Of a stretch of DNA of 64,000 nt, positions 1-64,000 are shown piece by piece. The notes under the pieces are model-generated. The model was not told the origin of the DNA and did no database searches. It saw nothing but the letters and a program-made list of their open reading frames with translations. This stretch comes from Adineta vaga (lineage: Eukaryota > Animalia > Rotifera). The position numbers and the translations under genes were made by a program. The stretch covers positions 6,510,001 to 6,574,000 of the forward strand of contig CP075495.1 in assembly GCA_021613535.1 (NCBI GenBank). Reading direction: 5' to 3'. Position 1 is the stretch's first letter; each line of letters opens with the position of its first letter.

Positions 1-688
1 GAGCATAGTTATTTGCAGCATCTTCTTTACCTGAGATTAATTGTTCAGGATGAAATAATTTGGCATAAGGACCTCGTCGAATTTCATCTAACAGAAAATA
101 ACAAACATCTAATTATCAATCCGTTTCGCTACTCAATATTTACCAATTACTGATGGTTCAAGATCAATAAAAACGGCTCGAGGTACATATTGACCAGTTC
201 CTTAAATCAAAGTCATTCTTTTTTCTTTACATCATGATTATACAAAATCTTCTTACCTGTTTCACTGAAAAATGTACTAAATGATGTTTCCTTTGAATCT
301 ATACGATAAAATGTCATGTAATGATTTATATATATACAACAAGAGAACTATTCACAAACCTGAAATGGATTCTGAAAATGAAAAGACAAAAAATAAATTC
401 AATGATATAATCAATCTTTTTTCTCTTACTGATAATATGACTATTATCTCGTTCTTTACTGAATGTTCCATCAGGTTCAATACCATGTTCAAGACAATAT
501 AATTCCCAACATGCATTACCAATTTGAACACCTATCATACGTATGTATACATATTTATCTTAGTAATAAATCTAATGAACAATAATTACCTGCTTGACCA
601 ACATGAATACTAATACATTCTCGCTAGATAAAAGAAAATTTTCAAATTGTAATCAAATAAATTAGTATTTATAACATTTACATACCAT
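1..688 (-). CDS. TUBA: Alpha-tubulin, divergent isoform (5' exons only; gene continues off the left edge)
   Basis: Manual splicing gives ATG (686-688) followed directly by an intron, then [13 protein letters not shown]|[21 protein letters not shown]...SFSTFFSET|[19 protein letters not shown]|[29 protein letters not shown]. The MREC start and these motifs are diagnostic of alpha-tubulin. Confidence 0.96.
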
Positions 689-1554
689 TTTGATGCTGAC
701 CGTGAATAATCAAATAGGGTAAAGGAAGCGGATACGAGTACAGAAGAAAAAAGAATGATATTTGCTCGATTGCCTGTCTATACCAAATGATAGATAGAAC
801 GGCGACTACTATTCTCTCTTTACAATCGTTGTCTCTACTTGATGTACATTTTCTTCGTCTTAGTTTTCTCTTCTTTCTTGCTACCCACATCTTTTTTTTC
901 TTTTTTTTTTTGCTTATTAATATTCTGTTTGGTTGCTTGTGCACAATAGATAGATAGACGATGGTACATGTCTCTTATTTGGCTGCCCTTCTCATTTCTT
1001 CTTCCTTCCCTTATCCTTATTCATCCAATCCCAATGTCGACAGATTTAGTCTGTTCGATGAGGAAAGAAGAAGAAGAAAAAAACACAACAAATCTTATGA
1101 TAATATTACATCCCATGATTTCTCCGAAGGCTAACTGAATCATTATCATTGATAATTGTTCAATATTCCAAATACAAAGAATTCAACAGACCGAAAAAAG
1201 GACGTTGTTTGTTTTAAAAAACACACGCATACACACGCACACGATAGATATACACATAAAAAAGAAAGAAAGAAAGAACCGAATAAAGTGACAGAAAATA
1301 TAACAAACAACACTCAAAAAAAAAGATGAAGCAAGCGCACATCGGAGAGGGAGATATAACATAAACGAACAAAAAAAATGACCAGATCTATATAGTTAAG
1401 ACATTGAATATCAAAGATTTCAGCATATATGTATTTATTTTGTTTTTCTTTTTTCTAAAAAACTATACTTTTTGTAATTTGGCTTTTGTTAGATATCCGT
1501 ACTTTTTTTTTATTCTTTTTACTCTCCCTCTCTCTATGTACAACAAGCACAAAA

Positions 1555-4500
1555 TCAAAATTCGCGATCTTCCAAAAATTTATATTCAAATACAAAATTG
1601 TCTCGTTTCCGTGTTTGCCAACGTTCATAATCGAAAAATATATATGTGCCCTAAAATAAAACTTTAAGTCAAAGAAAAGAATAAGAATATTATGTTACTT
1701 GTTCATAATCATCTGTGATAGTTTTGGGTTCTTCATGTCGTTGAAACCACATCATATGTTTCGTATGGAAACGCCATGATTGTCGTTTCAATGCTTTCGC
1801 AGCTAAATATTGTGCTCGAGTTCCCTAGAAATTCAAACGAATAATAGTAGATTATCTTTTGATCGTATGTTTTTGTTTATACCTCCATGTAATAAAAAAC
1901 AAAAAATAGCGTATCAGGTGCTAAACGATAATAAAATTCTGGTGTATCACTACCAGCTGGTGGTGTTTGAGGATAGTATGAAATAATTTGAGAATTTGGA
2001 AGTGGACTTCTTCCATAGATACGATTCGCATTTGTTCTTTAGAAATAAAAAAAGAAAGATTATATATTTCGTTTGATAATATATATAAGATAGATATATA
2101 CCTTTGTCGTTCTGATTCTAATAATGATGGTAATTTTGCATAAGCTGAATTCAATCGATTGAGCATCCGTGTTTCTGCTGATGTTAAAGGTACACGATTG
2201 GTTTGGATCGATGGTGAATTGGATGATGTTAATAAATACCGAAGTGAATGATGATCAGGTAATTGACCAATAACACCACTGTTTGGTGATGAAAGATCTG
2301 TTAAATTATTAGTAGATAAAAATGATGTTGCTGACGATGATGATGATAGATTCGGGAGATTTGGGAAAGTATTATTATCAAGTAATGAATGTCCATCTGA
2401 AGAACCATTAGTCATTAATGATGTTGGTGGATTTACTGAACGATCATTATCAGATATTGGACGAGAAAGTAATGACGTTTGTGGTGAATTCATTGCTGTT
2501 GTTGAATCATGAGATGATGATGATGTTGTTGATGTTATATCATGAGGAATGTTTGAAGTTGGTAAAGTTGATCCTGGCCCTGAATATAACGATGATGGAA
2601 TTGTTGTACCATTAGCTAATGTTAATGTTGATGAAGTTGGTGCACTGATTTGTGAGATATTATTGAGAATATGCTGATTTAAAGTACCTAAACCATATGA
2701 AAAATGAAATATTAATCGAATATCAAATTTTATTTAAAAAAAAGCTTGTATACCTGTACGTTCATTGTTAGCTAATAAAGAGGGTGGATGAGAATTATTT
2801 GATGATGAACTAGTAGCTGTTATTGCTGATGACGATACTGATTGATTCGGTGTTGTACTATTAGTTGAATCGTTATTATTGATCGATGTTTGTCGTGACA
2901 TTTGTTTTGTTAATGGTGAAAGTATACTTGATTGTTTGGATGTTGATGTACTATTTGCAGTTGTTGGCGTTGATGGTAAAGTATTTTGTGAGACAATTGT
3001 TGAATACTGTAAAACAGGTTGAGTAGTTGTGGCTGTTGTTGTTGTTGTTGTTGTTGGATAAGTAAAATGTGGTGGTGCACTTGCTGAAAGTACAGGTGCT
3101 GATGACAGAGGTGTTTTGCTCGTTGATGAAACAACATTGGGTGATTGCTGATGCAATGTCGGATTTTTCGGTGATGATGCATGAGACGTACTTGTTGTTG
3201 ATGAACCATTGGCACCAGAATTTGTTCTAGATTATTTTAAAAAAACAAAAGAAAAAGATTGTTTATTTATTAAGATATTGATTTGCAGAATTCAAATACC
3301 GATTACGTTGCGATTGATTATCTTCTGATTCTGATTTATTTCGTTTTCGGTCATCGACTAATGATAGCACTTGCACTTGGTGAACTCGGTTGAGTTGATG
3401 ATGGTGTTGTTAAACCCAACACTGATTCACTATCACCATAATTCGAATTTGTAGTTGAAATCGGTGTACGTTCAGATCTATTTTAAACAACAAAATTACA
3501 GTTCTCTTCTTTAATAATTCGATTAAAAATCTCTTACGAATTATTTATTATTGAATATGAATGTAAACTTAATGATGTTGCACCGAGATCCAATAATGTA
3601 GTTGTATTTGAATTTAAACTACCACTCGTACCATTCAATAAGGATGAAGAATGAGGTTGCGTTGTTGGTACAGCAATAACTGGTGCTATACTTGTTAATA
3701 AATTGTCTAAATCAATTTCTTCATACATGGATTCATTTTCTTTGAAATCTGATTCTTGATTTGATTCAATATAATATTCGACATCCGCTCGTAAATTATG
3801 AATTGGTTTCACATCAAGTGCTTCATTATCAATAGCACGTAGAATTTTTTCCAACGATTCAATATGAAATTTATGTCTTTCAATTGAATGTCTTGTATCT
3901 TCCAGACGTTCTTGTTTCTAAAGAGAAGAACATTGTATAACAAAAACTTCTATTGATCAACTTACATCTTTATCTGATTTTTTCTTCTTCAAAGATGCAG
4001 ATAAAGTTTCAATATCTGCTTCGAATTTATCAATCTGAATATTTAATTCTTGTATCGCTTCCTAACAAGATACAGATGATAAATATATATATATTTTTTT
4101 CTCTATGAATTTCCATCTACCGTAATCCATTGTGTACATTCTTCTTTTTCTTTCTCTTGTGGATCAAGTTTTTGTCCAGCTCCTAGACCTTCTTTGCTAT
4201 ATGCTTTAGTTTTTGTTTCTCTTTCAACTACTTTAAATCTTTCCATTTGCTAGAAAATATAAATATACAAGTTTTGTTTTGTTTTTTCTTAATAATTTTC
4301 GAATAACAAACTTGTTCGATATTTTTTCTTGCTTCTTGCAATTGCTTTTTGTCTTTGATCTCTGTTGATGACATCCATGCTTTAATTTGATCACGTAAAC
4401 GTTGTAATTTTTTTATTTCTTTTTTCAATTCTTGTTCATATTTATCTTTCTGATTATGATTAGGTGCTGTATGAACCTAGATGAATTATTACAAAACAAA

Positions 4501-4695
4501 GTTACTTTTCTCGTTTTCTTTGTTGTAAAAAAAATGTCTGTTTTTATTTCTACCTTTTGCCAAATATCTTCAAATGTTTCAACACCTTCTGCTACTTTTT
4601 TTAAACAACGTTCAATTTCTCCTGCAAAAAGAATAGTTTGAAAATCGATCTTTTTGAATGAATAATTTACCGTGTAGTTTTCTCCTATCACCCAT
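1555..4695 (-). CDS. CNOT3: CCR4-NOT complex subunit 3 (Not3), multi-exon
   Basis: N-terminus [31 protein letters not shown]...[17 protein letters not shown] (Not3 domain), S/T/Q-rich linker, and C-terminal NOT box ([10 protein letters not shown]|[34 protein letters not shown]...[11 protein letters not shown]...[10 protein letters not shown]). Stop at 1555-1557. Confidence 0.96.
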
Positions 4696-4924
4696 TTGAA
4701 ATTGTTGAATTTATTTTCAATAATAGTATTAATAAAGAAAAGACACATAGAACACGATGGAAAACCTTCTTCTCTTCAAACTTGCTAAAGTGATAAGACT
4801 GTAAAATAATCTCTACAAAAATAAATAAATTTCTTTTTTTTTCAATATTGTTTATTATTATATGAAAGATTGCAGAAATTGTGCGAAATAAATAAACAAA
4901 AAAACACATAGCGAATGCAGAATA

Positions 4925-4980
4925 GGCGCGCCCGGTTGGACGAGTCACCAACCGATCGGCCTGATGACTCAGTGAGTCAT
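4925..4980. promoter_or_regulatory. GC-rich element with an inverted pair of AP-1/bZIP sites upstream of CNOT3
   Basis: ATGACTCA-G-TGAGTCAT perfect inverted repeat (4964-4980) and CGGTTGG-N8-CCAACCG inverted repeat (4933-4954), ~230-285 bp upstream of the CNOT3 ATG. Function is inferred. Confidence 0.4.
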
Positions 4981-6422
4981 ACATCGAAAGAAAAACATGT
5001 TTTTCAACAAATCATATATTACCGACACAGAGGTCGTAGAAAAACATCGCATTCAATATATATTGCATCATGAAATTCTTGCGTAAAAATGACTAAAGAA
5101 ATCTTTTTTTTAACATTTCGAAATTAAAAGTTGTTTTTTCAAACAAATAACCGTTGGCATAGATTGCAGTGTTCATAGTAACGGTTTTTCATTAATAAGA
5201 AAATATAAGCAACTGTCTCGAAATTGTTCAGTTACTCTAATTTGAAAAAGAAAGAAAAGTCAATCTTCATTATGAAATTTCTCACATACTCAAATGACCT
5301 AGTTTTAAGACAGACTACCTATATATTGATATGCTTGATTGAAATTTATGGGCGGATGAAATTTGTTTCAATTATAGTGTACTATTCGTTTTATTCGAAC
5401 GAATACTGTCCGTTAGATTGAGCAAAGATTCCACAATGATAAAAATAATCATATACAAATATTCAAAAACAAAACCTAACTGCTAGACATTGTTCTTTTC
5501 TTTAATTAACAGAGAAAGGAAATCTATCTGCATACGTAATAATGTGTTAACCGCGCGCTTCATAAAAAAAAGCAACAATAAGAGAAGAAAAAGAAGAAGA
5601 AGAAAAAGATATAAACGGTGTTTATATGAACGATGACCCATTCAATTAGATGGGTGTTGTCGGCTCTCTTATGGACTGATTAGTCGATATCTAACATGAC
5701 TTGTGACACAAGAGAGTGAATTGAGTATATATTGTGTGAAAGATGTTTCCGGTTAAACATCACTCCCTTCTTTTTCTTTCTTGCTTTCCTTGATTTTTCG
5801 TTGTCTATGTGTGAGTTAAATTTTTGATCTTTACTCTTTGTCGGCAATCGACAGGTATCGATTGATGTTTTAAATAGCAGACTAATTAACGAATAAAAAG
5901 AAAACAAAGTTATATTTGTAATTTTTTAAAATTTGTTCAGAGACATAACCGATAACACGGTATTTTATGTTTTGTCCTTTTCTTTTTTGTAACGTAATTC
6001 AAAAATAACGATCATTCAAATTTTATTATTAGCTACGATGGTTTCATCAGTATATGAAATTCGTTAATTTCTCCAACGATAATACTATATAGCCCTTATA
6101 AACGTACAGTTTGATTTAAATCCATACTAAGAGAAGAAGGAAAAAAAAGATTGTCACATGAAAATTTATCTTATCTATCGAGGTTTATCATGATCATTCG
6201 TTAAAGATAGAGCCAATTTTCCTCCTCTTCTTCTCTCTCTCTCTCTTTTTCCTTCTGCCACGTGATTTAACCAATCGTGTTCATTGAATATCCGCGGCCT
6301 ATTCATTCTCTCTCTCTCTCTCTCATTTCTCTCCGTACGTATATTGTGGTAGATCGTTTTTCACGTTACGTTCATTTCATCTCTTTTATTCATCATCTAA
6401 TCCACTTCAGATACAGCACATC

Positions 6423-8504
6423 ATGCCTAAATCAGCATCTCATCGTTATTCAACAGATAAATCATCACCAATATATCTTCGTCCAAGAAAACTATTTGTT
6501 GATGATGACACTGCTGATAATGATCTAAATATAAGAAATTCAAAATCATCGAATCATATTATAACAACAGCATTAGCTCGATTAACAACACGCACACCAC
6601 CATCTTCATCATCCCATCACACAGTTGTCATTAGAACAACAGTACAACAAACACCTTTATCTGCAAATAGAAAATTACAAATGATTGATGTCAATGTTTG
6701 TCAACAAGAAAATCATTTTTCAATAAAACGTATCAAACGACAAACATTAAATACTTGTTCACCAATATTCAATAAATCGACGCCAGTTCCCATTCGTCGA
6801 GTAAGAAATAGGATTTGAGAGAGATAAAATATTATAGATAATCAATTTAATTCTATTTAGGAATGTAATGTCAATCCGTTTATGACATTAAATTCAACAA
6901 ATGAAAGTAAACCACAGAAAAGAAAACGTTCATCATTAAAACAAATGTATGTTTCTTATAAGCATAGAAGAAAGTTCTTTTTATCTAATTGAAATATTTT
7001 TAGAATTTTTGATGAAGAAAATCTGGAAGAAAATTATCGAAGAAAAAAAGTAAACTTTTTTTTTCTAGTTTTATTCATTCCATTATTTTGTTTATTATTG
7101 AATAGCGTTTAGCTTTAAAACAATGTAATGTTCGTCGATTTAACGAAGAATTTCATACACAATCTCTACTGGGTTCGGGAGAATTTGGTAATGTCTATCT
7201 ATGTGTCAATCGTCTTGATGGTTGTGCATATGCAATAAAAAAATCTAAACGTCCAATTGCCGGTAGTTCATTTGAGTATGTTGAACAACTATCTTTATCA
7301 TTGTATTGAAATTAATTTATTTGTTTTATGTACAATTAGAATGCTCGCTTGGAAAGAAGTATGTGCTCAAGCTGTGCTTAAACATCAAAATATTCTTCAA
7401 TATTACTCAGCATGGGCAGAAGATGATCATATGTATATTCAAAGTGAATTTTGTAATGGTAGGTATAAGATTAATCCCATATGTTTCACATATGTCTTGT
7501 TCACACCTAATTTGTATTCTAATATGAATGTGTGAATTCATGATTTTCGTCTTTTTTCAGGAGGAAATCTAGCTGAACGTATACGTGATAATCATCATCG
7601 AAATTGTTATATGGATGAAAAAGTTTTACAAAAAATTCTATTACATATTGCAAATGGTTTGGCATTTATTCATTCGAAAAATTTAGTCCATCTAGATATC
7701 AAACCAGATAATATATTTATTTCTATTAATGAAGAATTAATGTCAGAAAAAAATCTTATTTATAAAATTGGTGATTTAGGACATGTGACAGATATTTATG
7801 ATCCATTTGTTGAAGAAGGTGATTCAAGATATTTAGCAAGAGAAGTTCTTCAACAAAAATATCAATGTTTACCAAAAGCAGATATCTTTTCATTAGCATT
7901 GACAATATTTGTAGCGGTAAGTAATGATGACGTAAGCATTTATTTTCATAATGATATTTTCGATTTGCTTTTCCAGGGTACAAATAGTATACTTCCTAAA
8001 AATGGTGACGAATGGGATCGAATACGTGATGGAAAATTACCAGAAATAAAACATTGTTCAGATGCATTTAATAATTTACTTCTTGTAAGATTAAGTTTTC
8101 CTTTTCTTTTATAATTCATTTTATTTTTATCATTGTTTGAATAGACGATGATCAAGCCTGATGTTAGTGAACGACCATCATCATCTGATTTAGCTGAACA
8201 TCCAGTAGTATCACCTGTGAGTGAACGTACGAAAATTGAATTATTCGATGAATTACAAGAAGAACAAAGAAAAAATTCTGTTTTAACAAAGTAAATTCGA
8301 TTGATTATCTCAAAATACAAAATCAAACATTAATTTTATTTTCATAGGAAACTTCTTGATTACATGCTGTTAGCTAATGAACTTGAACGTGTATGTTCTC
8401 AAATCCGTGCTGTTGATATGAATAAATCTCCTATTCCAACATCACCATCGCCATTACAACGTTCAAGTAGTGTTAGTGATATTCGAATAACATCAGTAGT
8501 ATGA
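6423..8504 (+). CDS. WEE1: Wee1-like protein kinase, multi-exon
   Basis: LGSGEFGNVYLCVNRLDGCAYAIKKSKRP, EVCAQAVL, YYSAWAEDDHMYIQSEFCNG, HLDIKPDN, YKIGDLG and EEGDSRYL are Wee1-specific motifs. Stop TGA at 8502-8504. Confidence 0.95.
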
Positions 8505-8921
8505 CGATAGACAAACAGATATGTATATAAATAAACAAAACACAATCAAGAGTATTTTCTTTTCTTGTTTAACTTATTTTTGCCCAAAAGAAAAACTTCT
8601 ATAATTATTTTTTTTGTCAAATTTGGTCAAATAAGAATTAATTCTATTGAGAATTCCAAAGAAAAGAAGAAATAATACGATTTTAACTTTGTTCTGATAC
8701 GTATGAGTGTGTGTGTCTGAATTTTACTCTTTTATCTTTCTTTGTTCAATTTGTTACTCTTCATGTATATTATTTCGTCTTCCTTAATGCCATTAATCAA
8801 TTGATGTACAGACTGTTTTTAACTATGTTACTCGTATCCGTTCCATTGTTTAACAAAACAAAAACAAATGTGTGTGAAAAAAAATGAACGAATTGTTATC
8901 TGTGTCTTTTTTCTTCTACTA

Positions 8922-8922
<1 letters not shown>

Positions 8923-8948
<26 letters not shown>
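8923..8948. repeat. (CT)n microsatellite
   Basis: ctctct run downstream of WEE1. Confidence 0.85.
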
Positions 8949-8953
<5 letters not shown>

Positions 8954-9925
8954 GTTCGGAATCGATTTTCTTCTATGAAGATAATCAAGCTATTTTCTTT
9001 CTTATTGATGTTCATTGTTTTTCTCTCTTTCTCTTTTTTCTCCTATGCTGATTATTATCTAGATGATATTATGTATACACCTGTGACACTTGGTTCTTTC
9101 TCTATATATTTCTTGTTGTTCTTTTTTTTGGCTCTTGAAAAATCATTGGAATAAAGGTTAAAGAAAGGTTTACATCCTAATGTATGAAAGCAATATTCAG
9201 AACACTTTTTCGAGATTTGTTATACGAAGCCATTGATTAATGAATGTATTGTTGTACTTGCTGTTTTTTTAGATTTATGCAAGTTAAGATATAGTAATAT
9301 TTACATACAACTGAAATGATTTCATTAATTAGACGGCGTTCATTTACATAATTTCATACCGGAGGAATGTTTGCTATTATTTAGTAATTTGTGATAATAA
9401 TTAGGAAAATGATTTCAATTCTTGAAATCAATGTATGAAAACTTCATTTCTTTCGGAAGTAAAAGCAATTTGAATACTATAGCGACATCTAGAGAAAAAC
9501 GAATAGTGTATTGATTCTATATAGTCAAAGAATTTTGTCTTAGTTTAATATTGACGAAGAGAGAATCATATTCGAGATTGAGTTATAATCAATATTGAAA
9601 AAAAACTTAAATGTCTGTATTTTTATTCGTAAGATAAGAATAGAGGACGCTTTTGCAAAGTAAGAAAAAACGTCTGACAACTATTGGTGTAAGAAAATAT
9701 CCATTAATAAAGGACTTTGACAAGTTTTTGTTTTGCCTTTTATTTAGGTAATACGAAAAAAAATTTATTTCCTAACTATCATTTTTCGTACTTTTAGATA
9801 TTTTACTGTTTCTAGTTATGCTAGAATTTGTTTAATTGTATTGTACACTGTAGATATAGAAGTAAATATTCTTTACGGAGTTACTTCAAGTTTGAAAGTA
9901 TTTTCGTAATTTCAATTTAGATTTG

Positions 9926-12900
9926 ATGAGTAATCGATCTAATACTCGTTGGGGTGCTCGACAACCACCACGTCGCGGGGGTGGCAATGGTGGTGGAGGT
10001 TACGATCAAAATTATGATGATTATAGTTACGGTCATCAAAATTATTCAGCCACTGGTTTCAATTATGATCCATATGATCAATCACAATCAAGTTATGATC
10101 GTAGTTCAACATCATCAAAACGTTATTCATCGAATCGAAATAATTATGAAGGAGGAAATTATCATTATAATCCTCCACCACGGCATGCAAAAGGAAATTT
10201 TGTAGAAAATAATAATCAGAATCAGAATCAGAACTATACTAACAAATCAAATACATCAGTAACAAAGAAGCCAACAAAAAAACAAGAATCGGAGCCAACG
10301 ACTCCATTGCCAACTAAAGAAGAAGAAACGGCAATCGGTAAATATTTTGTTCTAATTTTAGAATCTACACTATCACTTTTTGTTTCGTAGAAACACCATC
10401 TCCTCCATCGAAATCAATCGATGAATCAGCAGTTGTCACTCCAATCATCGAAGATTCTAAACCAATTGAAACACCAGTTGAAGAAACACCAGTAGCCGAA
10501 CCACCACCAGAAGAAAATCTTGATTTAATTCGTCAACAAATTACAAGTTATTTTAGTGAACGTCAAGATCGTTTGAAACAACGTCAGGAACTTCGTGAAC
10601 AAAATATTCAAGCTGAAAAAGTACGTCTAAATGCTGAACAACAACAACAAGCAATGACACGTTTAGATTCAAGTATTAAACGTATTCCACCATTTATTAA
10701 ACGTCTTCGAACATTAACTGAACAACAACGTGATGCACTTTGTCGTGATATGCAAGGATTAAATTTAACACGTTATATATCCGAAGTGGCAACCGCATTA
10801 ACCGAAGCGAAATTAAAAATGAGTGATGTATGGACATCAATCCAAATTTGTTCGTTTTTACATCAACGTTATCCAGATTTTTCTACGTCACTCTTTGAAA
10901 ATTGGTTAAGAGTTCTACAAAAAGAGACATTAAATGAAAATTTATCAAAAGTTCGTGTTGATTTAAGAATATATGCGGAATTAATTACTGTACATGTTTT
11001 ACCCATTCAACAATCAATCAATCATCTTTTAACAATCTTAACAGCGTTAATTAATAATGATAAAGATTTTTCCAATTTAAGTATTCTGATTAGTTTTTGT
11101 CGTGTATGTGGAGAAGATTATGCTGAAATATTTTCTAGTAAAATACGAAAATTAATCATTAAATTAGATGAAAATATTGAAGAAACAACAAAAAGTTCAT
11201 TTCATTCAAATGATTTAAAACATCAAATTCGACAGATGTTAGATGAATATTTTCAAAAATTATCGGTTTATCTAGTTGAAGAATATAAACAATTACAAAA
11301 ACAAGAACAATTAATGAAACGAAGCATGGAAGTAAGTTTAAAGTCAATGATGAATGAAAGGCGAATATGACTTATTCCTCTTTATCTTTCTTGTCTATTG
11401 AGATTTGTATAGATAATGAAAGAATTTTTATTTTTGGGTATTCTGTGATTGTATAATTTTATTATTCTGAGACTTTAAATTTATATGAATCGTTTATGTT
11501 TAGAATCGTGGTGAAATCAATCAAGAAATCAAGGATAAATATGAACAAGCGAATACAACATTTCAAAAATTATTACAAAATACAGAAACAATGGCTGATT
11601 TATTAGAACAAACAATGCCTGAATTGCCTATTGAAGGTTAGCTTTTTGTTTTTCAAAGAAAAAATTGCTCTTCTCAATTTGATCTTTATAATAAGAGAAT
11701 CGTTTCCCTTCGTTTTAGAAGTATCAAAAAAGACCAATGAACGTACTGGAATCGATTTTTATCTTCCTGGACGATCAGATGATGTAAATATTTAAATATT
11801 TTGAAACAATTATCAATTGTGTATTTATTAGGATCTTGGTGGAAATACAATGTGGGAAGATAGTGAAACAAAACAATTCTATGAGGAGATTCCTGATTTG
11901 AAACTTTTTCTTCCTCATTATGCATATCGTGAACCACTACCACCACCAACTCCAACAGCAACACCCGAAGGTGAATTGAATTTTTATATTTACAAAAAAA
12001 ACATTAGCATTGAGTTTTTGATTGTTCTCTCAAGAAACGGATACACTTGATTCTGTACAAATTGAACAAGAAATCGAAAAAGAAGCATTAGAAGTCACAT
12101 CATCAACAGCAGTTGATGTTGAAGAAGAAGATACAACATTAGCTGATATTGAAGGTAGGTTTTTTTCGTTAATGAAAGTTCTTCTTTTCTTTCACAAATG
12201 TCAATTGAACGATTGATTTTAGATGGACCTGAGGAAGATGTTGGAGCGAATAATATCAAATTAATTATGGATAATTTTATTACTCAATTACCTACATGTG
12301 TTAATCGTGAAATGATTGATAAAGTAAAATAAACTTTTCGTTAGAAAACAATTCTTCATTGTATATTTTCAGGCCGCTCGTGATTTTGCTACGAATTTAA
12401 ATACAAAACAAAATCGTAAACGATTAATTAAAGCTTTATATACAGTTCAACGTACATATTTGCATTTATTGCCATTCTATTCACGTTTAATAGCGGAATT
12501 AACTCCTGTTATGCCGGAAATTGGTAATGAATTAGTTCGTCTATTAAAAAATGAATTTCGTGCACATATTAAAAGAAAAGATCAAATCTATATTGAATCG
12601 AAAATCAAAACAGTCCGTTTTATTGGTGAATTGGTTAAATTTGGTGTGTTTCCTAAAACAGAAGCAATTAATTGTTTGAAAACATTATTAAGTGATTTTC
12701 GTCATCATAATATTGAAATGTGTTGTAATCTTTTGGAAACATGTGGACGATTTCTTTATCGTAGTCCCGATTGTCATCGACGAACAGAAATCATTCTCGT
12801 AAATGAATATATTCAAAAGATTTCTAATAAACATTTATTTCTTTTTTTGTTTTTCTTTACAGGAAATTTTAATGCGTAAAAAAGCCGTTTTAAATTTGGA

Positions 12901-15383
12901 TAATCGATATACAACACAGATTGAAAATGCATATTATTACTGTAATCCACCAGAAACTCGAGAAATTGAAAAGAAAGTTCGTTCACCAATCCAAGAATAT
13001 TTACGAAGATTACTTTTTAAAGATTTGACTAAAATGTCCATCGAAAAGGTAAGATTAGCATTGTTAACCATTCATAAATTCTTTTGTTTTGTTTAAAGAT
13101 TCTTCGTCAACTTCGTAAATTCAATTGGTATGATACAGAATTTCGTTTATATGCTATTAAATGTTTAGCAGCACCATATGGTATGAAATTTAATTCAATT
13201 CAATGTCTCGCTAGTATTCTTTCTGGTTTATCACATTTTTATGTAAGTCATAGAAATTTTAAAAAGAAATACAAAGAAGTATTATTTTCATAGGATGATG
13301 TCGCAATTGAAGTACTTGATAGTGTTCTCGATGATATTCGTTTAGGTCTTGAAGTATGTATACATATTCTAGAAGATATTTTAATAAAAGCTTTTTTGTT
13401 TCATTGAAGATAAACATTCCAAAATTTAATCAACGACGACTATGTATGATTAAATATCTCGGTGAATTGTATAATTATCGAGTTGTTGATTCAATTATTA
13501 TCTTTCGTACATTATATTTATTAATAACTTATGGAGTTAATTTGGATAGTATGTTAGAATTGAATTTGCTTTTATTTAAATCAATGTAATTTTGATTTTC
13601 ATTGATAGATTCGGAGCCGAATGAAATTGATCCACCTGAACATTTATTTCGTATTCGACTTGTTTGTACATTACTTGATACGTGTGGTCAGTATTTTGAT
13701 CGTGGTACAAGCAAAAAACGACTGGATTGTTTTCTCATTTATTTTCAAGTAAAATATAAGCGTTTCGTAAGATTCACGAAATACATAATGAATTTCTTTT
13801 TTCAAGAAATATTATCATTTTAAAAAAGAACAACCAATTTGGAATGTGTTAACTTATCCATTTCCACGTGAAATTGAACATATAGTTGATGAATGTATTA
13901 CAGATTTAAGACCAAAATTTACTAAAGCAACTTCATATGCAAAAGCATGTGAACAAGTTGAAAATATGGAAAAAGAATTTATTGGTTTAATCAGTAAGAA
14001 TATCATCATTTGGATTGAATTTGTTTTCGTGTCATTGTTGAATCTTCTATAGATGAACAACAAGCTAAAGCTACAGCAAAAGATATGATACATCAATCAC
14101 GTGATGTAAATTTAGCACCCATTACTGAAGATGAAGAACAATTAGCAGAAAATCCGAATGATGATGATCGTCCGAATGTGGAACGACAGCAAGATGATGA
14201 AGAAGTAAAAAAAAACTTCGATTAAATTTCGATATTTCATTTCAATCGCAAAAATAGGATGAAAGAGATCAAAGAGGAAGAGAAGATGATGACGAAGAAG
14301 AAGAAGAAGAAGAAGATGACGAAAGTCATGGAACTGCTCGTGTTCGTCGTACACGTCCAAGCGGTGGTAGTGCTGATCGCACGAGTGGTGGTAGTGGTGT
14401 TGATGAAGAATATCTCGATACAGACGAGAATGATGTCGTCAGTTTTGATGATGAAAATCAAAGTCGTCGTAAAAATTCAACTGAACGAACAAAAGTCGCC
14501 AGTGAAGAAGATACAGAATTTATGAAAGCATTTGATGCATTAGTTGCTGAGTCCGTCGCTGTAAGTTGATTAAGTTTCTTTTTAATTGGTAAAAAAGATT
14601 CTTGTTTTCAAATAGCAACGTACAAATGATATGACAAAAGTTCCAGCACCGGATATTCCTATTCCAGTTCATTTACGAAAAAATAAATTACCATCAACAA
14701 CATTGATGAATATTTCACGTAGGAAAGAAAAGAAATAATTGATGAAGAAGAAATTTTCTTTTTATAGATAGCGATGGTGATGATGAAAGTGAAAATACAG
14801 TTAAAAAATCGGAAACAGTTAATTTTGTTGTCATGCTCAAGAAAAATAATAAACCACAAGTAAATTATTAAGAAGATTCTATTTAAAATATGAAACCAAT
14901 TCTTTTAGTTTTATGATATGGCAGTATCGAGTACATCTGAAATGGCATTACGATTGAAAGCTCGTGAACAAGTATGTTTTTACGATTTTCAATGATTTGA
15001 TATAAAAGTATTATTTTTACTAGGCGGATCGAGAAGAAAAGGCTCGATTAAAAATACTTACGTTGAATATGTCCACACGAATGGAGCAACAAGAAAATGA
15101 ACAAGGTTTGTCTGTTTTTACAAATTAATTTATAAAACAAAGTTTTCTTCATTTACTTTTCAATAGAATTAATGATGAATGTAACAAATCGTTCAACACC
15201 AACATCAGCTGTAAATTTCAATCGAGAAAAAAAACCAAAATATGTTCCACCTAAAGGTGCTCCAGATGCTGATCTTACTTTGGATCAAAGTAAGACAATT
15301 CTAATCATTTTTGATTCCGAAAAATCTTTAAAATAACTTGTCTTTATTTAGAAAACGGTGAACAAACTCCAGTATGGAACTAA
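9926..15383 (+). CDS. UPF2: Regulator of nonsense transcripts 2 (UPF2), multi-exon
   Basis: Three MIF4G domains (RLDSSIKR..FIKRLR; QLPTCVNREMIDK..LLPFYSRLIA; SPIQEYLRRLLF..KYLGELYNYRVVDS..FRIRLVCTLLDTCGQYFDRG), acidic tract, and C-terminal PKGAPDADL motif. The end given is the as-read frame (see frameshift finding). Confidence 0.96.
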
Positions 15384-16035
15384 CATCAGACTTCAACTAT
15401 GATAATTGCAATCATCAAAGCAATTGAATAGAAATGATACTCATGCACGATTGCATTCAATACTTGGAAACAAAAGTCATTCGCTGAAATTTCTATAAAA
15501 AAAAATATATGTGATGAATTCCTATGTACAGTGATTTACTGGAGATTATGCAAAATGAAGTCTGTTTCTTTTTTGCTTTATTTTTTGTTTTTCGTTTGTT
15601 TCTTTACCTTCTTCTTTGATTTCTTTTTCATCATTAAACATAGGAGAAAATTAAACAAGAACACAGAAGAATAACTAGATCTTCACTCTCTTGATACACA
15701 TTGTATACTATGAATTTTTTCTTTCTGAATCCTGTTTGTTTGTTTGTTTGTTTGTTTTTTGTTACTTTGTATCTTGTGCCTATCTGCTTAAACAGTCATC
15801 ATCAAAGATAATGTGTTTTACTAACGAAAAGAGAGATGGAAGAAAAATGAAATAAAAAATTTATACAATTCGAATATTTTTATATGGATTATTAAGAGTT
15901 TGAGTGGTTAATATGTCGATTAAAGACGTTATAAATAGCTATGAGATTATTGTTAGTTTTCTTCTGATATATATTTACTTCCTACAATATTAATCTTTTC
16001 ATCTTAGACAAAAAGTACATCGCATACGAATACAA

Positions 16036-16824
16036 ATGACAAGTAATGATATGAATTTAGTTGCTGCTGAAGGTTTTCAAAAAGCAGCAAATGTTTATGA
16101 ACAAGCACGACCATCTTATGCAAGCGAAGCAATCGAACTTATTAAATCACTTTATGATAAACCTGATATAATTATCGATCTAGGCGCTGGTACAGGCAAA
16201 CTAACACGTTTATTAGGTCCAGTTGGTGCTCGAGAAGTAGTCGCTATTGAACCTGTATTATCCATGCGTGAGAAATTGAAAAATATTCCTTTAATTACGA
16301 AAATACTTGATGGAACAGCTGAACATATACCTTTCGATGATCATACTATTGATATGATTATCTCTGGTCAAGCATTTCATTGGTTTGCTAATCATCGAGC
16401 ACTAACGGAATTTCATCGTGTATTAAAACCAAATGGTTTATTGATACTTTTGTGGAATTCAACAGATGATGGTGGAAAACAATGGGCAGAAAATATAGAG
16501 AAATATATTGGTTCATTTAAACCAACGGATACACCACGTTATAAAACAATGGAATGGAAACAAGTATTTGAAAATCAAAATTTATTTTCATCATTACAAC
16601 ATCGTCAATTTAGTCATAAACAACGTGCAACACGTGATTTAACAATGAAACGAATTTTATCTACAAGTTTTATTGCTACATTACCACCTGAACAGCAAGC
16701 AAATTTAATTGATGAAGTTCGAAAAATTTTAGAAAATGCTGAAGAACTTCAAGGTGTGCAAGAATTTGATATAGATCATGTTACAAATATTTATTGGTGT
16801 TCACCGATGAATTCTTCGTCTTAA
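16036..16824 (+). CDS. Class I SAM-dependent methyltransferase (type 11-like), intronless, bacterial-type
   Basis: 262-aa single ORF with motif I IDLGAGTGKLT, AIEP, GTAEHIPF, GQAFHWF and EFHRVLKPNG. The N-terminal AAEGF..A..YEQARPSY matches a widespread bacterial methyltransferase family. Confidence 0.92.
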   Translation: MTSNDMNLVAAEGFQKAANVYEQARPSYASEAIELIKSLYDKPDIIIDLGAGTGKLTRLLGPVGAREVVAIEPVLSMREKLKNIPLITKILDGTAEHIPFDDHTIDMIISGQAFHWFANHRALTEFHRVLKPNGLLILLWNSTDDGGKQWAENIEKYIGSFKPTDTPRYKTMEWKQVFENQNLFSSLQHRQFSHKQRATRDLTMKRILSTSFIATLPPEQQANLIDEVRKILENAEELQGVQEFDIDHVTNIYWCSPMNSSS

Positions 16825-17145
16825 TTTCCATTTAAAAACTATTTTCGAATTTATTTCAATTTTTTTCTTGATTACAATCTTAAGTATTTATGTAATTCAT
16901 TTCAATATCAAATATTCATATAACAGTGATTGAAAGTATGAAATCAAACACTCACTTTATTTTGTTTTCTACGTACAGATAAAATCAAATCATTTGTTCT
17001 TTCTCTGCTACAATTCGAACAGAACATTAGCAAATGTGATTACAAAAAAAATGTTTCACATGAAAACCTAAAATAGAATGAATTTACATATGAAAGAAAA
17101 GCAAACTTATCTTATTTCGATTACTTTATTTAAAAACAACATATT

Positions 17146-18452
17146 TTACATATATTTCGAAATAAGATTTTGCATACGATTCGCATATGTTTGTTCGTAT
17201 GGAGCAGCTGGCCGAGGATCTGTTATTTTAGGGCCAAAATTCAAACCAATATAATGTTCGCGTGAAGTTGTTAGTGCTGTTCGTGGTCGTTCTTTCGACG
17301 ATGCAATTGTTTGAGACATTTGTGTGGATTGATTTGGAACTGGTTTTTGCACTGGTAAGGGTTGATTTAATACTGATGTTACTAGACGAGGACCAGCACT
17401 TTGTGCACGTTGACGACTTGTTGTGTTTGTATTATTATTGCTTGGGGTGGTACGTGATTGTAGAGTAATTGGTACTACAATATTGATCATTTCATCTTTT
17501 GAAGGAGGAGGAGGAGGTGGTGGTGGTGGTGGTAGCGTTGATGTAGAAAGACGAGACGAACGACCAGATTTGCTATCATCAGTGGTATTATTCCATATCA
17601 TACAGGCTGCAACACTTCCTTCACCCTTAGCTGAATGTTTACTACCTTTCTGCTTCGACATTTGTGTACGTGATGATAAAAATCGTTGAAATGTTTCTTG
17701 ACGAATTTCTTTTGATCGTTCTTGATCTGGTTGACCATGTTTATAAGCACAGGAATAAATACTAGCATTTGATGATAGAGATATTGGTACATTATTTTCA
17801 CCAGTATTTTTTATTGTTTGGATTTCTGAAAGAATACGTGATGGTGTTGTTGCGCGATTATAATCATCAGCATAGGATGTGATTTTAACACTTTCAGCAA
17901 GTGCCTTATGATCGGTATTAGATGGTATCCAACTGATAAGATATGGATTGAAATCTCCGCGTGTATTAGCCGTCGATTTTCGTTTACCAAAACCCTTGAA
18001 AAATAAATGAAAATCATAGAAAATAGATTGAAATCGATTTCTAGTGTTTTTCATCCTTCGTTTACCGATTGAGTATTTCGAACTAATGGATCACATTCAA
18101 ATTTGAAACGATTATCATGTTGAGAAAATACATGCGTATTCGCTTCCACCTAAAAGTGTACAATTCAGGTTGAAATATAATGCTAAAACAAAGTACAAAC
18201 TGTTTGTCGATCAATAAATTTTTTCGGTGGAATAGGTTGAGCTAGTTGACGAAAATATTGCGCTAAATCTGCTCGTGATTTAGCTCGAAAGTTACCATAA
18301 TAACTAGTTGGAAACTATAATTCAAAAGATACGAAGATCGCCAATAAGATTTAGATAATCCTATCATTGATATATCTTACCCATGAACCTACAATTCGTT
18401 GTGCATCTGTGGATGTAGCGAATGGAACTTGTCTTACATGGACTTGACTCAT
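17146..18452 (-). CDS. C3orf84: HDNR-motif protein, C3orf84/CIMIP7-like, with Pro/Ser/Thr-rich C-terminal extension (4 exons)
   Basis: Spliced translation MSQVHVRQ...RIVGSW|VPTSYYGNFRAKSRADLAQYFRQLAQPIPPKKFIDRQT|VEANTHVFSQHDNRFKFECDP...|GFGKRK...LISWIP aligns by eye with the vertebrate C3orf84 pattern (VGSW..YGHYRS..PQPP..FSKHDNR..GIGRRK), recalled from memory. Confidence 0.75.
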
Positions 18453-19829
18453 ATCAAATAATTTTTTTTGATTTTTAATCAATGACACACGTAATGAACT
18501 GTGTACTACTTACTTGTACTTCTTACAAAATAATATATGTCTTGTTCGTATTTATGTTGTTAACAACACGACACACGACAACGACGTCAAGAAAAATTGA
18601 ATGAGAGAGAGAGAGAGCAAATGACAAACTTAAAAAGAAAAATTGTAGTAAAAGACACTCAAAAAAAGTATTCTCTCCCTCTCTCTTCAACGGACATTGT
18701 AATGCTTACATACTGAGGCAATACTATTATTTTTTTCCGTTTTCTTTTGTTGACTCAAAAAGGAAGGACAAAGAGAGAAACAAGATTAATTGAATAAAAT
18801 TTTGCTGGAATATTTCATTCGAACTGAATAAAACTCAATGTATTTCAGTGTAGTTTCTATTGTTCTAATAATCGGTAGAATTTTTTTCTTCAAGATTTTG
18901 ATTTCTTCTGATTAAAAAAACATAACGAATAAAAAATTTGAAACGGCAATATATGAAGATCAAATATTTGTACAAAATTTTAGTTTATATTTCTAACTGA
19001 TCACTTGAAATAGTTATTTATAATTAAATTGCTCTTTGTGTTGTTTTGATTATTCGTCATTTCGTGACGAATACGAACGAAAAGATATAAAAGAAAGAAA
19101 AACAGATGTTTATCATTTACCTACTCAAGAGAAGAAGAGATTCTGAAATGGAAAAATGCTTTTTTGTAATAGTATAAGTAAAATAAATCATGGGTAATAC
19201 AAATAAAATTGTTTCTTGTTGTTATGTATGTAAGTTGATGTACACACAGGTCAAGAACGTAAAATGGTAGTTACCTCAAATAAACAGGTTATTTTTTTGT
19301 TTGTCTATATTTGTAATGAAAATTGCAATGGTTGAATGAAATTTCCATTGACAATATGTTCAAAAGTAAAATATAGGATCATAGAAATGTTGAGAATCTG
19401 GTCCTATGTTGTAGTTCAAAGATAATGTTAATTTGATGAAGAAATGTAAATACTATATCATCAATGACTGTTAGCGACGATAAAAAGGTGAAGTGTTCAG
19501 TTTGTCGTGTCAGATTAGTAATGCCATCTTTCGAAAGAGTGCTGTTAACAACAGAGAAATGAGAAAGGTATTTCCATCGCTTCAAATACTGACAATGGTA
19601 CCTCATTGACAACTACTACTTTTTGTTTTTTTTTGTTCTACAGCTTTTTCTCTTTTGTTTCCTGTACGTTTTCTTTTGATCGGTCTGTGTATATTACATA
19701 TTTGTTCTGAAAGATGTATTGAGAAGCAACATATATAAACTTTCAAAATTTATGCATAGTTCCACTTAACGGAAAGTAATCGAAATCTTTTTCTCTTTTT
19801 TTAATAGAAATCACATCGATTATCTATTA

Positions 19830-22800
19830 ATGGATATGCATACGAACTCATCTGCTTTTCAACATATTGTTAATTATGGCCCACATTCTGTTGTTGTCGC
19901 AAACCCGCATCATAATCATAATCATAGTCATAATCATAATCATCACCACCATCAACATCACCCTCGAATTTATTCGATGCCACCACCAAAATCGCGACCT
20001 GTTCAAAAAGCAGTATCGTCTTATCAACTCGTACCTCTCGTACCTCTCGTACCTGTATCGTGCAGTACAATCTATACACCAGTGCAGCAGCAGCAAAGAC
20101 CACCATCACAACCATCGCATCAACAATCTCAGAGTAACTATCTCTACAATATATATGTAAACGCATATTTTCTTTTTGTTTTATCGTTTTAGTAATGCAC
20201 GATCCGTTTTTTGCCGAACAATATCAAGCTAGTAAGTTTCTTGGATACTCAACGATATCGTATATAATTACTTTTGCTATAAGGTCGAGGAACGTCAGCA
20301 AAAATTCCAAAATATAATTCCCTAGATGATCCTCATATGCAAGATTATTATGCTCGAAAATTTGGTACACGTCCTAGATCATCCACGAAACGGTCATTGC
20401 GACCAGATGCACTCTATCGAATTACACTAAAAACAGCGGATACTAAAGATGCTGGAACCAATGCCAAAGTTTACCTGAGTATCTATGGAAAAAAAGATCG
20501 AATTTGTCGGAAATTATTAACACGTGAAACAATGTTACGTGGTCAAACTCAACTTTCACTATCATTAAATGGTCTCGATAAAATTGATGATAATGATTTA
20601 TATAATATTGAATTTAAACGTGGATCCACAGACATTGTTTATATTCGATGTAGAGATCTTGGCGTTATTCATCATATTGTTCTCGAAGTACGAGATAATT
20701 TTTTCTTTATTTCAGTGATAATAATATCCATTGGAATTAATCTTTTTTTCAGCATACTGGTCTATTGTTTGAGCAAAGTTGGTTATGTGAATTTGTATTA
20801 ATTACAAACGTTCGTACGGGTCGTTCATGGTTATTTCCATGTAATAAATGGCTATCATTATTTCATCCAGGAGATGGTTCGTTATCCGTAGAACTTTATC
20901 CTAGTGATTACGCATTGAATAATGATCGAACAAGACCACATGGACCTAAAGATACTGGTAAAATTATAAAGAACTTCGATTAACATCTTTCTTTTCTTTT
21001 TAGAATATGAAGTCGTTGTTATCACAGGTGACAAACGAGGTGCTGGAACAGATAGTCAAGTTTCTATGACATTATTTGGTCACGGTGGAAAACGAACAGA
21101 AAAAATTCATTTAAATAATTCAAACAATAAAAATCCATTTGAACGTAATCAAACCGATAAATTTCGTGTTAAAGGTGATTATGTTGGAGAATTAGTGAAA
21201 CTTCGAATTGAACATGATAATACAGGTCGTTTACCAGGCTGGTTTCTTGATCGAGTATGATAACAGATTTTCTTTGATCAACAGAGAAAAAGGCAAACTC
21301 TTTTTTCTTCAATAATTAGATCGTTATTACAGATTTATATGATCCGAAAACAAAATATTATGCAACATGCAATAAATGGTTAGCTAAAAACGAAGATGAT
21401 GGACAAATATCACGAGATCTTACATTGTCAGCAATGCAGCTGAAGGGAGACAAAGTATGATATGAGAAGAAGAAAGTGTGTTTCATAGTTTTCTTCATCT
21501 TCTTTTATTTAGACAATCAATATAAAGTATCAGTCTTCACAGGAAAAAAACGAGGTGCTGGAACCGATGCCGATGTGTTTATCACTCTCTATGGTGATTT
21601 GGGAGAAACAGGTGCCATTATGCTCGATGATAAAAAGAATAATTTTGAATCCGGAAAGTAAATATTAAAGATATGAAATTCGATTTATCTATTCCATCTT
21701 GTCTTTCATTATTTTAATAGGAAAGATGAATTCACTATTGAATGTCCAAGTGTAGGTGAATTGAATAAAATTTTGATTGCACATAACAATAAAGGTACAG
21801 CACCTGGTTGGTTTTTGGATCGTATTTTAATTGAAGATCTTAATGCAAGTCGTATTTATGAATTTCCATGTTATAAATGGTTAGCAACTAATGAAGATGA
21901 TGGACAAATTGCGCATTATCTTTTTCCAGTTAGCGAAGGTCATGGACCACAAGCTACAGGAGGTAAATAAAATAACTTTTAGACAGAAAAAGAATATTAA
22001 AATCTCTTATTCTAATTAAATTTATAGAGAATGGTAAGGAGAAAATAGCTATTGTCTGTCTGATTAATTTTTGTTATCTGAATTGATTATATAAGAAAAA
22101 TTTTCGTCTATGTTTGCATATTTTAGGTATTCCATATAATATTACTGTTTACACTGGTGATAAACGAAACGCTGGTACCGATGCCCGAGTTTATATAGTT
22201 ATGCATAATAAAGAATCATCATCTGGTGAAATATTTTTACCAAATGGAAAATTTGAACAAAAATCAGTTGATATATGCAAAATTGACGGTCCAGAAGCCT
22301 TAAGTCCATTAACAGCATTAGAAGTGGGACATGATAATACTGGTATGGCAGCTGGCTGGTATCTTGACAAGGTTTGTTCATAGGAAAAAGAAAGATTAGA
22401 AATAAAATAATAAATAGTTATAAAACAGTAAAATGCTGATCATAAAAGAATATAAAAAAAGACCGATAGTTGATGAACAAGGAATCAAAAATTTTCTTTG
22501 CTGCTAACGTCCTTGTAATTCTGATTCAATAAGAATTTTATCTCCTATTCTTTCCAGTCATAATTGCAATCGGATACGTACTTTACTTTGAAATCAATAT
22601 TTGATCTGTATCATATTTACCCTATATTGATTTTGTATCGTTTGAATATATTAGATTGTGGTTGATTGTCCAAGTACAGGAATTAAACAAACATTTCCAT
22701 GCTACAATTGGCTCGCTGACAATGAAGGCGATAAACTTATTCGACGTCGATTAAAAGAAGATTTATCATTACGTGAAACACGTCCACCAAGTAATAATAA

Positions 22801-25800
22801 AATTTATTCTTTAATTCATCTTGTTCAATGACTTTTTTTTATTTTCATAGCTATTCCCTGGTATATTTGGGTATATACAAGTGATTTGAAAGGAGCTGGT
22901 ACTGATGCTCAAGTAAATCTTGTTCTCTATGGTCGTGATGGTAAATCGGATGATATGAAATTACAAAGTAAATCCAATGCCTTCGAAGCTGGTCAATGCG
23001 ATGAATTTAAATTTGATATTGCTGATGTTGGAATACCAGTTAAATTACGTGTTAGTCACGATAATAAGCATGCATTTGCAGCATGGCATCTGGATCGAGT
23101 AAAACTATAAGAAAGAAAAACGTTTTTGTTTTATTATTATTGAAATATGTTTAGATTGAAATGGAAAATTTAAATACAAAGGATCGTTATAAATTTGCAT
23201 GCGGAAGATGGTTATCGAAAAAAGAAGATGACAAACAAATTATTCGAGAATTACCTGCTGAAGGTCCCGGAATTAAAAAACCTTTACCTGTAGTGAAATA
23301 TTTTGTTGATGTACATACGGGTAATAAATCGGGTGCAGGAACCGATGCAAATGTTTTCCTTAATATCTTTGGTGAATGTGGTGATACAGGAGGTAATATA
23401 TCTCATCGTTTTCTCTTTTTCTCATTGAAGAATTATGTTCATTTTTTTAGAACGACCCTTGGAATATTCGAAAAATAAAAATAAATTCGAAAAAAAACAA
23501 GTAAAAGAAGATTATTAAATCAATGATATAATAAAACTATTATTGTTGTTTCTTATTTAGGTTGACAACTTCATTATTGAAGCTGTTTCATTAAAAGAGA
23601 TACAGAAAATTCGTATTGGTCATGATGGCACAGGTTAGTTCCTTCATTAAAATTGAATTAGATTCGTTTTTTCTAATAATAAATATAATTTTTCCATTAA
23701 AATAATTAGGCGCCGGTTCTGGATGGTTCTTAGATAAAGTTGTTGTTCGACCAGAAGATGAACGTTATAAACCAGCTACATTCGAATGTAATAGGTATAC
23801 TAGAAAAAAAATCGAAAAAGATTTCAATTGTTTCGTGTCTTCCTTTTTTTCTTCTTCTTCTTCTCATAGATGGCTTGCTGTCGATGAAGATGATGGACAA
23901 ATAATTCGTGAATTAACATTAGCATCAGCTGCACAACATTTAGATAAAACAACATATAATGTACGAATAAAAACTGGTGATGTTTTTCAAGCTGGAACTG
24001 ATGCTGATGTACACTTGAAAATCTTTGGTAGCAAAGGAGATACAGATAAACTTCCATTAAGAACAGCAAATCATACATCAAATAAATTCGAACGAAATCG
24101 TATTGATAATTTTACATTTGAATTTGCCGATCTCGGAAAAGTTTGTTGTTTTACTTTTGATGAAGATAGTTTTGTTATACATATTTTTCTTTATAGATTG
24201 CACATATTCTTATTGGACATAATGGAAAAAATCCAGGCGCAGGCTGGTTTCTTGATTGGGTAGAAATCGATATACCAATGCGAGGAGAACTTTATAAGTA
24301 AGATTTTTGTATATAATTAAATTCACTTCTGAATTTGTTTTATAGATTTTCTTGTCATCGTTGGTTAGATAAAAAAGAAGGTGATGGTAGAATCGAACTT
24401 GATTTACAACCGTCTGATGTTATTACGAAAGCGGGTGGTCAGTAATCATATAAATATGCTTATCAAATCGAGTAAAACATAATAATTATTTGTTTTTAGT
24501 TATACCCTATGAAGTAACTGTCTTTACTGGCAACAAAAATGGCGCCGGTACTGATGCAAAAGTATTCATACAAATGTATGGTTTAAATGGTAAAACGGAA
24601 GAAATGACTTTGAGTAATAAATCAAATTCATTCGAAAAAAATTCAGTGAGAGAAAACGATTATTCGCTTGTTAATTAACTAACTTATTCGATTTGAATAT
24701 TTTAGGTCGATAAATTTAAAATTGAAGCACCAGATATTGGACAAATTCAGAAAATTCGAATTGGACATAATTCAGAAAAAATGGGCTCAGCATGGTATCT
24801 TGAAAAAGTAGGAGATTTTCTTCTGATTGTTTTGATTCAATATCAAACTCTTGTCATTTAGATTCTTGTCCAACGACATTTAAGTGAAACATTTGATAAA
24901 CGTAAAAGAAGTAAGTCAAATTGTGCTTGATTTTTTCAAATTGGAAGTTTTAATCCTATGTTATTTAGGTTTTAAATCTGGTGGTTCATTGCGTCTTAGT
25001 CAGATTAGTGCTGCTGATCCAAATGTTGAGGAGTATTGGTTTTTCTGTCAACAGTGGCTTGATAAAAGTTCAGGTGACAAACAAACTGTTCGAGAATTAT
25101 TACCAACAGATGAAAATGGAAATCCTCTAAGTGATCGAAATGGTAAAAATCAGTATTTATTCTTCTTATTATTTAAAATATCTTTCTTGTTTACAGAAGT
25201 AACATATACAGTGCACGTCTTTACGGGTGACAAATCTGGTGCTGGTACAGATGCTAATGTTTTCTTGACAATCTATGGTGAAACTGAAGATTCAGGTATT
25301 GAATTTCGATTCAATGAAAACGTTTGATTAAAATTGAATGGTATACTTTCTTTTTAGGTGAACGAGCTTTAACAAATTCGAAAACAAATCGAAATAAATT
25401 TGAAAGAAATAAAGTTGGTTTACTTCGTATCTAATCTTTTCATTTGTTATGTTATTTTTTTCTATGAATTTTAGGAAGATGTCTTCGAAATAAAAGGCAT
25501 TTGGTTAGAAAAATTAAGAAAAATCAAAATTCGACATGATGACGCTGGAGTATGTTGATCAATACATTGATTGAATAAGTTTCAAATATCTTTTAACAGG
25601 GTGGTTCAGCATGGTATCTTGATCGTGTGGAAATTGTTGATCCACAAACTGATCAAGTGTAAGTAACAAGAAATGAATATAGATTATCGTCTTATGGAAT
25701 CTATCTTGTATTTTTTTTTAAGATTCCATTTCGTCTGTCAGAAATGGTTAGCCAAAGATAAAGATGATGGAATGATCTCTCGTGAAATACCTGCTTTGGA

Positions 25801-28800
25801 AAATAAAGCACTTCGTTTAGCAGCAGCACGTGAAAGTGTAACAGGAGCACCAACTGATTTTGGTCTTGAAAGAAAAGGTATGTTATCATATAATTTCTTC
25901 TTTTTTTTAATATCATTGACGCATATCATTACTCAACTTCACTCTCTTTCTTCCGCCGTGTTTTTCGTTCCTCTAGCACGTATTCATCGTGGTTCGTACA
26001 ATTGATACATACAAAACTATACATTAAACGCCTTGATCATCTTTTTTCTTTTATTACTATCTATCTATAAATATATACACGCATCACCCGTATTCATTGA
26101 AATAAAATAAAAAAGAAATAACCATGTTCCTCTTAGACTTTGCTTGTCTTACGCTGATGTTTTGTCGCTATTATTGTTGTTTCCCATATTGAAATACATA
26201 TTAATAGTACATTTAAAGCTAGTTTGTGTTCCCTTGATTGGTTTTGTCTTGGAAAACAGATTTTATGTTTTCTTTCTTGTAGTATTAGCGACAACATATA
26301 GACTAACAGTTGTTACAGCGGATAAATTTGGTAGTGGAACAAATGCTAATGTTTACATATACATATTTGGAAAACATAATGATACAGGTTTGATTTATTT
26401 TCAATAGAAAGGAAAGATTTGATAGAATGTTTGGTTTCTTTTTTGTCACAATATAGGAAAAGTTCCATTAACAACATCAAAAACACACAATGATCCATTT
26501 GAACAAGGTCATGAGGATGTATTCGAAATTGAAGCTATGGATATTGGCGAACCGACAAAGATTAAGTAAGATTTGTTAATACAAGAAGAGAAAAAACACA
26601 TCAATCTATTTTGTAGAATTGGTCATGATAATGCTGGTCTCCGACCGGATTGGTTATTAGAACGAGTTGAAATTGATGTACCAAAATTGGGTCATACATG
26701 GGTATTTCCATGTGGTAAATGGATTAGTAAATCTAAAGGTGAAGGTCAATTAGAAGTAGAACTTTATCCAAAATCTATGGCTGGTTCAGTTTATAAACCA
26801 CGTAAGAATAAATGAATGAAAAGAAAAATGTTTTTTGAAACTTACATTTTACATTCATTTGAATAGATGTTCCATATGAAATTAAAGTAGTTACATCGAA
26901 AAAATCAGGTGCCGGAACTGATGCTAATGTTTTTATCGAAATTTACGGTATAGAACAGACCACTGGTGAAGTTTTCCTCTGTAGTAAAACTGATCGAAAG
27001 GGAAAATTTCAAACTGGTTCGACTGATACATTTGTACTTGAACTCGAAGATGTTGGCGATGAAATTGAAAAAATTCGTATTGGACATGATAATCATGGCT
27101 TCGGTAAGGTTTTATCGAATATTTTCAATCGTATATCATCATTATTTCATCATCGATAGGTGCTGCATGGCATTTAGATCATGTTGAAATTCGTCGATTA
27201 TTAAAAGGTGCAAAAACGAAAACATATGTGTTTCATTGTGATCGTTGGTTTGCTAAAAATGAAGATGATCATAATATTGTACGAGAACTTGTACCAGAAA
27301 GAGTCATCGAAGAAAAACTCGACAAACGAGGACAATTACAAGTACGAGAAAAAGAAGTTCGAGATCGACTTGAAAGTATGTAAAACTATCAAGTTTATAA
27401 TCTATATTTTTCTAAAAAAAAAATAAATTTGTTTTTTATTTCAAGTGAAACAATATACAGTTGATGTTTATACCGGAGATTTACCTCGTTGTGGAACAGA
27501 TGCAAACGTATTTTGTACTATCTATGGAGACAAAGGTGATACAGGTGAACGTGAATTAGCACATTCTGAAACACATAAAAACAAATTTGAAAAGAAACAA
27601 GTTGATCGATTTAAAGTTGAATGTGCCGATTTAGGAAATATCTATAAGTTAAAAATTCGACATGATAATAAGGGTTTATTTGCTGATTGGTTCTTGGGAA
27701 AAGTTGAAGTTATTGATGATATAAGAACATATGTATTCTTCTGTGAACAATGGTTAGCAAAAGGAAAAGGCGATTCAAAAATTGATCGAACACTTTATGA
27801 AAAAGTAAATTTTGTTTGTTTTATTCTTCTCTTAATTCTTAATTAATGTTTTTTCATCATAGGATTATCAAGGTTCAAAGAGTAGTTTGGGATCTATTCC
27901 TCGTTCAGTTGGTGGTTCACGAGCAACATTAGCATCGAATGAAAGTGACAATAAAAACGAACCATTTCATCGTAATCAAAAAAAGAATATCATGTCAAGT
28001 ATCGCTGAAGAATCTCGAGATCCAACTGAAGAAGGTATTCCATATACTGTTCGAGTTAAAACTGGTGAAGCACGTGATGCTGGAACATCAGCACATGTTT
28101 TTATACGTTTGATTGGTCGTAAAGGTCGGCAAACACGTTTAATACCATTAGAATTGATGCAACGACAACGTTTTGAACCGGGCAAAGTTGAAACATTTTC
28201 TTTACAGGAATCGGATATTGGTGACTTAGAAGTTGTTGAAATTGAACATGATGGTGAAACATTAGCTGATAGTTGGTATTTAGATGATGTTACAGTTGAA
28301 ATGCCAACGAAAGGACGAGCATTTTATTTTCTTTGTAACCAATGGTTATCAAGAGAAAAAGGTGATGGACGAATAAAACGAATACTTCGAGTACAAGATT
28401 CGAATCAAGGATCATTTCGTCCATGTAAAAATGTCTTTTTCTTAATTATAGTATATCTATACTTTTTGTTGTTTAGTAATTCCATATGAAATAACATTTT
28501 ATACAGGAGATGTTGAACATGCTGGATGTGATTGTGATGTTAGTTTGAAATTATTTGGTACAAATGGTTCATCATCAGAACATGTTATCAGGAAAGACGA
28601 AGGAGTTTTTGAACGTGGTTCAATTGATCCATTTAAATGTGAATTAGATGATGTTGGTGAACCAATTAAATTACGTGTAACAATTATACCGAAAGGTAAA
28701 AAAGGTCGACATCGATGGTTTTTACAAAATATTGATCTTGTTAAACATACAAAACAAAATGAACGACAAAAATCCTACTTTTTTGGTTTAAATGATTGGA

Positions 28801-30312
28801 TATCGAAAGAAACCGAATTTTTTCGTGATATACCAATAACAAAACGTGGAAAAGCATTGATTAAAGAAACAAATTATCGTGTTATAACAAAAACAAGTGA
28901 TCTCAGTGGTGCATCTTGTGATGCTAATGTTTTCATTGTTATTTCTGGTAAAAGATACACGAATTTTTGCTTTCTTGTTTCATATAAACGATGATTCATT
29001 TTATTTTTCATTAGGTCAAAATGGCGATAGTGGAGAATTAGAATTAAAACATTCATCCACTCATAAAAATAAATTTGAACGTAATCATGAAGATGTTTTT
29101 ATGTTTGAAAATATTCTCAGTTTGGGTCCGTTAACAAAATTACGTATACGACATGACGATACATCAATTAAAAAATCATGGCATTTAGAATATGTTCAAA
29201 TTGAAGATACTCATACGGGTGAATCATATATGTTTCCATGTGATAAATGGTTATCATCGTCAAAAGAAGATCGACAAATTGTACGTGAACTTGTATGCAG
29301 TAATGATTCATCCAATAGTAGTCGCCGAGGATCACTTACACCTTCAGGTAAAGTTCCATATGAAATTGAAGTAACAACTTCAGATAAACAACAAGCTGGA
29401 ACCACTCAACATGGATGGATTATTCTTGAAGGAGCAAAGAAGAGATCAGAAAAATTCTATATGAAAAATTTACCGCATAAGAAGATTTTACGAGGGTATG
29501 TGTCTTTCTTTTTTGAAATGAAGTTTATCTATTCAAATAAATTTCATAGTGGACAAACAGATGTATTTACATTCGAATGTCGATCTCTTGGTGAATTACG
29601 TCGTATTATTTTGGGACATGAAGAACGCCCTGAATATCCACTTAGATCATATGATGGTCGGGAAGCTATGTGGCATGTAGCACATGTGACTGTTACTGAT
29701 CCATCAACAGGAACAAAGTAAGAAAGAATTTCTTTGCTTTATTCTTCTTGTATATCAAAATCGTTTTGCTACTCTTCTTAGATATGATTTTCCTATTCGT
29801 CAATGGCTTGCTATTAATAATGATGGTGATGCTTTTGAATGTGTCGGCAAAAAAGAAGATTCTGTCACACAACAACGTCATCGTCAACCAACGAAATATA
29901 AAATTATTGTTCATACTGGTGATGTTTCACATGCGGGTACAGACGCAAATGTATCAATTATTCTCTATGGTACTTTGGGAGATACAGGTACTCGTGCATT
30001 AAAACAAAAAGGTCGTAATTTATTTGAACGTAAGCAAGTTGATGAGTTCATTATTGAATGTTTGGATTTAGGTAAGAAAAAAATGTTCTTTTAAATCTAA
30101 AAAACAATTCTATATTGAAATAAATAGGTAACTTAACAAAATTACATATTGAACATGATAATGCTATGTTATCTCCTGATTGGTTTCTTGATAAAGTTGA
30201 AGTAATTAATACGGAAACTGATGAAACAGTTTTATTTCCATGTAATCGATGGCTTAGTAAAAAACATGACGATCACGAAATTCAACGAGATCTTTTACCA
30301 ATGCATACTTAA
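19830..30312 (+). CDS. LOXHD1: Lipoxygenase homology (PLAT/LH2) repeat protein, LOXHD1-like, 17 PLAT repeats counted
   Basis: Repeated YxVxVxTGDxxxAGTDAxV...FE.xxxD.F...HDN.G..xxW.L...C..WL units starting near 20410, 21005, 21515, 22130, 22855, 23295, 23950, 24500, 25200, 26290, 26870, 27450, 28035, 28480, 28870, 29355 and 29890. His-rich N-terminus. Stop at 30310-30312. Confidence 0.94.
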
Positions 30313-30702
30313 TAAATCTGTGATAATTTTATTTTTCTATTTACCTCAGTGAATAGAATCGACTCATGAATACACTTACGACCATAATAAAGACAAGTTA
30401 ATGTGCTTTTTCACTTTTTTGTAATAGAAACTTGTAAGAAAAAGCGTCGAATTAATACCAACAACATAATATATATGTATACATATGTGGGTGTTGTGTG
30501 TGTGCGTGTGTGTATTTCTCATCTCCGTTTTCTTTTTTCGTTTGGCTTGACTCTATACGCATCTTTTGTTTTTTACCATTGTTGTTTCTAACATTAATAA
30601 ATGGTTTTTTTTCGTAATCAGAAAAACAATGAGTCTTATTCACATCATGACAATCAATACCAGTTCATCAATTATGGCGCGATCTTTTCTTAGTAAAAAA
30701 AA

Positions 30703-33700
30703 ATGCGATTGATCGACCAACAGCTCCTCATTCTATTTCTTATCTACAGTTGTTTATCTTCGGTATTCAGTTTCATTGAAAACTATGGAACTTGTCGAAC
30801 TAATCCCTTAACATTCGATGTTATAGAGGAACATTTAACATCAATTTCAAATCTCTATTTTCTTTTTGGTATAAAAATTCATCGACCATTTATGAATGAA
30901 TATGATCAAACTCATGCTGACGCAAGTTTATTTATTCTCGTTGTTTGTAAAAGAAATTCGTCAGATTGTATTTTAAGTGATGGTTCACTACCATCGAAAT
31001 ATAAACTTAGTTTTACAATAAACGGTGTACCCTATACTGATAAACATTCGAAAATTGATCATCTATGGCGTCGAACAAAACTTGTTAATTATGATTTTCT
31101 TTATGAACCATTTCATTCTCATGCATGGTATGATGAATCGAAGAATCCAGAAGATTCTATTTGGAATCGTTTTATTATGAATAGTAACTATTGATCAGTC
31201 AAGATTTGTTAATATGAGTAATATATTTTAGTGAATTCTAATGAATATGAAAATATTCATGCAAAATGGGTAATGAAATGAAAATTAATTTCTAATTTGA
31301 ACATATAGACTTCGATAAATCATATTTTATAGGTTGAATTCGATGTAAAAATAAGTGATGCTGGTATACAATTTATTGAAGGAGAACAAATATATAATAA
31401 TATATCTGTTCAACAATTTCTATTACGTATAGAAATCTCTTTTCCAATTGATTTTCTATACTTAATCAATTGATATTTAGATTTTTTTGTTCCAACATTT
31501 CAATGTTTACAACCACCGATAATCTATTTCGATGATTTTATTGCAAGTCGAACATATCTATCTGCTTTTCATTTTCAACTATCATCAGATCAATGTCATC
31601 TACATAAATATACATGTCATCTACAAATGAGACGAATCCAATTCGATCAATTTGGAATTGAACATCAGATAGTTAATCAAAGTGGTTCAATTAACATTAC
31701 AACAAACCATTTATCTTTATTTACACAACGAATTTTTAATGAACAGGCAATAAAATCAACGAATTTTATTGATCATATTTCTGAACAAGTAATCATTGAA
31801 AATAATTCTTATTCATATGATACAGAAATGTATCGTAATGCTACGTGTATTAATAAAAATTCGATTACATCAAGAGAATTTCTTTTATGTACACAAGATT
31901 ATATTAAAAATGAATTTTTTATACGAACATATCGTATCGATATTATCCTATGTGAATCATTAATATTAGAAATTGAACAATGTCAATTTTCACGTTATAA
32001 GTAAATCAAATAATTGTAGAAGAGAGAATTATATGTTTGTTTTTGCTTTTTATTAAGATATGTTTTGGGTGAAACTTCACGATTGTTTTTACCAATTAAA
32101 GGTGATAATATCAAATTTATTGGTTTTATTCGACTTTCACAAGATTTACCAGATGATGAATGGTAATAATACTTGAAATGTCTTCTTGTCTTATATCGAA
32201 TATCTTTTCATTGATTAATAATGCTATAATCAATTTTAGGACAAATTATCTGAATACAACTTATGATAAAATCTATGTATCTCAGCTAATACATTCTTAT
32301 GATTATACAATCGAAATCAAGACTGATATAAACAGTTTAAATACAGTTCTTCGTTCCTATCAAATAATCACTGATCAAAACTATATCTGTCATCTCCTAT
32401 GTCATGATAATTGTGTTCAACAATCTCCAGATCATTCCGATTACATCGTATCTTCATCAATTATCAAAGTTATTTTATTTTGTGTTAAATGTGATTTCTA
32501 TCAAATATATAAACAACTTGATCGTACTATGATTTCTAAATTTTTAATTATCTCCCGTGACATAGCATTATTAGAAATTAGACTGATCAATCCGATTGAA
32601 CAATTAATTATCAATTGTATTAATGATCAAAATGAAATATTAACTATTCGTACAAATTTTCGTTTGAACAATTCAAATCATACATCTCAATCATTTTCTT
32701 GTACAATTAATCCAATGAAATTCTATCCATATCATGATGAAATTATTCTTGAATGTCAAAATTTTACAACTCGTGCTGATGTCGTCGTTTGGGCAGTTAC
32801 AAATCAAAGTAATCTATCTATATAAATCAAGACATTTCTTTTTTTTTATTCTTTGTTTTTTTTTATAGAAGATGAATTAATTCGTTTTTTGTTAAATCCA
32901 TTGTATATAACAAATGAAGTTTTTAATTCAACATTTCGAATGAAAATCAATGGTCTTCCACATGGTGATATAGTTGTATTAGAAATCAGTTCATACTTAT
33001 TTTCTATAACTGATATTTATGAATTAACAGTATTAAGTTTAAGTGATACATTGATAATACAAATGAATATTGCGTTAGAATGGAATTATTTTTCTAGTGT
33101 AAATAAATCTCTTTCTTTTTTCTTACTTTAGAAACATTATTTATCTTCTAGGCATTTCATTTATTGAATGAATATTTAAATATATATGAAAATGACTTCT
33201 ATCTGTTGAATCAATCTTCGAATTCACGTCTACAACTTGTCGGTCTTAATCAAACAATATTTTTAACAACTATTATTAGTTATTATCGTTCAATATTGTA
33301 TTATATCGATGAAGAATTACTTTACATGAAAGCAATTGACTTTTCACAAAAGATTTATTCACTTGTATGTTTTCAATCAAAGAAATTCTATGTTTATATA
33401 TCCAATCTTTTCTTTCATATATATAGATTTCTACACATTTATTTAGATATAAAGCTTTCTATCCTGAATCGGGTAATATCTATCTAAATCAATATATTTC
33501 TCTTTTAATCCAATTATTTTCTCATCCAAAGATTGTTCCATATCAAGTCTATCATTTACTTCGGTATGAAATGAAACTTAAAGAAAATATTGTCCTTCAT
33601 CAATTCGAATATTCATATTGTTTTCTAGACATACAATGAAATTTATTTCTGCATCTTTACCAGATACATCACTCGTATTTCTCAATAAACTATTCGATCT

Positions 33701-36700
33701 TTGTATTACTTTACGTATATATATTAATCATCCGAAATCTTTACCTATATCCACAATAACGGATGCAAATAGTTTATTTCAATTTAATCAAATGATTAGT
33801 CGAATATTAACAATGATTCATCATCAATACATTTTCAATAAATATTCAGATAGTCGAATACAATATATCAATGATGGACCCATTGATTTCTTTATTGATA
33901 TGCCAATACCATTTCTTACAAAACGATGGGCCCTAACATTTAGTCCATCTTTATCGCATTCGAAATTAACTGCAGGTAATTCTGTACAATAATCTAATTG
34001 TTCACTTTATAAACATAATCTAGGTATTATTTATTATCCTCATGAATATATTCCAATTTATCATAAAACATCTACGACAATATCGATTGATTATCTAATT
34101 GGTCAATTATTTTCTATTGAACAAAGTAATTTCACTCGATTGAATTCTTCCTCACAGATATCGTTTTCACTAACACAAGACTATTTGGATACATCGAATT
34201 TATTACAACAGTATTTTTTCAAAATTCTCCTAACACGTATTGGAAAAAATCATTATTCACATAAATTTTCTTTTCAAACAAATACAACGAAATTAGCTCG
34301 AAATTTATCATTTATTTTTCTTGAATTACCAAATTCACCGAAATATGTTTTTACAATTGATATTCTTTACAGTAAATCATGTTCGAAAGATAAACGAAAA
34401 CAAGAAAAAAGTCATAGATATACAATTCAAATGAATTTATGGCGAACGAATCATTTTGTTTATTCCATACCGATTATATCATCAGCAGTCATATGTGGAT
34501 ACATCGAAGTTTCCTCAAAAGAAACAACGATTCAAAATATAAAACGAACAGGAAAATTTCTTGTAATTGAAACAGGTTGTTATGCATTTGAACAAAATAT
34601 CTATGAAGACTATTATTCAAAAGTATTGATCAATTCAGTTCTATAATTCATAAATAGTTGATGAATTTCTTTAGTTACTAAATGATAAATGTCAATTATT
34701 GAATGAGAATAAAAATGAATTAGACGATATTTTATTATCTAATGCTCATCTTACATGTCATTGTCAATCATCGATAAGGAAATACTTTATTCTTTGTCAA
34801 CCAAAATCGATTCTTGTTCAATTTGAAGTCAATGCTCAAACTTGGTTGCATTTCTATATTTACCTTTCTCTATTACTTCTAATCTTTTTACTTCTCGGTC
34901 TCTATGTCATATATAAAGATACATTAGAGGATTATGTATGTAGAATTTCGAAAAAATTATTCATTCATTCATTCATTGATTTAATTTTCTTAGAAACCAC
35001 TTGTAAATTTTGTAACTGATAATCAACTTGCTGCAATTAATGTTCATCGATATCAATTGACGATTTTTACAGGTCTTCAACAATCAACAATGAAAGATTT
35101 TCAGATCTATATTCGTTTAATCGGTGATAAATGTCATGATATATCGCATTGTTTAAATCTTAATTTATCAAATGTATTTCAACGTGGTAGTGTCGATCAA
35201 TTTCTACTCACATCATTTCTTGATATAGGTAAACTTACTCTCAGTATTGATTTCAATTTATTTTTCATTTATCTTCAGGTCAAATTGTTGCTTTGAATAT
35301 GTGGCATAATGAAATTAATAATCAATGTGATTTCTATATTCGTCATTGTATTTTATATGATTATAATCGTCATCGAATATATTATTTTTGTTGTTATACA
35401 TGGTTATCATTACGTAAAGGTTTGAATATAATCAATGAAATATTCTATGTTGCACAAGAAGTTGATCAATATGCATTTGGTCATTTGTTTCTTTCTACCT
35501 ATTCTTGGTTGTATTATCATTATCATTTATTAAATTCAATTTTTTCCAAACAAAAAATGAATACATTATCGAGAATTTATCGATTAAATTTCTACTTTTG
35601 TTTAATTATATTTCAACTTTATATTATTCAATTGATTATTTTTACATGTCGATCAATGAATATTCATCAACGATGTGTTTATTTGTTTCCAGGATTTCTA
35701 TTTTTTGTTGATCAATCATTTGTGACATCCGGTTGGATGGAAATCTATCAAGTAATTTCGAAAGAGAATCTATCTACGGATACGATTAACATCTTTCCTT
35801 GTTTTTGATCACTAGATAATTCGTTTGAATTTATTTTCATCATTTTTCATTGCAATAATCGTAAGTTTAATCATAGCATTTCTTACACCAATTTTTCTTT
35901 GGATGTTAACTTGTTTAACAAATCAATTGAAACTTTATGAACAACTTTCAAATGTTTCAACATATTATCCACATACAAATAATTTACATTCGACAATCTA
36001 TACAATTGCATCGAGTATAAATGATTTAAATTCATATCGTGAAGATATTGAACAATTTCGATATATTCATAAATTTGATTTACAACATCGTTTAAGTATT
36101 AGTACAATAGGAGAAAATGAACAAAGAATTTCTTCATCAGATACTGAAATTCGACAAAATAATAATAATGCTTTTGATGAACAAATAGTTCATCAAAATG
36201 AAATAATAGATGATGATAAACATTCCTCATCAACGGATCTTTCTCAATCAAGTGTACAAATACAAAACATTGTAATTCCTACAATGAAATTAAAAGTGAA
36301 TTGGTTAGTTTAATCCCGGCAGGCTTCATATTTCATATAAATCTTAATCTTCATCTGTTGTTTAGGCCGAAAATACCTTCACAACCTTCATATCGTATGT
36401 ATGTATTTTATTCATCTCTATACTATGGATTATCGCTTCTTCTTGTTATGTCATCTATTATCTGTATGTATGCAACGATGAAAACATTTACAGAAATTGA
36501 AAATTATTTTCTCACATCAACTATTATCTTTATTCATATTTTAACAATATTATTTACATTAGTATTTGAATTAATCTTTATTTTATTACTATCATTGTTA
36601 AATGCAACAGTTTTTCGATTAACTGATGAAGAAAAATTCATTTCACCTATCATTGAAGTAAATTCATATAGATAAATTAATTGATTTCTTTCTTTCTTTC

Positions 36701-38891
36701 TTTTTCTTATTTAGGTTCCTATTGCATCTATTCAAGATATTGAACAAACAAAATTAAATCATACATTTATTCTTAATCGAGATGTAACATTAACTGATGT
36801 TCAATTACGTGAACGTATACGGGAACGTTTTCTTGAATCATCGATTATTCGAGCTGTTAGAGATGTTATTGGTTATGTTTTATTTATGATTATTATCATC
36901 ATGGTTTTTGCGGAAAGGTGTATATTTCGATATTTGATTACTTATAATTAAACGTCAAACAACTTTTCATTTAGATCACGAAATGTTGAAACACGTTTAA
37001 CTATGCGCCAATATACGTTACAATTACTTCTCCGTGAAGATATTTTTCAAAATATCGATTATATACCTGATACAATGGTTTGTTATTCTTTGAACAAAAA
37101 AAAAGATTTCGAATTTAGTGTATTTGCATACACATGAATAGACTTGGATAAATTATATCATTGAAAATCGTCTATTTCTTCAACATAAAGATTATTCTTG
37201 TCAGAAAGATACATGTAACTATGTTCAAATTCGTATGTATGGATATTTTCGATGATTTTTCTATTAAGAAATCTTTTAATTTGATATCTAGCTGATTCAC
37301 CATTGTATCTTAGTAAAAGTATTCGTATACGTCAAGTACGTGTTGAACGAAAAGAATGTCATAAAAGAATACAAACATTTTTTCAACCTTTATTACCACC
37401 AAATTGTTTTGTTGGTGAAGATAATTTAATCAATGATGAATCATATGTTCTTCATGGACAACAACAATGTTCCGGTTGGAATCTTTCATTATCAAATTCA
37501 AAATGTCAAGATATATGTAATTATACAACTATATGGTCAGCATTCTCAACGAAACAAATTCTAAAATTCTATAAAACATTTGAATCACCATGGTATTATA
37601 TGTTTCATCTATCACCAAAAGAAACCGTATGTTAATCAACAAGATTTGTATCTAGTAAATAAAAGAATATCTATTCAAAGGTAGAACGATGTAATCGTAA
37701 AAGAAAATATTATGATTTAGAAAAATGTATGAAGAAATTTAACGATAGAAAGATTTCGATTTTGATATATTTAGATAAATGGCTTGATGATAAAACGGTC
37801 GTTATTATTATCGAAGGAAATTTATATTCTCCTCAAACATCATCGATGATATCTTTTGTATTAAATATTGAAAAAAATGAATATGGTATTATTGATAAAC
37901 ATATATTTATTGAAGTATCAGATTATGTTTTGACAACAACAGATGATCAAATTAAAAAACAGAATGATACAGAAGAAACAATCGAATTCAATGCTGATAA
38001 TGAGAAACAATTTGTTATTACACATTATTTATTTGCATTACTATTATGTTTTATTGTAAGTATTGAATTCAGAATAAGAAATTCTTCTTTACTCCTATAT
38101 AAATACTCGTGTGCGAAGATGAAAGAATTTTTATTGATAATTTCTATTCTCTTTTGACAAATATCAAATTTTAGTTTACAACAAAATTATTCGATGTAGC
38201 AAAATTTACTCGAAATTTTGGTTTATATGGTTTAGTATTTTTTCTTCGTACATTATCGAATATAATCGATGGTATTCTCTTGATACTCTGTTGTTATTAT
38301 TTTCTTTTATTCTATTTCGATCATAAAGTTCTTCAATTAAATAATCTTATTCAATCATTAAATATTCATCAATTATTTATTTCATTCCGTGTATTAATTG
38401 TCAATAATAGAATCATCAATCATTTGATTGGTTTAATATGTCTCTTTGCAATCTTTAAATTTCTTTATTTATTAAAATTTAATCCGAAAACTTATCTTCT
38501 TGCGGAAACTATTTATAAATCAGCAGAAGGATTTAGTACCATATTATTTTTTGCTTTTATGAATTATTTTATCTTTACATTAATTGGTCGATTACTTTTT
38601 TCGCATGAAGAAAATTTCCGAACATTTCTCGTTGCTTTTCGTGTTGTTCTGATTTCTTCGATTAAAGATGCTGCATCAACAGATACGATTATTCCAATAA
38701 CGCTTATTCGTGCACTTTGGCAATTCTGTCTATGGCTTTTTTCAGCGAAAATTATCGAATATTTTCTCATTTCATTTGTTATACAAAAATTTTCAAATAT
38801 TAGAAAAAATCATCAATTAACGGATGAAGAAAGAATTGTTGGAAGAATCTTTCAAACATTCTGGACTTATTTTGCTTTTAATAAGAAATAG
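30703..38891 (+). CDS. Polycystin-1-like (PKD1L/PKDREJ-type) multi-pass membrane protein, highly divergent
   Basis: Signal peptide, long ectodomain, GPS-position CxC (LTCHCQ), TM1, then a PLAT domain (YQLTIFTG...FQRGSVDQF...YTWLSL), further TM segments, polycystin TOP-loop motifs (IRIRQVRV; WLDDKT) and channel-like TMs. This is the canonical polycystin-1 domain order. Confidence 0.85.
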
Positions 38892-39880
38892 AAGATAGAC
38901 AGATAGACAAAGATTTCTTCGTCTCAACCAATTGAATGTTAGTGTTGATGAAAATCACAAGGGAGCCAATTTATATCGTCGTATTGACTAATGATCAAGC
39001 GTACATACATACATACATACATTTTGAGATGCTCTCGTTCGTTTGAGTACTGTCAAGTGGGAATGAGGCAGAGCAAAAGATCCTATTAAAAATTGTGTTC
39101 AAATGAAAGAAAAAGATGAATGTCGAATGAGAGGACAATATGGAACTGATTTCTTTTTCTTTTCTCGATTGTAAGTACCTCTCTTATTCGATTGTAAAGT
39201 AGAAGATCAGAAAGAAAATAAATGATGGTCAAACTGAAATACACTGTCGGAATCCGGAGTAAATGACAAGTGGTTAACAGTTTTCTTTTTGTTGTTTACA
39301 AGTAATTACTTTCGATATTGTTATCGAAAAGAATTTCATACTTGGAAAATGATCAATAATTAAGAAATAGAAATCTTCTCTCATGCAAATGATGTATTTA
39401 TGTTTTCTTTTTGTGCTCTAAAAGAAGAATAGAATGAACGGATGTACTTCATACCTTGAGGCATCTTTTCTTCTTACCTTTCTATTTCTCTTAGCAGATT
39501 TTGTGATTTGAGAGAAAAATATGCATTGAATAATTGGAGGGGAAGGATGAGTTGTTAAGAATAGAATACAAAGGGGAAAAAAAACGTATGGTTGGAAAAA
39601 AAGAAATCTCCACCCTCCCTAATTATCGCTTCAGTTTCCTCTCGGCAGGCATGGAATGTAAGCAACATTAGACCATTTGTTTCGTCTGTTGCGTGTTCGG
39701 ACTCGATTAATTGGTTAAGTGACTTCAATTAATACATATACACACGCAAATATATATTTATTTAGTTTTTGTCTTTTCTCCTGATCAGTACACACACACA
39801 CACACATATACACATACGGAAAAAAAAGAAAAACGAAAGAAAGATTAAATGAAAAGAAAAACATATATTCTAGAATATAA

Positions 39881-41309
<1,429 letters not shown>

Positions 41310-43715
41310 ATCTAAAAGAGTATAAAAAAGAAATGAAGAATTTATCCAATAAAATTTTCTTAAATGAACTGTCGCATACTTTTTTCATTCGATAGGAACT
41401 CTTCAGAGAAGAACTTTCGGCGTCAGTTGGACAAGAACATCTTCATTCTGATTGAACTATCTTAGAATTTCCAATTACCTGTATGATGATCTTATCTTTG
41501 TTTCACTTGCTGATGCCTCGAATATAATATATATATATGTATTTACGTAGAGTAAGAGTAAAAGAAGGAAGAACCACCTGCAGACTATCGCGTCAGTAAA
41601 ACGAACAAGAATAAGAGAAAAAAAAGAAAGGAGCAACAGCAGGGTTAAGTAAAAAATGACGATGCAAGAAGAAGAAGAAAAAAAGAGGCAAAAGTAATGA
41701 CACACTACGATGAATGGTCTCTTGACTGGTTCGAATGAATAATGCACAAATCGCATGCGCGCACTTTCATTTGTGTCTTTTCTTTAATAGTTCCAAAGAG
41801 AAAAAAACGCAAAGAAGAAGAAGAAGAAAAAAAAGGAAAAATGAATACTGATTTCTCATTGGTTGTCAATATTTGAATGATTGGTGAATTTTTTCCTTAC
41901 TCTATATATTCTTTTTTCTATTCTTATTCTTCTAATCGATTTTTTTTTCTTTTCTCCTCTATCCAATCGAAATAACAGATGCATAATTTGAGCAATTCAT
42001 TCACCTGAAATGAAAATTTCATGTAAAATATTCTCTATTCGTTTATGATGCAAGTTGAAGAGTATTGTCATATTCATTTGTCCCTTGTTCATGCACACTT
42101 GAACACTAATCACTCAATACGACTGTTACTTGCAACGGTATGCACAACAACAACAGCATCATCATCGTCATCATTTCTGTAGGCACCCTGGTGTGTTTAA
42201 AATGAGACTAGAATGAGTGAATGTCTTTCTGTTTTTCCAATGACTATAGCATCCTAATCAAGATGACAATCATCACTATTTTTTCCAATCAGGATTAACA
42301 CACAATTGTTTTTAACAACAACTGGATCATCAATCTGATTATGATCTTTTTCTCACACCTTCAACTAAATTAAAATGAATCACTCGTGTCTTACTTTTCC
42401 TCATGTAACAAACGATATTTTATTAGAAAAACTAAGAAAGAAAAAATTTAACTTGTAAATTTCAATTAGTTCGTTTGATCTCGACGATAAGTGCATTGAA
42501 ACATCTTGTTAATAGTCGACAACGGCTAATCAAATTTTATTAAAAAGAATGACAAGAAAGAGAGAAGAAAAAGCAAACTTCTCGAGAAATGTATCGCGCT
42601 AAATGAATGCTTTTCTTGTCAGAAAACAAAGAGAATAAAAAGAATGATCGTCATTTCTTCTCGTCTCTCTTTTTTTTGTGTCTTTATATTCTCTCTGCGT
42701 GACCATATCAACACTCTGTTGTCGGCATCGAAATCAAACAAACGAAGGCAGCTGCAAAGCTTGTCATGCGCGCGTGTGTGTATGTCGATTTTACTTCAAT
42801 TTTCAAACTTGAATATCTTTCGAATGAAAAACTTGTTGTCTTTTGACTTTGATTTCATTGTATATGTGATCTTATTGAATGGTTCAATGCACATCTAATC
42901 GGTTAATATACCATGCATATAAGTACTGATTGACAACACCTTGTTAAGTAGAGATTTTTCTCAATCGAAATACAAAACAGAGTGAACTATCAAGTGGATA
43001 GCATCATTATTTTATCGACAAGGTGAATTATGAAATTGTTGATTGTATAGAGAAGGAAAAGAAATCAATGAAATTGTTTTTTTTCTCGAACAGATGACTT
43101 TTTTATTTGGAATGATTGCTTTCAATGGACAACAAATGATAAATATCTAAGATGAAGATATTGACACTTCAATAATTTGTTTGACAAAATTGACACAAAT
43201 ATGCATAAGAACAAAATCTGTAGTTTTTCAATGTATTCGAAATCAAGTCTTGTGAAATAAGGAGATACTAATGAGAAAGTTCTTTTATTATCGACATGAA
43301 GAAATACGTTCGATAGATATTGTTGATACGAATCAAAGTTAGGATATCGAGATGAACAATAGAACCTGAAATTTTGGTCGAAACTCGTGAATCACCTCTG
43401 ACAATAGTCTCAAGAGAGGATACTGTTAACTTAAAATAGGGCTGAAGAAACGTTTCTACATTTCCTTTTCCTGTATCAATTTAATTCAATTGTCTTTCAA
43501 TGCAATTTTAAAGCCTATTTTCTTAATACTAATTGTACTACAAATGGAACGATTTTATCAGATTACTTTCTAATATTCAAAGCGTAATTATACTAAATAT
43601 TATTCGTTCTTCATTTTGGTTTTTCGAATAAATTTGTACATGATTTAGAATTACAAATCTGTCGTTTATATTTCAGTTAACAACTTTTTCATTAACAAAA
43701 GATATTACAAAAATA

Positions 43716-44138
43716 TTAAAGGTTATATTTCTTTCTAAGTTCTTCACGTCTTTTTGCTCGTCTATCACGTTCAGCTTGTGTAGAACATGTTTTTGGTACA
43801 AATACTGTCTCTGGTTCATTGATAGTTGTTATTTGTTCAGTATCTTTTTCATCATCATCTAATTTTACCGTCAATTCAATAGTTCGAACATCTTCAACAG
43901 GTCGTAATGGCTGTTCCGATTTCGATGATCCACTAAATGCTCGTTTCAATTTCGAACTAAATTTTTGCTGTTGTTTTCGTTCATTTTCTAGTTGAATTTG
44001 AGTTAATTCATGATTTGGTACACGTTGCTGAATTGATAATGTACAACCTTGACCAGCGAATATACATGCAAGTAGAATACCTAATATAATAGTTAAAATA
44101 ATAATTGAAAATATTGCAAGAATAATATATGATTCCAT
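43716..44138 (-). CDS. Small single-pass membrane protein (140 aa), unknown function
   Basis: ATG at 44136-44138 shortly after an acceptor-like ttttag. N-terminal hydrophobic helix (YIILAIFSIIILTIILGILLACIF) and a charged helical C-terminus ending RREELRKKYNL. Confidence 0.7.
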   Translation of the reverse strand: MESYIILAIFSIIILTIILGILLACIFAGQGCTLSIQQRVPNHELTQIQLENERKQQQKFSSKLKRAFSGSSKSEQPLRPVEDVRTIELTVKLDDDEKDTEQITTINEPETVFVPKTCSTQAERDRRAKRREELRKKYNL

Positions 44139-44703
44139 GAGTATTGTATTCACTAAAACTTCATAATAAATAATGATACTATTGATTTACTTGTTTCGTT
44201 TTATCGAATAGCGTATAGATGCGAAAAAGAGAACATGCAATGTATGCGTCTGAGTAAATGGTTATATATAAAACTCCGAATGAAAAAGAAAAAAGAATAG
44301 ACGTAACTTTTTTTTCTTCTTTTAAATGAATCAACCGAAGAATTGATAAACATCGGTAAAGATTAGACAATCTCTATATGTAGGTATATCATGCAAGAAA
44401 TGACTCAATCATCTAACAATATATATACGATCAAATGTAATTTCTAGATCTTGTCTAGGGAAGAGTTTCGTTCATCATTTCTTTTCTTTTTTTGTATTAT
44501 TTACAGTAGTTTGACCTTTTTGTTTTACATTTGTTATTTCTATTCTGATCAATGTTGATTGCTTTGTTTTTGAAAGAAACACCTTCTTATCGAATATTAC
44601 ATATCCGTAAAGATTTGGTTATAACCAAAAGAAAAAGAAATGAATATAAAAAAAACAAAATAAGATGAAAATATAACAAGTAAGACTAAATAACAAGCAT
44701 GTT

Positions 44704-45763
<1,060 letters not shown>

Positions 45764-46116
45764 TTTATTTGATTCTACGATCTAAAACTGACTTTCATCA
45801 CAATAATTTTAGTTCCGAGAAAAAAAGGATTATTTTAAATATAACTATTCGTAGAATTTATTGGCCATAACAGCTAACAATATACAACTTTCAATGTCGT
45901 CAGTCATTTTTAGAAAAAATTCTATTCTATTCAACGAATTCGAATTCGAAAGGATAACTAGAATTGATGAGTCATGATAAGCATCAGCCATAGTAAGTAA
46001 CTATTTGTCCTCTTTCTCATTCGTTTATAACATCAACCAATGAGAATAACAAACAATCTCGAACTCTGTAACGACTTGAAAAAGTTGTTTTCTTGATCAG
46101 GTTAGATTCATTTACA
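45764..46116. promoter_or_regulatory. Probable bidirectional promoter shared by PSMD14 and IDH3B
   Basis: Only ~350 bp between divergent start codons. Contains ATGAGTCAT (45967-45975). Confidence 0.55.
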
Positions 46117-47793
46117 ATGACGTCTATCTTATTCCGACGTGTTCAACCTAATATTGTCGGTACAATATTACGTAAAAATGTGGAAGTCAGTAATATTCAT
46201 TGAAAGTAAACGATCTATTTAATTGTGTTTTTTTCTTCTATATAGCATATAAGAAATCTTTCATCAATAACCGTAAGTTATTTTTGACGAAAAAGTTTAT
46301 TATTATTTTTGTTGAATTTTTTTTTTCGAAGAGTACCGCTGAAAAGATCACTGAATCGCATAAATATCATGTTACAGTTGTACCAGGTGATGGTGTTGGA
46401 CCTGAATTAATGTTATGCGTACGAGAAGTCTTCAATGCTGTTGGTGCACCAATTGAATTCGATGAATTACTTGCCAGGTTGAATTAATATAAAAGTTGAA
46501 GATGATTATTTTTTCTTCTTATCAATTTTAGTGAATTAATGCCTGGTCGATCTTCATCTCTTGCTGATATAGTTGCTTCATTTAGACGTAATCGTGTTGG
46601 AATGAAAGGTATATTAACAGTAAGTAATCGTCCCTATTGCTTATTGAAATTGATATATATATATATATATGAATTTTTTAGACACCAGCTATCAGTGAAG
46701 GAGGTGATCTGATGTCATTGAACATGAAGATTAGGTATAGATGAAATATTCTGTTTTAGTAGTACAATGATTTTGTCTTCTTTTATTTTAGACGTGCATT
46801 AGATCTTTATGCTAATGTTGTTCGAATAAAAACTGTACCTGGTCTAAAACTTCGCCATCAAAATATTGATTTTATTGTTATTCGTGAACAAACAGAAGGA
46901 GAATATAGTGCTCTTGAACACGAAGTACAATCAATCTCTTACATACTTTAATTGACTGAAATTGTCTTTTTTTATTTTGTTTAGTCGGTTCGTGGTGTTG
47001 TCGAATCATTGAAGATCACAACATATGAAAATTCAAGACGTATCGCAAAATTTGCATTTGATTATGCCACAAAATTCAATAGAAAAAAGATCACTGCTGT
47101 TCATAAAGCAAATATTATGTCTGTTGATTGAATGAATTCAAATTGGAAACTTAGATTTGTTTATTGAAATTTAGGAAACTTGGTGATGGTCTTTTTCTTG
47201 AATCGTGTCGAGAAGTTGCAGCATTATATCCAAATATTAAATTAGAAACAATGATTGTTGATAATACATGCATGCAACTTGTTTCTAAACCACAACAATT
47301 CGATGTACTTGTTGCACCGAATCTTTATGGAAATATTGTATCTAATTTAGCAGCTGGATTAGTTGGAGGTGCAGGAATGGTTCCTGGTGAATCTTATTCG
47401 ACGGATGTTGCGATCTTTGAACCGGTATGTTTTATGAGAAGCAGAAATAGCAATTATTCGATCGAAATAATTTTTGAATAATTTCATTGAAATTTTTAGG
47501 GTGCACGACATCCATTTTTAACTGGTGCCGGTCGAAATATCGCTAACCCAACAGCCATGCTTTTATGTGGTGTTAATCTACTTCAATATCTTCACTTAGG
47601 TATTCATAATTAAAAACTTCACATTTCCTATATTTAGTTGACATACTTGTATTCTTTAGATTCTATGGCGCAGAAAATCGAACATGCTATTGCTACTGTT
47701 ATCAAACAACAACGTATTAAAACACGTGATATCGGTGGTTATGCAACACAACGAGATTTTCTTCGTAATATTCTTCAACAACTTGAATATTAG
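46117..47793 (+). CDS. IDH3B: NAD-dependent isocitrate dehydrogenase subunit beta, mitochondrial, multi-exon
   Basis: Arg-rich presequence, [42 protein letters not shown]|[15 protein letters not shown] and [22 protein letters not shown] and PGESYS favour beta over gamma. Confidence 0.9.
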
Positions 47794-48704
47794 GTCATAA
47801 CTTCTCATAATCATTTATTTTGAAAAACAACAACAAAACAACCCCGCTTTCTATTAGTAGTATTGTGTTCAGTTTTTTTCTTTTTGTCTTTTGGACAAAT
47901 ATATAAATTTATTTTTTTGTCTTTATCAATCACAAAGAAAACAAATCGTAACGTATTGTCAATTGAAGAATAATCCTTAGTCTACAAATATACATAACTT
48001 CTCAAGACTTATCTTTATTCAATGAGAATGTATCGCAGACAGACAAGATTTTTGAAACACGCATTTGCACACACTAGCAGGGGAACATAACTGCGAGTCA
48101 AAAAGGCTCGAAAACTATACGTTTAAGCACTAAGAAAGTAGAATTTTATCGTTTAATCATTGTAAAAGTGCAAATTCCTCGATAAAAACGATGTTTTCAG
48201 CGTTTTTCAAAAATCTTGGCTGCCTGGAATGTATCAAAACTTTAGTTCGTTTAGGACAAAATACTTGCCCTAAATGTCAGCATTATAGTCTGTATGTGAT
48301 TTTGTATGTATCTACAATCATTTTATTAATGATAACATATTTTACTAAACTATTTGTAGTTGAATGAAACACATCAAAATCTTACGATTAATTCAGATTT
48401 AACATTGATATCACAACAATTGTTCTCACCATCTTTCTCAACAAATAGTAATTTAATGGATAAAATTTTAGTTTCTGGTTCTATTATTTTACTTGTTGGT
48501 TTAATATTATACCCAACTCTAATGAAATGATTCTATTGCTAATATTTTTTAATCGTTTTTTTTCCATTTAATGCTATCATGAAAAACGTAAAATAAATTT
48601 CTGATAAATTGATCAATCATTGTTCGAAAAGAAACACCTAACAAAAAACAAGACACAATCTTTCGATATCTCATCAATTCGACAGCGAGCAATCAAACAA
48701 TATG

Positions 48705-49988
48705 TTAAGATTTGTTAGTGAGAAATTTCTGAATTGGTGATCCTACTAATACAAACCATGGTGGATAATAATCTGATGGTGTACACACAACTTTGTATTT
48801 AATATCATGTATAACTTCTCCGCCTGCAAAATAAGCAGTCCAAAAGCCAAACGTACCACCGGTTACGATTGAATGATGACAAAATGAAAGAGCAATCAAA
48901 TCATCAGCTGCTGAAAAATAATCTGGAAGAAGAAAGACTTTTTTTCGAGCTATTTCTTCTTGGAAAGCATTTTGACAATATGGTTTGTCATCACTAGCCA
49001 TAAGAAAACGAACATCCTGATTATGGAATCGACGTTGAAAATAGGCCATTGCACGATAAATATAAGCATCGTCAGAAGCATAACCAATACGTTTAAAATC
49101 ATAAAGACGAATATGAATACTAATCCAAGTAATATTGTAACGTGTTCGGAAAGTATGACGAAGTTCTTTTTGAGTTTTGGCAAATATTGGTAAACATGAT
49201 GGACAAATATCCATGGTAATATCCCGGAAATATGCACCCATATGCCTCAATGTCTCTAGTCGAGCACTAAATATTTCATGAATTTCTTCTCGAAAGGTAT
49301 GAAAATGTAAATAGGATTGCCAATAACCGATAAGTTCTATATTTTTAAATGCATTCGTTCGTAGTAAATCTGACTCATATGTGCAAAATGAATTTTTTTC
49401 TACGACATTAGTTAATTTCGAATATGCCTCAGATGATAACCACATATTTTCATCAATTTTTCTCATTTCAAAACTTTTTGAAAGTTCAAGAAGAATAGTA
49501 AAATGAACATGTAAACGACAATTTTTTGTACGAGCTAAACCATATGCACTTGCATACATAAACATACGATTACCGAGTCGACCACCGCTATGACGTAAGA
49601 TAACATTACAACGCATTTGTTCACATGGATTTTGTGATATACTAAGATTGTTTGATTCAGATATATTGTCACATAGTGGACCAAGAGGATCAGTTGTTGT
49701 TGTTGTTGTTGTTGTCGGAACCGTTTCATTAGTCGTTATTTGATTAGATAAAGTAGTTGTAATTATTGTCAGGGGTTTGCTGGAGGTCGCATTTGTTGTC
49801 GTCACCGTCGCCGTTTTTACTACAGCATTCATTAAAAAACTTATCTTTTCAGTATGTATTTTTGACAATGAAGAACTAGTGTACATGATGAGAAGAAGAA
49901 TAAGAAGATAAACAATTGCATAGATCAAATATTTTTTCTTAATTAATAAAAATGAATATGGTCGTTCAATACTTCCCGAATTGAACAT
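48705..49988 (-). CDS. GT11-family alpha-1,2-fucosyltransferase-like type II membrane protein, intronless
   Basis: N-terminal TM, Thr-rich stem, and motifs GRLGNRMFMYAS, GYWQSY, SIHIR, ASDD, D.IALSFCHHSIVTGGTFGFWTAY typical of GT11. Confidence 0.9.
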   Translation of the reverse strand: MFNSGSIERPYSFLLIKKKYLIYAIVYLLILLLIMYTSSSLSKIHTEKISFLMNAVVKTATVTTTNATSSKPLTIITTTLSNQITTNETVPTTTTTTTTDPLGPLCDNISESNNLSISQNPCEQMRCNVILRHSGGRLGNRMFMYASAYGLARTKNCRLHVHFTILLELSKSFEMRKIDENMWLSSEAYSKLTNVVEKNSFCTYESDLLRTNAFKNIELIGYWQSYLHFHTFREEIHEIFSARLETLRHMGAYFRDITMDICPSCLPIFAKTQKELRHTFRTRYNITWISIHIRLYDFKRIGYASDDAYIYRAMAYFQRRFHNQDVRFLMASDDKPYCQNAFQEEIARKKVFLLPDYFSAADDLIALSFCHHSIVTGGTFGFWTAYFAGGEVIHDIKYKVVCTPSDYYPPWFVLVGSPIQKFLTNKS

Positions 49989-51310
49989 TTTGTTTGATTG
50001 ACAGATAATTGTGTCAAAGTAAGTACAGAGAAAAGCAGAATTGAAATTATATTATCATATCAATAAATAAGACGATAATATTCATATTGAAAACTAAAAC
50101 AATTCAAATGACTCAGATTATTATCAAAGATTAACATGCATTGATGTTGACAATAACATTTTGAAGAGATCAACCGATGAGATATCTCTCATCTCTTATT
50201 AGATATATTTATTTCATTATTGTACAAAACGTTAGAAGATGTACACACAAAATGCGTGTTAGTCTCGTATGGCATATTGACACCAGATTTTATTTGTACA
50301 ACAATGAGAACTAACGAGGGAAGTTCAATCTGAAATAGTTTTGCAAAGATTAGTTGAGAAAAACGAGAATATAGAAAGTGCAAGAAAGTTGCAACTCATT
50401 TATAGATATTCATTTTGTCGCATAGAAACAACGTGTTTTTTTCTAGAAATCTTTCACTTTCATCGAGTTTTAAACGAGTATATCAGGATTCGTACAAAGC
50501 ATCTTATTTAGATAAATTATTAGGAATATAGATAGAGGGAAGGAACAAGTGAGATGTTACATCCTTTGCTTTTGAAAATTCACTTGTTTTATCTTCCAAG
50601 TAAAACAATAAGATTTCAGCCTGTTCATTTTTTGCAAACCTCTTTCTCTATGGTATTTTGTACATAGAAAAAAAGGATTACGTCTCATTTTCTGTTCTGA
50701 CATCCCGAGTTACACTCCGACAAGTCTCTCTTACCGTTCAAATAAAACTGATTTTTGATAATCTTTGTAACGGCATAAAATGATTCGTTTCTTCTGACTA
50801 GGTGTAAAAAATACTGCATGGATTGGTTCTTTTCTTTTTTTTGTAAGAACGATTGAAAGTTTTTTCAGTAAAGTAAACGTTTGCGACGCACATGAAGGTA
50901 AGAAAAAAGAATTATCAATAACATTGTTGAAAAGAAATAAACCGAAAAAAAGAAGGTACGAAAAGAAAATTTTTGAATTATTGTACGGTAGGTAAACAGT
51001 TTACATTCTCATCTATTAAATAGTCACCATTTGGTAACTATTTAAGAAAGAAAATAATGTTATGACACTCAATGTTGTGAAAACTAACCTAGATCATTCA
51101 CAATGTTTCGAGACGTTTCAGAAGCCTATGTTTTCTGCACATATATATGCGTTTTTAGAATTCAATTTTTTCTTTCTCGGTCATTTTGACAGATTCAAGA
51201 TAGGGTATCAATAAATTTCGTTAGTTTACTTCATATAATGTTACATAATCAATACAACATGTATCGTTTCCTTTATATAATCAATTAATATAAGAAAAGT
51301 TTTACAATGT

Positions 51311-51589
51311 TTATGATAAAGTTTTGGGACGAACATTTAATCGATAAAGAAGAATAGCAATAATAATAGTAGCTAAGACGCTATAAAATATGAACCATTG
51401 TCGCATACTATGTTTAAATGATTGTTGTTCTTCAGCACGCGTTAATTTTCTTTTTCTAAGATCATGATGGTATTTTTGTTGCTGTAGTTGACGATTTTGT
51501 TTGACAAAATGTAATTTACCATCACGCCAATAGAATCGATTTCTATGCGATCGAAATATTGAAAACATCATATAAAAAACCCAGAACAT
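51311..51589 (-). CDS. Putative 92-aa membrane microprotein
   Basis: ATG in gaaaaATG context, basic middle region, C-terminal TM (WFIFYSVLATIIIAILLY). Upstream GT-AG intron-like segments suggest a spliced 5'UTR. No family recognised. Confidence 0.5.
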   Translation of the reverse strand: MFWVFYMMFSIFRSHRNRFYWRDGKLHFVKQNRQLQQQKYHHDLRKRKLTRAEEQQSFKHSMRQWFIFYSVLATIIIAILLYRLNVRPKTLS

Positions 51590-52233
51590 TTTTCTATTCT
51601 CGACGTAAAAAAACGATGGTAATAGACGATCTATGTGTTCAGAAAAAGAAATAATAAAAAAGCAGTTACTATTAAATATATTTTTTTTTCTCCTTTTTTT
51701 TCTCCTGTCTCTTGACGACGATAGTGAGAAGGGAAATTCTCTGGCGATGAATAGTAAGTAAAATATTGACTGTTTTTTTTTCTCTTACTTACAATGATGG
51801 AATACAAAATTATCATTTTTCTTGCCATTGTTCGATAACTTGAAGAAAAGACTGATGAGGAACACAATTTTTTATATGCGAATATTTGAAATATCTGAAT
51901 GCTTATTGTGAGAGTAGAGGACGCTAAGAAAATAACTTGTGCACTAAAAATTGGTTATAATTTGAAGAAAACTATAATATTTACTATCCATTAGAAAAAT
52001 TCGGCGCTCTCCTATATAACTCTTTCTGTTCTTCTTCTTCTTCTTCTTCCTTTCATTGTCTAAGTTAGTTCTATTATTTCAGTAGCTCAGTGTGTTACTT
52101 TTCTGTGTGTATTGTCTTTATGTGTTTCTGTTCAATTGAACAATTACAATATCTTTGAAGAAGTCTTGTTCATGTTTGGTAAATAAATATAATTCTTTTA
52201 TCAAACAGTATAAAATACTTGTACTCAGATATT

Positions 52234-54101
52234 ATGTCATCTTATCGAGTGTTAACTGAAAAGCCGGATGCTGATGCTATTGAAATGTTTTGTGGACAAA
52301 TTCCACGTACAATGTCTGAAAATGAATTACGCATTTTCTTTGAACAGTATGGACGTATCTATAAATTAAATATTTTACGTGATAAACAAAATGGTGAATC
52401 TAAAGGTTGTTGTTTTATTACTTATTATACACGTAAAGATGCAATTCATGCTCAAAATCTTTTACATAATCTAATGATTTTACCTGGAATGCATTATCCG
52501 ATACAAATAAAACCAGCTGATATTGAAAATCGTAATGAAAGAAAAATTTTCATTGGTATGATTTCAAAATCATGTCATGAAGAAGATATCAAACAGTTAT
52601 TTAAATTATTTGGTTCTATTGAAGAATGTACTGGTGTGTAAAAACGTTCTACGGAGATTAAATCTCAAATTTTTCTTTTATTTTGAAGTTCTTCGTGATA
52701 CAAATAATCGTTCTCGTGGTTGTGCTTTTGTTACGTATCAAAAACGACAATCAGCATTGAATGCAATACGAACAATGCATCATTCATGTACTATGGATGG
52801 TTGTTTATCACCTATTAATGTTCGTTTTGCTGATACAACAAAAGATAAAGAAGCAAGAAAAATGCAACCAAAATTCGATGAAAATCTTTTTCAAAATATC
52901 ACTACAAATTCATTACCTGAAACTAATGATAACTTAAGTTCCTTCAACGTACTGCTCTTCAATCAACTTTGTTCGAATGCAATTCCACATGTCAATGATC
53001 TATCTTGTGGAGATAATAATACAAATCATTCATTTCCTCTTTCAAATATTCTAAAAGTAAAATCGAATTATAATGAACAAAATAAAATATTATCTTCATT
53101 TGCACCTTTAACTACGGAAGTATTATGCCATACATTACTTTCAGGAGATCAGGAAAAAACATCATATTATTTGTTTTATAGTGGAAAAGTGTTGACGGAA
53201 TTGAAGAAACTCCTTTACGTTCATTTGACAATTCAGTCAACAAAGCAACTGGAGAAGGCAATGAAGTAACTATCAACACATCTTTATTATGTGCTGATGA
53301 TCAAAGTACAAAACAACAGCATATGACCAACGTCAAAGGTTTGACATGTATAGATATTGTTAGCGTATCGGTTTCTTTTTCACCGCAAATGTTTCTCATG
53401 ATACTGGGCTATAAAAGTTTTGATATACTACGTCATCAGTTGCTTTTTCCTATATTTTACAGATGATCTTTCAACATCAACTAATTTCTTTCCTAATTCT
53501 GACATACATACACATACATACCCAAGTGCAACAGATGATGATCTTCGTCTATTGGACAGTTTCCTATCGTTAACTACAAAGGAAATTGTACATCTCTCTA
53601 ATCTTTCATCTGTTGATGATATCAATTTTCAATCATCGAATAATCTAAATAATAATAATTCTCAATTAATAATACATTCCAATGATGAAAAACAAATCAT
53701 TGGACCTGTGGGTTCAAATCTGTAAGTAAATTCTGTTCTATTCAATGATTATAACAAAAAATCTCCTGTTCCTTTCCCTTTAGTTTTATCTATCATCTTC
53801 CATCAGAATTTACTGATCATGACTTAGCTGAAATATTTTCACCATTTGGTAATATTCTTTCAGCTAAAGTAAATTATAAATTCTTTTGAAAATTTATCAA
53901 TCAACTAAATTTTATTCTTTCACAATTAAAATTTAAAAAAAAAAGGTCTTTATCGATAAAATTACAAATCGAAGTAAATGTTTTGGCTTTATTTCCTACG
54001 ATAATATCTATTCTGCTCATCAAGCAATTAAACAAATGAATGGTTTTCACATTGGTTTCAAACGTTTGAAAGTGCAATTGAAAAAACCACGTCTACAATA
54101 A
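52234..54101 (+). CDS. CELF: CELF/Bruno-like RNA-binding protein (3 RRMs), divergent
   Basis: RRM1 [33 protein letters not shown]2 [16 protein letters not shown]|[13 protein letters not shown]3 GPVGSNL|FIYHLP.EF.D.DL...SAK|[18 protein letters not shown]...KRLKVQLKK. Confidence 0.92.
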
Positions 54102-54202
54102 ATCTTTCATTTTCATCGAAAAAAAAACAACACACACACATGCACGCACACATAGATGAGAAATGTTTTAAAATTCAAATATAGGCACTAGTTTTTGTTT
54201 TA

Positions 54203-57200
54203 TCAAAATCGATTCGATTTCATAGCATCAATTGGTTTTCGATTATCATAAATGGATGGTGCTAAAAGAGAGATAGAATAATTAAAGATAAAAATTTACT
54301 TCTTCTTCTTTCGCTTTCGTTTTACCTTGTAAAATAATTCCACATGTACCAGCAACACAAGCTGTAGTAAAAATATAGAGAAAAAGGCGATCAATAACTA
54401 AAGCAACGTATTTCCATTCTTCTTTCACCTTAAAAGGAAAAATAAAAGAGAAAAAATTTGAAATAAATCACATTATTCTTCTTTAATTTCATACTTTTTT
54501 TTCTTCATCTTCTTGTCTCATATGTGTAGCAATACATTTTAATCCATCAAAAGCTTTCTTTATTTCATGTGGATAAAGTGATGGTTCATTCGAATGATGA
54601 TTATGTTTTAAATCATTATCATTTACTTCTAATCCATCGGAATCAACATCATAGTCATCTAATAAACGTGTTTTAGGTTTACGTAATTGATATGAACTTG
54701 AATGAAGTAATGGTACAACAAAACTTGCTGTTGCTGTTGTTAATGCTGCTGCTGCTGCGCGATGAGACGATTTCATATGTGATTGATTCACTGATGGCGT
54801 ATAATAATGTAATGGATCTATAGTTTTTGGTCGACGCATCCATAATAATTTTGGTAAAACATGTAGAAAAACACGTCGTACCCATGGTGGCATTTGATGT
54901 GTTAATGGCGAACGAAAATGTATATTAAGAACAACAACAGTAACAACAATAGATAATGTGACGAGAATCATTGTAAATAAAAGATATTTTCCAACTAATG
55001 GTACAACAAGAGATGTTGGTGGAATGAGTTCAGCTAATAGTAAAAAGAAGACAGTCAATGACAGTAATATTGAAATGCAAAGTGCCACTTTTTCACCCGA
55101 ATCAGATGGTAAATAAAATGTTAGAACAGTTAGAAATGATATTCCAACACATGGTATTATTAAATTTACAGTATAGAAAAGTGTCTTTCGCCGTATAATT
55201 ATTAAAAATGTTATATCAGGATATGTTTGAGGACAGCATGTATATTTACGAATATTTCGATTAGCTGGAACACCCATAATATCCCATTCAACCGAACGAT
55301 AAAAATCTGTTAAATCAATTGCATATGGTACACCTAGAATAAACATATTCACGATTGAAATTCTTCTATTAAACGAAATTTCATTTTTACTATTATTGCC
55401 ATAGACAGGTATTGAACCATTTGTTTGATTGATATGAACAAGATCAACTTGTTCACCTGAATATGTCCAAGAACCAAATTTCATTTGACAATGTTGAATA
55501 TCTATATAAAAAAACAAAAAAAACTATACAATTTCAGTCTTATTAGATTAAATGATAACATATAGCTTGGATTTCTATGTCAATAAGATAACATTTCCCT
55601 ATGATCTTCAACCAAATATTACATGTATAAAAAAAACAAGGAGAAATACTAACCGAAGGGAAAAAATTCCACATCGATCGTACAACTTGATTTGTAGATT
55701 GCTGGCGGCTAAAATAAGAAACAAAATAAATAAACAGAAGAATAACTTTTCTTTTACTTACCTCCCAAATCACTCGACCATCATAATAAACAGTAGCCTT
55801 TGTCATTAACGTTACTTCATAATTACCATCAGCACTACATAAAAGCAAAATTCAAAAAATAAGCATATTTTTGTGTTTTCTTTGTTGCAAGCGGTAAAAA
55901 CACACACAGTGCTTTCATCTCATGCATAGATTTAATATATGTATGTGTATATGTGGATGTGCAGTTAATTCGATGCAAATAGAAAGAAAAAGGAAACATA
56001 TCACCAACTTATTAAAAAGTACCATATCCGGTCGCCATAGTTCACTAGCCGGAATGGAGATGTTGGTTAAATTATAAAAATCCAATGGATTCCATTTTAA
56101 ATGTTCATCAATCCATAACTAAAATTGATTAGTTATTAGGTAACTTAACTCATTGTCTTGCCTTTTTCTTTTCTGACATGTATATTTATAGTACATATAT
56201 CATTATCATTATCTATTTTGTAAGTATAGTAACAGAGACTGTCTATTGACGTCAAGTCTGTTGACGGATGTCTGTGTGTTTTCAACGCTTGCATATCATT
56301 TGGATAATATATTCTTGTCAACAATGTTTATTCATAACTATCCGAAGCGTTGATAGAGAAAGAGCAACAAAGTCTCATCGAATGCATGTGTGTATATGTA
56401 GAAAAAGAAATTCGTCTTTCATCTCATATGCATATATACAGAGAGAAAGAGAAAAAGAGAGAGAGAGAGATAGCACCCGTCTACCTACTCTTGCAGAAAA
56501 ATCAAGGAAATGACGAGCAGCGAAATGAAAATAATGATCTAATATGTTTTGTAATATTCCTATGTCGACACCTCATTGCCATTAAGTCAATTATATTAAT
56601 GATGATACGAATGTGTATGTGTATGTGTATGTGAATATAAATGGATAATGTGATAGAAATCATAAAAAAAAGTAAATAAATAATAAATAAATGAACTTAT
56701 ATATATATCTGCTGTTGAAATGATGGTGTTTCAAATGAATGGAAAGAATATATAGTGCAACAATGAAGTGTAACAACATCCAGCCACAACAGAAAGAAAA
56801 TTACTTGTTATACAAAACAATGTCAGGAAGCCAGATTTGTTGGCTTGGAATGTAGAGTACGTCCACGCCTCCATATTTGGCTGGATCCCATCGAAGTTTA
56901 TCGTCGTACCACTCCTACTCATGCATGCACTCCTATTCGTATTTAATTTGTATGAATTCTCAAATTCGATTAATCGTGTAATCAAGATAACTCAATACTT
57001 GTTTTTTTCTTTTCTGCTTCTTCTTCTTCTAATCTTACCTGTTTCAACCAAACATTTGAAGTCATTATTTGATTCTTTTCATCCTTGAAAAAAAACAAAA
57101 CATATAAAGTTATGTTGTATCATATTAAAGATTTAGTCAATCGTTTTTTCTCTTCATACCACATCGAGTAATTGTGTTAATCGGAGACCCAAATAAACAG

Positions 57201-57420
57201 TTAGTTTTTCACTATTATTTTTTACTGGACGAATTAATTTATTGTAAGCACGAACTTTAATTAGTTCTTCATATAAACGTTTTGCTTCAGGATTAGCAAT
57301 CGTAACTATATGTATATATATTAATGAGCATGAAAACAATCAATTATAGTTTCAAAACTTACCACCAATGAAGCACCAATATAGATAAAATATCAATAAT
57401 ATGATAATACTTGAATCCAT
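54203..57420 (-). CDS. Nicotinic acetylcholine receptor alpha subunit (cation-selective) with mutually exclusive exons
   Basis: Signal peptide MDSSIIILL.., [19 protein letters not shown], Cys-loop, loop B FGSWTY, loop [11 protein letters not shown] (vicinal cysteines define an alpha subunit), M1-M3 with GEK, M4 [12 protein letters not shown]. Stop at 54203-54205. Confidence 0.95.
56009..56118 (-). CDS. nAChR alpha alternative exon B (110 nt): [36 protein letters not shown]
   Basis: AG at 56119-56120 and GT at 56007-56008. Same length and phase as exon A, open frame, homologous W..D..L.W.P...IP....W.PD.VL.N pattern. Confidence 0.85.
56805..56914 (-). CDS. nAChR alpha alternative exon A (110 nt): [36 protein letters not shown]
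   Basis: AG at 56915-56916 and GT at 56803-56804 (minus strand), phase 0 to phase 2. Canonical loop A WxPDIVLYN. Confidence 0.9.
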
Positions 57421-57881
57421 GCATTGAGCCGAGTTTCCTTATTTCATTTTATTTCATTAATATGATCTAATCATTGAGTAGAGAAAAAAACGAGAAGAAT
57501 CAAAGATTTTGATTAGATGGCTTTTTTTACCCATTCTTAGCATTCTCTCTCTCTCTTATATGTATGTGTAACGATATAGGATGAACAACACTATGAGGTC
57601 ATATCTTATCCTTCTCTGATTTCTAACTCTTCTGATAAGACGACATTGATAATGGTTGAGTACCACTGCCGGCATGCGTATGCTATATGAGTGAATAAAC
57701 ACATCACTTTGTTAATTTATACTCTTCGTTTTCCTTTGTATGTGCTTTTGTATACTATGTCAATTTAAGACAACATATGTTTTGACTTAGATCGCCTTCT
57801 TTCTCTATCACTGTTACAGTTCCTCAATTTGCTTTTCTTGACACTCCTTAGGACGATAAGAGAAGTCGCCCTCTTCTCCTC

Positions 57882-57882
<1 letters not shown>

Positions 57883-57912
<30 letters not shown>
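57883..57912. repeat. (CAT)n trinucleotide microsatellite
   Basis: catcatcatcaccatcat... run in the nAChR intergenic region. Confidence 0.8.
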
Positions 57913-59666
57913 TGTCATTATTTTGTCTCAACGGTAAAAACATACGCGTGGATAAACAAATCCATTGAATCTGTGTTTTCATGGAAGGAAAAGACGCTTA
58001 TCTATACATGAAAGCATTGGTGTCAAAAGAGAATATATGTATATGACTACACCAGTAAAGATATCTTCAACATTGCGCTAGTCAACTTCAAACAATGTTC
58101 TATGTGTACATAAAGAAAGCAATGCATGTCTTAACTAATGGAATAGTCAATATAGATAGATAAAAAAAAGCACTTGGTGTAAAAAAAACTAGGAAAGACA
58201 ACGAATAAAGACGGAATATGTTATTTTTTCATCGTTCTTTATTAGACTAAGAAGAAAAGAAAATACGCGAGAAACGATAAAAGACAAAAGAGATGACGCG
58301 TGCAAATTAGACAATTGCATATAATAATCTTGTTCGATGTTAATATAGATACATCTGCATGTGTATTGTCTAAAATAGAATCTTATTCAATATACACAAG
58401 AGAATATGAACAGTTGTCAAAAGAATATAAGGCTAATTATACTTTACTAAAAGAAACTCCGAATACAGATTCATACTATTACAGAAGCCAATTAGATTCA
58501 TGCTGTTACGACTAATGTTTGTCTTTGCCTATTAGTATCATTTGCTTATATGCACAAATTTTCTCGACTGAGTTGCCCTTTTTCTTACCAGAAATCTAAT
58601 GAGAAAACGGTAAGCGGAAGATTGACCGAAGTGAGTTGATATATATATTATATCAAATATTAGAAGATACTTTTATTTTGTATCAAAGAAAAAGAAAGTC
58701 TTGTATATACTTTCTTCTTCTTGTTGTTCTTTGCTTCTAACTATTTTCAATATAATTATGATTTGTATATATACTTTAGTGAAGTGAAAAATATCGTTGT
58801 AAAACACATACGTACATACTGATCGTGTATAACCATATTAGGATCGAGAGGAATGAATTTCGCTCGTTATTGAACGAGCCTATATATGCGTACATAATCA
58901 GAACCGATCAAATCAAAGCAGTCATCCTTATTTATACATATAGGATGTAGTTAAAAAACGAACTTGTCGTTTTTTTCAACGATGACTACCAATATGAATT
59001 AGATCATTCGCGTCTTTCTATCTCTCGTTACAAAGTAGAAGAAGAAGAAATTCTAGCAATTGAAAAGAAGAAACAGATGGTAATATAATGTGTTAAAGAT
59101 GAGAAACTCTTACCGTAACACAATGATTTCTCATTTTTTTTCTCTCTATTCTTTTTGCTGACTGATTTGTATATATGGATTCTATTTAACAAAAAAAATC
59201 AACCAGTACTATCAAATGGCCTCAGGATAAAACATTTAGATTTCTCCAGTTGCGGCATCTTCTCTTCTCTTCTCTTCTCTTCTTTCTCTCTCCCTCTCTT
59301 TCTCTCAATGTCTATGGAGAAATGGTAACAGCAGGAAAAGAAACAGGAATAAGAATAACACTGATGACATTATTTCGACTAGAGTCTCTTCTCTTCTTTT
59401 TTTTCTATGCTTGATTCTCTCTGTTCTTTTGTCTCTAACTAAACAAGGCTTCTTTTATTCAGTCGTCGTTTCTTTATTGCTTTTGTAAGTCTACGATTCA
59501 TCTACATTCAATTAGAACCTTGTCTAACAAACCTATATTTATTGTAAAAAAAAACCGAGGAGAAAAAAAATCTTGGCTACATTCAATCTTAATATAGAAA
59601 TCTTTAGACGTGCTATTGATAAGTATCGACTGTTGTTCGGCTCTATCCATCTAGTCGTTATGTCTT

Positions 59667-61783
59667 ATGTTGATGCCGTACTTATATTGGTTACTATTGA
59701 TTCTATTCAATATACTCCTATTCTGGATCAAAGACGGTAAAGATCTTATCTGTTTTTTTTTCAAAATCTTTCAACTAAACTTATCGATGAAAAACTTTTC
59801 ATTTTTAGTTCATAGTTCATATCATGAAGAACAATTATTTAAAGAATTATTTCAAAATTACAATCCATTGATTCGTCCTGTACGCAATGTGGAAGAAACC
59901 ATCACTGTATCATTTAGTATTGCTTTATTACAATTGATTAGTGTTGTTGAAAAAGAACAGGTTTTGAAAACTAACGTTTGGTTACAAGTTGTATGTATAT
60001 GAACAACAAAAACCGATATTCATGAAACAATGTATTATTTTTCGTTCGTTTTTTTTCAGAAATGGAAAGATTATCAAATGCAATGGAAACGAGAAAAATA
60101 TGGTGGAATTCAATCGATACGTGTTCCACCAAGTCAAGTTTGGACACCTGATGTAAATAAAACAAGAAATAGCAGTTTTCTTATCTTTAACAAAAAAATC
60201 TTTATTGATATTTAGGTCGTTTTATTTAATAATGCGGATGGTAAATATGAAGCATCATTTAAATCAAATGTTGTTATTTATTATAATGGTGATATGAATT
60301 GGGTACCACCCGCTATTTATAAATCAAGTTGTTATATCGATGTTAAATTTTTTCCATTTGGTAAATCATAAAATTGAAGAAGAATATATGAATGAATTTC
60401 ATTTTCGTCCTTCATTCTTTTGTTTAGATAAACAAACATGTGAATTACGTTTTGGTTCATGGACATATGATCAACAACAAATGAATTTTACTTATTATAC
60501 TGAAACTGAGAAGAATATTACGATTAAAGATTATGTTGTTAGTGGATCATGGGATTTACTTGAAGGTCCTATGTTTATACAACAATCATCATCATTACCA
60601 ATCGCAAATAATGAGAGTGATCCAAGTAGTTCATCAATAGCAGTAACAGATGCTCGTCTTAAAAAAGCCGATGGGCGAGATCGAGTTGAATTCGTGTGTC
60701 GACTTGTCATCAAACGTAAAACACTTTTTTATACAGTCAATTTAATTATACCAACGGTAAGTTTATATTAAAAGAGAAAATCAATACGAATCAATAAACT
60801 ATCTTCTAGGTGCTTATTTCATTTTTATCAGTCTTCGTTTTTTATCTACCAACTGATGCTGGTGAAAAAATGACATTATCCATTTCAATTTTACTTGCTT
60901 TAGTTGTGTTTTTATTACTTATATCAAAAATTCTACCACCAACATCAATTGTTATTCCATTAATAGCTAAATATCTTCTATTTACATTTATTATGAATAT
61001 AATAACAATATTTTTTACAGTTGTGATTATCAATTATAATTATCGTACTTCGCGTACACACAAAATGCCAAATTGGATCAAACGTCTTTGTATTGATATT
61101 TTACCACAAATTTTAAGAATGGAAAGACCAAAAAAATACGAAAAGGATGATAATATACATGTTACAGAAGCTGATCGTGCTAAACGTACTATGTTAAATT
61201 ATATGCAAGCATCACGTGCATTATCAATTGCATCACCAACAGCCATGAATAACGATAATGCTACTAATTCTAATGATAATAATACAACAAATCATTATGA
61301 TCAACCATTAGAATTAAAAAAACGTCATTCATCAAAAAAGAAACATCATCATTATCGACATTCTTCAAGACGACATCAACAATCTATGAATCAATCATCA
61401 ACAACAACCGATGATGAAGAACAACAATTAACAGCTGAAGAAGTCGATCTATTATTAACAAAAGAAGCCTTTGAAGCAGCAGAAGATTTAAGTTTTATTG
61501 CCAATCATATGCGAGCAGCTTGTCATTATGAAGAAGTAATAATAATAATTAAAACTAATCATGAAATTTATTCTACTGCTCTTTTCATTTTTAGATTCGT
61601 GATGATTGGAAATATATTGCATCTGTGATCGATCGATTACAATTATTTATCTTTTTTGCTGTTACTGCGATTGGTACATTAAAGATTTTGTTTAGTGCAC
61701 CGGAACTTCTAAAAGTAGTCGATCAATGTGCTATATTGAAAAAATGGGATCCAACATTTAACAATGCCACTTGTACGTTCTAG
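59667..61783 (+). CDS. Nicotinic acetylcholine receptor non-alpha (beta1-like) subunit
   Basis: Signal peptide, [28 protein letters not shown], Cys-loop [18 protein letters not shown], no vicinal cysteines in loop [35 protein letters not shown] (beta1/unc-29-type M2), and [15 protein letters not shown]. Stop at 61781-61783. Confidence 0.95.
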
Positions 61784-64000
61784 TGATTTAACGAAGAAAA
61801 CAAAAAGTGCTTACATGCTTATATTATGAATTGATTTCATTGACATATTTGTCTTTTTCTTTTGACAAATCTATTGATTGAATTCGTTTGATAATATAAG
61901 TAGTTAATAGACAAATTTTTATTTTGCCCACCAACTCTGTTAATTTGTTCTTTTTCGTTTTTTTTTGCTTCACTATTGTTGAATTATTTCTTTTCTTATA
62001 AACAAAGTAATGAATCTACATTGTTTATGTATAATGTGAATATTCGTAAGTCTTTTTATAATGAATTGACCGGTTGTTGTGGTTTTCTTCTGTATATTTA
62101 TTTCTCTACAAATGATTTCCTTCGAATCAAGTCAGTCGTTTCATTTTTTTGCCCTACTATTGTATTGTCTTCATTATTAACGCTCTCTCTCTCTCTCTCT
62201 CTGTTTCTCTTCAATCATGCAAATACTAAGATGCTTGCTAGGCGTTCTCTTAGTATATACACAAATATTAAGACGCGTGTGTTAAGAAGTCTTCCGCCAA
62301 GCGAGCGCCTTTTTCCTTCTTGGCTATCGTTGACATCGTTGTCGCCTTAATGATCAATATGTATGTACGTAAAAATGTGCGTGACAGACTGATGATGAGC
62401 TGTCTCGTATGCTGATTCGACTGATTGTCTGCCGACGAATAGACCGTAAAAGTTGTTTCAGATCATATCATAGAAAATACTCATTCTCTCGTGCATGGTT
62501 CAATACTATTGAATGTTTTGTTATATCAATTCAATTATGAGACATTGTGTTTTTGTTAATATTTAGATAAATTCTTACTATCATTGAATATAGAAGTATC
62601 GAGATAAATAAAGATTACTTTACATCCTGAGAAGAGTGAATAGACGAAGGAAAAGAAGCATTATTATGAGTATGTTATCGAGCAGAAAAAAATTACGTTG
62701 ATCCTTCGGTAAAAATACTATTTTTATCAATAAAAGACATGATGCTACTCATGCATTCTTAAACTCATGACGCTTGACTGTTATAAACAAAGAGTATAAC
62801 AATTACGATACTATAAAAAGCATACGTATGCATGTGATTTTGATTATACATGAATCGATAAATCACAATGAAATCAATCAAATAATGTCGAAAGATATCG
62901 ATAAAATATTAGAAAAAGATGTTATTTTTCGTCTAAATTGCTCAAACTTTCATATAACGATCTAGTAAGACAGTAATTATCCGATGCATCTGGTTTTACT
63001 TTAAATTATATATCAATTCAATAGATATGAATAAAATATGTCGAAGAATAGCCTTCAATGTAGAAAACAACATATAATCTTCCAGATTTGCATTGATGAG
63101 AAAAAAATTGCAGTAAACATTGAAATTTGACATCAAATATAAAAGATGTAATTTTTGCTTTAATGCAAAAAAAGCTTCTTCTATTAGAAACAGTAAATTG
63201 AGTTTTCTAATTGAATTATTTACTGTTTATTCTTTTGTACACTGAAACAACTTATTTTAATAGCACATGAAAGCATTCCGTATAATGAAATGATCAAGTA
63301 CATTGACAAATGAATCAGAAAAAAAATGATCGATTCTATAAAGTACTAAATTGATTCACACGATATAAATGCAGAAAAAAAATGTTCTTTAATGGACGAA
63401 AAAAACCCCTCCCGAATAATGTAATCTGAAACAATCAATTGCATACCACTAGTGACACATAATCAAAGACTTATTTTACTTTCAGATCACATCATAAAAA
63501 AGCATGTCTTTTCATTCTAATCTCTCGAGGAAAGATGACGATAAAATATATGTCGGTGTAATCCCGAGTTTTTTTTCCGGATTTAAATATGTCACAAAAT
63601 GTATTCAAACGTCATTGCAAGTAAAGAAAAGATGATAGTCTTATTGTTAGATTTCAGTATATGACAAACTGAAGACTAATTGAGTACATTCATAAAACTT
63701 CATCTTTCATTGTATTACTCTATAGATAACCTTCTCGAATACACTATCAGCAGAACTCAAGATGATAAAATTTTGAAGGAAATCTCTTATCTTGAATTGT
63801 ATGTACTATCGAACAATTGACTAAAGAAAAAAGGAAGACAGCTTGAAATTATTGTTATTATTTTTTTGTCAATTCTTTCCCTTGGTATCTATTTGTTACT
63901 CTTTTGATTATATTCTTTTTGCCAAATACGATTGTTGGAGAACTCACTTGATGACATCCTTGATTGAAGACGGCAAGTGTAAACTTGATTACATTTCATT

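Follow-up and report, generated by a model that had tools for sequence, protein, structure and literature searches.

A question raised by this locus is whether one nicotinic acetylcholine receptor (nAChR) gene can exchange the agonist-binding loop A of its product by splicing, and, if so, how old the exchange is, how it is controlled and what it does to the receptor. We addressed it in a window of 64,000 nt from the genome of the bdelloid rotifer Adineta vaga, this being the whole stretch of DNA that was analysed.

Two alternative exons and their use

The gene lies on the minus strand at 54200..57424 (outer ends approximate), as supported by RNA contigs, Pfam matches, loop C and orthologues, and has about 10 constitutive exons and one alternative pair, with GT..AG at the joints of every intron in the RNA contigs. 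Pfam searches were run on single-exon translations and gave PF02932 (Neur_chan_memb) with 202.7 bits and, for exons 2, 4A, 4B and 8, PF02931 (Neur_chan_LBD); full-length comparisons were made with database proteins of relatives, and the homologues carry both domains. Orthologues in Adineta ricciae and A. steineri are 82-85% identical. The two cysteines of the Cys-loop, 13 residues apart, are split over exon 6 and exon 7 (DIQHC), and the sequence is contiguous in the orthologue proteins. Since exon 8, the large exon, encodes the vicinal cysteine pair of loop C (YTCCP), which is the criterion for the alpha type, the gene specifies an alpha subunit of the nicotinic acetylcholine receptor, a Cys-loop ligand-gated channel. 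The 5' part of a neighbouring, divergently transcribed nAChR gene (59900..60770, plus strand) lies outside the switch and provides its context. Its earlier assignment as non-alpha is upheld, because it has no vicinal cysteine pair before TM1; it reads WTPDV|VLFNNADG. The same neighbour adjoins the orthologues of the alpha gene and its second ohnologue.

The donor of constitutive exon 3, a 45-nt exon encoding loop D (57039..57083, minus strand), serves two alternatives through the joints 57039>56914 and 57039>56118. These are exon 4A (56805..56914, minus strand) and exon 4B (56009..56118, minus strand), hereafter A and B, each 110 nt long, preceded by AG and followed by GT. The acceptor of constitutive exon 5, which reads ADGNYEV... 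(55762..55834, minus strand), likewise serves both (55834>56009 and 55834>56805). The first-pass annotation had proposed two homologous exons at exactly these coordinates between the loop D and ADGNYEV exons; they are identical at 54 of 110 nt and 13 of 36 amino acids. Exon 3 joined through either A or B to exon 5 is in frame. Because each alternative is 110 nt long, inclusion of both or of neither breaks the frame, and the joined exons run into early stop codons, as had been foreseen.

Both peptides match Neur_chan_LBD positions 56/57-91, with 47.5 bits for A and 38 bits for B against a curated Pfam cut-off of 26 bits. They also align with residues 59-94 of the Torpedo/muscle alpha subunit, and exon residue 35, Tyr in A and Phe in B, therefore corresponds to alpha Y93, in agreement with the first assignment. 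The swapped segment, equivalent to Torpedo alpha 59-95, runs from the end of beta2 through the outer "MIR" loop and beta3 to loop A. All of the motifs first reported are present: A has the canonical loop A WLPDIVLYN, and B has WRPDMVLFN, which is without the hydroxyl of the aromatic-box tyrosine. The outer loop of B carries one or two N-glycosylation sequons (here NLT and NIS), and Ser replaces the Tyr of LYIPS at exon residue 21. Thus, the description of the pair as a Tyr-to-Phe switch of loop A is correct for residue 35 but too narrow for the exon, in which 23 of 36 residues change.

RNA contigs assembled from three runs of two studies contain all four joints (3>A, A>5, 3>B and B>5), each with GT..AG borders, and so every joint that the first-pass annotation had proposed to look for. 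Runs X1 and X12 contain all four, and X3 adds 3>A and 3>B. For exon B, 56118>57039 is present in X1, X3 and X12 and 55834>56009 in X1 and X12; the joints of exon A to exons 3 and 5 are seen across the three runs. In each mature mRNA contig, exon 3 is followed by one of the two alternatives and then by exon 5; no A>B joint and no skip joint was found in the contigs, which drop rare forms. One gene is thus spliced into two subunit isoforms through loop A exons, as had been claimed, and A and B are very probably a conserved pair of mutually exclusive exons. The runs are taken to be RNA because they hold eleven distinct GT..AG joints (nine constitutive introns and two alternative routes), their RNA nature being otherwise a guess. 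This evidence consists of assembled contigs rather than raw reads, and usage ratios and tissue specificity are outside their reach. The contigs have sides of 27-31 nt, as expected where two isoforms form a bubble in a de Bruijn graph. In relatives, the public gene models choose A in some species and B in others. Two loose contig ends were also observed; the first, at 54496, leads to an unrelated site on A. vaga contig C5 and is probably a k-mer bridge, and the second, at 56740, has no match in the haploid genome.

Conservation and age of the pair

The order exon 3-A-B-exon 5, with 110-nt alternatives and AG/GT borders, is kept in seven bdelloid loci from Adineta (A. steineri included), Rotaria (two), Didymodactylos and two environmental contigs. 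The amino acid identity of exon A is 94-100% in the six loci other than Didymodactylos and 89% in Didymodactylos, and its pN is 0.012. For exon B, pN is 0.07-0.09 versus a pS of 0.29-0.39 in comparisons with Adineta and Rotaria, and about 0.2 versus about 0.85 in the comparison with Didymodactylos; in both alternative exons dN is far below dS. Twenty of the 36 residues of B are invariant, including Phe35 and the N-x-S sequon, which is found in all seven copies, and the N-x-T sequon is found in six of them. The dN/dS comparison that had been suggested for exon B in relatives shows purifying selection across bdelloids. The outcome that was to count against the switch had been that B is never spliced in or has decayed in relatives; instead, its junctions occur in RNA contigs and the exon is intact in seven bdelloid loci.

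These data also bear on two ways in which the pair could be spurious. One is that B is a decaying duplicate or cryptic exon and that its inclusion is functionless splicing noise, for which one could cite the weak GUUGGU donor of B and an X3 contig that runs from exon 3 into B and then on into the retained B-5 intron. We consider this very unlikely, given that the frame, length and splice sites of B are kept in all seven loci, including the distant Didymodactylos, that dN is far below dS, that the contig depths of the B junctions are of the same order as those of the A junctions (X1 and X12), and that molluscs have a homologous B-type exon. The other is that the tandem arrangement is an assembly artefact in which two alleles or ohnologues were collapsed side by side, a concern in genomes that are degenerate tetraploid and, here, carry a second copy of the gene on contig C5. 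That copy, however, has its own exon A and no exon B; the arrangement recurs in independent assemblies (A. steineri, two Rotaria, Didymodactylos, two environmental contigs and the scallop Pecten); and an X12 contig is contiguous over 56091-56601, from the intron into exon B. An artefact is accordingly the least credible reading of all, and we give it next to no weight. Searches of the second ohnologue in A. vaga (C5), A. steineri and R. sordida for remnants of exon B or of the conserved intron blocks described below returned nothing significant, the best match in the R. sordida intron being 32 nt at 81% (E = 0.38). The 1088-nt Brachionus intron gave no W.PD-type frame and no tblastn match to exon B.

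The Tyr/Phe exon pair is also present in mollusc orthologues, as RefSeq isoforms and as cloned Aplysia cDNAs. The X1/X2 isoforms of "acetylcholine receptor subunit alpha-like 1" in Haliotis, Pecten, Mizuhopecten, Argopecten, Ostrea, Pomacea, Biomphalaria and Octopus are of equal length and differ solely in this exon, reading ..WLPDIVLYN versus ..W[T/R/N/L/I]PD.VLFN. The mollusc genes belong to the same orthologous group, and in them an exon of 110 nt likewise follows the loop D exon and precedes the NADGNYEV exon; in Pecten, A is upstream of B, both are 110 nt and both have AG/GT borders. The Aplysia cDNAs, an "alpha 2 subunit precursor" and a "subunit type E", differ in nothing but the loop A exon. 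Mollusc and rotifer B have only about 50% of residues in common; at the position of the rotifer Ser (ISIP), the mollusc exon has Glu or Leu (LEVP/FLVP). Three positions switch in parallel in the two phyla: residue 21 from Tyr to Ser, Glu or Leu; residue 29 from Leu to Arg, Thr or Asn in most species (Leu or Ile in Pomacea and Biomphalaria); and residue 35 from Tyr to Phe, the most consistently switched of all. The mollusc pair is on record as database isoforms or separately named cDNAs only, and a literature search found no paper that treats it as mutually exclusive exons. Similarly, that search found no paper on rotifer nAChR splicing, which fits the earlier suggestion that the switch is undescribed in this lineage; the pair is nevertheless not lineage-specific, being found in many molluscs.

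It is possible that the Tyr/Phe pair, with A upstream of B, arose once, before rotifers (Gnathifera) and molluscs diverged, that it has been kept for more than half a billion years, and that monogononts, one of the bdelloid ohnologues and probably further lineages lost it. We hold this only tentatively. In an exon tree of 36 columns, a clade of rotifer B with mollusc B costs 0.36 lnL (p-AU 0.447) and a clade of rotifer A with rotifer B costs 7.3 lnL (p-AU 0.119), and neither is rejected. A region-restricted protein search with the rotifer B isoform returned bdelloids only, because few 5-mers are common. In the nemertean Lineus longissimus, X1/X2 isoforms of equal length likewise differ in this exon only; in contrast to the rotifer and mollusc pairs, the Tyr of loop A is retained in each version (LYGN in one, LYNN in the other), and 28 of 36 residues are identical. 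This pair is either a younger or a homogenised duplication, and the exon therefore duplicates repeatedly. If the Tyr/Phe pair is ancient, a single ancestral "core" nAChR gene of spiralians would at all times have specified two faces, a canonical, agonist-binding alpha face and one of the Phe type, the latter bearing outer-loop glycans in bdelloids and scallops and chosen by a regulated splice switch of which the ultra-conserved bdelloid intron block would be part.

Possible control of the choice between A and B

The intron between A and B (56119..56804, minus strand) is the longest of the gene at 686 nt, the others being about 55-150 nt. Non-coding sequence within it is conserved in three blocks, at about 56743-56804, 56477-56614 and 56227-56426. 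The core of the last (about 56230-56345) has a sliding identity of 0.88-0.96 between A. vaga and Rotaria, compared with 0.1-0.5 for introns 3-A and B-5. The blocks recur in a six-species alignment and match coding exons in their degree of conservation. No Rfam family was found for this intron, with no match below E = 0.49, and the core was rejected as a structured RNA (fold z = -0.25, an unfavourable covariation term and compensatory changes at 1 of 42 pairs). A candidate docking/selector helix between exon 3 (57060-57077) and the intron (56497-56515) was also set aside. RNAalifold proposed it on four species; it is present in five species and forms a G-C / A-U / G-U series once Didymodactylos is included, but L035 has lost its intronic arm and L036 has a changed one. 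Possible helices that pair exon 5 with the intron core had no variation across the sequences compared. The conserved, covarying long-range pairing by which the docking-site/selector type of mutually exclusive splicing is recognised thus did not emerge from these sequences.

Exon A has a weak, purine-rich acceptor with no pyrimidine tract, overlapped by UGCAUG: two overlapping TGCATG motifs (56920..56929, minus strand) lie 11-15 nt upstream of it. TGCATG precedes A in six of the seven bdelloid loci, with one copy in A. steineri and none in Didymodactylos. The weak GUUGGU donor of exon B is followed 82 nt downstream by a further TGCATG (55921..55926, minus strand), and one such motif is found 58-83 nt past exon B in six of seven loci, in an intron that is otherwise unalignable (L035 is without the exact hexamer). 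Across the window, such sites occur 37 times in 128 kb of strand. A scan of 3 kb around the Pecten exons gave four GCATG sites, too close to the 1.1 per kb of the background to be informative.

Because of the weak A acceptor with its UGCAUG, the weak B donor with its UGCAUG and the conserved 686-nt intron, the choice between A and B is probably regulated rather than random. RBFOX proteins repress exon inclusion from upstream UGCAUG sites and enhance it from downstream sites. As a hypothesis, the most likely single mechanism would have an RBFOX-type protein bind UGCAUG, holding A back and promoting B. As at RBFOX-controlled exons, the motif is upstream of one alternative (A) and downstream of the other (B) and is kept in diverged introns; unlike them, the A-upstream motif is missing in Didymodactylos, and a six-frame genome search gave no match to PF12414 (Fox-1_C), a domain so short and split by introns that such a search may miss it. 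We know of almost nothing that has been established on splicing regulation in bdelloids, and an intron block with exon-level conservation offers a tractable handle on it.

What the switch may do, and how it compares with insect receptors

Receptors with the A or the B isoform may bind agonist with different affinity or gate differently, and/or the isoforms may have different assembly partners and glycans; the two may be pharmacologically distinct, as first proposed. The change of Tyr to Phe retains the aromatic ring. In mouse muscle receptors, alpha Y93 adds less to affinity than Y190, Y198 and W149 (PMC4621750), and Y93F is a mild change. It is therefore conceivable, though in our estimate somewhat short of probable, that the switch acts less on agonist binding than on how the subunit is assembled, partnered, glycosylated or trafficked. 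Besides loop A, exon 4 specifies beta3 and the outer MIR loop, where B gains its N-linked glycan sequons (N-x-S in seven and N-x-T in six of the seven bdelloid copies); the exchange extends to 23 residues; and residues 21, 29 and 35 switch in parallel in rotifers and molluscs. Moreover, exon 4' of insect alpha4, the alternative to exon 4, lowers assembly efficiency (PMC2045683). On the other hand, it is Phe35, within the aromatic box, that is switched most consistently across the two phyla, which favours an effect on agonist binding. The two readings are mutually compatible.

The bdelloid and mollusc pairs amount to a natural, apparently unstudied experiment on the tyrosine hydroxyl and the outer loop. 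They also mean that public gene models and "subunit counts" of rotifers and molluscs mix two isoforms; the Aplysia cDNAs that differ in this exon alone even bear different subunit names.

Mutually exclusive exons are known from invertebrate nicotinic receptors, and the loop A swap is unlike the cases described. In insect alpha6, exons 3a/3b and 8a/8b/8c are mutually exclusive and diversify the ligand-binding domain and the pore (PMC8505678, PMC1919356). Exon 3 of alpha6 is the 45-nt loop D exon, the rotifer counterpart of which is constitutive, exon 8 covers TM2, and neither touches loop A. Insect alpha4, like the rotifer gene, is an alpha subunit whose extracellular domain is encoded in part by a choice of two ancient exons; its exon lies near loop E and the Cys-loop and is not the loop A exon. 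The statement in the first-pass annotation that the insect exons are placed elsewhere was thus accurate. In insects, the exclusive exons described for alpha6 and alpha4 affect loop D, TM2 or the stretch around loop E and the Cys-loop, whereas the rotifer exon bears loop A, which is among the three loops that the principal face contributes to the agonist site, and the outer MIR loop as well.

An alternative exon pair encoding loop A

The minus-strand stretch 55762-57083 contains four exons: exon 3, which encodes loop D (57039-57083, 45 nt), exon A (4A, 56805-56914), exon B (4B, 56009-56118), and exon 5 (ADGNYEV..., 55762-55834), which lies downstream of exon B. The YTCCP sequence in loop C, the Cys-loop, and a 202-bit match to Neur_chan_memb identify the gene as encoding an nAChR alpha subunit, and the nearest proteins are those of Adineta ricciae (85%) and A. 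steineri (82%). Reading of the minus strand and extraction of the exons confirmed that A and B are homologous exons of 110 nt, each with AG before it and GT after it; 54 of their 110 nt and 13 of their 36 residues are identical. The positions and features given in the first-pass annotation proved right at every point that could be compared. Each exon peptide singly scores above the Pfam gathering score for Neur_chan_LBD (profile positions 56/57-91), and both align with residues 59-94 of the Torpedo and muscle alpha subunits, so that exon residue 35, which is Tyr in A and Phe in B, corresponds to the loop A residue alpha Y93. The first-pass annotation had stated that including both exons or neither would shift the frame, and a script check with short exon pieces bore this out: 3+A+5 and 3+B+5 are open, whereas 3+A+B+5 and 3+5 run immediately into stop codons.

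Contigs from four sequencing runs (X1, X3, X5, and X12) of three studies were placed on window positions 54000-58000, and the junction evidence comes from these assembled contigs only. The run records give RNA as a guess, and the contigs show that the runs are RNA, since they contain a GT..AG joint for each of the gene's introns. Exon 3 is joined to exon A (57039 to 56914) and to exon B (57039 to 56118) in contigs of X1, X3, and X12, and both exon A (56805) and exon B (56009) are joined to 55834 of exon 5 in contigs of X1 and X12, which are the junctions anticipated by the first-pass annotation. Neither a joint between A and B nor one between exons 3 and 5 occurs among the contig joints of the four runs in this interval. 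The shorter sides of the joints measure 27-31 nt, as expected of k=31 contigs that end at a bubble formed by two isoforms in one sample. Coverage by X5, the sole run of the third study, is limited to the exon A region and the 3' exons, and its contigs do not show any of the four alternative junctions. Both isoforms thus occur as spliced RNA in two independent studies. Contig depth is similar in magnitude along the A and B paths, although it is a measure that cannot rank the two.

Several other features of the contigs were observed. An X12 contig (56091-56601, depth 14.6) joins the 5' end of exon B to 483 nt of upstream intron, a shorter X1 contig covers 56251-56430 of the A-B intron, and X12 contigs leave the B-5 intron uncovered; retention of the intron, its slow removal, or an internal start could account for this. 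At 56740, contigs of X3 and X12 depart from the reference, and the 114-131 letters that follow have no match in the window or the haploid genome; the other haplotype may carry an indel at this point. At 55762, the last base of exon 5 and a splice-donor position, X1 and X12 contigs carry A for G in the mRNA sense (GAG to GAA, synonymous), which could be an allele or strain difference. Contigs of all four runs diverge at 54725-54757 within an ATG/ATGATG repeat that encodes part of the M3-M4 loop, probably owing to length polymorphism.

Conservation and splice choice in bdelloids

The window was compared with DNA of A. steineri, Rotaria sp. Silwood1, R. sordida, Didymodactylos carnosus, and two environmental contigs (L035 and L036). 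The order exon 3-A-B-exon 5 is present in all seven bdelloid loci, the window included, and in each of them both alternative exons measure 110 nt and are bordered by AG and GT. Exon A is near-invariant (pN 0.012), while exon B has pN 0.07-0.09 and pS 0.29-0.39 against Adineta and Rotaria, and pN of about 0.2 and pS of about 0.85 against Didymodactylos. Exon B is more variable than exon A, yet clearly constrained. Invariant residues of exon B number 20 of 36 and include Phe35 and the N-x-S sequon, and its N-x-T sequon is present in 6/7 loci. The RNA joints, pN far below pS, and intact exons in 7/7 loci show that exon B is spliced in and has not decayed in relatives.

Public bdelloid gene models contain either A or B, the choice varying arbitrarily between species, and never give both; the Didymodactylos model P0023 (locus L029) reads past the exon B donor (…LFNKLVPLYNADG). 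The second ohnologue has exon A only (A. vaga C5:11.54 Mb; A. steineri, L032; R. sordida, L033), and no significant exon B remnant was found in it in these three species. In the Brachionus calyciflorus orthologue, exon A is interrupted by an extra intron, and the 1088-nt intron before exon 5 holds no exon B-like sequence. The adjoining gene (about 59900-61000, plus strand) is a non-alpha nAChR gene, as had been noted earlier, with WTPDV/VLFNNADG and without the vicinal Cys pair. It lies head-to-head with the alpha gene, an arrangement seen beside both ohnologues and in all bdelloid loci read (L026, L030, L032, L033, L035, and L036), and the two genes may form a co-regulated subunit pair.

Exclusivity follows from the reading frame, since double inclusion or skipping leads to early stops, and transcripts with both exons or neither would be removed by NMD. 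Steric exclusion between A and B is ruled out by the 686 nt that separate them; this intron is the outlier among those of the gene, which in the RNA contigs measure 57, 76, 124, 686, 174, 54, 152, 57, 66, and 64 nt. The exon A acceptor is purine-rich, lacks a pyrimidine tract (…gtgcatgcatgagtag/G), and is conserved, as is the weak exon B donor (GUUGGU). TGCATG occurs at -15/-11 of the exon A acceptor in two copies in 5/7 loci and in one copy in A. steineri, and a single copy follows exon B at +58 to +83 in 6/7 loci; the background is 0.29 per kb per strand. Between Adineta and Rotaria, introns 3-A and B-5 practically cannot be aligned (identity 0.1-0.5), whereas parts of the A-B intron reach 0.88-0.98, as high as the exons. 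Blocks of this intron (56119-56804, minus strand) are conserved like coding exons across six bdelloid loci, including L035 and L036, both of which are GC-richer. These sequence features together point to a regulated choice.

The core of the A-B intron (about 56230-56345) matches no Rfam family, contains no open frame, folds no better than shuffles (z = -0.25), and lacks covariation; it has the look of a platform recognised by its sequence, probably by proteins, and not of a structured RNA. RBFOX-type factors repress inclusion of an exon from an upstream site and enhance it from a downstream site. One possibility is that a single factor of this type, acting on the TGCATG sites, would flip the choice from A to B. 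A search of the genome for Fox-1_C gave no match, which does not establish absence of the factor. An exon 3-intron docking/selector helix was appealing in five species and was rejected, as it is not kept in L035 and L036.

Alternative versions of the exon in other phyla

For the best matches labeled 'isoform X' in RefSeq, 90% clusters were listed and members of equal length compared. Isoforms that differ in this exon alone were found in Haliotis (three species), Pecten, Mizuhopecten, Argopecten, Ostrea, Pomacea, Biomphalaria, and Octopus, with A types reading ..WLPDIVLYN and B types ..W[T/N/L/I]PD.VLFNN (LFTN in Pomacea). The Pecten genome carries A and B as two 110-nt exons bordered by AG and GT, with B located 1.36 kb downstream of A. 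In Aplysia californica (entries P0187, P0269, and P0271), the cloned cDNAs 'alpha 2 subunit precursor' and 'subunit type E' differ in residues 88-120 only and show the same A/B contrast as other molluscs (B type, WRPDVVLFNN); they are probably splice isoforms of one gene. The Aplysia 'alpha 1 subunit precursor' falls in the same 90% cluster and differs from 'alpha 2 subunit precursor' at 22 positions spread over residues 9-379. The nemertean Lineus longissimus (P0174/P0261) has two versions of the exon that are identical at 28 of 36 residues and both retain the loop A Tyr. This duplication is evidently separate from the rotifer/mollusc pair, and the loop A exon seems prone to duplication.

A 36-column exon tree on which constrained clades were tested does not discriminate between a common and a separate origin of rotifer B and mollusc B, since neither constraint was rejected: forcing rotifer B with mollusc B cost 0.36 lnL (p-AU 0.447), and forcing rotifer A with rotifer B cost 7.3 lnL (p-AU 0.119). 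In a direct comparison of rows, rotifer B is 50% identical to Octopus B and cross pairs are 39-42% identical. A single ancient origin is favoured by this reciprocal similarity, the same exon order, and parallel switches at positions 21, 29, and 35. Convergence is also conceivable because B is absent from Brachionus and from one ohnologue and because Lineus evidently duplicated the exon separately. On balance, the sequences give shared ancestry of the two B exons slightly under an even chance.

Effect on the receptor and relation to known systems

The switch replaces the residues equivalent to alpha 59-95, and 23/36 differ. Changes common to rotifer B and mollusc B are the replacement of Tyr35, in the aromatic box of loop A, by Phe, loss of the Tyr of LY[IV]PS, and, in most cases, Leu29 to Arg, Thr, or Asn in the W-x-P-D motif (Leu or Ile is retained in Pomacea and Biomphalaria). 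Exon B does contain the reported NLT and NIS sequons; these extra glycan sequons of rotifer B lie in the outer loop matching the MIR, at exon positions 16-18 and 19-21, and human alpha4 likewise aligns with a sequon (NVT) at positions 16-18. The loop A Tyr is one of five aromatic core residues, and its contribution to resting affinity in mouse muscle receptors is smaller than those of Y190, Y198, and W149 but larger at the fetal site (PMC4621750). By analogy with mouse muscle Y93, it is plausible that the A/B switch changes agonist affinity or gating, maybe modestly. It is equally plausible that the switch changes assembly, partner choice, or trafficking; an effect on assembly has been reported for insect alpha4 exon 4' (PMC2045683).

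The open-access literature yielded no paper joining rotifers, nAChRs, and alternative splicing, and none on alternative forms of this exon in nAChRs of molluscs or Aplysia, although a description may exist elsewhere; the main lophotrochozoan nAChR survey discusses neither splicing nor rotifers. The suggestion that the switch is undescribed in this lineage agrees with that literature for rotifers. The pair is unannotated in bdelloids and is shared with molluscs, whose isoforms are already in public databases. It is a real, conserved set of mutually exclusive exons at a position not described for nAChRs in that literature. The literature also agrees with the first-pass annotation that the alternative exons of insect alpha4 and alpha6 lie elsewhere: in alpha6 the loop D and TM2 exons alternate, and in alpha4 the alternating exon lies near loop E and the Cys-loop, whereas in the rotifer gene it is the loop A exon that alternates.
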